A DNA stretch of 64,000 nt from Octopus vulgaris. Taxonomy: Eukaryota. Shown in pieces: positions 1 to 64,000 of this stretch (positions are counted from its first letter, which is position 1; every line of letters begins with the position of its first letter). Location: assembly GCA_951406725.2 (NCBI GenBank), contig OX597819.1:21142001-21206000 (forward strand), read 5' to 3'. Made by a program: the position numbers and the translations under genes. The notes under the pieces are model-generated. The model ran no database searches. It saw only the letters and a list, made by a program, of their open reading frames with translations, and was not told the DNA's origin.

Positions 1-969
1 TGGCAACTTCCTTCTGTGGGGAACACTTTCCCAGACTGTTAGCTACAGACAATTTTTAAGACTCATTGATGGCTCTGTCTACAGAGCCTAACTAGTTGAG
101 GTCTTTTGTTGAAGAATGCAAAAGATTGAACGTAGAATTTTACAATTTGCAAAGAGAAATTACCACTTTTTCTATTAAAAAAAAATATTGTAGAGCGGAG
201 CAGGAACTATCAGAGAATAAGCGATATTTTCCTGTTGTATATGCTTGCGTGCGTCTGTGTATATGCATGTGTGTGGCATGTGCATGCGTTTCTGTGTGAA
301 CAATCTAGTAATAAAGCGTATTTTGGGGTGAGTGAATGCGTACATATGTTGCGTGATACTGTGTTTTTAATGAATTCAGTAAGTCGAATATAACTTTACG
401 CTCCTTCATCATCTGCATCAGAAAACGTAGTTTAATAAAATAATATGCTACATAGAAGGAAAGCGCTCAGTACATAACGTGTTGTTGCAATTATGTACAT
501 CGGGAGAAATATTTGCATGTTCGAAGTTTAAGTATAAATCATGGAGTTGTTAGTGCAACTGAAATTCATTTGTAACGGTATTTGAATTGAAAGTCTTATA
601 ACTAAAATATATAAAGAATTTCTAATGTATGGTACCGAAAATATTCTTTGCAACATTAGGACGAACGCGTAAAATAAAGAGGGAAACGTGCCACATTATG
701 CTTTGAATAGCAACATCGCGTGTATGAATATCAGTGTTCTGGTGTAATTAATGTCTTCTATAGATGGTCGTTGTTATGGTCGAAGAGTTTGCTATGAAAC
801 TACGAGGACAAAGGTTCGAGTAAACAGCGGCTTTTTGGAAAATGTTCAACCATAGCGTGGGAACGACAAATAACTTGTCAAAGGAGTTTTCTAGAAGCAC
901 ATACAGAAAATGTAGTCCTCGCTCGAATACTCGCATGAAACACAAACGTGCAAACATATACAAATACGC

Positions 970-990
970 ATGCATACATACATACATACA

Positions 991-1026
<36 letters not shown>

Positions 1027-1134
1027 TATATATGAAATATACATACACGGGTAAACACACAACTGCAAAAAAATAGTACCCGAATAACGGAGATAGTGTA
1101 ATATGCTCTTTATTATTAAAATAATGATAAAACA

Positions 1135-1180
<46 letters not shown>
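970..1180. repeat. (CATA)n and (TA)n microsatellites
   Basis: Direct tandem CATA at 973-1020 and TA at 1136-1180. These explain the YIYI/VCMY ORFs. Confidence 0.95.
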
Positions 1181-1184
<4 letters not shown>

Positions 1185-1990
1185 TCAACAATTTCGATGA
1201 GTCATAAAAAAAAGGGTTGAATTGAATTGTATAAAAACAATCCAATAAATGACTGGTACCTATTTTGATGACGTTGAAGTTTTAGAAGTTAAAAAACGAC
1301 TCCAGCAAGATTTGAACTGAAAACTTTTTTAAAAATACGAATTAATTACAGTGCATAGAATTTTATCATGCACTGAACTTTTGATGGTAATTATAATGAT
1401 TAAAATTGAAAAAAATAATATTATTGCTATTAATAAGAACTCTTGCTCCACAATTACATCAAGAAGTATAAATTAATAGCGGAAATAATAAAATAATGAG
1501 AGAAACAGAAACGAAAGAGGATCGAGAAGGAGAAAATTAGAAATAAACATTACCGTAAAACAAATATGACTAATTAAATAATTAAAAAAAATAATTATTT
1601 ACAACTAACAAAATATAATAATAAATTAAATGAGCGCAAACAGTAACATTATGATCAGCAGAAGCAACAACAGCAGTCAAATCAATATTAAAACAAACTG
1701 CTTTTTCGTTTTTTTTTTAATTAAATTCGAAAGGAAACATTTTAGTATTAACATTAAACTAATGAATTAAAACCTGCAATTAACATTGGAACTACATATA
1801 AATATATATTATAACCGGGTGAGAAAAACAGAGCAAACATTCCAATAAAATAATTGACATCAAAGAACAGATTAAATATTTTAATAAGTTGAAGTATAAA
1901 TTAATTTCCTTATTATTATTATTACTGCGAATTTTTTCGTGATTTTAGAAATACATCTAACATTTCCTTACATATACACAAACACACACA

Positions 1991-2039
<49 letters not shown>

Positions 2040-4636
2040 ATTTATCTTAGAAATGTGTAAAAATGAATAAAGATAGCAACTGACAAGTGAGAATGCCGTA
2101 AAATATTTACAAATCATTCTTATTACATTTATTTTTATTTCTGTTTGAAAAATACATCAATAGATTCATTTCTAAAAAAAATGAATTATATAAAGGAAAA
2201 TATAGATGGAAATGCCAAAGGTGAACAAATATTTTATGAGAGTGCTAGGATAATAATTAATGATCATTAATATACGATAATTATTATTGCGAAATGAATC
2301 GTTAGAGATGCGGTATTTCTTCCAGGTTTTTAACTTCTATGATCAAATCCCGCTAAGGTTAGCTTTGCCGCACAGTTGTCCGGTAATGATAAAAAATGGA
2401 AGATCAGTGAAGAAGTGAATTCGATGTTCTCGTCAAACGTATGCTCTTCAATGCTGTATACCTGTGTCTAATTTATGAATCACTTCAGGCGAGAGAGCTG
2501 CCAGAAGGATCAAAGCGGCACTCAAACAGCGTTGCAGTATTTCCCTATTTACTGAATTCAAATCTCGTGGAGACCTTCATTGATTCCCATCGTGTCGCTT
2601 CCCATAAAAACAAGAGGTCGATGTAATCGACTAATTTCCTCCCCATCCAACCATTCTACTTGTCTTTGGCAGAGTTAACTCCCTTGATTAATATTAACGT
2701 GATTTCTATTAAATCTTTCACTGTATTAGGTTTATTTCTTTGTTATATTTCGTTTTTGGATTTGGTTTGCAAGATTCTTTATATGAGTTCGTGTGTTGAA
2801 GCACATTCTGTTGTGTCTGAGGAGAGTCATTTAATTTTTGTGCCTTATTTGTTGTTTTCTTATTTCTTTCTTCAAATATTGATCTTTATATATCATCTAC
2901 GTGCGTAAAGGGTTACTTTCGATTTTTAATATCTCAATCATTTAATATGAATAACATCTATGGTTGAATCACTTCATTGTTCTATCACGAGATTTAGTAA
3001 AGCACTGCAGTGTTATTATCTGTAGTCGGGGTGAGCTTTCTAGCTTCTAAATATTCAGTTCTGATTCCATTCATTGTAAGTGGTCTGTTTGTCTTGTTAT
3101 TTTGATTAAAGGACTTGCACATTTCTTTCTCGTTATGTCATTCTGCTTGTTTAAATAACATTACAGCAATGTTGCCTTCATTATTTTTCGATTCTAACGA
3201 TGAGAATAATTCCATTGGCATAATATCTGGCACAAAGATAAATATGGAGAGAAAATAGTAACTTAATTTATTATCTGTATTACACTGGAATTGCTACAAC
3301 CTTTGCGTGACCCTCCTATTTTCCTGAATGGATAGTAGAGACAGAAGGATAAGTATTAGGAAATGTGGAAGAAACAAACTGCTTTCAATAAGATTAACAT
3401 TAAAATTAACAGCAAAATTGTCTTTGATTTAAAGAACAATGTCATCGAGGATTATCGAACGAATTATTTCACCTAATAGAAATTATTGATTGAATTCCAT
3501 ATTTTCTTTAGTTCCTCGAGCGCGTCGAGATTTTAAAAAATAGTATTAATGTCGCAAGCAAAGTTTTACGAAACAACAATTTCGTAGATGGGTGCTTCTT
3601 CGTTTTAGCACTTTACATTTTACTCTCATCAGTTTTCCCTTTAGCACAAAGTTGCTTCTGTTGCCTTGTCGTTGGCAATTTGGATATCAGATGGTACATG
3701 CGCAGTTAGCTTAAACCCGGGTCGAGGTCTACGAATTTGGTAATGGAAACTGAAGGTATGTTTCTTGGCAATTGTAGATTACATAGAACATATTAACGAA
3801 CTTGTGAAATGGGATGCGAGAGATGCCGTTAGTAGCAACATGTGATGAATTCAATAAAAGCAACGTAGTCAGATATTCTAGTAGCTCCAGTAATGATGTA
3901 AGAATACAGAACAACAAATTAGAAAAGAAGATATCTTTTTGATTAGAAGAGACTCATAGTAAATCGTCTCAGCACACGTGTTATTGACAACTTTCGCAAC
4001 GGATAGAGTAAAAAAACCATGGTGTATCCAATAACGCAACCTACAATAACGAAGCGAATGCCGGTGCATTGGTACATGTTGTCCGCTGGCATATTCCGGT
4101 GTGTGCTGTTCGTCAGCGACATTTTACCGAACTGTTAATAAGGACTTACGAAATGCAAGGAGTACATTTCGACGTCCACTGAATTTCAAGTGTTGATAAG
4201 AGAGTGCTGAGAAAAACAGATTTCAGGAGATCAAAGAACGGATGTGACGATAGGGAGAATTCGAAGGAATTGTTACCGAGTGGGTATTATCACGCTACGA
4301 ACAATGAGTAACTGCTTTGAAATGAACTACAGTTGATGAAATAAAGAATTACAGAATAATTCACATTTCCTGCTCTATTTGAAGATTATTTATCTCTGTT
4401 TTATTCTCATAGACATAAGTCATAGCATCCGCCACTAGTGTTCGGCTTGTACAATTGTACGATCTCAATAAGTATATATTTCGCTTAGATAATTTATCAT
4501 ATACCGCCTGGGTTACTAAGATATATAAGTGTGTGTCTGTGTGTGAGAGAGAGAGAGAGAGGGGGAGAGAGAGAGAGAGAGAGAGAATATGTAGATTATG
4601 TGTGAGCGCCTGTGTGTGTGTATATCTGTGTGAATG

Positions 4637-4675
<39 letters not shown>

Positions 4676-5372
4676 GGGGGGAGATATGTGTATACATATA
4701 TATGTACGCATACGTGTATGTTTGTCTGAGTGCGTGCCTTTGTATATGTATGCCTATCTTTCACATTACTGAAATACGAAGGAGAATATGGGCGAGTTTA
4801 AAATATTTATAAGTGTTATGAGTAGAGCTAAACCAGCCATTCTCGAATTATCCCCGATTTATGAAAATCACACAAACACACACAGCACATATATACATAC
4901 ACACACATACAAGCAGGGATATATACATAAACACGTACTTATCTGATCATTGACATACGAGTCATATTATATTCATAGCTATATAAGTGTCCGTGTGTTT
5001 TGTATGAGTATGCAAATATTCCCGGTGCCAAAATCATACACCAGTTCAATGAATATTTGTTACATCATGGCTCGCAAATGAATTCCCCCGCCCCTTTTCT
5101 TGTAATTCCCAACATTGGTATTCATTACTCTCCATTCTTTACAAATGCTATCAACTCTAATTATATATATACAAGTTTAATCATGCATGTATATAGACAT
5201 TTGGTGCACCAATGTCTGTCTACCTCAGCTTTATGTTTGTCCTACATAACAGTGCGTATCTTCACATATATATAGGTAGATATATGCTTATAGGTGAGCA
5301 GCATATATACTCATATATTACATATGTGTATGCATGTTTTCACATATACACATACATGCATTTATTTACATA

Positions 5373-5404
<32 letters not shown>

Positions 5405-7133
5405 CTCATATACATATGTGTCTATGTATGTACGTGCATATCTATATATGTGTGTGTGTGTGCGTAATTATATTTATATATGTGGGGGGTATATATAATA
5501 CACGCAGTGGATTATATGGCAATACATTTATTTCATGGTTTACAGCATTTATAATACATGCACACACAGAGGTATATAGATAGATAAAGAGATAGATATA
5601 TAGATAGATAGACTGATATAGAGAGATAGATATACAGATAGATACATTTTCTACATATATGTGTGTGTGCGAGTGTTTCTGAGAATGTGAGTATGTGAGT
5701 CTGTGTTAGTTTGTATAATTAGTTTTTGTAAGTAATATAATTCTGTGTATGTGTATACTTGATTTTTCCAGAGTATTGTTTTACGTAAATGCTTTGCTGT
5801 AACCATTGTAAGCGTGAATCGGTTGATACAACTCAATATTCATATGGGATATCGTTGCTGTTTTCTGTGTACACAGAAACATTTATCACATTTACAGTAA
5901 TGATTCAATCATTAATATTGCATGTGATAAAATCCTCATATGTATTTACGTACAAGAACGCTGACTTCCATTCGACCATGTTTCACACGTTGCACCAATT
6001 CTGTTTCTCTCATTATCAATAAAGCTTCCTCCTCTTTCTCATACACGTAGCTATTAATACTTATACATTCTCTTTCATATACACGTTTATATGTGTGCGA
6101 GGAAAAGGTGAAATGGCCCTCATCTCCACACTGGGACGTTAGGACACCATCCCGTTTAAGAGGGGTCAGTGAAGAATAGTCGATTAATGCTTGATTCGTA
6201 CTTTATTCATCAGTGGCAAAATGATAAAATTATTACGCAGATGTGGAAGGAATATCCCGCAACACCCTATGCGGCACTCTGGCAATTGGTTAACGCAGCA
6301 GTAATTTTCCTATCAAAGTTGGATAAGTATTAAATATGATAAATAGAGGCCGCTCTGAATTTGATACTAAATCAACAGAATACGCCGAACTCTTATTTCC
6401 GCCGGGCAGATACTCGCAATAAAAGTAAATTTTATATTCACTCTTTGCTATATCGGAAGCAATATATCTTGTTGACCATGGTTGGGAGTACACGCCATTA
6501 TCCAAGTCCATCTTGGCCAAAATGCACCTGAGCATCTGGCGTTCTCACTAGGTACTGCTGGGACAAAGTTTTGTCTGCATCTCATATATATCTTTCTTCA
6601 AACACAGCGCGTCCATAGCAGATATCTGATTTCAATGCAGTAGAAGATTCCTGTCAAAAGCGCATACATATTAACCATGATAATGTTTGGATGTTTTAAT
6701 CTAATACTACTTTCAACTGCCTACCCTTAATTGTGTGTGTGTGTCTACTAAAACTACTACTGTTGTTCTAAAATTCAAGGTGAGGGAACAAAGCAATCAT
6801 TTCGTTGGCTGAATCCGGTCATGGCAGTGTAACATCAATATTAAACAACGATTCACATGTAAATGGGGCGGCGGGGTTAATTTCGATATGATTAAATGAA
6901 CCAAGACAGAATAATTGCAACACTGTCCTTGTTACGGAGGAAACTACAATGGTAAGTAGTCGTCAATCTGCAAGAGAACTCATAAATAGCTTTTAGACTG
7001 ATTAAAAATAATGAAAATGACTAACTAAGAAGATAGGTAATTAAATTTTTCCCAGAAAAATTAATGAATTATTTAAAATAATTAATGAACAGAATGACAT
7101 GTGGAAGGGAGTGATTATTATTATTATTATTAT

Positions 7134-8720
7134 CATTTGATTAAATCTCATACCTTATTTTGCTGGGCTGTAATGGAAAGTGTCAGCTGACCACAGACAG
7201 CAGACTAAAATGAGATTCGTTTACTGGTCATGCTTCAAGAACCCTAATCTTTTTGGGCCATGTTGGTAGCTGAGTGCTGATACTTCCAAGTACACCAATT
7301 ACTATTGGCATCATGTCTACTCTCTTCATTGAATACAAGCTTCGTATTTCCCCACTTCAAATCGTCATCGTTTGTTTTCCATCTTTCCCTTTGATTCTGT
7401 TCTCATCAGGACACACCTTAATACATGATCTTGGATTTTCTTTTTTTTTTTTCACCACAACAATGTCCGGTTCCTGAAGTCAGGCCCGGTGATCGCACTA
7501 AATCGTTGCACTCCACAGTATTTTGCAATTTTTATTCTTGGTGACTCCTGGGATTTGCTCATACCAAGTCTTTGTTCTTTGTCGACCGTGATTTCAACAG
7601 AGCTCCCAATGAATCATTCTTCTTGCGACATTGAAATGCTGTGCTTTATATTCACGCTGTGCCAATTTCAGGTATTCGCTATCGATTAGACATAACGTTT
7701 CAACCCTTCCATTACACATTCTGCATTTGTCGCAGTCTGTAGGGTTGTCGGTTCTTCATTTCATATTCATAGTCTTATATTCCTTACTGCTAGTTGGGAC
7801 CTTTTAAGTCTCCTTTCTGCAGCCATTGCCAGGTTCTATTCCAATCAATCTCATCTTTATTCTTCAAGAACTGATTCTATGTTTTCTTGTCCTGCCAAAT
7901 TTTCTTCATCTCTCTCTCTCTCTCTGGTCTTTCTTAAATTGTGTTGGATTTACGGCTTTGTTCACTTTTAATGATCCCTGCATTTTCACTGCTTCCGTCA
8001 GTTTTATACCACCCTTGACATACGAAGCTAGGCTAATCTCTTCTCTTACTCAACCTTCACAAAACTCCAGTCTCCGTCCTACTTCGTTCCTCTTTACATA
8101 CCTTCTCTTTACCTTGTCACAACACACTTGAAGTATAGTTCCTTGTTCATTGTCATTAATTTACGTGTTCTCTGGTAAAGGCGCATGGCTCAGTGGTTAG
8201 AGCATCGAGCTCACGATCGTGATGTTGTGAGCTCGAATTCCGGACCGGGCTGCGTATTGTGTTCTTGAGCAAGACACTTTATTTCACGTTGCTCCAGTTC
8301 ACTCAGCTGTAGAAATGAGTTGCGACGTCACTGGTGCCAAGCTGTATCGACCTTTGTCTTTCCCTTGGATAACACTGGTGGCGTGGAGAGGGAGGCTGGT
8401 ATGCATGGGCGACTGCTGGTCTTCCATAAACAACCTTGCCCGGACTTGTGTCTAGGAGGGTAACTTTCTAGGTGCAATCCCATGGTCATTCATGACCGAA
8501 TGGGGTCTTTACCCTTTTTACGTGTTCTCTGGTCTATATCTTGTAATTTATGCTTTTTCCAAGATAAATTCCTGTCCCATATCTCATTAAATCAACCACC
8601 CACGTGTTAATTGCTCTAATCTTATAGCGGCCATTTATCTTCAATTGGAGCACAAACCGAGTTCTCCTCAAATGCTCTTTCCTGTACATTTCTTTCATCT
8701 TGTATTTATTCATCTTATCT
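7134..8720 (-). mobile_element. Degenerate 5'-truncated R4/Dong-clade (RLE) non-LTR retrotransposon
   Basis: Minus-strand translation KEMYRKEHLRRTRFVLQLKINGRYKIRAINTWVVDLMRYGTGI (8550-8700) and DKCRMCNGRVETL..AQREYKAQHFNVARRMIHWELC (7600-7735). A PDIVV-like and a PIVIGVLG motif lie at 7285-7475. These are homologous to the 19.1-20.8 kb element. (ATT)n flanks both ends. Confidence 0.8.
8177..8516 (+). mobile_element. tRNA-derived SINE (family 1) with 17-bp target-site duplication
   Basis: A-box TGGCTCAGTGG, B-box-like GAGCTCGAATTCC and a CORE-like TTGAGCAAGACACTT segment. The TSD TTTACGTGTTCTCTGGT is at 8160-8176 and 8517-8533. The SINE is nested in the R4-like LINE. Confidence 0.9.
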
Positions 8721-8789
8721 ATTATTATTATAGTTATTATTATTGTTCTTGTTATTATTATTATTATTACAGACATCGCACAATATAAA

Positions 8790-11370
8790 ATATTTTGAGG
8801 TTGTTGATGATCGAAAATATTGTGTCTCCACGTGAAGCCAGAGCAGTTACAGAAAGGCCTAAACCTGATTTCCCTCTCCAATAGAGTAGAACTAAGGGTG
8901 AACGTGGAGACCAGAAGATCGAGGTGCCACTATTGTGTTTCGACGAGCCACTTACAGTTTCACTACCCACAGGACCCACAGAATAGAAGGGCAGAATGAA
9001 ACGTCCGAACGAAAGTACTACAACCCAGGAGCGACAAAACAACAAGAACAACAACAGAAAGGCAGGAGTATAGCAACAGAAATTGAGCCCAAAGAAACAA
9101 AACAGGTAGGTGTTAAAGTAAAGGTGGCAGTGGGAGTAGCACCAGCAGCAGAGGTGGAAGCTACAGTAGCAAGAGTAACAACAACAAGAGAACCAGAACA
9201 AAACATACAAATACACAGACTCCTCCACACATCCAAGTGATGATGAGGGGAAGCCCGAACGGCAAAAAGAGAGAAACAGAAAAAGGAGGAAATCCCAGAA
9301 ATAGCAACACAGACACACTGATGACAATACCAACACTACAAACATCACAATCACCAAACATCATTAAAATAACTCACAACAGAATCAAAAACACAGCAAA
9401 CCTTAAAATGAAAAGTGTCACTACAAAAATAAGAACAACCACCCGCAAGGGCAGCGGAACTTCGTGCTCGTGAGGAGGGCTAATGAAAAGTTAATGGCCC
9501 TCACAGCACAAAACGAAGACATTGAAAGAGAGGCAGTGATCTTTTAGAGTACCGGAGAACCTAATGATGGTGTGAATGACGTTAGATATCTCAGTGTAAC
9601 GGCCAGCAGATGGCTTTTAAAGGGGATTCCAGAAGAACTCAACAGAACAGATAGGGTGGGAGAACCACACGTCCACAAAGAGCACCAGGAAGGTAAGTGA
9701 GGATCCAGTTTTCTTTTTCTAACTTCCTGACCTGCATGGCGGTTCTTAAAGTAGGTTGTATAAATATGTGTGGCTTGGAGTCGTTGTGGAAGCAAGGCCG
9801 ATTGCGCAACGACCTCAGGTGGCTAAGATTGGATGTAATAGCCATCAGTGAGACGAGGATCGCGGACACACTGGCCTTGGCTCCTATTTTCGATGGCTTT
9901 GAGATTTTCGCATCTCTCACTCGATTAGGAATGGTAGGTGTGGTGGCAATGCTGTTCAGAAAAGCCCTGGATCTCGAGATACGGTCGGTGATGCTGTGCC
10001 CAAAAGGTTAGTCGATGGTCCTGGAAGTGTACGACAACGAAGGCATTGCGTTTAGACTTGTTGCAGTGTACACACAAACTGGAGCAGTTCAATAGGATTT
10101 CTTTATACGCCAGGAGGCCTTTCTTGGTATGTCTCTCACTTTAGTGTTTAGTGGACGATTGGAAAGACATTTTGTATGCGCGTCTGGATTAGTTGGAGCT
10201 AACAGCTAGGAAAGGGGGTGCGCAAGCCTTGCGAACTTGCTCAGTCGTTTTCAGCTGGCGGAGGAGACATTCAGACTGGATTTCCCGAACACTCCAGTGT
10301 GGACATGGACAAAGACCTTTTCTAGATAGGGTATCTTGTAGGTCAGCAGATAGGAGTGGTATTGGGTGTCCACAACGACATAGATCGCAAGTTTATGATC
10401 TGTACGGTTGACCTAGATATGCGCCATAATCAGGATACTGGAAAATGAAGGCGTTGTTCCCGGTGCGTCAGTCTTTCAGAGACCGGCTTGTTAAGTTAGT
10501 CTATCGTAAATTAACGGGTGCAGTCGTCAACAACCGATGGTGGGAAGGTACAACGTTTGATCAAAGTAGAAACTATAGAATTTAGTAGAGAGCTAGCAAT
10601 AAACAAGACTAGGATAGACTGAGACCTAATTAGGAAATTAAAAGAGGGACTCAATAGCGGCATAGTGACCGACGTGCTGACAGCGAGATTGGTTCTGAAG
10701 CAGTTCTTCAACACCAAGAATGAAAGTTGTATTGTCATAACTAGGACACGTGCTCTAAAGTAGGAGGGAAAGAAAGCCGTTCGATGGTCCAGGGTGGCCG
10801 AGGCACAACGTGGTACCCAAACTACAATTCGGTCTTTGAGGAATCAGAACGGGTGCATGCTACACGAGTCGAAGCAGGTTTGTGCGGAATTTCAGCGGCA
10901 CCTTTACTGAACTGTTGGGGGCGCGTGGTGACCCGGAGGTGTAGGTGAACTTCACTCCCTACCTTGAGGTATACAGCGGCTTTTGGCCAGGTACGTGCAG
11001 TTGTGCGAAATGGCGATAAAAGTTAATTGTATAAGTGATGCGTTGGCTGGCTGCAGGAGGGATGGTCTGCTCTTGAATATTTATATACATATGCCAGACG
11101 TGTTTGTTGCACTTTTGGGAGACGTCGACCGAAACTGGCAGCAGAATGGGGGAATATGCGGATCCGTGAGCTGAGATGTGCTGACGCACTGAGAAATGAT
11201 TCGTACAAGGGAGATATTGTTCATAACTTTAGGCAGGTAACTTTTAGAAATGCAGATTACCAAATTTTGGCCAAAGTGTTAGCAAAGAGATTAGCGCTTG
11301 TCTTTGATGGACTGGTGGTTGATATGCAGACTTGCGTTACCCCCCAGCAGAACTATACACGATAAACATT
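8790..11370 (+). mobile_element. Degenerate Tx1/L1-type LINE (ORF1 zinc knuckle, APE endonuclease, start of RT)
   Basis: Knuckle CHYCVSTSHLQFHY (CX2CX4HX4C with the last C mutated to Y) at 8925-8966. APE N-terminus MAVLKVGCINMCGL..LDVIAISETRI at 9736-9870. GYWKM near 10435. RT motif NFRQVTFRNADYQILAKVLAKRL at 11225-11295. Many stops and frameshifts. Confidence 0.85.
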
Positions 11371-12149
11371 CCTGTGTATGCATAATATTGTCATGCTTCA
11401 CTTAATCCATATATATGTATATATATTTTACCTCTTTCACCTGCTTAAGTAATTTTTCATTACAACACACAACATAATTCAACAGATATTTAGCAAAAGC
11501 TAGTTTCAACGATAATCTAAAATATACAGGACGTCAGCAAAATTTGAAACAGAACACTGACTTACGGAAATATTACAAATAACAGAAATAAAGTTATCTT
11601 TGCATCTCTGCCACTCCACTGACTTACCGCCATTCAATAAATAATAAAAAAAAATACAAAGCAAATGCTGTTTCCTGAGAGAATTGTAATAATGGTCATA
11701 TTCAGGAATTATTGCCTCGAGCAACAAAAGAGTATTTGCTTTTGTCATTTGCGTTGTATTTTATGAATTCCATAAATAGTAGAAGGCAAGCAATCGATGT
11801 TATGTCTTTGGTAGCATTCGCTGGAGATAATTATTACGGTAACTGTAAAGGTTGAACAACACACAAAACAGAGTTACATCTAAGAAATCAGATGTAACTT
11901 TATAGACAAAAATCATTAATGTATTTTTTGTCGTTCTGAATGACGGCAGTTTGCTGTTAAACTAAAAATAAAAAAAGTAGGAAAATTAGGAATAAAAAAA
12001 ACAAGTCGTAATAAGTCAATATTAAAACAAACTTTTTTCTCCTTATATGCTAATCTTTGAAGAAAATATGTTTAATATTTCTATTTATAAACATATGAAG
12101 GTGAACATATATTTGTAAATGTTAATAAAAATAATATTAGTTTCAATTT

Positions 12150-12352
12150 TTTGCCACAAAGGCAGCCATTTGTAGGAGGGGATTATGTCGATTACATCAA
12201 CCCAAGTGTTTAACTGGTACTTAATTCATCGATCCCCAACAAATGAAAGGAAAAGGTGACCTTGGCGGAATTTGAACTCAGAACGTAAAGACGGGTAAAA
12301 TATCGCTAAGCACTTCGTCTAGTGTGCTAACGATTCTGCCAGCTCGCCGCCT
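12150..12352 (-). mobile_element. SINE family 2 copy (more decayed copies at 12460-12740)
   Basis: Reverse complement matches 14208-14433 (GGCGAGCTGGCAGAATCGTTAGCAC..GAGTTCAAATTCCGCC..AAGTACCAG). Confidence 0.85.
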
Positions 12353-13179
12353 TTGATGATGATGATAATAATAATAATAATAATAATAAATGAGCTTTTG
12401 ATATAACATTTGCCAGATCAAAGGCGTCGCGGAAACTAATAACAACAATAATAATACCGGTTTCTGATTGGGGCACAAGGATTACAATTTTGAGGGGATG
12501 GGTAGTTGAAACTCGACCTCAATATCTAATTGACCTTAAGGACGAAAGGCAAATTTAGCCTCGACAAGATTCAAACTCAGGTTGTAAACTATTGGAAATT
12601 TGATTCTTAAAATGAAGCCTGAAATTTGTGATGATGAGGTTTAGTCGGTAACATCTACACCAGAATATTACTGGTACTCTACTTTATTCCAAAAAAGATT
12701 AAATATAAAGGTGACCTTAGTTTGAATTCAGAAACTCAGAAAATATGGGTGGCAATTCTCTTGTTGTTATGGCATTTTAGTAATTCGCTAACTGGATTTC
12801 TTTTGACATCCTTACTGGCAAAGATAGGCTCAAATTCCGGCAGTGGTTTCTCTCTCAAAATATTCCAAGTCGACCCTGCAGTTGAAAGCTTGGCCTTCCC
12901 AGACTTCCCCCAACCACTCGCTTAACAAAGGTTTATGCACGATCTGGATCACATAAGTTGTGTGCTCTTAGGAGAAAACAACAGTAAGAAGCTGGAAATT
13001 TACTTGATATGTAACGGAGAGTTGGATGCCTCTCAGTAATTATTGATGCTATTTCACACGCATGCGACACTCCCTTAATGGTTTTAAAATACAATTATAC
13101 ATCACCACAAGTGCTTGCTATCACAACATCCCAGAAAAGTCACACATTTGAAGAAATGCAGCCGTCCCATCTCTGTGGG

Positions 13180-13420
13180 GGTTTAGATGTCTACTAATCT
13201 GAAGCGAATTACTTCTCCGCCGTTCATCCTTTCCAAGGAGATTGACCATACGTCTTCATCTAAGAATTTTTGGAATATCCCTATAGCTCCGCCGCCTGAT
13301 GCTGATAAACTATGGGATGTGTATACCACATAGCCATCGAACACAGGCACGATTGCATGTGTGTCAGAGATCTTGGTCTTGCTTATGTTAAACATATCAA
13401 TATAAGAAAAGGATACCTTC
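13180..13420 (-). mobile_element. APE-endonuclease fragment of a Tx1/L1-type LINE
   Basis: NISKTKISDTHAIVPVFDGYVVYTS..GGGAIGIFQKFLD..FRLVDI aligns by eye to AISETRIADTLALAPIFDGFEIFAS..VAMLFRKALD..FRLVAVY of the 9.7-kb element. Confidence 0.7.
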
Positions 13421-13899
13421 GAACATATGCCTAAGCTTCCAAGTCTAATTCGAGCCCACCCTTTTTATCAAAAACCCAGTTTCATCTAACCTTCCTAAAA
13501 TCTTAGGTGCGACTCCACTATAATCCATTCTAAAGTATTATTTCGTCCTCTGTTCACCGGGTCTTTAATTTTATAGTGATTTCTAAGTTTCTACATACAC
13601 CCGTTCACTAATATTTATTTTGATAATGTAGAATTTCCATTCCAGTAGGATATGGATTTGATACATGGAATTTGGTATCAGTCGTAAAGGAACAGAACTA
13701 ATGTCTAGTTTGCTGATCTGGTATCTCAGCTGATTTGAGATTTATTTTCTAATGTATCTAAAAGAGAATCATGGTCAACCTGCTTCCCAGCCATCATGAA
13801 ACACTGAAAGTTTGCTTTCCTGGATGCTTCGGATTTCATCACAATTAAGGAGTGCTATAGGTTGGTTCCGTTTATGCTATAACTTATTTAGGAAGTCAT

Positions 13900-14050
13900 A
13901 CCAGAGGGCGCACACTCTCCTACCCTGATGTAATCTCCAGGGATACAGGCATCCAGCAACAGGAGCTCCGTAATGCTATGATGGACCGTGAAGTCTGGTG
14001 TAACATAGTAAATTCCATTGTCTCGACCACGGTCGAACAATGATGATGAT
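13900..14050 (+). mobile_element. 3' end of RTE-type LINE with (TGA)n tail
   Basis: Translation RGRTLSYPDVISRDTGIQQQELRNAMMDREVWCNIV matches the RTE C-terminal GR..A.DR..W pattern. It has a TGATGATGAT tail and a GAAGTCAT direct repeat at 13892-13899 and 14051-14058. Confidence 0.75.
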
Positions 14051-14207
14051 GAAGTCATTCAGATAAAAAATGGCTTTAACCAAGTTCTCACCGATGATCC
14101 GACAAACTTCCTGTTTGTTCATAGTTGCGGGTGACATGAAATGCAATGATGTAATGTAATTTCGGATGTTCGGTTAATATGTTATATACTGAGATATAAT
14201 ATATTAA

Positions 14208-14433
14208 GGCGCGCTGGCAGAAACGTTAGCACGCTGGGCGAAATGCTTAGCAGTATTTCGTCTGCCGTTACGTTGTGAGTTCAAATTCCGCCGAGGTCGT
14301 CTTTGCTTTTCATGCTTTCGGGGTCGATAAATTAAGTACCAGTTACGCACTGGGGTCGATGTAATCGACTAGCACCCTTTGTCTATCCTTGTTTGTCCCC
14401 TCTATGTTTAGCCCCTTGTGGGCAATAAAGAAG
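14208..14433 (+). mobile_element. SINE family 2, near full length
   Basis: tRNA-like head (TGGCAGAAACGTTAGC ... GAGTTCAAATTCC), central TTTCATGCTTTCGGGGTCGATAAATTAAGTACCAG and tail GCCCCTTGTGGGCAATAAAGAA. The family occurs many times in this window. Confidence 0.9.
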
Positions 14434-14949
14434 TAATATTATATTCTGAGATATTAGACATTTAAGGATTCTACGAGGAAGCTACCAATGCAATTGTGTA
14501 TCAATAAAATACTAGGAATAGATCAGCTAACATCAAAAATCCATCTTATTTGCATACAATATTAATTCTGAAATGTACCTGTATTCTGTGTAACAGTTGG
14601 AATGCATAAAAAATAACACCAGAGACAATACTAAACTTCACAACAATGCAAATCTGATTTAGTGTACACAATTTTATATTCCCAAGAGAGAATGCAGCAA
14701 ACACCTTAGAAACATGCAGGTGCAATTTGTTGTCATAGAAACAGAAAACAGTTGAAAGAAGAGGAAGAAGAAGAAATTACCATTTAATGGTTATTTTGAA
14801 AATTGTGAGAAAGAAGATTGTTTCTTTCTTTCTGCAACAAATGATTCTTGAGATGGTATAAACATTTCTCATAGGATTGTATTCAAGGTGCGGTCTTCGG
14901 AGCGAAAGTCTTTCACGGTATAATATTTTTTGTCATAAACTTGTCAGTA

Positions 14950-17900
14950 TTTTAGCCCGAAATGTGCTGTAATTTTTCACTCTGCGCTGCAAAGATTATC
15001 AAAAGCATAAACCAACCTAAATATTATTCATCTCTGTTATGACAACTCGATTAAGCTGAAATCCATCGTGGTACGCTGTGTTACATTCATGTTTTATCAT
15101 TGGAGAAAAGTTTACGTGGGTCTATGTGAATACGAGTCCCTGTTAAAGAGGTGTTGTAGTTGCCCTGATGCGCTTCGGATCCTAAGAAATACGTATCAAT
15201 AATAAAGGCTCGACGTGTCTGGCAATGAGCCCTTGCCTTTAATAATACATTGAGATAAATTCGATAGACTGAGCGCGAAATGCTAAGCGGAACCAATTGG
15301 TAACGATTCTCATTCTCCACTAAATAGATATCGCTGTACGTGGCGGCGGTCAGGCTCCTGAAAACAACTGCTGTGGGGTTTCCAACTAAGTTAGAGGTGG
15401 TCGATCACATGAAAAGCTTTCAACGTACCTAATTTGGTCAGACCCACGTCCACGCCACTTTCCTTCCCCGTCCATACTATGATGTGTTCCATGAAGTGAA
15501 ATTAGTTGATAGAACCCTTTGTGATGGCTCATCACTAAGCGCAAAACCGAAGACAAACGCCAAAGTGTCCGTTAAATCTTTGGCTAAAATCCTGAAATTT
15601 GCATTAAGTACTGTTATGGAACAAAAATTCTTCTATGTGATACCTCTTTTTCGGGTCCTTCCTGGGAAGTACTGCTACACTTTGGCTCACAATTGCTGTA
15701 GGTATCTGCGACATGCTTGCTTAGCATATTCGACATATATACGAAAAATTCTTAGAATATTCGGATCTATTCCAGATAACGATCGTTTGCTGTATCGCTG
15801 TAGCTTTCATTAGCTTTTTGCAACACACGATCTTCATTGTCGTGAGTCCTTATAAGCTATCGATGTAGGCAAGAGGAGAGGGGAGGACCCTGTGATCCAA
15901 CTTTGAACTCATATGCTGCCGAGCACATATGCTCCGGATCGAGTATTACATTCTCATCATACTACATCATAGACCGAATTGTAACTTGGTTCATACGTTG
16001 TGTTTTGCGTGCTCAGAAAGATCATCTTCCAGTAACCGGCTCCCTGCTTATGATGCTTCTAGATCAACATTACAGACCACAAATTTGAGTACGGTGCTAA
16101 TTTAGCTTATGGATGACCTTCTCTATCCGTAACAGCTAGCCTACAGGATACTTTACCTAGATTATATCTCGTAGAGTCGAAGAAGTTTCTCTATATCCAC
16201 GATGACGAAATCGGGAAGACTAGATGGTGCCTTTGTCCATCAATTTCCAACTGATAGGTCAGTTGGAAATTGGTGGACAAATTTCTGATGGCATTGCGTG
16301 CGCTCTCTTATCGATGAGGCACCACAATCTAATCTTGCATTAAAATGACGTATCAGTCTCTCACAAGCACTAAAGAGCAAGACATTCCCAAAGAAAAAAT
16401 CTGGATGCCAACGATAATCTAGCAAAAGCACACGTGTCGATGCATAGCAAGTATGACCATCGCTACTAATTAGGATCAGCATCACCTATTTCCTCCTTGA
16501 TGCTGGAAAGTAATCCATATTGTGGGATCCAGATATGTTTAATCATGAAATTCTTATAGATTCTTTCGTTAATTGTCCCTCTAAGTCTTAGAGGGACAAT
16601 TAGAGTCTAAGACTTGCCATTCGGTGGGTAAATTTAGTTTGTAACATGTCGGTGACGTTTCTTTGAGTGTGTAGCTACATCAGTTGGTGCGATGTAGTCG
16701 CTGTGTGAAATGTGTTTATGCATATTGTTTATGGATTCTTTGTTGTGTCTATGGTCACGTAGGTTATGATTTTATACTCATAATAATTTTGTTGGCTTCG
16801 ATATAAATGGGGTTGTTTGCTTTTGCTAATATATTGCAAGTGTTTGTGCTGATATTGTGTGTTGTGGTTGATTTGGTGCTGGCGTTACACCACCGAATAT
16901 TCTCTCCTCTTCAAAACGCCTTTTTTTTGGTTAGTACATTCTATACTCGCTTCCCTCTTTCTTTCTCTTCCTACGGGTACAGTTTCCATTTTCATTTTAC
17001 TCCTTCCAACCCCATGTAGGGAACATCTGAATTATCCGAACGGGAAATCAAATGACTACAAATATAATTTTTCTAGTTGATGTTTAAGTTGGGTTTTATT
17101 TGTAGTTGTTTTTGCTATTGTTGCTTTTGTGAGTTCATGTTATTTTAAGATTCTCCATATGTTGTTGATGTTGTAACTGTAGGGAGCAATGGCATCAGCA
17201 GCAATAAAGAGCTTCCGGTTTTCATCATCTACTATGTATAGAAATCAGTCGACGATAGACAACGTGACTTTCTGTCCTCAGCGGCCACAAACGCTACCAT
17301 GCCACCTAGCAGAGTGACCAGATCTAAGATGGTCTCCATAGATGTTAATCTTTCCGGATTAAGCGCTCCGTCACTATATCCGAGAAAAATTTTCTCGCAA
17401 TACAGTTTTCTTTTTTTCGATGTCGAGCGGAAATCCTGCAACGAACCAGAAGATAGTTTTATCCTGTGGCAACTTAACTACCTGTTTTTTTGCCCCTCTC
17501 TATCTATAAGGATCAGTTCAACACTTATTAGAGTTACGAAATCCTTCCTCATTGCATTTTCTGTCCAAACATGTTTATTATGTTGAATCTTTTTTCTTCA
17601 ATCTATGTGGATGGAAGCACTCCGTCGGTTACGACGCTGAGGGTTCCGGTTGATCCGAATCAACGGAACAGCCTGCTCGTGAAATTAACGTGTAAGTGGC
17701 TGAGCACTCCACAGACACGTGCACCCTTAACGTAGTTCTCAGGGATATTCAGCGTGACACAGAGAGTGACAAGGCCGGCCCCTTGAAATACAGGTACAAC
17801 AGAAACAGGAAGTAAGAGTGAGAAAATGTTGTGGTGAAAGAGTACAGCAGGGATCACCACCATCCCCTACCGGAGCCTCGTGGAGCTTTTAGGTGTTTTC

Positions 17901-18050
17901 GCTCAATAAACACTCACAACGCCCGGTCAATCTATGTATGTTTTGATGCAACATATTGCTTTATTACTCTTTCGCAATTTCGTTTTGAATCGCTTTTGTT
18001 TCACTTTTCAGGACTTCAGTCATATGGGTTTATATAAAAGACTTTCTCTT
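14950..18050 (-). mobile_element. Highly decayed long Tx1/L1-type LINE, related to the 8.8-11.4 kb element
   Basis: On the minus strand, ORF1-like LDLVTLLGGMVAFVAAEDRKSRC (17260-17330; compare LNLISLSNRVELRVNVETRRSRC at 8860-8927). Also GYWKM (about 16030), SITVLNANFRILAKDL (15575-15620), LKAFHVIDH (15398-15425) and PLSISRSV (about 15270-15290). The boundaries are approximate. Confidence 0.7.
17609..17926 (-). mobile_element. SINE family 3, 5'-truncated, with 11-bp TSD
   Basis: Reverse complement matches 29667-29843 and continues to the 3' tail CGACGGAGTGCTTCCA. The TSD TCAATCTATGT is at 17598-17608 and 17927-17937. Confidence 0.9.
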
Positions 18051-19014
18051 TGCATCTTGCTTGCGGATACGCTTCCAGTTTTAGTAAGAAAAATTTAAGA
18101 AATCTTTCAGATCATTCGGCGATTGAGTGAGTCTTGTACGTGAACTGCATCGGCAAATCGTTAATAGTTGGTTTCCTAACTGCGGCTTAGGCCATTTAAA
18201 TAATGTTAGAGTTATTGTGGGTGATAATGGAGGGGGTTGTTGCTGTTGTGGTTTTTGTTGTTGGTAGTGGTAGTAATGGTGCTGGATGTTGCTAGTAGTT
18301 GTAGTGGTCGTGGTGGTAGTAGATGTGACCTTTTGCTAGTTTTGATAGTGTGTTTTTCACTTTCTTTCGTCGTTCTCAGAATATAAATGCAGCGCTGTTC
18401 TTTGCTTTTGTCAACGTTGTCATTGTTGTTACCTTTTACGGTTGCTTATTATAAGAATTGTTGTGGTGATGATGGTGGTGACGGTGATTGTAATAATGAT
18501 AATAGTTGTGGTGATTCTGCTGCTTTGTCTTAAAATTGAGAACTCAGAGCGAAAGTCAGTGTTCAGACACGCTTTAAATTCTCTGTCGAAAATGTCGACG
18601 TCATGTTCTCAATTGATAGGTGACTAAGTTCAGGAGAAAATTGCGAAATTCTGTCTCGAAAGGGCAGAAACAAGTCGGAAATATTTATGATCACTTAATA
18701 GCAATACAAAAGAAAAGTCCTTTTGTTTTTTTTTTTATACACAGGGTTTTAAAAGTGTCAAAACAAATATTTAGAACGATAAAAAACAACACGAACAATC
18801 CTCAAAATAGATTGTTTTTCTAATTTTTGAGCAGAAGACTTGCAGGTTTGACATGAGAGAAGGAGTGTCCCTAACAGCACCCCAATTAGTTGAATCTATC
18901 GAAAACGAAACGATGAAGACTAAAGTTCACTTCGGTAGAATTTCACAGCAAAGAAATTGTTTCAATGGTCAACAAACAGGTAGCAACAACATCAGAAAAC
19001 AATACAGCAATAAC

Positions 19015-19059
<45 letters not shown>

Positions 19060-19064
19060 TGATA

Positions 19065-20841
19065 ATGAATCTCTAAATACTGGTGATGTAAAAATTCCAT
19101 GTGGCATTTTCCAGGGTGACTAATTATCACCACTCCTCTTTTGTTTAGCCTTAATACCTCTCTCAAAATTGCTCAATGACGCATAGTACGGTTATAAAAT
19201 ATTTGCTAAAAATATAAATCATCTCATTTGCAAAAAATGACCAACAACTACAGGGCTTAATAGCGATTGTTAAACAATTCAGTGATGATATCAGAATGCA
19301 ATTTGGCTTCGATAAATGTGCAAAAGCTACTTTTATCAAAGGAAAAATGACAGAAACATCTAACGTCAACCTTGACCTGCAGAATGTCGTAAAAGAGTTA
19401 GATCCAGCGGAGAGCTACAAGTACCAAGGGGTAATTGAAGGGGACGGAATAAGGCATTCAGTGATGAAGGAAAGGATCAGGAGAGAATGTTATCGCAGAG
19501 TAAGAGCAATACTCAAGACAGAGCTGAATGCGAGAAACAGGATCGAAGCGATCAATGCTTTAGCCATACCAGTCGTGACTTACAGTTTCAATATCGTTAA
19601 CTGGTCAATTACTGAAATATGTAATCTTGACAGAAAAATACAAAAACTGTTGACAATGCATAGAATGCACCACACTAAGGCAGATTTATCTGCCAAGAAA
19701 AGAGGGAGGCCGTGGACTTTTACAACTGGCAATAACAATGAAGATTGCTACAATTGGCCTAGACACCTACCTGAAAAACTCTGAGGACTGGATGTTAAAC
19801 TTGTCTCAAAACATGAAAACAAGAAAGCATCATACTCAGTAATAAAACAGACAATGGAATATCTAAATGAATTCCGAATACAACAAATTTCGGAATTAGA
19901 CATACAAGAAACAAGCACAGAAAAAGCTAAGCGCATGAAAATCCGTGCTAAAACTGCTGCCTTAGATATTCTGATCGATAAATGGCATGAAAAACCTCTC
20001 AATGGTAAATACCCAAAGAGAGCAAATAATGCCGATGTTGACAAAGCCCTGACCCATCAATGACTAATGACCTCTGGCTTAAAATCTGAAACAGAAGGGT
20101 TTATCATAGCAACTCATGATCAATGCCTACCAACAAGGAACTACCAGGCCAATATATTAAAGAATGGCAGTAGCCCAACATGTCGTGTATGTTTACAACA
20201 AAATGAAACCATTGATCATGCTGTCTTCAAGTGCAGTTTTCTTGCGCCTACAGAGTATCTCAACAGGCATGATAGAGCTGCACAATATATTCACTGGGTA
20301 ATTTTCAAAAGCCTCGACTTGCCCCATGATAAAATCTGGTGGGAATACAAACCACCTCCAGTGCTTGAAAATGATCGCATCTCACTCCTCTGGAACTTCA
20401 CCATTCAAAGTAACAGAAAGATACATGAGAATAGGCTAGATATCATATTGAAAGACGTTAGACAAAAAACATACCTCCTCATTGATATGACTGTCCCAAT
20501 ACCTGTTGTCATAGGTGCCCTGGGAATGATACCAAATGGGGCTGACTGCTACCTAACTCAGATACCAGGAAACCCCAAAATGGCAGAAATTCAAAAGATA
20601 GTACTCATACGAACTGCTCATATCCTACGCAAAATACTTTCTATGTAATCTCAAGTTTTAAAACAAACATAATTTTCTTATGATTTTTTAGACATTCACT
20701 AGTACAACACTAAGTACAAAACCAAATATATGGCACTCTAGGCATAACAATAACATGAACTTCCAACTTGTCGTCTCTTGAGGCTTCTGGGTGAAACTTG
20801 GAGCCAACTTGTACAAATGTAAAGCGAAAGTCAAACATAAA
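19065..20841 (+). mobile_element. 5'-truncated R4/Dong-clade RLE non-LTR retrotransposon (RT C-half, CCHC finger, restriction-like endonuclease), pseudogenised
   Basis: GIFQGD*LSPLLFCLALIPLS (RT motif), FSDDIRMQFGFDKCAK, KREGGRG-like segment, CRVCLQQNETIDHAVFKC, RHDRAA, NRLDII and PVVIGALG..IQKIVLIRTAHILRKILSM*. (AAT)n flanks at 19009-19058 and 20842-20863. Confidence 0.93.
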
Positions 20842-21458
20842 ATAATAATAATAACAATAATAATTCGTTTATTAGCTACAAGGGCTTAGATAGAATTACA
20901 TTAAAACACATACAACAAAAAAGACAAAAACAAGACGATACAATGGGTTTTTACAATGTGTAAAAAAAAAAAACACGATTAAAAATGAAACAATTTAAAA
21001 CTCCCAATAATGATAATGATGATGATAAAATTATAATGTACAAAGCGAAGAACAATCTTTCATGTTCATATCCAAAAATGTTGATTTCAAATATTTCGAA
21101 TATTTAGCAGCATTGTAAACGAAATAGTTTTAGAAAATAACTAATACAAATTCTACCTGGACTTTGCAGTCAAGAATAATAAAAATCTAATTTTGTGGTT
21201 ATCGATAGCGAAAGAAATTACTATTTTACAATTAATATTGTCAAAACTGAACATTACAAAATTGTCAAAAAATAATTTGTAAAATGAAAAAATAATATAA
21301 CCTCCCGAATTCTGTGTCTGGAGAATGAAAGGAATGGAGCACAGATCATTGTAATTATAATCATGTATTGGGACCCATTCCTAAAATATTTCTCGTGTAA
21401 ACACTAAGAAATATTCTTTTATTTTAAGGCAACAACGATGATTAATCTATTAAACGCA

Positions 21459-22494
21459 TTACTCAGCACTTTTACGTTAAAGAAAACCTTTCTCGTTTCC
21501 GTAAACGAGGAAATATATTCATTGTTACTCAGCACTTTTACGTTAAAGAAAACGTTACTCTTTTCCGTAAAGCGAGGAAATATATTCATTGTTACTCAGC
21601 ACTTTTACGTTAAAGAAAACGTTACTCGTTTCCGTAAAGCGAGGAAATATCTTCATTGTTACTCAGCACTTTTACGTTAAAGAAAACGTTACTCGTTTCC
21701 GTAAAGCGAGGAAATATCTTCATTGTTACTCGGCACTTTTATATTAAAGAAAATGTTACTCGATTCCGTAAAGCGAGGAAACCATTTTTTGCTATCCAGC
21801 ACTTTTAAAGAAAACGTTACTCGTTTCCGTAAAGCAAGGAAACCTTATTTACATTATTTACATTTGACGGACCTGATGACGGCTGGAGGGCATGTAAATA
21901 ATGTACATAATTCCTCATCTCTTAAATTTAGAACAGGAATAACATTTATGTATTGTTACTCAACACTTTCACATTAAAGAAAACGTTACTCGTTTCCGTA
22001 AAGCGAGGAAACATTTATGGTTACAGAGTGATCTCCAAATGGACTCACAGACGTAATCGAAACCTGAACTGGCTTTGTTGTATAATCCTTCCATCCAAAC
22101 CCCTCACATTTTCTGTGCTCTTGATTTCCCTCGCATGGTCGTCAGGTGACTGTGACAGAAACCACTTGTTCAAGGTGTTGTAGGTGGATATCGAAGTAGA
22201 TAAGATGCGAACTTCTTAACCGCATGCCAATAGTCATCTCAACCGCCGTAAGCGACTGGTGAGGTTTCTGTAAAATTCTGCTGAAAAACCTGCACAAACG
22301 ATTTGTTTGTATTGATGAATTTCCCCTGCTGAACTCCGCACTTTTACGTTAAAGAAAACGTTACTCGTTTCCGTAAAGCGAGGAAATATCTTCATTGTTA
22401 CTCAGCACTTTTACGTTAAAGAAAACGTTACTCGTTTCCGTAAAGCGAGGAAATATATTCATTGTAACTCAGCACTTTTATATTAAAGAAAACA
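21459..22494. repeat. 67-bp minisatellite (about 10 units) with two interruptions
   Basis: Unit TTACTCAGCACTTTTACGTTAAAGAAAACGTTACTCGTTTCCGTAAAGCGAGGAAATATATTCATTG starts at 21459, 21525, 21592, 21659, 21726, about 21792, 21956, about 22333, 22398 and about 22465. Confidence 0.95.
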
Positions 22495-23479
22495 CCATCC
22501 ATCAAAATGGAAATTGTCTGTATAGATGAGCATGGCTTGCTATGCGTCAGTTGTGAAAGAAATAGCAGAGCATCGTGGAATGAAGTGTTTTGATCAAGAG
22601 CTCAACGATCCGTTCGTGAGTAGAAACTGTGATATTTCGATCGTGAAAGCAACGCACTAAACACAATGCTTTCGACACACACTCAGATTACGTATTAATT
22701 TAACAGCGATGGAAAAATTATCCCTGCACCGGTCCATCCACAGTTGCTATTTGAACCGGGGGTCGCAGGTTTATAACATCAGCAAAACGTCCAACAGTCA
22801 AACATTTCTATCAATATGTCATCTGTACATAGAATTTTAAAAATTAATAAAAACAATAATTCCATTTCCGCATGCTAACATGCAACCACTCGGAGAAAGA
22901 AGTCGTCTGCACTTAGAAAGCAATAGCCATTGTTAATGGTATTATAAAACGGCGGAAAAAAAGTTTTGTGCATTCATTACATATGGAAATATATGCATTA
23001 AAATGTAAAGACATGAGTGTTAACCGCTTTAAATGAAATAAAAATGCATGAAAGTTGGTGACGGTTAAAATGTTGCCTGTGTCTGCATAAATAAACTATT
23101 GTTTTAATTTTTTCAGATTTTTCTTTAGAATAACACCAGAGAATATTAAGTGAAGTGAAGCAAAACAATTTAAAACTGTCTTAGCAATAATTTTCAAAGA
23201 CATTTATGGTAAACAAAAATTAGAGGGAAATAATTTGATGTATTGCTTTTACTTTCAGTTTTGGGTATCGAATGAAAAATGCTGGTCAGTTTGATTTTAA
23301 TACGAAATGTAGGTATAAAATTTTAAAAAAAGGACCCTACATTAGTAATTAGCTTGAAATACTGTCTGCATTCAGACTAGGAAAAAAAGGGTAAACTTTT
23401 AATTTTTTTTTTTTTTTCCGAATCCACTACTGCTTCGTAGGTTTCTCTTATTTTCCAGATTGTATTCTTCCTTATTCTA

Positions 23480-23615
23480 CTCTAGGCACAAGGCCCGAAA
23501 TTTTTGGGGAAAGGTGCCAGTCGATGAGATTGACCCCGTACGCAACTGGTATTTAATTTACTGACCCGAAATCCAAAGTCGACCTCGGCGGGATTTGAAC
23601 TAAGAACGTAAAGAC
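23480..23615 (-). mobile_element. SINE family 2 partial copy
   Basis: AGGCACAAGGCCCGAAATTT..CAACTGGTATTTAATTT..AAAGTCGACCTCGGCGGGATTTGAAC matches the other family-2 copies. Confidence 0.8.
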
Positions 23616-23664
23616 ATAAAAAATAAGAATTTTAAAAAAAATATTATGTGGAAATATTATTTCT

Positions 23665-24125
23665 GCGCAGGTGCGACATGTGTCTATAAAGCTCGATTTG
23701 CAACGAAGTGGTTTGGTGTTCAGTTCCACTTTGTGGCATCTTGTGCAATTGGGAAGTGTTTGCATTATAGTCACGGGCCTACCATGGACTTGTGATTGAA
23801 TTTCGTAAACGTAAACAGCGAGGAAACCTGTCGTGTCCACACATACATACATACATGTATAGACACACACGCATATATAATATATAATATGTGTGTGTGT
23901 GTGTGTATGTGTGTGTGCTCGTGTGTCTGTGTGTTTGTATCGTCCCACCGCTTAACAACAGCTGTTAGCTTACGTTCCTCTATCTTAAAAGTTTCAGCAA
24001 AAGTGACCGACAGAACAAGTACCATACAAAGATAAGTAAATACTTGGTTCGATTTTCTACCACTAAAACTTACAACGCGATACCCCGACATGGCCTCAGT
24101 CCAAAGACTATTGAAAAATCGACTG
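23665..24125 (+). mobile_element. Decayed SINE family 4 copy with internal (GT)n
   Basis: GCGCAGGTGCGACATGTG..GTTCAGTTCCACTTTGTGGCATC..GGGAAGTGTTT resembles the reverse complement of 37787-38234. Confidence 0.6.
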
Positions 24126-24242
24126 AATCTCATTCAAATAAAATCATACAATTTTACAAACAGACCATATTAAATAAAGGTGTTCACAATATTAACAATA
24201 TATTAGATATATGACAGGAATATTGCGGTCGGAAAGCCTGTC

Positions 24243-24655
24243 GGATCTTTTCGGTTTGAACGGCAGTTTTTTCTAGCGGCGTCATATGAAAGTGTCACCC
24301 ATAATTATGACCATAGTATCGATCTTTTGCAATTCAATCTGTTTTAGGCTTAGGGGTGGAGGAAGGGTATCTTTTTTTCTACACAAATGTAATTAAACCC
24401 AATCTGTTTCTTAAACGAGGGACATATTCATACGTCACAGAATGTTTTTTTTACCTCCATACACGTATTTGATTGGTTGAAATTGCAGAAATTGAAGAAA
24501 AAAAAACAACGAATATCTTACAAACTATAGAATTTTCTCAATAAAGCCAAGAGAAAAAGATGTTTTATAAACACATTCTACCAGTATAAGAAGTTTAAAA
24601 GTGTTTAGTTACGTGGAAATTATTTTAAAAACTGCCGTTCAAACCGAAAAGATCC
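24243..24655. mobile_element. MITE with 28-bp TIRs and 8-bp TSD
   Basis: TIR GGATCTTTTCGGTTTGAACGGCAGTTTT and AAAACTGCCGTTCAAACCGAAAAGATCC. The TSD AGCCTGTC is at 24235-24242 and 24656-24663. No ORF. Confidence 0.95.
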
Positions 24656-25459
24656 AGCCTGTCTACAACAATTTTATCGTATCGGAAATACTCTCACTAA
24701 TCACTTAATGCAGTGTTTTCTTGCTTTTGCTTTATTTGTGTTTGTTGTTGTTGTTTTGTATCTTATTGTGGTTGCTGTTGTTCTCATGGTTGTTGTTTTC
24801 CTATTTTTGCTTCTTATATTTGCCATAATTTTTTTATGGTTTTATAATATTACTGATTCTAAAATAAGTTATTATTCAGGAATTTTGTAACCCAACGGTA
24901 TTCTAGCTGTGACTATGTCATCTTCCTTAATGCTTTGGGGTTGCGTTAGCTAACTTTCCTTTCATTTTTTTACATTAGTGTTTTTACTTCAGACAGATTT
25001 GGCTACTATTTTAAGCAGGTAATAATTGCCTCGTTTGTGCCCCACCAGTTGAGGCTACACTTATATGACAATAAGGGTTAATATTTGCCCGACAAACCAA
25101 TAGATGTTTACAATCGGTCTTCCAGTCAATACACATTGTTTATCTTATGCCTCAAGAACTTGCGAATCAACAAGTTGCCACAGCAGTTCAAGGACGACAT
25201 CGCTACAGAATATTTGGAATGGAAGTGTTGACAATTTTTTTTCTCCTAGGCTCTGTATCTACATAACATATCGGGAAAAATTTATAAATCTTACACCATA
25301 TGGGGTCAACAGAACTGGCTAGTAGCCCCTACTTGTGCAGCCGCAAGGTGCAAATCTATCGCGTTTAGCTAATCTATGAAGAAAATCGTTACACGCAGGC
25401 TATAGACTGGATTTCTTCCCATCTCAAACTATCATCCCATACTGCAAAAATAGAGTCAT

Positions 25460-25800
25460 GTTACTTGCACTTATCTATCAACAGATCCCACTTACCTCTC
25501 TTATCAACGAAATATTCGAAACGCTGGAGGGATCAAATACAAAAATAAATACAGAATCTATATAGAATGCTATGTCCGAAATTCCAACCGATATAACTTT
25601 CGTTACGGTAAAAACAGCTTCAAACCGTTCCTACATAATTCTAAAAGTTTTATAGAAGGTTTTCGAAGAAGCAAACAGATATACTCTTCTCCTTCACTTC
25701 AACAAAGACTTTGTCAGTAGTGTCAACCGCAAAACTTTCCTGTCAAAAGTGGTCAACATAATACTTCTGCAATAAATTGAATATTTCCTGATGGTCAGAG
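25460..25800 (+). mobile_element. Decayed LINE RT fragment (CR1/jockey-like)
   Basis: YQQIPLTSLINEIFET resembles YRPISLTS..K.FE, and downstream LHFNKDFVSSVNRKTFLSKV resembles LD..KAFDSV.R..LL.K. Confidence 0.5.
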
Positions 25801-25934
25801 CATGTTGGTGTCACAGAACCTCTCAAAGAAAGGTTTGGGACCCACTACGCTTTATAATATTCATAAACGCAGGTTCATACACACACAAGTACAAAATTAT
25901 ACACACAGAAACCTGAGGGTTATTTATGGTTTCT

Positions 25935-26372
25935 TATTTCTTTACTGCCCACAAGGGGCTACACACAGACAGGACAAACAAACGGATTAAGTCGATTATA
26001 TCGACCCCAGTGCGTAACTGGTACTTATTTAATCGATCTCGAAATGGTGAAAGGCAACGTCGACCTCGGCAGAATTAGAACTCAGAACATAACGGCAGAC
26101 GAAATACCGCTAAACATTTCACCTGGTGCGCTAACGTATTTCTTTACTACCCACAAGGGGCTAAACACAGAGATGACAGGTAAACAAGGACAGATAAATG
26201 GATTAAGTCGATTACATCGACCCCAATGCGTAACTGGTACTTAATTTATCGACCCCGAAAGGATGAAAGGCAAAGTCGACCTCGGCGGAATTTGAACTTA
26301 GAATGCAGCGGCGGACCAAATACCACAAAGCATTTCGCTCGGCGTGCTAACGTTTCTGCCAGCTCTCTGCCT
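25935..26372 (-). mobile_element. SINE family 2 tandem dimer
   Basis: Two head-to-tail units at 25935-26136 and 26137-26372. Only the second unit has the complete 5' head. Confidence 0.9.
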
Positions 26373-26873
26373 TCTTTATATATGGCTTCATGTTGTGAAG
26401 ACGCGTGAAAAGGTGGCTTTTTATAACGTGCCTTATATTGCCAAAAAATCTACAAGCTCTGCACACATGAACTGTTCTGTGAGATAAGGCACCTAATAAA
26501 ATCCTGCCCAGCCTCGTGCATTCACAAATCAAAACCTTTAATTAACAACTCGCTTTAATATCATTTGGATAGAAAAATTCGAACGAACGCCACGGGATTC
26601 GATCTCGCAATTCATGTGAAAATGGTAGGCGCCTTTAATCCAATATTTATACGCTATTATTATTTATAGCTTTATTGCCTTCGAGATTCACCTTTTCGAA
26701 AAAAGAATACCGATATAGTGATATGTATGTAAGTGTATACAAAGAGAGACAGAGAGAGACTCAGAGCGAGAGATAGACACATACATGTATATCAAGAGAG
26801 AGATGTGGAGAATAAAAATGGATACTTTTAGATATACTTATATTCAGACTGACATAAAAAAAATGCAGGCATC

Positions 26874-26914
<41 letters not shown>

Positions 26915-27277
26915 ACACACCAACACAGACCCACTGCATACATTTGAATAAGCCTCTACTTGTATACTTAGTGAGTGCATTATTGATATGGAATGAGATA
27001 GCAGCAACGTTGATAATAATGTTCACTCTGCATTGATGTGGAGGCATTCTCCTGCAACACTAACTTTCATGTTGACCACACAGTCATATTACTATGCAGG
27101 ATTGTCAAGCAGCGTGCAATGAAAGCACAATGCAGCACAGTGAGTGCACAGTATGCACTGAATGCACAATGCAATAAAGCTAATGTAAGCATGTTACTTG
27201 CAATATTCGTTAGGTTTTCGCGTTGCTTATTCTTGCAAACATAAACGGTTCAACGCATAAGTATATATGTCCACGAC

Positions 27278-27820
<543 letters not shown>

Positions 27821-28328
27821 ATGCACACACACATACATATGCGTATATAGTATTATATGTGTCTGCATATCTCTGTGTGTGAATGCGTGTGGCTGCATGT
27901 GTAAATAAATACGTCCAGTTGACTGATGAAGCGGCCATATTGCCAAGTGTCCAGAAATTGTTGGCCAGCATAAAACTAACGAAAAAGTGAATACTTACCT
28001 TTTTCTTAGACTTTCATCAACTTCAACCTAAATAGAATATTCTACGTGCCAAACGTTCCGTCCATGCTGGAAACAATGGTGGAATTAATTTACATAGATT
28101 TGGACTGAAAGTTTAACCTTCTGTAAGAGTGCTGAGATAACGTAATATAGTGGTACAAAAGATGGAGATTCTATCAACGAGAATGTAGGTTCGAGCGACG
28201 CCGGCTGCTGGCAGGTATGGTCTTCATTTCAAGCGACGCAGAAAATTGTCTGGTGTTTATTGTCATGCCAAGGAACCGGTTCAGCTGCCGGGGAGCAAAC
28301 GTTTCGTGTATATCGTACGCAGTGTTCT

Positions 28329-28565
28329 TTTATCGTTTGTTTCAATCACTGGATTACGGCCATGCTGGAGCACCACCTTGTAAGATGCAGTCGAACCAAT
28401 TCGTCCCAGTATATATTTCACTGTCTGGTGCATGTTCTATTTAGGGTTTTGTTTGATCATTAAGTTGTGGTGTTTTAAACGAACTATTACTAGTTGTCAA
28501 GCGGTCGGGAGGACCAGACACGTACACAAAGGCAGCCATCCTCTCCACACACATACTCAAACACA
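28329..28565 (-). mobile_element. SINE family 4 3' portion
   Basis: TTGTTTCAATCACTGGATTACGGCCATGCTGGAGCACCACCTT matches 37806-37850. Confidence 0.7.
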
Positions 28566-28599
28566 TTGGGAATTCATAGACAGGTTTGACATGAACGAC

Positions 28600-29420
28600 C
28601 GTTTTGGAAGTGGAATCGAGCCCGTCGGTGTAGGATTGATCTGCTGGAATTGGCAGACGACAGGATATTAGACGAGTTGTCGGATAGTGATCTCCGACAT
28701 GCGAATGCTTTTGATCGATCTACTGCTGAACATTTAGTGCCGCGAAAACTGAAACACTTCTCCTTCAAAGTTTAATCTATGTCAGTGGAGTTTGGCGGAA
28801 GCAGGTTTAGAAGTTCAGGTAACTTGGGAGCCCGTGTTCCCGAATGAAGGGAGGCATTGCAAAAGCAGGCGCAATCAATCAACAGCTTCAGTGATCGATC
28901 ATCTGAAGAAGAGAGTGAGGTATAAAAGCCAAATTTGCTATCTTCTGTTGGGTGTTCGAGCCTGCTCTTATTTTGGTCAGTGGCCGAGAAAATGCGATGC
29001 GAGTAAAAACGGCAGAAATCGGTTCCCTCCTCAAGTTCTTAAGAAATAACGTTATTCGATAATCTGCGTAGCTCGGGGATGAAGTGGGTGCTGTGTGTGG
29101 AGCCATTACTTCTCTGAACTGAGAAATCATCACAGATCCGATATTAAGGAGAAGTAGTAAGAATATCCCAGGAAATAATCGTTGAACAGGTTTTAGTAGC
29201 AAACCCAAGCGGAATAGACCGCAAGGAAAATGGTTGCAAAACATTCAGGAAATCGGTTGGGCCCGCATAGGAGATCCATTGGAACGCGGGCCTGAGGATT
29301 CTGTCATCACGACCCTTCCAGGAATAAGTGGGCAAAACATATATGACATGCGATGATAAAAATAACGGCTTTGTGAAATATGACCACCCTCGGTTTCCTT
29401 GGTGAAACAATTTATTTCAC
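28600..29420 (-). mobile_element. Decayed APE endonuclease region of an RTE-like LINE
   Basis: Minus-strand HTAPTSS (compare YAPT), KVT*TSKP (compare K.TW.SP) and ID*TL (compare IDYIL) occur in the expected order. Confidence 0.45.
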
Positions 29421-29596
29421 CATTTATGAAGCTGGTCAAAAGAACAATATGGTTTAATAAATGTGGTCGATGCAACCGATACTTGAGTGAAAACGCGCAT
29501 TTAGAAATAAGGCAGAGATTAATACTGGGGAGATAATTAACGTCACAGGAAATACAACCAATCTCTTAGGAGTATCATATGTTATATAAACCAACG

Positions 29597-29843
29597 TGGA
29601 GGCGCAATGGCCCAGTGGTTAGGGCAGCGGACTCGCGGTCATAGGATCGCGGTTTCGATTCCCAGACCGGGCGTTGTGAGTGTTTATTGAGCGAAAACAC
29701 CTAAAAGCTCCACGAGGCTCCGGCAGGGGATGATGGTGATCCCTACTGTACTCTTTCACCACAACTTTCTCTCACTCTTACTTCCTGTTTCTGTTGTACC
29801 TGTATTTCAAAGGGCCGGCCTTGTCACTCTCTGTGTCACGCTG
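29597..29843 (+). mobile_element. SINE family 3, 3'-truncated
   Basis: A-box TGGCCCAGTGG and B-box GGTTTCGATTCC. The head is near-identical at 57428-57606 and the body matches 17609-17926. Confidence 0.92.
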
Positions 29844-30056
29844 TTTTGTTATTTTGTAACTACAATTTCGCTTGGATTGAACTGATTTATGAACTTAATG
29901 ATTATAACCAGGACCCTTCATTATACTTCTTCAGAGAATTTCCAGTATATTGTCTTATAAGAGAGAAATACTTAACTTGAGGATGAATTGTCTGGTATTT
30001 ATGTCATGTGATTTTCCTTGGAAGAGAAGAGGTCAAACTAAAGCGTTTGACTCGGT

Positions 30057-30312
30057 CATAAAAACAAAAAACAAACCGTGTAATAGGTGTAAAACAACTT
30101 CATCTAAACGAATACGACAAGAAAAATGCGCGCTCGCGAAAGGGGGGTGGGGGAGATGCCTCGGAAAATTCACATCATGAATATCCGAAATCGTCTGAGG
30201 GTCTGATCTGGGCACAAAAACAAAAACGAAAAATGTGTAATATGTGTAAAACAACTACCTCTAAACGAATATGACAAAAAAAATGCGCCCTCGCGAAAGA
30301 GGGGTGGGGGAG
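30057..30312. repeat. Two-copy repeat of about 100 bp with period about 157 bp
   Basis: GTGTAATAxGTGTAAAACAACT..TCTAAACGAATAyGACAA..AATGCGCsCTCGCGAAAG.GGGGTGGGGGAG at 30057-30155 and 30213-30312. Confidence 0.85.
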
Positions 30313-30498
30313 CGGACGCTTTAATTTGACCAGAGAAGAATCACTAATTTAGATATATGTAATTAAAATAGTGATGGTAAGTCGCCGGTAATGAACAATT
30401 TCGTCTTCAGCTAAACGTAAGAAAGAAATAAGACCACCAGTGAGTGTATTTTGGATCTCATTGGAATGCCTTCGAGGAGCAAATAACTGGATCAAACA

Positions 30499-30885
30499 TC
30501 TCTTCTCTCTATATATAAACGGCAGTTTGTCTGTGCGTGTTTCTGTGTGTCTGTTTTCTTGTACCCTCACCCTGACCACGGCTTTCAACCGATTCTGATG
30601 AAACTTGACACACACATAGCCCAATGTCATAATTCAAAACTAACGCAGCGAAAATTTTGAAAAGTTCCCCCAGTTCTGAAAAGAATCGATAAATTCGACA
30701 TGGGGTCGAGAATCAGAAACACAAACCGCAAACCGTCTAGGGGACGCAACTCCACCTTTTTTAACTAAAAAAAAAATTTACCAACCATTTTTTCCATCTT
30801 TTTGCTTTTTTTGGTTATAACTCTCTAAAAATGCTTTATAGTTATTTCCCTTACAAACCTGAGCAACGCCGGGCAATACTGCTAG
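30499..30885 (+). mobile_element. Non-autonomous Helitron-like element
   Basis: 5' TC..TCTATATATAAA, a subterminal GC-rich imperfect hairpin CCTGAGCAACGCCGGG (30858-30873), and 3' CTAG followed by T. It is preceded by A and has no TSD. Confidence 0.75.
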
Positions 30886-31594
30886 TCATATCTAAATAAA
30901 GGAAAGCAAAACTTACTTATTCTGAAAAGTGATAAGGAATTGGAAATAAAAGTACACTTTCAGGTGAGTACATTAATATCTATGGTAACAGTGCATGCTG
31001 TACTCGAAACCAATGCACAAATCAGGGCTGATAAAATACCATCAGAGTTATGGATGCAATCATAGAAAATTATATTGGAATAACTGGAAATAGTTTATGG
31101 GAAAGATACACGAAACGAGTGAAATTCGTTTACAGATAAGAACAAATGGTATAAAACATATTTATCTGATATGGTATTGGAGTTAAAAACAGAATCGTGG
31201 AGAATCCTCCCATGAACCTGCACAATATAATGAAGACCAACAAGTACTAAGTGCCCAATATCAGTGGCAGACTGATATTCGGTAGAAAAGAATTAAATAG
31301 CATCAGATCAACAGTGAGAGTTTGGAAAACCAGGGAAGATGCCGTAAATACTTCTCTGCACAAAGCGAAAATTTAAACTGAAAACATTCCACTTTCACCC
31401 GTTTCCCAAACTACCACCTATCCAACCAGGATAAAATTTAGATATTTGCTCACAAAACTATTTGATAGCAGTCAGATCATCCCGGGAACTTATGTTCGAG
31501 TATCAAACTTCGCAGATATGTATGATATAAACACATGACATCACCCAATTTATATATATATATATATATAATGAACACCTATATGAACTGATTT

Positions 31595-31943
31595 GGGAAA
31601 GACTTCCGTCTCCCACCATTATCTCCCAAATTTGTTTACTTTTGTAATTTTTTTGCCAAAATTCCGTTTTCCGATACGTTTCCGGAAAATTGCCGACAAT
31701 CGGCATTGTGAAATTCGCCCCCCCCTTTCTCCCAACTTCTTAAATTCTGACTTTTTTCTAACATTAACCCTAACCCTAAAACCCTAACCGTAAGTACAGA
31801 ACTATTTTGAAGGAAATGGGGGTGGTGTGGTATTTTTTGCCAATTTTTTTGCAGATTTATATTCCCCGTAGCCGAAAAAGGGGGTTTGTGTCGGAAAAAA
31901 AAGATTTTTAAAAGGGTGTTTGGGGAGGACGGAATTCTTGCCC
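31595..31943. mobile_element. MITE with imperfect TIRs of about 20 bp and internal CCCTAA repeats
   Basis: GGGAAAGACTTCCGTCTCCC versus GGGAGGACGGAATTCTTGCCC. GATTT lies on both flanks. TAACCCTAACCCTAAAACCCTAACC is at 31765-31789. Confidence 0.65.
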
Positions 31944-32210
31944 CGATTTGCATTGAAAACCTATGAAGAGGCCATAAACGATCAGATAAACATTCTTCAT
32001 CCACCGAAAAAATGCAGGCATGTATCGTATGCTGGATGCATTAGAATACATTCATATATATTTATAATTATGTATATTCGCCAAGGTTTCTCACATAGTG
32101 TTAATTTATGCTGAACTCAGATTATTGCAACAACCAAAGACTAATGTAAAGAAATTAACAATTACAGAAACCCTTGAAAAGTTCATTCTCTAATTTTGCA
32201 AAACCACTCA

Positions 32211-32242
<32 letters not shown>

Positions 32243-32253
<11 letters not shown>

Positions 32254-32450
32254 CGGGAAGCTTTACGAAAATAAACAAAAGACGAAGGCAGGTGGAGTAC
32301 AAACAAACAATTGTATTAGTATGGCACTCAGGAATAGAAATAAAACAAGACTTTTACGTTTCGAGCCTACGCTCTTCAACAGAAAGATACACAGAAAAGA
32401 AACACGGAGAGAAACAAGGAGAGAAAAAATTGTGTGCAGGAGCTAACGAT
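32243..32450 (+). mobile_element. (TA)n-embedded dispersed repeat B (PLE pLTR-like); copies at 34197-34320 (+) and 40962-41140 (-)
   Basis: Shared AAAGAC..AGGTGG..TAcA.AACAA..TGTATTAGT..ACGC..GGAA..GAAA..GACTTTTACGTTTCGAGCCTACGCTCTTC. The PLE origin is inference. Confidence 0.7.
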
Positions 32451-32474
32451 ATATATATATATATGTACATATAT

Positions 32475-32800
32475 ACAAAATGGGACAAGAACGCAAAACA
32501 CCCAGAAGACGATACAAAAACACGGACGGGTCATTCGAAACCTTTAATCTTCAGTTAAGAACCGGATCATCCTCGCATTTAGGTTGATTAATCTTAAGAT
32601 TGCTCCAATCGGGCCAGCCCCAAGGAAAAACTAAGCTAAGAGCACAAGATTCCTTGGAAAAAAGCTTCGAATGTATACGAAACAAGGACGGGAAAAAACG
32701 TACCATGTTACACGAATATAAATTCAAAAATAATACAAAAATAAACAATAATAATAATAATAGCAGAACAGAACAACAGGCGTCTTTCGATTGGAGACGA
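32475..32800 (+). mobile_element. Dispersed repeat A; inverted copy at 40780-40888
   Basis: CAAAATGGGACAAGAACGCAAAACACCCAGAAGACGATACAAAAACACGGACGGGTC matches the reverse complement of 40826-40885. Confidence 0.75.
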
Positions 32801-32899
32801 ATTGATATATATATATGCACACATCTATGTACATATTAAAATTTGGGATTTTATCAATAGAACCACAATTCTTATTGTTGTATGGAATACATATAGAAA

Positions 32900-33600
32900 G
32901 TTATATCCAATAAAATAATATAAGCATTTATAAAATCCACTGTAAAATACAATAAAAATAAATATAACTTACCTGTTATTAGTCTGTGGGGAAAGAAGAT
33001 ACTTTTAATTAACGCCACACATGCATCTGGCGCTGGTGAGTGTTTATCAAGGCTATACCTAATACATAAATCCACCAGTATGTGATCAGGCTATTTATCT
33101 TATTGTTTTTATTATTAACGGATTAAAGTTAAAAATACATATTATAAGTCATATTAAATAGAAAAACAAGAATAATATTAACATTTTTTTTTAATTAAAC
33201 ACTTGAAATTACATTACTGATTTATATAGAAAATGCTAAACTTAAGGAACACCACGACGACTATTTTATAAAAACACATCAAATCCTACAATCGATCTAT
33301 ATAAACATTACGGGAATTCATAATTTAAGCTAAGATTTACCCCTATCTATACAAGTATAAATTACCATTTTTTTATGTCAAAAATAAGTTAATAGTATTT
33401 AAAAAGATTATTTAGTAAAAACCACTATATACGTTATAAATTTATTGAATAAATCTAATAAATATTTTTTTTTAAGCAGTAAAAAAATAATAAAGGATTA
33501 ATACTTACCAACATAATGTTCACTTTTCGTTCCTGTGCAAATGGCTACTCCCTCTGTTATGCGCTAAGTATTCTGGGAATAACGTAAATAAAATAAAATA
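32900..33600 (-). mobile_element. Possible ancient Penelope-like RT remnant
   Basis: Minus-strand ITEGVAICTGT (compare Q..GVAMG), FITYIVVF (compare RYIDDIF) and a HTG-containing segment (compare KPTHTG) occur in order. All are very degenerate. Confidence 0.3.
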
Positions 33601-33817
33601 CTCTAAAAGATTCTCTTAGACTAAAATTATTAGAAAGATTGAATTCAAGGGAAGATAACAATTAGATAGTCTTAAATCTAGATGTAACTGGATGTCTTTA
33701 TACTGTTTAAGATTTAAAGTTTTAAGTTGGATTCAATGTGGCCTGTCTATTCCTGTTAAGATAATATTCTTTAATAAATTCTTGGTTCCTGGTATATCTG
33801 TACCTAATACTATATAA

Positions 33818-34150
33818 AAAATAATAGTTATCGCCATACTAATATGGCATTCTTATAAAAATAAGAATAAAGCTGTCCGCTTATTAGCTCCATGAGGCCA
33901 TCGCCTTAAGTTAGCTATTTGATACACAAACTGTATCCATATAACCTTGGAACAAGGGAGGTTAGTCGCTCCACACTACTTGACCGGCAGCTACAGACGC
34001 GTTTCGGGGTATTGCCCCTTTTCAATGCAGCGTAGCCAGCGTTTCGGGGTATTTTTATAAGAATGCCATATTAGTATGGCGATAACTATTATTTTCCGGG
34101 AACGCTGCCTCTGTTCTCTTTTAGAGAGACTTAGTAATTTTAATATTTCT
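33818..34150. mobile_element. Penelope-type pseudo-LTR repeat with inverted junction
   Basis: 33818-34039 is the reverse complement of 42292-42513. 34050-34150 is a forward copy of 42468-42570. Arms 33818-33862 and 34050-34095 are inverted repeats. Confidence 0.85.
33990..34031 (-). ncRNA. Minimal type-I hammerhead ribozyme motif (U3-A8 core)
   Basis: Reverse complement reads GCUGCA UUGAAAA GGGG-CAAUA-CCCC GAAA CGCGUC UGUAGC, identical to 42300-42341. Confidence 0.7.
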
Positions 34151-34155
34151 GTTAA

Positions 34156-34201
<46 letters not shown>

Positions 34202-34586
34202 GGAGAATTCACAAAAAAAAGTCAAAGACAGGTGGTGTAGACAACAATTAGATGTGTATTAGTTTAACGCTCGGGAAGTGAAAAAGTTCCACAGAAAGAA
34301 ACAAGGAGATCTCACAGGGGAGCTAGGAAGAAATGGAGATAATACAATAAGGGTGATCCCAAATCAAAGGTGCGTGTACGTGTGTATCAGAGAGCGTGTA
34401 TGTGCGTGGGGAAGAGGGCTGGTGACCTTGATGTGTGCGTGTGTGCATGTGTAGGTGCGTAGATGATGCTGTGGTGTGGTAGTGGTGGGATCTGGGGGAG
34501 GCGAGTGAGGGAAAAGCAAGTGTGGGCTGTGGGTTAGGGTGAGGGTGGGGTTACGAGGGAGAAATGTGTGTGTATGTGTATATATC

Positions 34587-34617
<31 letters not shown>

Positions 34618-34620
34618 CTG

Positions 34621-34687
<67 letters not shown>

Positions 34688-34937
34688 CGCGGAGTAGATG
34701 AAACAGAGGCAGCTGAAAAAGGGGAATGTTCCTTGTGTTGTATGTCTTGTACTCTGTTTTTTCGTTGTTTAAAAATTGTCCGTTTCCTTGGTTTTGTGTT
34801 TATGTTTTCGTTTCTCATTGTGTTCGACGTTTTTTTTTTATGTCTTGTACCCATATATCCATATATATATATACATATAGATGTAGGTACATACATATAT
34901 GTATGTATATATGCATATGTTTTATTTATTAATTTGT

Positions 34938-34975
<38 letters not shown>

Positions 34976-35894
34976 ATATATATATATATGCTTGAGTGTG
35001 CGTGTGTGTCCAGAAGTATACGTGCAGAATATTAAGAAATGTCTTCTAAAGTTATTACAGATATCGAATTAGTTGGACAGACCGAGGATGTGGTTGCATA
35101 ATTTAATATATCAATGTAGTCTATTCTCTAGTATACCAAAATTCCTAAAACAAATTGAGTTTTGCCCGAATCCACTGCAAATGATTTGAAATTAAGACAG
35201 ATATCTACTGACCAGCAATTGTAAAACACTTTATTTGAGTAATCTTTTGTAACATCTTATCAAAACCATTTCTTTAAAGCATTAAAATATTTACGAAACA
35301 GGATCTGAACAATCTTCCGTAATGATTGAATTTAAATGGTCTCATTAAATGTTTTGATCTATTTATTTTGCACGCAAACAAACTGCTCGAGTAGAGAAAA
35401 GAAAATACAAAATTTTGTTCGCAAGAATTATATCGTAGAATTATCAAACCGTTTGCAAGACTATTAATAAGTAAAATGATTGACTGTTTCATTTCAGCTG
35501 TTACCGACAATTATCCAGGGATGGGATGGGATTGGAGTACAAGTAACCTCAGTCAACGCACATTTAGTTATGATGTATTTGGAAATTACTATCCTTCATG
35601 AAAGTCTAAGAAAATATTGAATTTTTTTTTCCATCAAAATATGAGAACTGGAAAATATTTATAGACGGTTACATTTGTCTTCGAAACGGAAATATAGAAA
35701 AATGATGCTTAAATAAATAACAGTATTCAATTCTCAACGAAAATTTACCAATCTGCATATATTAGTAATGACACATTCTTATACGTAGAAAGCATATATT
35801 ACAAACTTTCTTATTTGAACATATATCAATCTTACCTCGATAACAATCAAAATATTCCTTTAAGATTAAACATTTTCATAAGCAGAAATGTTTG

Positions 35895-35969
35895 ATATAT
35901 GTTTGTGTATGTGTGTGTGTGTAAGTGTGTGTGTGTGTGTGCGTACGTGTGTGCGTGTTTGTGTGTGTA

Positions 35970-36002
<33 letters not shown>

Positions 36003-36320
36003 GTGTTTGTGCGTGCTTATGTATGTGTGTGCGTGTATGTGTGTGTATGTGTGTGCATGTTTGTGTGTGTGTTTGTGCGTGCTTATGTATGTGTGTGAGT
36101 TTGTATGTGTGCGTGTTTGTGTAATGTGTATGTGTGTGTGTTTGTGTGTGTATGTGTGTTTGTGCGTGTATATGCATGTGTGTGTGGGATGTGTATGTGT
36201 ATGTGTGCGTGCGTATGAGTGTATGTGTGTGTGTTTGTGTGTATATATGTGTGTGTGTGTGTATGTGTGTGTATGTGTGCATTTCTGTATGTGTGTGTGT
36301 TTGTGTGTATGTGTGCATTT
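35895..36320. repeat. Long degenerate (GT)n array
   Basis: About 425 bp of GT, GTAT and GCGT repeats. Confidence 0.95.
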
Positions 36321-36789
36321 CTGATACCGGCCCTTATGGATATACGATCAACATACGTAATCACCCATCCTGAGCAGATGTTGGGACACCACGAACGAAG
36401 ACATTCGGTTATTAAATACTAAGACAGTCCAAAAAATCCACGCGACTGGATTGAAAAAATATTGTTATATGCAACTACTCACAATCGAAACCTATTATAT
36501 TATTCTCCAAAATGCGTCGATCAATATTCATTGGATTGCACAAATATATACAATTATAAAATTAAAACAAAACAATAATCATTATAAATTCCATCATCTA
36601 CAACAGAACAAACGTTCTCATGGTGTAGGTGATTCAAATGTGAGAGACGACTTAAATCATGCGAGGTCCCTCAATTCCATATCAAAGATGAAAAATGCTT
36701 CAAAACAATTATATTACCAGAGCATCTTGAAACCTAACTTATTTAATAACTTGTTGAGTATTTGGAGAGAAATATATATGAGAGTGCTG

Positions 36790-37222
36790 GGATCTTTTCG
36801 GTTTGAACGGCAGTTTTATCATAACTTCTAGGTAACAAAAATATTTTAAACTTCGTATACTGGTAGAATGTGTTTATAAAATATATTTTTCTCTTGGCTT
36901 TATTGAGAAAATTCTATATTTTGTAATGATATTTGTTGTTGTTTTTTTCCTTCAATTTCTGCAATTTCAACCAATCAATGACGTTCCATTGTGGTAAAAA
37001 AAAAAACATTCTGTGCTGTATGAATATGTCCCTCGTTTAAGAAACAGATTGGGTTTATTTACATTTGTGAAGAAAAAAGATACCCTTCCCCCACCCCTAA
37101 CCCTAACTAACTCTAACCCTAACAGATTGAAATGCAATAGATCGATACTAGGGCCATAATTATGGGTGACAATTTCATATGACACCGCTAGAAAAAAACT
37201 GCCGTTCAAGCCGAAAAGATCC
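36790..37222. mobile_element. Second copy of the 24243-24655 MITE, opposite orientation
   Basis: Same TIRs, and the interior is the reverse complement. It contains CCCTAACCCTAACTAACTCTAACCCTAAC. No matching TSD. Confidence 0.93.
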
Positions 37223-37786
37223 AGAAAACGAATTAAAGTTCATATTAAGCAAATTACTGTTATCCATTATAGACGTGCTTCTCTGAGTAAACGCAGAAAC
37301 TTGTGTTAAGAACAATCGGTGGAAATTGAAATTCGCCCCGTTGATATGACTGTGGTGGCAGGTCAGCTAAACACTCTGGTGTCTTTATTAATTGCAAAGA
37401 AATTGTTCACACTTTGATATGCCTATATATAATATATTCATTTTTAATCCTGTTATTAATTTCAAATGAGACAGTGAGCTGGCAAGAATCGTTTACACGT
37501 CACCCATAATTTGTAGCGCCATTTCTTTGCGCTTTTTTAAGTTCTGAGCTCATAAAACACCATGTTGAACTGCGCTGATCTTCAATTGGGGAACGATAAA
37601 ACAATCTACTCGTCTAGTAAGAGGCAAATGTCTCCTAAATTGTTACCAAAATATGGGGCAGTTATGATTCTAAAAAGCATTGATATTCAGCAAGTCTTCC
37701 TCAGCAGAACATAGTAATACATATTCAGAGTTGCTATAATGCTGCAGAAAATCAGTATCCTTTCACAATTAATTAAAAATTCTAAT

Positions 37787-38011
37787 TACTCTTTTACTTT
37801 TTGACTTGTTTCAGTCATTTGACTGTGACCATGCTAGAGCACCGCCTTTAGTCGAGCAAATCGATCGCAGTAGTTATTCTTTGTAAGCCTAGTACTTATT
37901 CTCTCGGACTCTTTTCCCGAACCGCTAAGTTACAGGGACGTAAACATACCAGCATCGGCTGTCAAGCCATGTTGGGGAGACAAAAACAGACACATAAACA
38001 TATATACACAC

Positions 38012-38071
<60 letters not shown>

Positions 38072-38234
38072 GACGGGATTCTTTCAGTTTCCGTCTACCA
38101 AATCCACTGACAAGGCTTTGTTTGGCCCGAGGCTATAGTACAAGACACTTGCCCAAGGTACCACACAGCGGAACTGAACTCGGAACCATGTGGTTGGTAA
38201 TCAATCTACTTACCACACAGTCACTCCTACGCCT
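37787..38234 (-). mobile_element. SINE family 4 (CORE-like) full-length copy with internal (TA)n
   Basis: Minus-strand head AGGCGTAGGAGTGACTGTGTGGTAAG..GGTTCCGAGTTCAGTTCC and CORE-like ACCTTGGGCAAGTGTCTT. Related fragments are at 22140-22225, 42755-42912, 43505-43660 and 61172-61198. Confidence 0.88.
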
Positions 38235-39687
38235 ATATTAATTAACACTTGGTAATTATGTCACCTGATTTTCAGGCCAAAATATAGATAATGATCAACC
38301 TTGTGACGACAGGAGTAATTTTATGTAGTTTCAGTTTCTTTTGTTGGTACTTCAAATACAATTGTACTTTCTTTACATTTTGTACTTTGTGGTAGCGTAT
38401 ACGCGAATTGCGCCTGCAACCGTATTAGTGGATGCTATTAAACAACTGTGGTTAGAGAACGAGAAAGACAGATTTTCATTGACACCATTGCGCCACGTGA
38501 TAGTGAGAGTAGAGAGATATATTTACGGCTTGCTCTGAACTACGGTTTATTTACTATCAGAGCGGATGTTCAAGAAACTGTAAAAAATTGTATTGCATGG
38601 TTGAAAAGTGCTTGTCTGCTATTGGGTATGTCTTATGTGCCATGGAGGAAACTATCATCAACGTTGCAGTATCTTTCACCCTCCTATAAAGATTTGCTAA
38701 TGATACGTGTTGTGAATTTTGTATTTTCCATTGCACGGTGGAAAACTTATAGGACCATTATCACATCGGACAAAATGCTAAGTGGCATTTTTTCGGTGGT
38801 TTACGACCCGATATCAAATCCCATCGAAGTCAATTTTACACTTTATCCGTGTTTAATGAAATCGACTTTTACTTCTCCGAAAATTGCTGGTCGTGAACCC
38901 ATTTGCGTGCAAGTGAAGGCTGTGATCTCGGTCACTTGTCCCCAATGGAATCATGGCAACTGGCCCTATGAGTGATAGGGCTCGAGAAAAAAATGTATTT
39001 GAAGTACTCTACGGTATATGTTTGCCGAGTCTAGTAGTATAATACCAGGCACGGCAAACTTGGGTTCTATACCTCAGTAATTCATAAAGTTTGGAATATA
39101 TATTTCTACGTTATTTACAATCTTTCTGAAGGCAGGCAGTCACAAGTATGAGAATTGTTTGTTTTAAATCCTTGTATTCTTATAAATATATTTTTGATCT
39201 CCATTTTTGCATAGTTTTTCCAATTTCTTTTAAAGATAACCTCTGCTGTGACTGATGCGTCAAGTATTAGATACTTCTAACCCTGTTCTTTCTACGAATA
39301 AATATACTGTCTTCTTGCTATAACTCCTGTCATACGGCAACCTGCGGTTACTTTCTCCCTTATCTTTGATATTTTTGGAGAGAATTTTGTAAGCTGATCA
39401 AAGAGTTTCGTGCATAAGAGCGTTAACGTAGACACAGAAATACCGACGACTTGTAATATTCGACATCTATCTAACTGTTCATATGTTCACATCGGTCGAT
39501 TCTCTTAATAATAATTCATAACTAGCTACAACAGAAAAGTCTAGAAAATGTTACTAGGATACCGCATGGCTAAATCACTAAACGGGCATCGTGCAAAGCA
39601 TTTCCCAGTTCTACAAGTTTCGCTTATGTATGTGGCAGGGTGTTATGGTTGAGAGGAGAATGGGGGTGTTGGAAATTTATGTAAATG

Positions 39688-40217
39688 ATCGTGATGATGA
39701 TAATGATGATGATGAGGATGGGCGTGATGGAAGAAAGGGTGGCAGCGATGATTGCGAATGTAATAAGAGCTGAGACAGTAGCAGCCATACCAAATGTAGA
39801 GCAGAAAGAGAAGAAGAAGAAGAAGAAGAAGAAGAAGAAGAAGAAGAAGAAAAAGAAGAAGAAGAAGAAGAAGAATAAGAAGAAGATGCGGATGATAATG
39901 ATGGAGAAGGCGAAGATGAAGAAGGAGATGAAGGAGAAGAAGAAGATGATGATGATGAAGATGAAGAAGACGAAACAGAAGAATAATTAGTAGTAGTAGG
40001 AGGAGGAGGCAGAAGACGAGGAGTGGTGGTGGTGGTGGTGGTGATGGTGGTGGCGGCGGTAGTAATTGTATTTGTGGCAGTGGTCATTGAGACGGATGTT
40101 TTTGCACCAAGATATTTGTCACAGTGCAGGCAGGTAGCGGCAGTAGCAGCAGCAGTAGAAAGAGGGGCAGAAGTAGCAGTAGTAGTTGTTGTTGTTGTTT
40201 TTGTTGTTGTAGTAGTT

Positions 40218-40262
<45 letters not shown>

Positions 40263-40265
40263 ATC
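39688..40265. repeat. Compound trinucleotide tract (GAT/GAA/GGT/GCA/GTT/GTA)
   Basis: Visible tandem runs, including a purine-only (GAA)n stretch at about 39800-39875. Confidence 0.95.
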
Positions 40266-41149
40266 ATGTTAGGGTGGTGTGATGGTTGATGAAGGTAAAA
40301 CCAGTTGTTGCTCTAATAAGTAATATCCATCTGCTGCTGTAATATTTGCTGTTGTTCTTGAACAAACGTCGTTGATGCTTTAATGGATTTCTAGTCGAGG
40401 TATGGTTTTCAGTTTAGTGAGTTCGCAGCACAAACTCATGGTTACGTATAAAGTCCCATTGCGCGAAGAATAGTTTATATATGAATGTGGTGGGAGGGAA
40501 TCAATGCAAAAACCCGTGTTATTTGCATACTCAGACATACAGAGAGATACACACAAAGCATTTTATTTTTCCCTTTTGCGAGATCTTAATCTTATTTGCA
40601 AAGACAAAACGAAGTAACTACTTTTGGCTGCATCATGGGAGGCAGAAACAATTTCTAGATCCTGCAGTGCTAAACACTATGTCTATATTATATATTTACA
40701 TAAGCGCAACTATTTACGTACATCCTTACGTACATGCATACATACATACATATATATGCCATCATAGATCGTCAGTCGAAATTGCGAGGATGAACTGGTT
40801 CTTGACTGAAGATTAAAGGCTTCGACTGACCCGTCCGTGTTTTTTGTATCGTCTTCTGGATGTTTTGTGTTCTTGTCCCATTTTGTATATATATATATAT
40901 ATGCATGAGTGGCTTTGCAAAATTAGAGAATGAACTTTTCAAGGGTTTCTGTAATTGTTATAAAAAATGTTTTCTCTCCTTGTTTCTCTCATTGTTTTCT
41001 GTGTCCCTTTCTATAGAAGAGCGTAGGCTCGAAACGTAAAAGACTTTTCCTATTCCTAGGCGTTATACTAATACATCTGTTTGTTTTGCACACTACTTGT
41101 CTTTGTCTTTTGTTGCTTTTTTCGGAAACTCTCCCTATACATATATATA

Positions 41150-41635
41150 ATTCAAAGAGTGTTAGAGGTTGTGAATCCAACCAACTTAGGAATAGTATTT
41201 ATCCAATATACTGCTGGTAGAATACCTAATTAATACACAAGTGTTGGTTATTGCGTGGCAATTACCCTACTAAGTATAATTAGGCGAGGGTAATAAATGG
41301 TTTTATCCTTAATTTATATGGCAAGAAGAAAATGGAGGGAATCCAGAGGTAGTATTCATCAGGTGTTAGACATTATACTATGTCTATTTATTTATTTTAA
41401 ACAGTTCAGATAATATATAAATACATGTGTAAAGTATTAATAGTTTCTAGAATAGAGAAAGAAGAGCATATTCTTACAGCTGTTTCAGCCAAGAGGTCGC
41501 AGTACCCCACATGTTATTTCCATCCTTTCAGTGTACTGTAGTAATGTGTAGATAAAATTTGGGTACTTGGGTGTGCCTCTAGGGTTCGTCAGAGAATTTT
41601 ATAAGATCGTCCAAGTAGTTCCATAGGGATAATTT
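41150..41635 (-). mobile_element. Possible ancient Penelope-like RT N-terminal remnant
   Basis: Minus-strand PKYPNFIYTL..TCGVLRPLG resembles the PLE P.P.FY.LPK.HK...LRPIV region. Confidence 0.3.
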
Positions 41636-41977
41636 ATATATATATATATATATATGCATGTATATATATATATATATGAAGGGGTTTCTATGATTGTGTA
41701 TAGAGGGATATATTATTCAAAGGAATTCCAACTCTGCTTTCTATGTTTTATTTATATTCTTTATAATATTAATGTAGAATATAGAATATATAGTATAAAT
41801 AATATATATATAATAGTTATCGCCATACTAATATGGCATTCTTATAAAAATAAGAAAAAGCTGTCCGCTTATTAGCTCCATGAGGCCATCGCCTTAAGTT
41901 AGCTATTTGATACACAAACTGTATCCATATAACCTTCGAACAAGGGAGGTCAGTCGCTCCACACTACTTGACCGGCA

Positions 41978-42019
41978 GCTACAGACGCGTTTCGGGGTAT
42001 TGCCCCTTTTCAATGCAGC
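41978..42019 (-). ncRNA. Minimal type-I hammerhead ribozyme motif (U3-A8 core)
   Basis: Exact reverse complement of 42300-42341. Confidence 0.7.
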
Positions 42020-42299
42020 GTAGGTTATATGGATACAGTTTGTGTATCAAATAGCTAACTTAAGGCGATGGCCTCATGGAGCTAATAAGCGGACAGCTTT
42101 ATTCTTATTTTTATAAGAATGCCATATTAGTATGGCGATAACTATTATTTTCGGAAACGCTGCCGTTGTTCTCTTTTAGAGAGACTTAGTAATTTTAATA
42201 TTTCTATTATTGAAAACAAGTGGATGTATTCCACCGAAGCTAGGTAAATAAAACCTTCGAACAGAGATTGTCAGAAGCGACACCTACTGGTCTGGCTAC

Positions 42300-42341
42300 G
42301 CTGCATTGAAAAGGGGCAATACCCCGAAACGCGTCTGTAGC
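42300..42341 (+). ncRNA. Minimal type-I hammerhead ribozyme motif (U3-A8 core)
   Basis: Stem I GCUGCA/UGUAGC (one G.U), core UUGAAAA, stem II GGGG-CAAUA-CCCC, GAAA, palindromic ACGCGU and GUC cleavage triplet (cut predicted after 42335). Confidence 0.72.
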
Positions 42342-43329
42342 TGCCGGTCAAGTAGTGTGGAGCGACTGACCTCCCTTGTTCGAAGGTTATATGGATACAG
42401 TTTGTGTATCAAATAGCTAACTTAAGGCGATGGCCTCATGGAGCTAATAAGCGGACAGCTTTATTCTTATTTTTATAAGAATGCCATATTAGTATGGCGA
42501 TAACTATTATTTTCCGGAAACGCTGCCGTTGTTATCTTTTAGAGAGACTTAGTAATTTTAATATTTCTATAATATATATATAGTAAAATGAAATGAAGTA
42601 TCGATTGTCTTATTGAATAAATGAAATGTTGAATATAAAATATTAGGGGACTAGTATACTTTCATGCGTTATAGCAGTCTTCGAGGTCCCAGGTTGTGAC
42701 AGGAGTGTTTCAACTGTGTTTGACTGACTGTCTATTGTCATTTACATATATATGTACGACGAACGTCTTTCAATTTTCGTCTACCAATTTCGTTCACAAG
42801 GCTTTGATCTGCTTGAAGTTATAGTAGAAGACACTTGCTCAAGATGACATGCACTGAAACTGAACCCAGAACCATGTGATTGGGAAGCAAGCCTCTTACC
42901 ACAAAGCCACAACACCTTTAACTGGATACATATCTATTAATTTATCTGGCCAACAATTTATACACAATATACGTAGCTTTCTTTACAACCATCTAAGTAG
43001 CTCCATTTACATGTGTCCGTCTACCTACAGATATATCTGTCTGTCATCTGTCTGCATATTAATCAGTTAAGGATATACATTATATATTTATTGTCTGTAT
43101 CAATTATAAAGTTGGATGCTACCATATTTAGTGCAACTGCTAACCGGATGTTGATTACATGTCAGGTGGCAGTCAGACGTGACTAGCACGAACAATAATA
43201 ACGAGAATAGATTTAAAGTTATTGGCATCCACTTTTGAAATATGGACATAATTTTAAGACGTCACATCTAATCAGTATGTTGTTAAAAGGCATAAATAAT
43301 ATAATTAATAATAATAAAATAATAATAAC

Positions 43330-43382
<53 letters not shown>

Positions 43383-43779
43383 TAAGCAGCAACAACAACA
43401 AAGAAAAAGCATTAATCTCACATAAGCACAGAGTCTGAAAGTTCTCTTCTTTGCCTCAGGGTATCTAGAAGTGTATATATATATATATATATATATATAT
43501 CCAAATAGATGCCTCCGCAGTTATGAGATACGCTTTGAAACCATGTGGTAACAAGTTCAATCTCACTGTGCGGTACCTAAGCAACGTGCCTTCTTCCATA
43601 GCCCCAGGTCGACCAATGGCTTGGGGATGAATTTCAGAAGCGGACACTGTGTAAGCCCAATGTTTACACACATATATGTGTGTGTGTTTGTGTGTTTGTG
43701 TGCGAATGTGTTTGTGTGTATTTGTGTATGTTTGTACGTATGTATATATACATACAGATAACCGTAAACAATACCTACC

Positions 43780-44140
43780 ACTCTACAAACCTCCAATCCC
43801 TCTCATCTCATGCTCAACAATCAATCTGCGATACCTTACTCTCAATCCCTTGACCTTCGGCTGCAGAACACCATTGGTTCGGATTTTGAATCTCGATATA
43901 ATTCTTCCTGAATCGGGGTGAACCCACGATCAGTTGAGAACCATGCACTACACCGGCCTCAGGACATCGACCGTGCCAATGCTCTGCTATTGTCGTCTCT
44001 ATGCATCTCTATAAATCTTCTTCCACTCTCTCACCCCACGGATATATAATCAAAAAGTGGCGGAACGAACGATTTATCATATTCCAACTTGACACCCTTT
44101 CACCGTCATGTTTAAAAGAACCATGTTCATTCTACTTCTA
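43780..44140 (+). mobile_element. Penelope-like GIY-YIG C-terminal remnant
   Basis: KWRNERFIIFQLDTLSPSCLKEPCSF resembles the PLE terminal R..E..IF.L.TL.P.GLN..FSF motif. Confidence 0.55.
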
Positions 44141-44234
44141 CACCTCTTCATTCCTCAACACGTTTCTCACCTTTCCATACTATTATTATTATTATTTTTT
44201 TTTTTTTTTTTTTTTTTTCAATCCTTTTTTTTTT

Positions 44235-44700
44235 GTCTCTACAGAGATGACACTCTGGCCATCTCTTGTGGAGGCAACGGTCATACATTTGATAGGCTTA
44301 CGAAGGACGTATTTAGTACTCTTAGCTGCATGGGACTTGAGATACCAATCGAGACCAATCTCACCATAGTAAATTTTTTAACTTTATGTTAGACCTGAGC
44401 TCCTGTTCTCATAGACACTTCAGCAAACCAAGCGAGAGACTGTCCTACATGAACACAGCCTCCTACTATCCACTTATCATATTCAGAAATATAGTGAAGT
44501 CAAGAGACTTTCAAAGCAGCGGCTCCTTATTACAACGAGGCTTTTGGTGTCAAGTGAGTTTAAGGACTGCATCTCCTGTATACCGGATTTTGTCACCCGT
44601 AAAAGGAAGCACCACCGTAATGTTGTTTGGTTTTCAATACCAACCTTTCCCAATGTTGAAACATGCGTGGGAAGAATATTCCTTAGACAGGGAGGCAAAG
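44235..44700 (+). mobile_element. Penelope-like RT C-terminal remnant
   Basis: LYRDDTLAI..NGHTFDRLTKDVF..GLEIPIETNLTIVNFL, LDL..FSKPSERLSYMNTASYYP and RKRKHHRNVVWFS.P.FPNVETCVGRIFL are typical PLE RT/thumb motifs. Confidence 0.8.
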
Positions 44701-44764
44701 AATCCAGTCACACAAATACAATCGTTTGTTTAATGTGGCATCCTTCATTTGCGCGCCCAACATT

Positions 44765-45335
44765 AAGAAACTTTTAATGAGCACATTGTGGATAACCTCG
44801 AGACCAGTATCGAAGATTCTGTCTGTTGAATTCACCATTTACATAAAACGTAGCTTCATCACTGAACAATTCAAAGTTTTTAGTAAAATTGATATTTTCA
44901 TCCAATTTATTAAAAAAACCATTCGCACATCTGCATTCGTCTATCAGGGTCATCTCCATTTAAGTGATGCAGTATCTGTAGTTTGTATGGATGACACTTT
45001 TCTTCAACCAAGATTTTGTGGATGGTTTATTATGGAACACCTGGATATCCGACGAAGTGATTTCTTTGGGCTAGCAGAAACCTTGGGCATGACAGCCTCT
45101 TTCGTTTCATCTGAAGTCTCTGGTCGCCCGGAACGGGGTTTATCCAAAACACTGCCTGTTTCTTTAAACTTCTTGATCAATTTGGGTGTCGAAGATTAAA
45201 TTCTTCCGCAGTTTTGCGATAAGACCATCCCTCTCGTCCACTTAAGAGTACTAACTCGATTCTTTCTTCTTTAGACAGAGCCATCATTCGATCTGGGATT
45301 CTTTCTTCTTTAGACACAGCCATCATTCGATGCGG
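44765..45335 (-). mobile_element. Tc1/mariner-superfamily transposase relic (N-terminal half)
   Basis: MALSKEERIELVLLSGREGWSYRKTAEEFN, KFKETGSVLDKPRSGRP and LFSDEATFYVNGEFNRQNLRYWS. Confidence 0.88.
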
Positions 45336-45840
45336 GTAGAAAAAATAACATAAGTTCAGAAAGGTATATATATTTTTTGATTTAGTTTAAACAAAAGTAA
45401 AAAAAGGAAAATTATTATTTCTTATATTTAATTGTTTATGTTATGATTTTATTTACCCAGACTTTATGGACAACGTGTATTTTATCGAACTCAGAAGCAA
45501 CTTGATTTCGGCTGGAATTGAACAGATCTCTTTGACGCTCTAATGATTCTGTCAACCGATACACGACAACGTGAAAAGCAACAACGATAACGACGTTGGT
45601 CTTGCATACTCTGATTATATAATTTGATAATACCTGCTGAGGTGATTGCATGAAAAGCCAACTGCTACCTGCTCATGTTACTTACAATGGTGCCACTGAT
45701 CGCTAGATTGGTTTAAATATACTAATGTGCATTAAGTAGATTACGGTTAGAAGCAAGGTGTACATAATGATGCCTGCGCATCTGATATTACTGGCGTGAT
45801 GTAGTCGATTAGAGTGAACGAAAGAAAGAAAGAGAGAGAG

Positions 45841-45877
<37 letters not shown>

Positions 45878-45977
45878 TTGAGATTGCGTCACCCAGGAAA
45901 CTGATGAGGACACTGTGAAGTATCATAAGAGGCAAAATTTTATCTGTCTTTTTATCGAAACAACAATTACTGAAAAA

Positions 45978-46058
<81 letters not shown>

Positions 46059-46191
46059 CAGCAGCAGCAGTAGTAGCAGCAACAGTAGTAGTATTTTATA
46101 GGACTGAGGTAACTCCTCCAGTTAGCATACAGAAGCAACAAAAAAGAGTGCCATTGTTATCAAGTGAATGATATTTCGGCATCTAGCCTTA

Positions 46192-46250
<59 letters not shown>

Positions 46251-46780
46251 GAGTGGGAGAGCAGTGCATGCCATCAAAGTGGCACTAGGGTTAAATTACG
46301 AAGTCTCAGTATACCCAACATGACTATCAGTCTCATAAGGTTACACCAAGTATATGAATTACAACCATACGTGCGCGACATGATGAACTGATATCAAGAG
46401 AAACAAGCGTATGACCTTGCAGAGGGTGCCCAGTTAGAATTTCCTTTATGTTGAGTAGCCCATTCCGCTCAAAAGGTCACTGAATAAGGATTATTTGAGA
46501 TTGTTGAAGGAAACCTGCATGTTTCCAGGGAGAAATTCTTCCTTTCAACATATGGCTACAATGTTCCCTTACTACTTCTGCTCGTATTCAGAGATGCAGA
46601 TATTATTGTCAGCCACCAAGGAATATGCCCAACTGGTTAAGTTCAAACAATTGTTAAGCAAATCTATAATGTTGAGCAGAATATTTGCTGTAGACCACCT
46701 TTTACAACAAGACCAAACATATAGATGAGAACACTTCCAATCAGTTAAGATGATAATCCATGAGAACGAGTGCGTGGTAC
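46251..46780. mobile_element. Non-coding insert of about 530 bp between two (ATT)n tracts, probable interspersed repeat
   Basis: Sharp boundaries with (ATT)n at 46195-46250 and 46783-46831. It resembles a recurrent octopus repeat (recollection only). Confidence 0.5.
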
Positions 46781-46782
46781 TA

Positions 46783-46829
<47 letters not shown>

Positions 46830-46834
<5 letters not shown>

Positions 46835-47000
46835 TCCGTCTTCGCGAGGTCAGAGTAATTTTTTCAATCGTGTTTCTTTGTTCGCGGACAAAAATTTCAA
46901 GAACCGCTGGCTGGATTCGGAAGAAACTTTAAGGGATATTCTGCGGCCCTAGAACTTTGATTAAAAGCAAAACCAAGAGGGTATCGAAAATGCTCGCTTT
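46830..47000 (+). mobile_element. Possible Helentron-associated (HINE/DINE-like) fragment
   Basis: Starts TTACCTCCGTCTTCGCGAGGT and contains GCTGGCTGGATTCGGAAGAAACTTT, similar to GGATTT.GATGAAACTT cores (compare 30590-30606). Confidence 0.4.
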
Positions 47001-47779
47001 TCTTAACTTGGCATTCCATTCAAATAATATGAAAATAAAAAAAAATTAACTAAAATTAACTAGAAAAAAATAATTAAAAAATATTCCAAAATGATTCAAA
47101 AATAGAATTCCCGAAAAAAATATATTCCAAAATTTAAAACCGCAATAAATTCCAAAATTTAAAAAAAAACAACGGGAACTTAGTTGCCAACCCAATATTA
47201 CAACGCATTACTCGGCCCGAGAATCGAAACAGCGGTTTTACTACTTTACGGCAGCAGTCTACCAAGTTGGTCACGCGCCTTTGTGTTTGGATGAGAAGAT
47301 TTTTTTAAATCAGAAAAAAAAGTTGGATTATATACATGAGCGTGACATTATATGTTGATTAATAAAAATGTTCGTGCTGTGAATAAATTATGATGACGTT
47401 TATGGTATTGTTATATCTAACAAATAAACATATTTTAATATTCAAAATGTCATTTTAGACATAATCTTTCACCGCTCTTTAGTGACATCCTTACTGCTAC
47501 CTGAGGAATTCCGCTCAAAACTACACTTCGCTGATATTGTATAATAATACTGAAACACGCACGGATTTATCTCCTTTAATCTGCAGAAATGGTTCGGAGA
47601 CTGTTAGTCATTATATCAACGCTATTGTCTCCTTACATTATTGTTATATGCTGGGGGGGGGGGGGGGCTAAATTTGACAGTTTCCATAAAAGAAAAGAGA
47701 ACATAATATCCCATCTGAAAATTAATGTATGTTAAAAAAAATCAAAATATAGCAACCTGAAGTATGGCTGGAGTATAGC

Positions 47780-48400
47780 AATGTACTCAATGTAGCCGCA
47801 CTCAGCTACTACTATGTCCTCGTGATAGCTCCGAAATCTGGCGCTTGCATTCCTACCGGTGTCCTTCAGAAGATTTTTTAAACTCCTCTTTCATTTTGGC
47901 CACCAGTTCAGCCTTGGTGTTGCAGGCAGAGCTCTTAGTGTCTTACTCAACCGTGCCCCACACATAGTAATTATGATCAAGGAAGTAGAAGGTCAGAAAT
48001 CGAGGCCGATGTATCCGTAGAAATTCTCTGACAACCATTTCTAATGCACTCGTGAATAATGGCTGCTGCATATATGGCATTGCAGTAGCAATCGCCACCA
48101 GTCAATGATTCAACACGATCTCCAGCAGCTTCACATAGCCATCTGAATTTGACTTAAGGCTTACTCAACGATCTGAGGAGAAACTTCTGCGTGCGCTCGC
48201 AGTCAGAACGCCTAGTGTGACCCTTGCTGGTAGCAACAGATTCGTAGTCTGCGTTGCACCTGTCCATATCAGGTCTTACAACAGCCTTTAAATTGTGCGC
48301 AGAACATTCAGCAACAGCCATGATGTTGATGTTTTGATACTCGACGCGAATACTCATGACACAGGTAACTCGTTTTAAATATTCAGATGGCTTTCACTGC
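47780..48400 (-). mobile_element. maT/DD37D-like transposase relic
   Basis: Minus-strand YYVWGTVE*DTKSSACNTKAELVAKMKEEFKNLLKDTGRNASARFRSYHEDIVVAECGYIE, with upstream NSDGYVKLLE. Confidence 0.8.
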
Positions 48401-50664
48401 ATCATCTTTGCGGTTACTCAACTATAACTATATTTTTTATGCTCTCCATATTTGTTGGATGTTCAACAATAAATCAAACTGTTACTGAATATAGGAGGCA
48501 TAAAATATCGTCTCATTTATTCCGAAGACCCAATGAAATTATATCTTTGGTGCGTTGCATTAAACTGTTGCGGCTCGAGAGGAAAATTGCATGAGAGTAG
48601 ATTTTCAATGCTCGAAGTTTAGTCCATGATATGACAATTCCATAATCATACTCTGAATATGTTATATAAGGATTCTTCTCTGACGTCAACAGCTTCGCTT
48701 TTCATTAGACCCGTCATATATGAACCTAAGCTGTATACGTCTTGGGTATTTTAGATATCTACATGTGGGCTACATGTTAGGAATGTCAGTATTTCGTTAC
48801 ATAAAAACGTGGAGATTATTGTGCGCATTCTCTTCATATATAATCGCGAAAACTACTATCATTATTTCCGTCATCTTCCGCATCACCGATTTTATCATTT
48901 TACATCTTTTACAACGTCACTACAATAACCACACCCATTACGCCATCATCATCGATATCATCATCAACGTCATCGATTATCTACATAAAACAACTCCAAC
49001 ATTATCCCCTCACTACACCAACATCAGCATCATGGTCGTGATCCTGATTAGCATCATCGTCATCATCATCATCATCATCAACGACAACAACAGTAGTAAC
49101 ATCAGCAATATTAAAGAAATCCCTAATCGGACTCATCGTCGGAATCACCACCATCATCACCATCATCATCATCATCGTCGTCGTCATCACAACCTTAACA
49201 ACAGGCTAAGTAAAATAGCTTCACGACATAATGCTCACTCGAATACACACAACTATACTCTAAACTGAGTATTGAGTACGTCTACTTTTCCTGCCAAACA
49301 CGACGCAACCATTATTTATCATGTGTATGAAAGCATTTATCCGTGCATATATGTATATATGTATGTATATATGTGTGTAAATATATACGTGCGAATAGCA
49401 TATTTTAAATGACCACAAACGTGATAAAATAAAATACATACATTTTCTGTTCTATTGTGGCATACCTCGTTGCTCGCTCTTGAGAGAAACAGCATATACA
49501 CTATAATTATGTATGAATAGAACCTGGCAGCATTAAAAGAGAGAAAAAAAGTATTCTCACCACCGCTACTAATACTATTACTACGCCAAATAATGTTGTA
49601 GGTGTTTTTGCTTTTGCCACTATCATTATCCTTAAAAATATTGTTATTATAATTTTATTGTTTTCTTTTTTTTTCATTTGTCTTTGCTGATGTTGTTGTT
49701 GTTAGTGATGCTGTTGTCGTCGTTGTTATTGAATTTACTGGCGCTTTAAGCCAGTGCTCGCCTGCCACTTATGTATTCAACAATTCACAACACCCTGTTC
49801 AGTTTCTGTAACATCGATATTCAATTTACACAACTTTGATGAAATATTGCAGAAATATTGACGCAATCCACTTTTGTTTAGCAGAGAATAAACATAGTGA
49901 AAACACACCATTATCAACTGAGCCGTTGGCTGCTATCAAACTGGCCCTACATTTTGCTGCAGATAGAATTTATTCACTTATAGTATAACATTCTATAAAT
50001 CTTCTATAAAGCCTTCAGGTTGAACTAAATGTGATGTTTTTCTTTCTCTTTCTTTCCCACTCTCTCTCTCTCTCTCGTTTTTCCTTCTCTCTCTTCTTCC
50101 TCATAATCTCTCTATCTCTCTATTTCTCTCTCTCTCTCTCTCTTTCCCCCCTCTAAAATGGTGCATAACTAACTCAAAATTATTTAGTGCAGGCTCAATG
50201 ATAAAATATTATTTTGCCAGGAGTAACAACATTCATGCAAGAGGCTACTACTACTACTACTACTACGACGACGACGACGACGACGATGACGACGATTAAT
50301 ACTAATAAAAATAAGAACAACAACAATAATAAAGAGCTGTAACTGTGGTCAACAGAGAATGGGGAACATTAGCAAATGGCGATCTTAAGTACTATGGCCA
50401 AATACTAGGAACCTATAACTATCAGAAAAACGAATTGTTCCTGAGGAAAACAGTGTCATTATGGGCATAATCGGTTAAAAGTCTTCCGAAACAGAAAACA
50501 TAAATCTACCGGAATCTTAATACACATGATTTTGTCTCATCTTCCTTCAGTTTTACAATGCTAATCGTAAAAAAAACTCCCACAGTAAGTCGTCTAAGTT
50601 GAGGCCTCTGGGTTAGACTTACTTCAGTTCGTATGACGCAGGGGAGCAAACAACAAAATTGATG

Positions 50665-50710
<46 letters not shown>

Positions 50711-50712
50711 TA

Positions 50713-50878
50713 ACATATAACATACAGAAAATTGCACTACTAGGCACTGCACACATCCTACGCAGAACACTTTCCATACAATAACCATCAGAGCATCACA
50801 ACAAATCACAGCACATACCCAAGGCACACAGAGCTGCGCTCGGTAGTGAAGTGAAAGCACGCTATAAAAATAAAACTA

Positions 50879-50881
<3 letters not shown>
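50713..50881 (+). mobile_element. Extreme 3' stub of an R4/Dong-type LINE inside (AAT)n
   Basis: NIQKIALLGTAHILRRTLSIQ* (compare IQKIVLIRTAHILRKILSM* at 20590-20648) plus a distinct 3' UTR. (AAT)n lies on both sides. Confidence 0.85.
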
Positions 50882-50941
<60 letters not shown>

Positions 50942-52838
50942 AACAGCAACAATAATGAATGCCTTCTAAGTTATGCAAAAAAAATATATTGATATGATAT
51001 GCGGTAGATGGTTGGAAAGGATATGAAAAAAGAGATAGAGTGCGATGGGCATAAAAGGTGAAGAAAGAAAGAAAAAAGGTGTGGAAGAGAATAGAAAGAT
51101 GAAAAGTGGGGGAGATATAGTGGTTGAGATGAGAAATAAGGAAGGAAACGCAGGTTAGAAAATAAATGATTAAGAAATTAGGACAGGAGTGAAAAATATG
51201 TCATAACTGTCATGAGGTCACCTCAGTGTTGATATAATGGCAAATCGATCTGATAAGTATTAGAGTTAGAACAAATAAATAGAAAAACATAGTTGAAAGA
51301 GAAGGATTTTCCTTTCGTACTAAGTAACTTTGGCGAGTATCGTGATAGTATATGTATAGTAGCAAATGGCTGAATATGGTCAAATATTGGAGGAGAACAA
51401 CAAGTTAAATAGAAAAAAGAAATGAAGAAAGTGACGTCAAAAATGCATGAAATGAATTGAATATTAGAAGATACTTACTTAAAAAAAAGAATAATAAATT
51501 TGCCTCGAAAAGATAAGACAAAAATAAGAAAGAAACAAGAAAAGACAAACTAAGCAAACAAAGATTGTCGATTTTGTCAGGTACTTATTAACTGAAAATA
51601 AGAAATGTTAAGAGTTAAGATTCTTTCTTTATCAATTAAAACGCAGACAAGGCAGACAAACGATTAATCGGGTAGTTCTATTATTCTTGTGATAGTGTAT
51701 GTGTTATAATAGTCAGTAGGAATTTGACGCTTCGATGAAGCAAATAGAAAATTGACGCTAAGACGTAACCGGGGCACCAGTATATATTTTAGCGGAGTTC
51801 TGCGGTTTATTCTTCCCGGGTTTTACTTATCCAGCTCAAATGAATAACCAGGGCCTCTCGAATCCTCTTATGTTTCGTCAGCGATATTATTATTATATCA
51901 AGCGTATATTATGAATCGCTTATATTTATTTTTTTTGTTTTCCTTTCAATATAAATAAAATATAAATGACTTGACAATTTACGGCTGTCGCTTTGTATTA
52001 TGTCGTTATTCCACAATCAACTCGACCCCTACTTTACCTATAACTCTTATTTCGATGGATCCTGTATCCCTGGAATTTACGTCAGAGTTTAGCTCTCGGG
52101 TTTGTTCGATCACTTATTGTACATTTGCACCTTCCATTAAGATTCTCTTCTTACTTAACACACACACACACACACATACCTGTTATAAAAGATAAAATGA
52201 GTGCACAATTAATGCTGGTATACAGTTGTAAGACGTGTCATATGGAAAAAGTGAAATTGCGTATATTCTATATCAATAAGCGAGACAAACTAAGGTGCAT
52301 TTATTTGTATTATTTATAAACACTAATGTTTCGTGTTGCTCTTTTCTCGGCAGGTGTCACAAAGGATAATTACATCATAGAATAAGTAATCTAGTTTGAA
52401 AAACAATAACAAATATTAACATTATTTATTAACATGTTTTTTTCTCGTGACTTCAAGATATTGTTTTTGACTCTCCCGCATGCTTTTTTAAATTTCTCCT
52501 TTCCGCTATCTATTTTTTATGTTTATTTTTATTTCTTTTTCTTATTCTTCTTTGTCACTTTGAGGATTGTCTTTTCTTAACCGTTATTTTTTCTGATACG
52601 CAATACTCGAAGGATCAAAAGACGAAAATATTCAGGAATGTATAAAATAAAAAAGAAGGCAATGAGGAATTATTTATTTCCATTAGTTTATTTGGAAGGT
52701 TTGGTGTGGAAGAAGAAGTCTATGGCACAATTTCAATTAAGAGAGTATATTACGAAATGTTGGAGATTAACCGCTAATATATGAACTAGAGACGACCTCG
52801 GCGAATTTGTGCGTAGCTACATGACTTCTTATTCCAAT

Positions 52839-53397
52839 GGCACAAGGCCTGAAATTTTGAGGAGGGTGATTATATCGACCCCAGTGCGTAACTGGTACTT
52901 ATTTAATCGACCCCGAAAGGATGAAAGGCAAATTTGACCTCGGCGAAATTTGAACTCAGAACGTAGCGGCAGACGAAATACCTATTTCTTTACCACCCAC
53001 AAGGGGATAAACACAGAAAAGACAAACAAGGACAAACAAAGGGATTAAGTCGATTATATCGACACCAGTGCGTAACTGGTACTTAATTTATCGACCCCGA
53101 AAGGATGAAAGGCAAAGTCGACCTCGGCGGAATTCGAACTCAGAACGTAGCGGTAGACGAAATACCTATTTCTTTACTACCCACAATGGGCTAAACACAG
53201 ACGGGACGAGCAAGGACAGACAAACGGATTAAGTCGATTATATCGACCACAGTGCATAACTGGTGCTTAATTTATCGACCCCGAAAGGATGAAAGGCAAA
53301 GTCGACCTCGGCGGAATTTGAACTCAGAACGTAACGGCAGACAAAATACGGCTACGCATTTTGCTTGGCGTGCTAATGTTTCTGCCAGCTCACCGCT
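52839..53397 (-). mobile_element. SINE family 2 tandem trimer (184-bp period)
   Basis: GACGAAATA/GACAAAATA recurs at 52972, 53156 and 53340. Only one complete head is present, at 53345-53397. Confidence 0.92.
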
Positions 53398-54374
53398 TTT
53401 GGTTGTATCATTATGGAAAGAACATCTGCAAGAGAGTATTATATTTGTTAGTAGTAAATCTAGCAAATTTTCTCATTGTCACTGTTTTGCTAGCGGCAAG
53501 ATTGCGATATGATTAGTGAAATATATCCACAAATTAAAACTAGTATAGATTTTCAGTTTGATAACATTGGATCTCTGTTATAGACAAGTTATTTTAAGTA
53601 GTTCTGTCAACACTATGTCTAATCTTTAAGATGATGATCAGTGAACGTAGCAACGTTTCCCGAATCTATTTATTAGACTTCATTTTTTTACGTGTTTTTT
53701 CCAAATTCTTTACACATTTAAATATAACTGAGAGCTTCGTTATATATCACACGAATGAATAAGTGGTATTTTACTCTTCTAGACAAGAATAGTAAATGCC
53801 GTAGTAAACAAATAGTTTCTCAGTTTCAATAATTAAAATAATTTATTCTGAATCTTAATTCGTTGGTAAGTAATTCTACTACGCATATGTACTTCTACGA
53901 TTGAAAATATCAGATAACACTCTTGTGTACCGAAGTGATGTGCGAATATATGTTTAGTTTTGTGCGAGTTCAATCTGAGATCATAGTCTCCTTGGTTTCA
54001 AATTTCTCTCGTCTCTACGGTTAATCAAAAAGCTCTTTTACTATGTCCTTATTTGACCAGAATTTATTAATCGGGGTGAAAGAGACTACATTGGTTCTCA
54101 GTTTCTCTTCAATAATTAAATTTTTTGATTTGGATATTGTGGTTTGGACGACCGAAAATTCGGTTTAGATCTAGGCGGAGAAGGAAATTTGATATTCACA
54201 GAATGCTGGAGAAAAGTTTATCTGCAGTATTCAGTTTGATTCTGTGTTCAAATTACCGAAGATTTGCCTTTACCATGGTTTCAATTAAATACGTTGAGTC
54301 ACTGTGTGTGTGTGTAGCTTAATATTAACACTTACTGGCTTTGTGCCAAAACTTGGAACTTATAATATGTACAC

Positions 54375-54375
<1 letters not shown>

Positions 54376-54417
<42 letters not shown>

Positions 54418-54503
54418 GGATGGATGGATGGACAGAGGGAAGGATGGACAGATAGAAATATATAGATAGAAAGATAGATAGATAGACAGAAGGATGGACA
54501 TAC

Positions 54504-54542
<39 letters not shown>

Positions 54543-54563
54543 CATAGATAGATAGATAGATAG
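54376..54563. repeat. (GATA)n/(GGAT)n microsatellite
   Basis: Direct tandem runs. Confidence 0.95.
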
Positions 54564-54656
54564 AAACTAAAGATGTGTTGACAAGATTCCTGCCATTCTA
54601 AAATATAAAATCATTTAAATATATATTTATTATACATATATGCATTATACTGGGTG

Positions 54657-54688
<32 letters not shown>

Positions 54689-56081
54689 GCATGTAGTCTA
54701 TGTATGTGTGTGTTCGTAAATAAATAAACGTATATTTGTGTCTCCGTTATGTTATATTTGAATAAATATTCATACGTTTGTGTGTGTGTTGAGGATGATT
54801 TTGAATATGCGTGCAATTTGTTTATTCATCGTAGAATTAGCGAAATATTTCTGGTGCAAATTTACACACATGAAAGTCTAGTCAAACAACATATTTTAAG
54901 TGAAACTATTCAAGTGTTGTTACTTGTATATATATATATATTTTAAGTAGGCCAGAAAGCACAACACACAGAATAAAGAAAACGCATCCGTGAACAACAG
55001 ACATACGACGTCGAATCACAAACAGGACAAAAAAAAGTTTATGTATCATTCGCAGCCGATTTTATAATCGGAATCTGGAAAGTCCTTGTAATTTCGCCCC
55101 TTTTCTATAAATGAATCAGGCATACCAGTGCTCAACTAATGCATTTATTAGCTTTGGGAAAGGCAATCAAGAACGAAAACAGGAAGAGAAACAGAATGAG
55201 AAAGCTAGATTTATATGTCAACAGAACGTGGTATACAATAGAACAAAAAATGTGTACATATACAAATATGAATCCATTAAATAAAATAATTTATTCGCTG
55301 GTCTTAATTTGTCGTTGGTACACATAATTCTTGACTACATGCATATGTTGACACTGCTACGAGTTGCTAAAATTAGAAACAGCGTACATTTGTAGAAGTG
55401 ATGTGCCAGGAATGAATATGTTTGTGTGTGTGTGCGTAGTTCATCTGAGATCAGTAGTCTACCGTGGAATTTCGAACATTTCTCTCGGGTCTCTACGGTT
55501 AATCAAAACCTGTCGTCGTAGAACTTCCTGCTATTTCTCTCAGGCCGTGATAATTTATAATCGGGCCAGCTAGAAATTTCTTGACGGAAACAGCAGAGTT
55601 TATACCTTAGTCATTTTTGTTGAACTTCTTCTGACATTGCTGAGGTCGTAGGTCAAAGGGAGATGAACAATCACTTTTTGACAGGAATAAAGAAAACCTT
55701 TTTTCGCACCTGTTGATCGTTGTGGTTTGGACGACCGAAAATTCGGTTTCGAATCTAGGCTTGGAGAAGGAAATGTTAATTTTCCCAGAATTTTTTATTT
55801 GTTTTATTCTGTATATTTGTTCAATTCAATCGACTAATTGCCTTTATTTTTTCAATTCAGAATACACTTCTTATAACGGACTTAGAATCTGACACAACAT
55901 GCTTGGACAAATTTGCATATATGTGTATATATATACGCTAAGGTGGTTCGCCCACCAAAATAACACACACACACACAACACAACACACAAATAATACAAT
56001 ATATATCTATATATTATATATATATTATATAAACAATTTAAATATTCGCATTTCTTCTATAAATCACACAAATGGAAACAT

Positions 56082-56440
56082 CCAGTGGTTACAACACTCT
56101 AATATAGATCGATTTCGATTCCCGACCGACTATGTGATATTTTATGAGCGAAAATACCTAAAAGCTCCACGAGGCTCCGGCAGGGGATGGTGGTGATCCT
56201 TTCTGTATCTTTCCACAACTTTCTCTCACTCTTATTCCTGTTTCTGTTGTACTATGTATATTATATATTATATCTGTGTAGGCCAGAAAACACAACACAC
56301 AGAAGAAAACACAAATCCGGAACAACAGATCGATACGAGTCGAATCACAAACAGGACACGTTTATGTATCACGAGCAGCCTGTTCCTTCGATCGGATCAA
56401 CCTTGTAACCCTCATCGTCGAACCGACGGAGTGCTTCAAT
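56082..56440 (+). mobile_element. Garbled/chimeric SINE family 3 copy
   Basis: It has the family-3 core AAAGCTCCACGAGGCTCCGGCAGGGGATGGTGGTGATCC and tail CCGACGGAGTGCTTC. The interior is replaced by sequence matching 54947-55050. Confidence 0.75.
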
Positions 56441-57426
56441 CAAAAATATTTCTAAAATATCTATAGCATTTATTCACATTTTTATGCAGCTCATTTTAAC
56501 TAAAATTATATTATAGCCAATTAAAAGAAAAAACATTGTACATATACAAATATAGATAATTTAACGTAGGTAGTACTAGAATCCACTACAGTTGACGCTA
56601 TCGAATTTTCACGTCTCTGCATCAGTTTGTGAAAGATGGGATTGTGATGCTGCAGCCTCAGCATTTCTCCATCTCCCATAACGACGAAACCAATGTCGCT
56701 CATTCATGTATTAGAATTCATAAAGATTTCAAAATGCAATCTTCTTATTTCACATGATATAAGTTATCGACAGCCATTCTCAGCGCAGTTAGTTCGCATT
56801 GCTTTCCCTTATTGCTCCCTTTAAATTGCTTCTAATTTCCTCTACTTTCTCGTAGGCTGTTGTGGAACATTCTCGTAAGAAGGTCGTGATATTCTTGATC
56901 GAAGAAACTGAGGACAAGTGAAACTTTTCTTGTTTCACATCTGCTCAGATGTTTGGATTTAGTTGAATCGGTATAGATATATTCCTTTCATTGTTTACCA
57001 AGGCTACAATAAGGCTGCAATATATGAGTAATAATGAGAATTTTGTTAGCTTTCACACGAATTCCATCAAGCGAATTTCGCCAGATGTAATATTATTCTT
57101 AAAACCATTTACTCAACGAATTCTGCTCTGGGATCGAAACAACAACTAGAATATTCCGAAGCAATCATTTTATCTACATCGATTTATATTTTCATTCTTA
57201 TGAAAACGGACTAGAATGTCTTGTGAGCGACAACATTTTGCTTCGGACAGATATTTGCATTTTTGTGTAATATTTGCTAAGGTGGTTCGTTCCCACCAAA
57301 ATAACAGAAGCACTTAACAACTTCGTTAAAATAATACAATATTATCTTTTCCTTCGGCATTCATTCATTCACAAAACAATTTAAATATTGCGCATTTCTT
57401 CTCACCTGCAATACTCACACACAAAT

Positions 57427-57606
57427 GTGGAGGCGCAATGGCCCAGTGGTTAGGGCAGCGGACTCGTGGTCATAGGATCGCGGTTTCGATTCCCAGACCG
57501 GGCGTTGTGAGTGTTTATTGAGCGAAAATACCTAAAAGCTCCACGAGGCTCCGGCAGGGGATGGTGGTGATCCCTGCTGTACTCTTTCACCACAACTTTC
57601 TCTCAT
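57427..57606 (+). mobile_element. SINE family 3 5' portion
   Basis: Near-identical to 29596-29775, with A and B boxes. Confidence 0.92.
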
Positions 57607-57909
57607 CTTAAATCTGTATGTTTGTGTGTGTGTGTGTACGAGTGTTTATGTGTGCATGTATATTTGTGTGTTTTTGTGTCTGCATGCCTTCATAGGATGT
57701 CAGTGTATGTGTGTGTGTGTGTGTGTGTCTGTTGTGTTCGGATGTCACTGTAATATCGTCGTAATTGACTTGGAGAGATGTGATGTAAAAGAATTAAATA
57801 AAAAAAGTCCATTAAAAATACCTTTATCAATTTTAAGTTTCCTATTATTCATTGTGAAGAATATATACATACATATATACATACAAATTTACGTACAAAC
57901 CATATATTG

Positions 57910-57955
<46 letters not shown>

Positions 57956-58979
57956 TATGTGATGCTATCCATCAGCATTTACATCCATCTCCCATAACGA
58001 CGAAACCAATGTCGCTCATTCATGTATTATAATATATATATATATATATATATGTAAGGCGAAGGAGAGATGGAGTTCGCATGCATGCACTTATACATAC
58101 ATATGCTTCTAATTATCCTCTCCAATGCATTTCTGTTATTGCTGTTGTCCGTTTAAATGTGGTAATAAATAAATGAAAATCTCCAAGAAACAGTGCATGA
58201 ATAGCTCTTGTTTCTCAGTTTCACATCTGGCCAGACTGTTGGATTTAGTTGAATCGGTAAAACTCCCCTACGAGTAAATTCCTTTCATGGTGTTTACCAA
58301 GGCCACAACCTAAGGCTGCAATATATGAGTAATAATGAGAATTTTGTTAGCTTTCACACGAATTCCATCAAGCGAATTTCGCCAGATGTAATATTATTCT
58401 TAAAACCATTTACTCAACGAATTCTGCTCTGGGATCGAAACAACAACTAGAATATTCCGAAGCAATCATTTTATCTACATCGAAATGCATGCACTCATGG
58501 GTGTAGAGAGATGCCTTAATTGCCTTGTAGGGATATGGTTGTTTCCCATTTAGAAACGGCATGGTCGATATATTCGAAGCAGCTTTATTTCTATGGCGTA
58601 TCTCCAAAATCTGAAAATGCTGTTATCAATTTTTTAATCATATATTTTTATTATATTTATTGGATTATTATTACCTGACAAAAACTATCACCATGATCAT
58701 CATCATCATCTCCATCACCATCATCATCATCATTAAACTGTACATACATTCATGCATGCGTGTGTGCGTACACGTTTTTAAACTAAAATAGCAGAAACTA
58801 AATTTTAACAAAAAAGAAATCTATTTTCGTTGTTCAACTTCCCAAATTCTGAAAATATTTTTTTTCTTACTCTCCATTAACGATATCACAACATTGATGC
58901 AATTTTAAGTTTCCTATTATTCATTGTGAAGAATATATACATACATATATACATACAAATTCACGTACACACACACATA

Positions 58980-59039
<60 letters not shown>

Positions 59040-59103
59040 TATGTATACATATCCATAGCGATATACATACAAACATATAAGCAAACACGCACACATATAC
59101 ACG

Positions 59104-59149
<46 letters not shown>

Positions 59150-59458
59150 AGGCGAAGGAGAGATGGAGATGCATGCATGCACGTATATACACATACATAT
59201 GTTTTTATGTAAGTGCATACGTCTGTGCGTATAAATGTGGTAATAAATAAATGAAAATACAAATATAAGTGCATGAATAGCTCTTGTTTCTCATTCATAT
59301 ACACTATGCGCTCTTAGATGTGCGTGTATATAATCAGGATGTGCATAATTGAATGTACATAAATATGTATGTATGAATGTATACATGTATGCGTAGGCAT
59401 ACACATGCATACAGGCATAAATACACACATAGGCATACAGGCATAAATACACATAAAT

Positions 59459-59506
<48 letters not shown>

Positions 59507-62001
59507 ATTTGTATACATATTTACACGATTATTGTTCCTGAATGCATGAATATATAAAATATATTTAAAGCTATCTATACATGTACAGAATCACATTTAT
59601 ATACGTATCATCATCTCATCATCTACATACATCAATGCATGCATGCGTACATATAAACACACATACATACATACATACATACATACATACATTCATGCAT
59701 GCGTGTGTGCGTACACGTTTTTAAACTAAAATAGCAGAAACTAAATTTTAACAAAAAAGAAATCTATTTTCGTTGTTCAACTTCCCAAATTCTGAAAATA
59801 TTTTTTTTCTTACTCTCCATTAACGATATCACAACATTGATGCTTTGCTTTCTAAATCTTCCTCATACGTTTTTTTTTTTTTTTCAATGTTTTTTGTTCT
59901 TCCACTTTTTCCCCGTTCCTAACCCAAGGGTAGGCATGCTGTAGAATCGTGATTATTTTTACATTTTATATCATGGGAATAAAACTGTGTATCTTAAAAC
60001 CCCCGGCCGAAAGTAAATAGACAAATACAAATTTAGATTTCTTTCTAGAACATGAATAGTGCTCATCTCTCCTTCATGTTTGAACTAGTCATATTAGGAT
60101 ATGGGAATGATGTAGAGATGATTATCATGTGGCAAAGGATGAAGAATATAATGAGAAATCAGAAAATGATGTCATAAATTCAACACACCTTTATTTGAAT
60201 TAAATTGAATGTTTCGTTACAGCGTTTAGTGATGAGAAATGATTGCATGGATACTGGACAAGTTACTACCGTTGACTTTTTGGTATTCCAGATGTTGCTC
60301 AGTGAATGCGGATCTAATGATGGTGAGAAAGGAAATCCGGAGTCTTGACATTTTGTGATGAAAACCTTGTCGACAGAGATTAGTTCGGTACCAGAAGAAA
60401 GATTCGGCATCATTGCTGACTCAGCAATAAATCAGGTGGACATAGATCGAAGAGAAACAAAGAAAGATTTAGGGCAGAAATTTCACTTCACCGCGGCTTA
60501 GCCTAAATTCTCAACATTCAGGATTTCTAATCAAAAAGCTAAAATTGATGACCATGTTTTTCCGATAAAAACTGCACCAATTTCACTATTTTGCAAAGAC
60601 GTGACCACTTCATATGGAAATGCCCCTATCTTTGTTGACCAACCAATAAAAGAAGAGACTACTTCAACCAGCTGGGATTTTAATCCAAGAAGGGTACTCC
60701 TATTTATAATGCTTAATTTAATGTCTTTCATCTCATATCCCCCTTACGACGGTGCCCTTTAATCAAAGACTTTCCAGCCGTGACCATGCCATATATTCAA
60801 ACGGAATATAACTACGATATACAATGAATGTTTCTCTAACGCTTCAAAATGACACATACAAATACACACACGGACATACACACACACACAAACACACAAA
60901 GAAACACACACACACAAACATGCAAAGAAACACACAAACACACACATACAGCGCGCTGTAAATATTGGTTCAAAAACACTCGTTTTTTTCTTCGTTTTAA
61001 CTCTCAGTCTCGTCTCCATTTTTATATAATGCCCTCTGTTCCTCTGAATTTGCTGACTAAACATACCTTCCATCAATGATTTTCTCTTTTCCCAGTACCT
61101 TTTCCGTGCTTTACCAAGATAAAAATATTTTTCATTTTTGGCCAAACTAATAGAAACAAAAGCTAGTATTAAGCGCAGGAGTGGCTGTATGGTAAGTACC
61201 AATATCATTTTTAAATGCTAATAGCTACCTTACCACAACAGCCCACATTTCTGTACATCATTAAAAGTTTACATTGATGAAATGCAAAATGTGGTCGATT
61301 GATCTGCAAGAAATACGAGCCAATTTCCCCTCAAATCACAAGCAATTACTTAAAAAAACGATAGGTAGCATAATAGGTACCCACATATCGTAAGACGGGT
61401 TTTGCCATGGCCTCGGTATCTCTTGCCATAGTCCTACTCCCTGAATGCTGATTTAAATAAACAATATAATCCAAATTGCATCCTAGTTGTCTTTAATTCA
61501 TACCCTTTTGACCCATAAATAAAATTCTTGTTATTGCTTAACCTTTTTGTCTGTTCTTGCAGTTGCTGGTTTTCACTAATGCACGCATATTCAGACCCCT
61601 ATTTAGAAGGCATTTTCTTCTTGGAATTCTTGATATAAAGCATTTTGTTTCATTTAATAAGAACAAACGCATTGTTATTGAGAAACTCATCTCATTACCG
61701 CAGAGTAAAATGCTCCTTCGAATCATTGGTTTAAACCGTGTATATTTGTGTGTGGTAGTCATTTGTATTGATAGTGCATGGTTTACAATATCTTCAAATA
61801 TAACAGGAAGAAGTGCACGTCACACACGGCTGGCATCAGAAGACACAATAAGCTAAATAATAGATCCAGCACGCTATTATTTTCAAACATGACACCAGAC
61901 ATAAAAAAGAATCTAAAATCATGGCACTATAAATATTACAGAAATAGTATAATTTAAAATATAAACACATACACAGAGAAGAAAAGAGAAAACATGAACT
62001 T

Positions 62002-62005
<4 letters not shown>

Positions 62006-62085
<80 letters not shown>
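62006..62085. repeat. (TA)n of about 40 units
   Basis: Perfect dinucleotide run. Confidence 0.97.
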
Positions 62086-62088
<3 letters not shown>

Positions 62089-63378
62089 TATAAACTGTAT
62101 GAAGAGCGATGGCTGATCAGTAATTGGACAAGGAGTGGAATAAATATATCGAGAAAAACAGTTCCTCTTTACTCTAGTAATTTGTTCAAGAAAATGAAAG
62201 GAGTGTTTTATAACATCGACATTATTTTTTATGACTTCTAAGGTTTAGTACCAAGTAAGGAGAGTGAGGCATCGAGTGGAGTAAGATATATACGAATCTG
62301 TGAGTAGTCTTACGACTTAAAATAAAGTGAGACTGCAGACAGTGTTGGTAAACTACTCGCTTCCTTACAGTTTTATGCGACAAATCATGGGAAATAGGAA
62401 ATATTGTATTTATAAAATTGCTAGTGATATCAACAGCGAATTCTGCTTGTAGTTAACTTGGCGGTAGTAGTAAAGAGATTCAATGAGCCTTGTGGTGATT
62501 GAAAACTACTTCTAGTTTCGTGGAGTCAGCATAAACCTCGGTGATCACTAAGCTATCACTATGTTATAGCACACTGAGGGAAAGTTGGCAAGGTTAATAC
62601 GACGTATTAGAGCATAAAATACGTAGTAGACACAAGGGTGTTAGTAAAAGACATGATATTCATATTTTCATTAGAAGAGTAAAAGCGACAGAGAGCAGCA
62701 GAGAAGAGGAAAATAGCAGAGCACTGAAGTTAATGTACTGATGCCGCTGTTGCTGTTTTGGCAGCAATACTCAGTCTCCGGGTTTTTGTACTGGAAGCAA
62801 TGAGAACTAAGATCATTTGTCGTTTAGTACATTTACCACCCGAGTACGACTAGCTAGAAGAAATGAGAAAGCAAAACATAGGATAGAAACTACGAGTCGA
62901 TATCCATCCAATAACGTTGTAGGTGTGCGGTATCATGGAGTGTGTAAAAGGGTGGGAAGCCACCGGGGACTGTAAAAAGTACCACACTGACTAAGCAAAT
63001 AGAAACCGCAAGTGTCCGACCAGCTGTCGCCTAACTTCCCTCTTACGTAGACTCCTAAGTTTTGTAAGCATTTAAAGCGATCCTAATAAAGATGTGTCAT
63101 AACGAAAACAAATGAATTCAGCGGACTGAGAGATGAGAAAGCTCTGAAGCAAACATTAGGTATAAAGTGCCATGGATATCCTCTGCCACAGTGAGTGGAG
63201 TGAGAGGCAACCACTTGCCAGACGTTTGAGCTGTTTCCTGATTCAGGTCAAATGAGAATATTTACGTGAAATTTCTAATAATTCTAATTTCTCTGAAAAG
63301 ATCGATGTGGCGTAAGATTATGGTCGTTTGCTTCACTGATTATACCTATATGGCACGCTTCTGAGAGTGAGATTCCCT

Positions 63379-63382
<4 letters not shown>

Positions 63383-63426
<44 letters not shown>
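63383..63426. repeat. (CA)n microsatellite
   Basis: Perfect dinucleotide run. Confidence 0.97.
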
Positions 63427-63430
<4 letters not shown>

Positions 63431-64000
63431 GGAATATTAATTATAGACAATAAAAGGAGTTTGCCAGAAAGCATCGCTTTTGACAGAACACCAGGTACAA
63501 GGCAATTTCATGTTGAATTAAATGAGCTACAAGAATAAATTTACTTATGGATATTTTTGCGAACAAAATACTTTTAAAATATTTAAACATCTCTACCAGC
63601 AGCTACGGGTGTGAACAGGATTGTCTTTGGATAACTCATTGTGTAATAGTATTTGGTATAAATATCCTTTCTTTATGTAAGTCGTACATTTTAGAATTGG
63701 AAAAGGAAAAGTAGACAGGCAGGAAGATTTACACTCCCAATATTCCATCATTTTTTAATTGCTAAGAGAACAGGGGTGAAAGCGCAAATTAGCTTAACGT
63801 TATTAGAATATTCGCAAGAATATCGAGTAAATTGCATTTTGCTGTAATACAGTGTATTTTGCTTGTGTTGCAAGAAAATTGGTACCAGTTCAGACCAGCT
63901 CCGAGCAAAAAGTAAATATATGAAAGGGATGTGTTACAAAATATGGTAGCTTATCTGACGAATTTAACCGACAAATGGTAAAAACGAATTGAATCTGTTT

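What the first reader, a model, noticed from the sequence alone, without database searches (positions are those of the whole stretch)
41810..42570. Young ORF-less inverted and tandem repeat array carrying ribozymes on both strands (retrozyme or PLE-pLTR-like system)
Seen: the layout is a reversed arm with the hammerhead (41810-42022), a forward 3' part (42022-42208) and a forward full unit (about 42210-42570). Copies are nearly identical, set in TA-rich sequence, with no intact ORF. Established: PLE insertions often show inverted 5'-truncated pLTRs and partial tandems, and retrozymes are non-autonomous hammerhead elements with circular RNA intermediates. Inference: this is a recently mobile non-autonomous ribozyme retroelement. 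A transcript from either strand would contain a hammerhead and fold into more than 100 bp of dsRNA, a potential substrate for ADAR editing or small-RNA production.
Basis: partly seen in the sequence, partly recalled or inferred. Interest (0 to 1): 0.75.

Follow-up and report, generated by a model that had tools for sequence, protein, structure and literature searches.

The report
Octopus retrozyme inserted by Penelope machinery
This is one of several hundred young copies of a 363-base, protein-free mobile repeat that carries a hammerhead (self-cutting RNA) motif and is likely pasted into TA repeats by Penelope-type jumping-gene enzymes; it is a known kind of element, but its mirror-image insertions follow a strict rule that hints at how those enzymes copy RNA.

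Summary
The layout is real: reverse arm 41810-42023, forward part-unit 42022-42210, full unit 42211-42570, with a type I hammerhead (U3-A8 variant) on each strand and no ORF. The 30-nt core occurs 892 times in this genome. In 63 loci the element is a pure 363-nt tandem whose 3' ends sit in (TA)n; two older ORF-less subfamilies exist, and no parent element with an ORF was found. It is a new member of the animal non-LTR retrozymes with the full Penelope-like (PLE) insertion signature. Added here: 42 of 63 insertions are head-to-head pairs; in 36 of 37 scorable pairs one arm ends at each of two fixed sites 60 nt apart (61 of 62 with the subfamilies), and the two arms share a haplotype (288 of 290 SNP calls, 65% by chance). 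Simple fold-back and L1-type twin priming do not fit. Best model: a PLE complex primes both target strands on one RNA template, possibly a circle. Cleavage, circles and the helper are untested. Both hammerheads are predicted buried in a 214-bp duplex if the whole locus is transcribed; no genomic A-to-G bias. The scan noted related elements before, here and in other genomes.

The parts
41802..41809 (.). left (TA)n target remnant
   Evidence: sequence
41810..42023 (-). inverted 5'-truncated arm, unit positions u86-u300, ending at site A (no tail)
41984..42013 (-). type I hammerhead core of the inverted arm (stem I proximal part kept, 5' arm of the long rod lost)
   Evidence: motif scan; sequence
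42022..42023 (.). head-to-head junction, 2-nt microhomology
   Evidence: junction overlaps in 42 loci
42022..42210 (+). 5'-truncated forward unit u174-u363 (no hammerhead); truncation lies at the base of the rod hairpin, a hot spot
42211..42570 (+). full forward unit u1-u360, ending at site B (with tail)
42248..42392 (+). about 55-bp imperfect rod that extends hammerhead stem I
   Evidence: fold z -6.2; pair counts on 49 copies of three subfamilies
42306..42335 (+). type I hammerhead core, U3-A8 variant, 4-bp stem II, 2-bp stem III with palindromic loop; predicted cut after 42335
42511..42570 (+). 60-nt optional 'tail' between priming sites A (u300) and B (u360)
   Evidence: 3'-end classes in 63 loci
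42571..42582 (.). right (TA)n target remnant
   Evidence: sequence
33818..34150 (.). second insertion of the same family in the window: reverse arm ending at site A (33818-34039, with hammerhead), short filler, forward arm ending at site B

Best explanation
The locus is one insertion of a 363-nt, ORF-less, hammerhead-bearing tandem element (a non-LTR retrozyme) present at hundreds of sites, which is likely copied into (TA)n tracts by the reverse transcriptase and GIY-YIG nuclease of an autonomous Penelope-like element. Shown: copy number, pure tandem make-up, (TA)n at 3' ends, two fixed 3' ends 60 nt apart, head-to-head pairs with one end of each kind, a shared haplotype in both arms, short microhomology at the junction, and compensatory changes in the hammerhead and rod across three subfamilies. 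Inferred: a read-through transcript is bound by a PLE complex that nicks both target strands; one nick primes at site A and the other at site B of the same template; each cDNA stops early (often at the base of the rod) and the two are joined by 2-6 nt of microhomology, which gives the tail on one side only. Inferred with less weight (about 0.55): the template is a hammerhead-cut, circularised monomer read round more than once, which regenerates tandems. The helper family is not identified; the two-ORF Neptune-type family 'a' is the best candidate.
For: 892 exact cores, control 0. 63 of the 64 loci behind the first 100 listed cores: all family sequence is tandem unit; 49 have an arm over one unit, 13 over two. 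(TA)n within 16 nt of 84 of 98 regular 3' ends against 5.6% of random flank positions. 98 of 108 arm ends fall at A or B (49 each). 42 of 63 loci are head-to-head; 36 are A+B, 1 B+B, 0 A+A, 5 have a broken end (p 3e-10); sister subfamily 11 A+B of 13 two-armed, old subfamily 14 of 14. Same-locus arms match at 288 of 290 common-SNP calls in 39 loci, permuted mean 65%, maximum 79% of 2000. Mismatch per site: same arm 0.56%, other arm 0.83%, other loci 2.3%. 10 of 34 clean A+B loci cannot be fold-back copies of either arm; L1-type abutting arms 4 of 34, chance 5.6. Loop-3 palindrome kept in three different versions, stem I/II double changes; 92% of cells paired, slid controls 30-42%. Autonomous family 'a' (RVT_1 + GIY-YIG) has the same signature with its own 35-nt tail, and A+B in 2 of 2 two-ended loci. 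In vitro, a PLE protein nicks and extends both strands and starts at two internal sites that bound the tail (PMC11167929).
Against: No sequence link to any autonomous family: the ends of families 'a' and 'c' score at or below shuffles, and the tail is 60 nt against 35 nt in family 'a'. The A+B rule and shared haplotype could also arise from two RNAs of one dominant source locus, or in part from gene conversion between arms; neither was excluded. Tandems can come from read-through of long source arrays without any circle; in the PLE studied in vitro the hammerhead was not needed for insertion (PMC11167929). 5' ends are only weakly enriched near the cut site (9 of 108, expected 3.6, window chosen after looking). 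Rfam does not recognise the motif. The pair-count control (a) is not a probability and only three lineages contribute most changes. Loci were chosen for an exact core, which favours longer insertions.
Confidence: 0.82

Rival explanations
1. The copies are just the broken-off terminal repeats (pLTRs) of an autonomous Penelope-like element whose coding part I did not find.
For: Tail, inversion, partial tandems and (TA)n targeting are all pLTR traits (PMC8557442; PMC3846280). One locus (L129) has the unit directly behind a PLE endonuclease region in the same direction, two more (L069, L138) are fused to family 'c'. Only 150 of 6136 GIY-YIG candidates were scored.
Against: Every long copy continues into another unit, not into an ORF 3' end (63 loci). 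In 206 fetched stretches of the three subfamilies (some overlapping) 15 had a PLE protein hit and none shows the unit as the repeated end of an ORF; the three fusions cut the unit and the PLE at different mid-points. 60 of 119 tail ends followed by an unusual base share no non-unit downstream sequence apart from one local duplicate pair and a TA-rich pair. Three successive subfamilies (76-81% alike) are all ORF-less ~360-nt units.
Confidence: 0.08
2. The element is PLE-mobilised, but the second arm is made by the first cDNA folding back on itself (self-priming), and tandems come from read-through of source arrays; the hammerhead is a passenger.
For: Self-priming was proposed for PLE inversions (PMC3846280). 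Fold-back explains the shared haplotype, and 24 of 34 clean loci, and the window locus, have arm lengths that allow it. The hammerhead is dispensable for insertion in vitro (PMC11167929).
Against: 10 of 34 loci have arms that each hold sequence absent from the other. Fold-back would need to run B-to-A in 11 loci and A-to-B in 13, and gives no reason for stopping exactly at the other site. Hammerhead and rod pairs are kept by double changes across subfamilies.
Confidence: 0.15
3. A minisatellite-like repeat spread by DNA recombination, or an assembly artefact at inverted repeats.
For: Tandem units within an arm are more alike than arms (0.64% against 0.83% in 29 loci), which fits some local conversion. 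The window's own junction was not bridged in the listed contigs.
Against: Dispersed over many chromosomes with fixed 3' ends, variable 5' ends and (TA)n targets; the A+B rule; head-to-head joints at other positions in independent short-read contigs.
Confidence: 0.02

Closest known systems
Metazoan non-LTR retrozymes (Cervera and de la Pena 2020, PMC7229834; mussel repeats of 350-390 bp)
   Same: Non-coding tandem unit of 170-400 nt, type I hammerhead in each unit, low GC, strongly self-paired monomer (z -6.1 as a circle), co-occurrence with autonomous PLEs.
   Different: U3-A8 core; here the insertion anatomy is resolved and is PLE-type (two fixed ends, head-to-head arms, (TA)n target). The word 'inverted' does not occur in that paper's main text. 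Cleavage and circRNA, shown for mussel, are untested here.
Animal retrozymes as non-autonomous PLE derivatives (Li, Clavereau, Pollet 2026, 10.64898/2026.07.22.740005)
   Same: Same conclusion: retrozymes depend on PLEs.
   Different: Their evidence is co-occurrence and sequence kinship with pLTRs in Xenopus; here there is no sequence kinship to a pLTR but there is an insertion signature. They state that the mechanism remains to be elucidated and that they mainly covered vertebrates.
EN+ PLE insertions with inverted pLTR and tail (Craig et al. 2021, PMC8557442; Arkhipova et al. 2013, PMC3846280)
   Same: 5' truncation, partial tandems, adjacent inverted 5'-truncated copy, tail often at one end only, (TA)n bias, microhomology junctions.
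   Different: No ORF; tail 60 nt rather than 30-40; the one-end rule is counted here (61 of 62) and linked to a shared template haplotype.
Poseidon PAc in vitro system (Frangieh et al. 2024, PMC11167929)
   Same: Two internal start sites bound the tail; both strands are nicked and extended; AT-rich target; predicted dimer.
   Different: They saw no difference in start site between strands and did not address pairing within one event; their start sites are not homologous to the target, whereas both sites here end in a TA-like motif that could pair with the nicked (TA)n.
U3-A8 minimal hammerheads of Schistosoma PLEs (Cervera and de la Pena 2014, PMC4209133)
   Same: Natural U3-A8 covariation, palindromic loop 3 for dimer folding; circular template proposed for tandem PLEs.
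   Different: Canonical-size stems I and II here, plus a long rod extension.

Membership tests
Metazoan non-LTR retrozyme | Tandem repeat unit of about 170-400 nt, many dispersed copies | tested here: met
   363-nt unit, 892 cores, arrays to 5.5 units
Metazoan non-LTR retrozyme | Type I hammerhead in each unit | tested here: met
   motif, fold and pair counts; Rfam gave no hit
Metazoan non-LTR retrozyme | No protein-coding frame | tested here: met
   longest stop-free frame 54 aa in the locus and in a tandem
Metazoan non-LTR retrozyme | Two consecutive hammerhead units (the 'active' criterion of Li et al. 2026) | tested here: inconclusive
   not met at this locus (one forward core); met by the family, 13 of 63 loci have an arm over two units
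Metazoan non-LTR retrozyme | Self-cleavage of the transcript | not testable with these tools
   needs in vitro transcription; only 1 of 9 predicted Xenopus dimers cleaved in Li et al. 2026
Metazoan non-LTR retrozyme | Accumulation as circular RNA | not testable with these tools
   no run on record as RNA and only contigs; the tandem junction exists in DNA, so junction reads cannot show a circle
Metazoan non-LTR retrozyme | No primer-binding site or polypurine tract; TSD longer than 4 bp when present | not tested
   TSDs cannot be read inside (TA)n; PBS/PPT not searched (no tRNA gene in 41000-43500)
Autonomous EN+ Penelope-like element (terminus of one) | Linked ORF with RT and GIY-YIG nuclease flanked by this repeat | tested here: not met
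   the search was a sample, not exhaustive
PLE-type insertion | Optional tail at one end only | tested here: met
   61 of 62 scorable pairs A+B
PLE-type insertion | Adjacent inverted 5'-truncated copy and partial tandems | tested here: met
   42 of 63 loci head-to-head; 49 of 63 with an arm over one unit
PLE-type insertion | (TA)n or AT-rich target | tested here: met
   84 of 98 3' ends against 5.6% background

The most novel reading that the evidence does not exclude
A single PLE complex holds one retrozyme RNA, probably a hammerhead-made circle, and primes the two target strands at two fixed sites 60 nt apart, one site per strand, copying the same molecule twice. That one geometry would produce the PLE tail, the head-to-head inversion and the tandems, and would make this family genomic evidence that animal retrozyme circles are PLE substrates, carried by a lineage that has outlived its link to any parent element.
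Probability: 0.4. Interest if true: 0.65.

Novelty: new member of a known kind. Interest (0 to 1): 0.4.

Why it matters
The element itself is of a described class. Its value is as a clean, high-copy readout of two open questions: which enzymes move animal retrozymes, and how PLEs make their tail and inverted ends. The counts give a sharp prediction for the existing in vitro PLE assay (one start site per strand, both from one template). Hundreds of young loci with long inverted arms are also potential dsRNA sources in an animal known (from my own knowledge) for heavy A-to-I editing, though nothing here shows that they are edited.

Tried and rejected
Rfam: no hit in the window or at E<=5 in 41700-42700. 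Parent search: GIY-YIG search scored 150 of 6136 candidates; 30 loci plus 40 wider stretches were read; none carries the unit as its end. A loose end in RNA-like contigs looked like a partner sharing the 3' end; it was an older subfamily of the same unit. L081 (unit head-to-head with family 'a') was considered as a chimeric single event; the 162-nt spacer is an older repeat, so it is undecided. Family 'c' as helper: three fusions, but its 30 sampled copies have a single end and no inverted arm within 1.5 kb and it shares the (TA)n target, so later insertion with deletion is as likely. Apparent likeness of the unit's 3' part to family 'c' vanished against shuffles. Expression: no RNA holder listed; contigs of four runs guessed to be RNA cover the unit but count neither for nor against. 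ADAR fossils: no strand-biased A-to-G excess; the one divergent locus, L131, has 9 A>G and 9 T>C and is another subfamily. A paper search for C3U/G8A activity gave one uninformative passage; that the U3-A8 pair keeps activity is recalled, not from a call. Look-up of earlier findings by sequence was blank. No structure or complex prediction was run.

Full report
Observation. Taking window 42211-42573 as the unit (u1-u363), the locus reads: short (TA)n, reverse arm u300 to u86 (41810-42023), 2-nt overlap, forward u174-u363, forward u1-u360, short (TA)n. The reverse arm differs from the full unit by one deleted base, the part-unit by one substitution and one indel. No frame exceeds 54 aa. A second insertion of the family lies at 33818-34150. 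The host looks like an octopus from its 2.8-Gb size and repeat make-up; that is my inference, no call named it.

The ribozyme. Each strand has a type I hammerhead core with a 6-bp stem I, 4-bp stem II, 2-bp stem III and a GUC site. Positions 3 and 8 are U and A instead of C and G, a natural covariation reported in Schistosoma PLEs (PMC4209133, parts 1-2 of 4 read). Rfam did not detect it. Stem I continues as a rod (fold z -6.2). On 49 copies of three subfamilies (41 distinct), 92% of cells of my structure are paired against 30-42% for slid controls, 9 of 52 pairs change on both sides, and the loop-3 palindrome is kept in three different forms. That suggests selection on a dimer-type hammerhead, with the caveat that the changes come from few lineages and the structure was derived from one member. 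If the whole locus is transcribed, all 30 core bases of either hammerhead are predicted to pair in a duplex of about 214 bp, so this locus is a better dsRNA source than a ribozyme source; co-transcriptional folding was not modelled.

Copy number and make-up. The unit search gave 113 matches from 40 scored of 1454 candidates, full-length ones at 96-100%. The exact 30-nt core occurs 892 times, reversed control 0; at 99 cores per 63 loci that is roughly 570 loci (estimate). I fetched 63 of the 64 loci behind the first 100 listed cores (all 39 on contig C1, 24 of 25 on C2; plus three earlier loci). All family sequence in them is tandem unit; median insertion 680 nt, 49 with an arm over one unit, 13 over two. 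One locus runs off its fetched stretch. Two older subfamilies, 81% and about 76% alike, have the same ORF-less ~360-nt architecture. Contigs matching the stretch are also in runs labelled as three other organisms.

Insertion signature. Of 108 arms, 49 end at u292-306 (site A), 49 at u350-u3 (site B), 10 elsewhere; both sites end in the same short TA-like motif. (TA)n follows 84 of 98 regular ends, background 5.6%; only 6 of 20 one-armed 5' ends are in (TA)n. 42 of 63 loci are head-to-head, with junction overlaps mostly 2-6 nt. This is the PLE pattern of tail, inverted 5'-truncated copy, partial tandem and microsatellite bias (PMC8557442, passages and section 15; PMC3846280, passages).

The rule. 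Among the 42, 36 have one A and one B end, 1 is B+B, none A+A, 5 have a broken end. In the sister subfamily 11 of 13 two-armed loci are A+B and 2 unscorable; in the old one 14 of 14 (these loci were chosen by best match or by one motif, and three duplicate views were dropped). Pooled 61 of 62. In 39 loci with two arms of 60 nt or more, the arms agree at 288 of 290 calls on 14 common SNPs, against 65% for permuted pairs. So both arms are copied from the same template haplotype. Arms are not abutting pieces of one pass as in L1 twin priming (4 of 34, chance 5.6), and in 10 of 34 neither arm can be a fold-back copy of the other. 5' ends cluster at the rod base (16 of 108, expected 4.2) and weakly near the cut site (9, expected 3.6); both windows were chosen after looking. 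Against my reading: 24 of 34 loci are compatible with fold-back, two RNAs from one dominant source would also share a haplotype, and conversion between arms was not excluded.

Mechanism. Frangieh et al. (PMC11167929, parts 1-2 of 4 read) showed that a PLE protein nicks and extends both strands and starts at two internal sites that bound the tail, with a predicted dimer, and that the hammerhead is not needed for insertion in vitro. The simplest fit to my counts is one complex that uses site A for one strand and site B for the other on one template. PLE RT is thought to lack RNase H (recalled), which would let the RNA be read twice. A circular monomer as template was proposed in PMC4209133 and circles are shown for mussel retrozymes (PMC7229834, passages and section 14); here it would explain how a lineage that is 5'-truncated at each step keeps making arrays of five units, but read-through of long source arrays would too. 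I put the circle step at about 0.55.

Helper. The genome holds a young Neptune-type family 'a' with an upstream 479-aa ORF and a 781-aa RT-zinc finger-GIY-YIG frame (the clade label rests on the linker motif described in PMC8557442, no tree was built). It inserts in (TA)n, has a U3-A8 hammerhead, a 35-nt optional tail, and A+B ends in 2 of 2 two-ended loci, but no sequence likeness to the unit. Family 'c' (3105 exact cores) is fused to the unit, or a relative is, at 3 of 63 loci but shows one end type and no inverted arm in 30 of 30 copies. No ORF with this unit as its repeat was found in 206 fetched stretches or 70 PLE stretches; this was a sample.

What is in print. Animal retrozymes and their PLE dependence are described (PMC7229834; 10.64898/2026.07.22.740005, parts 1-3 of 5 read; its supplements were not seen and could list related families, though its sampled invertebrates were insects and a coral). 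I found no paper on an octopus retrozyme or on one-site-per-strand priming in eight searches; an O. vulgaris repeat annotation has no 'hammerhead' or 'ribozyme' in its main text (PMC13282606, passages; supplements not opened). Repbase and Dfam could not be searched. PMC7151607: one passage, not used. Earlier notes of this scan (read after my counts) describe related octopus elements and a long-plus-short pairing in a shark-type genome; they are unchecked leads.

Verdict. Real, young, ordinary in kind: a new member of the non-LTR retrozymes that works like a non-autonomous PLE. Interest 0.4, for the counted rule and its direct test.

Noticed in passing
L093:581-4281 (also L082-L097): Young Neptune-type PLE with a separate 479-aa upstream ORF (no Pfam hit above cut-off) overlapping the start of the 781-aa RT-EN frame; 16 of 150 listed GIY-YIG hits lie in a 781-aa open frame. 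Canonical PLEs are described as single-ORF.
   Followed up: partly
L073:4699-7020; L281-L310: Abundant PLE family 'c' (3105 exact hammerhead cores) that has a single 3' end and no inverted arm in 30 of 30 copies, unlike typical PLEs; a natural contrast for the tail mechanism.
   Followed up: partly
L069:3906, L138:1787, L129:2353: Retrozyme pieces fused without a TA spacer to the endonuclease region of family 'c' or a relative; template switch or later insertion with deletion, undecided.
   Followed up: partly
window 41010-41135: Remnant of an older relative of the family 'c' terminal repeat with a degenerate hammerhead motif, ending in TA, 700 nt from the finding.
   Followed up: no
L131:1901-2501: A fourth, intermediate subfamily (about 84% to the unit) that keeps the identical hammerhead core.
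   Followed up: partly
L081:2441-2602: Spacer between a retrozyme arm and a family 'a' fragment belongs to another older repeat (1337 candidates, about 90% alike), some with nearby partial or inverted second matches.
   Followed up: partly
window 19218-20648: Two open frames whose translations resemble pieces of a non-LTR retrotransposon RT and C-terminal region (resemblance recalled, not scanned).
   Followed up: no
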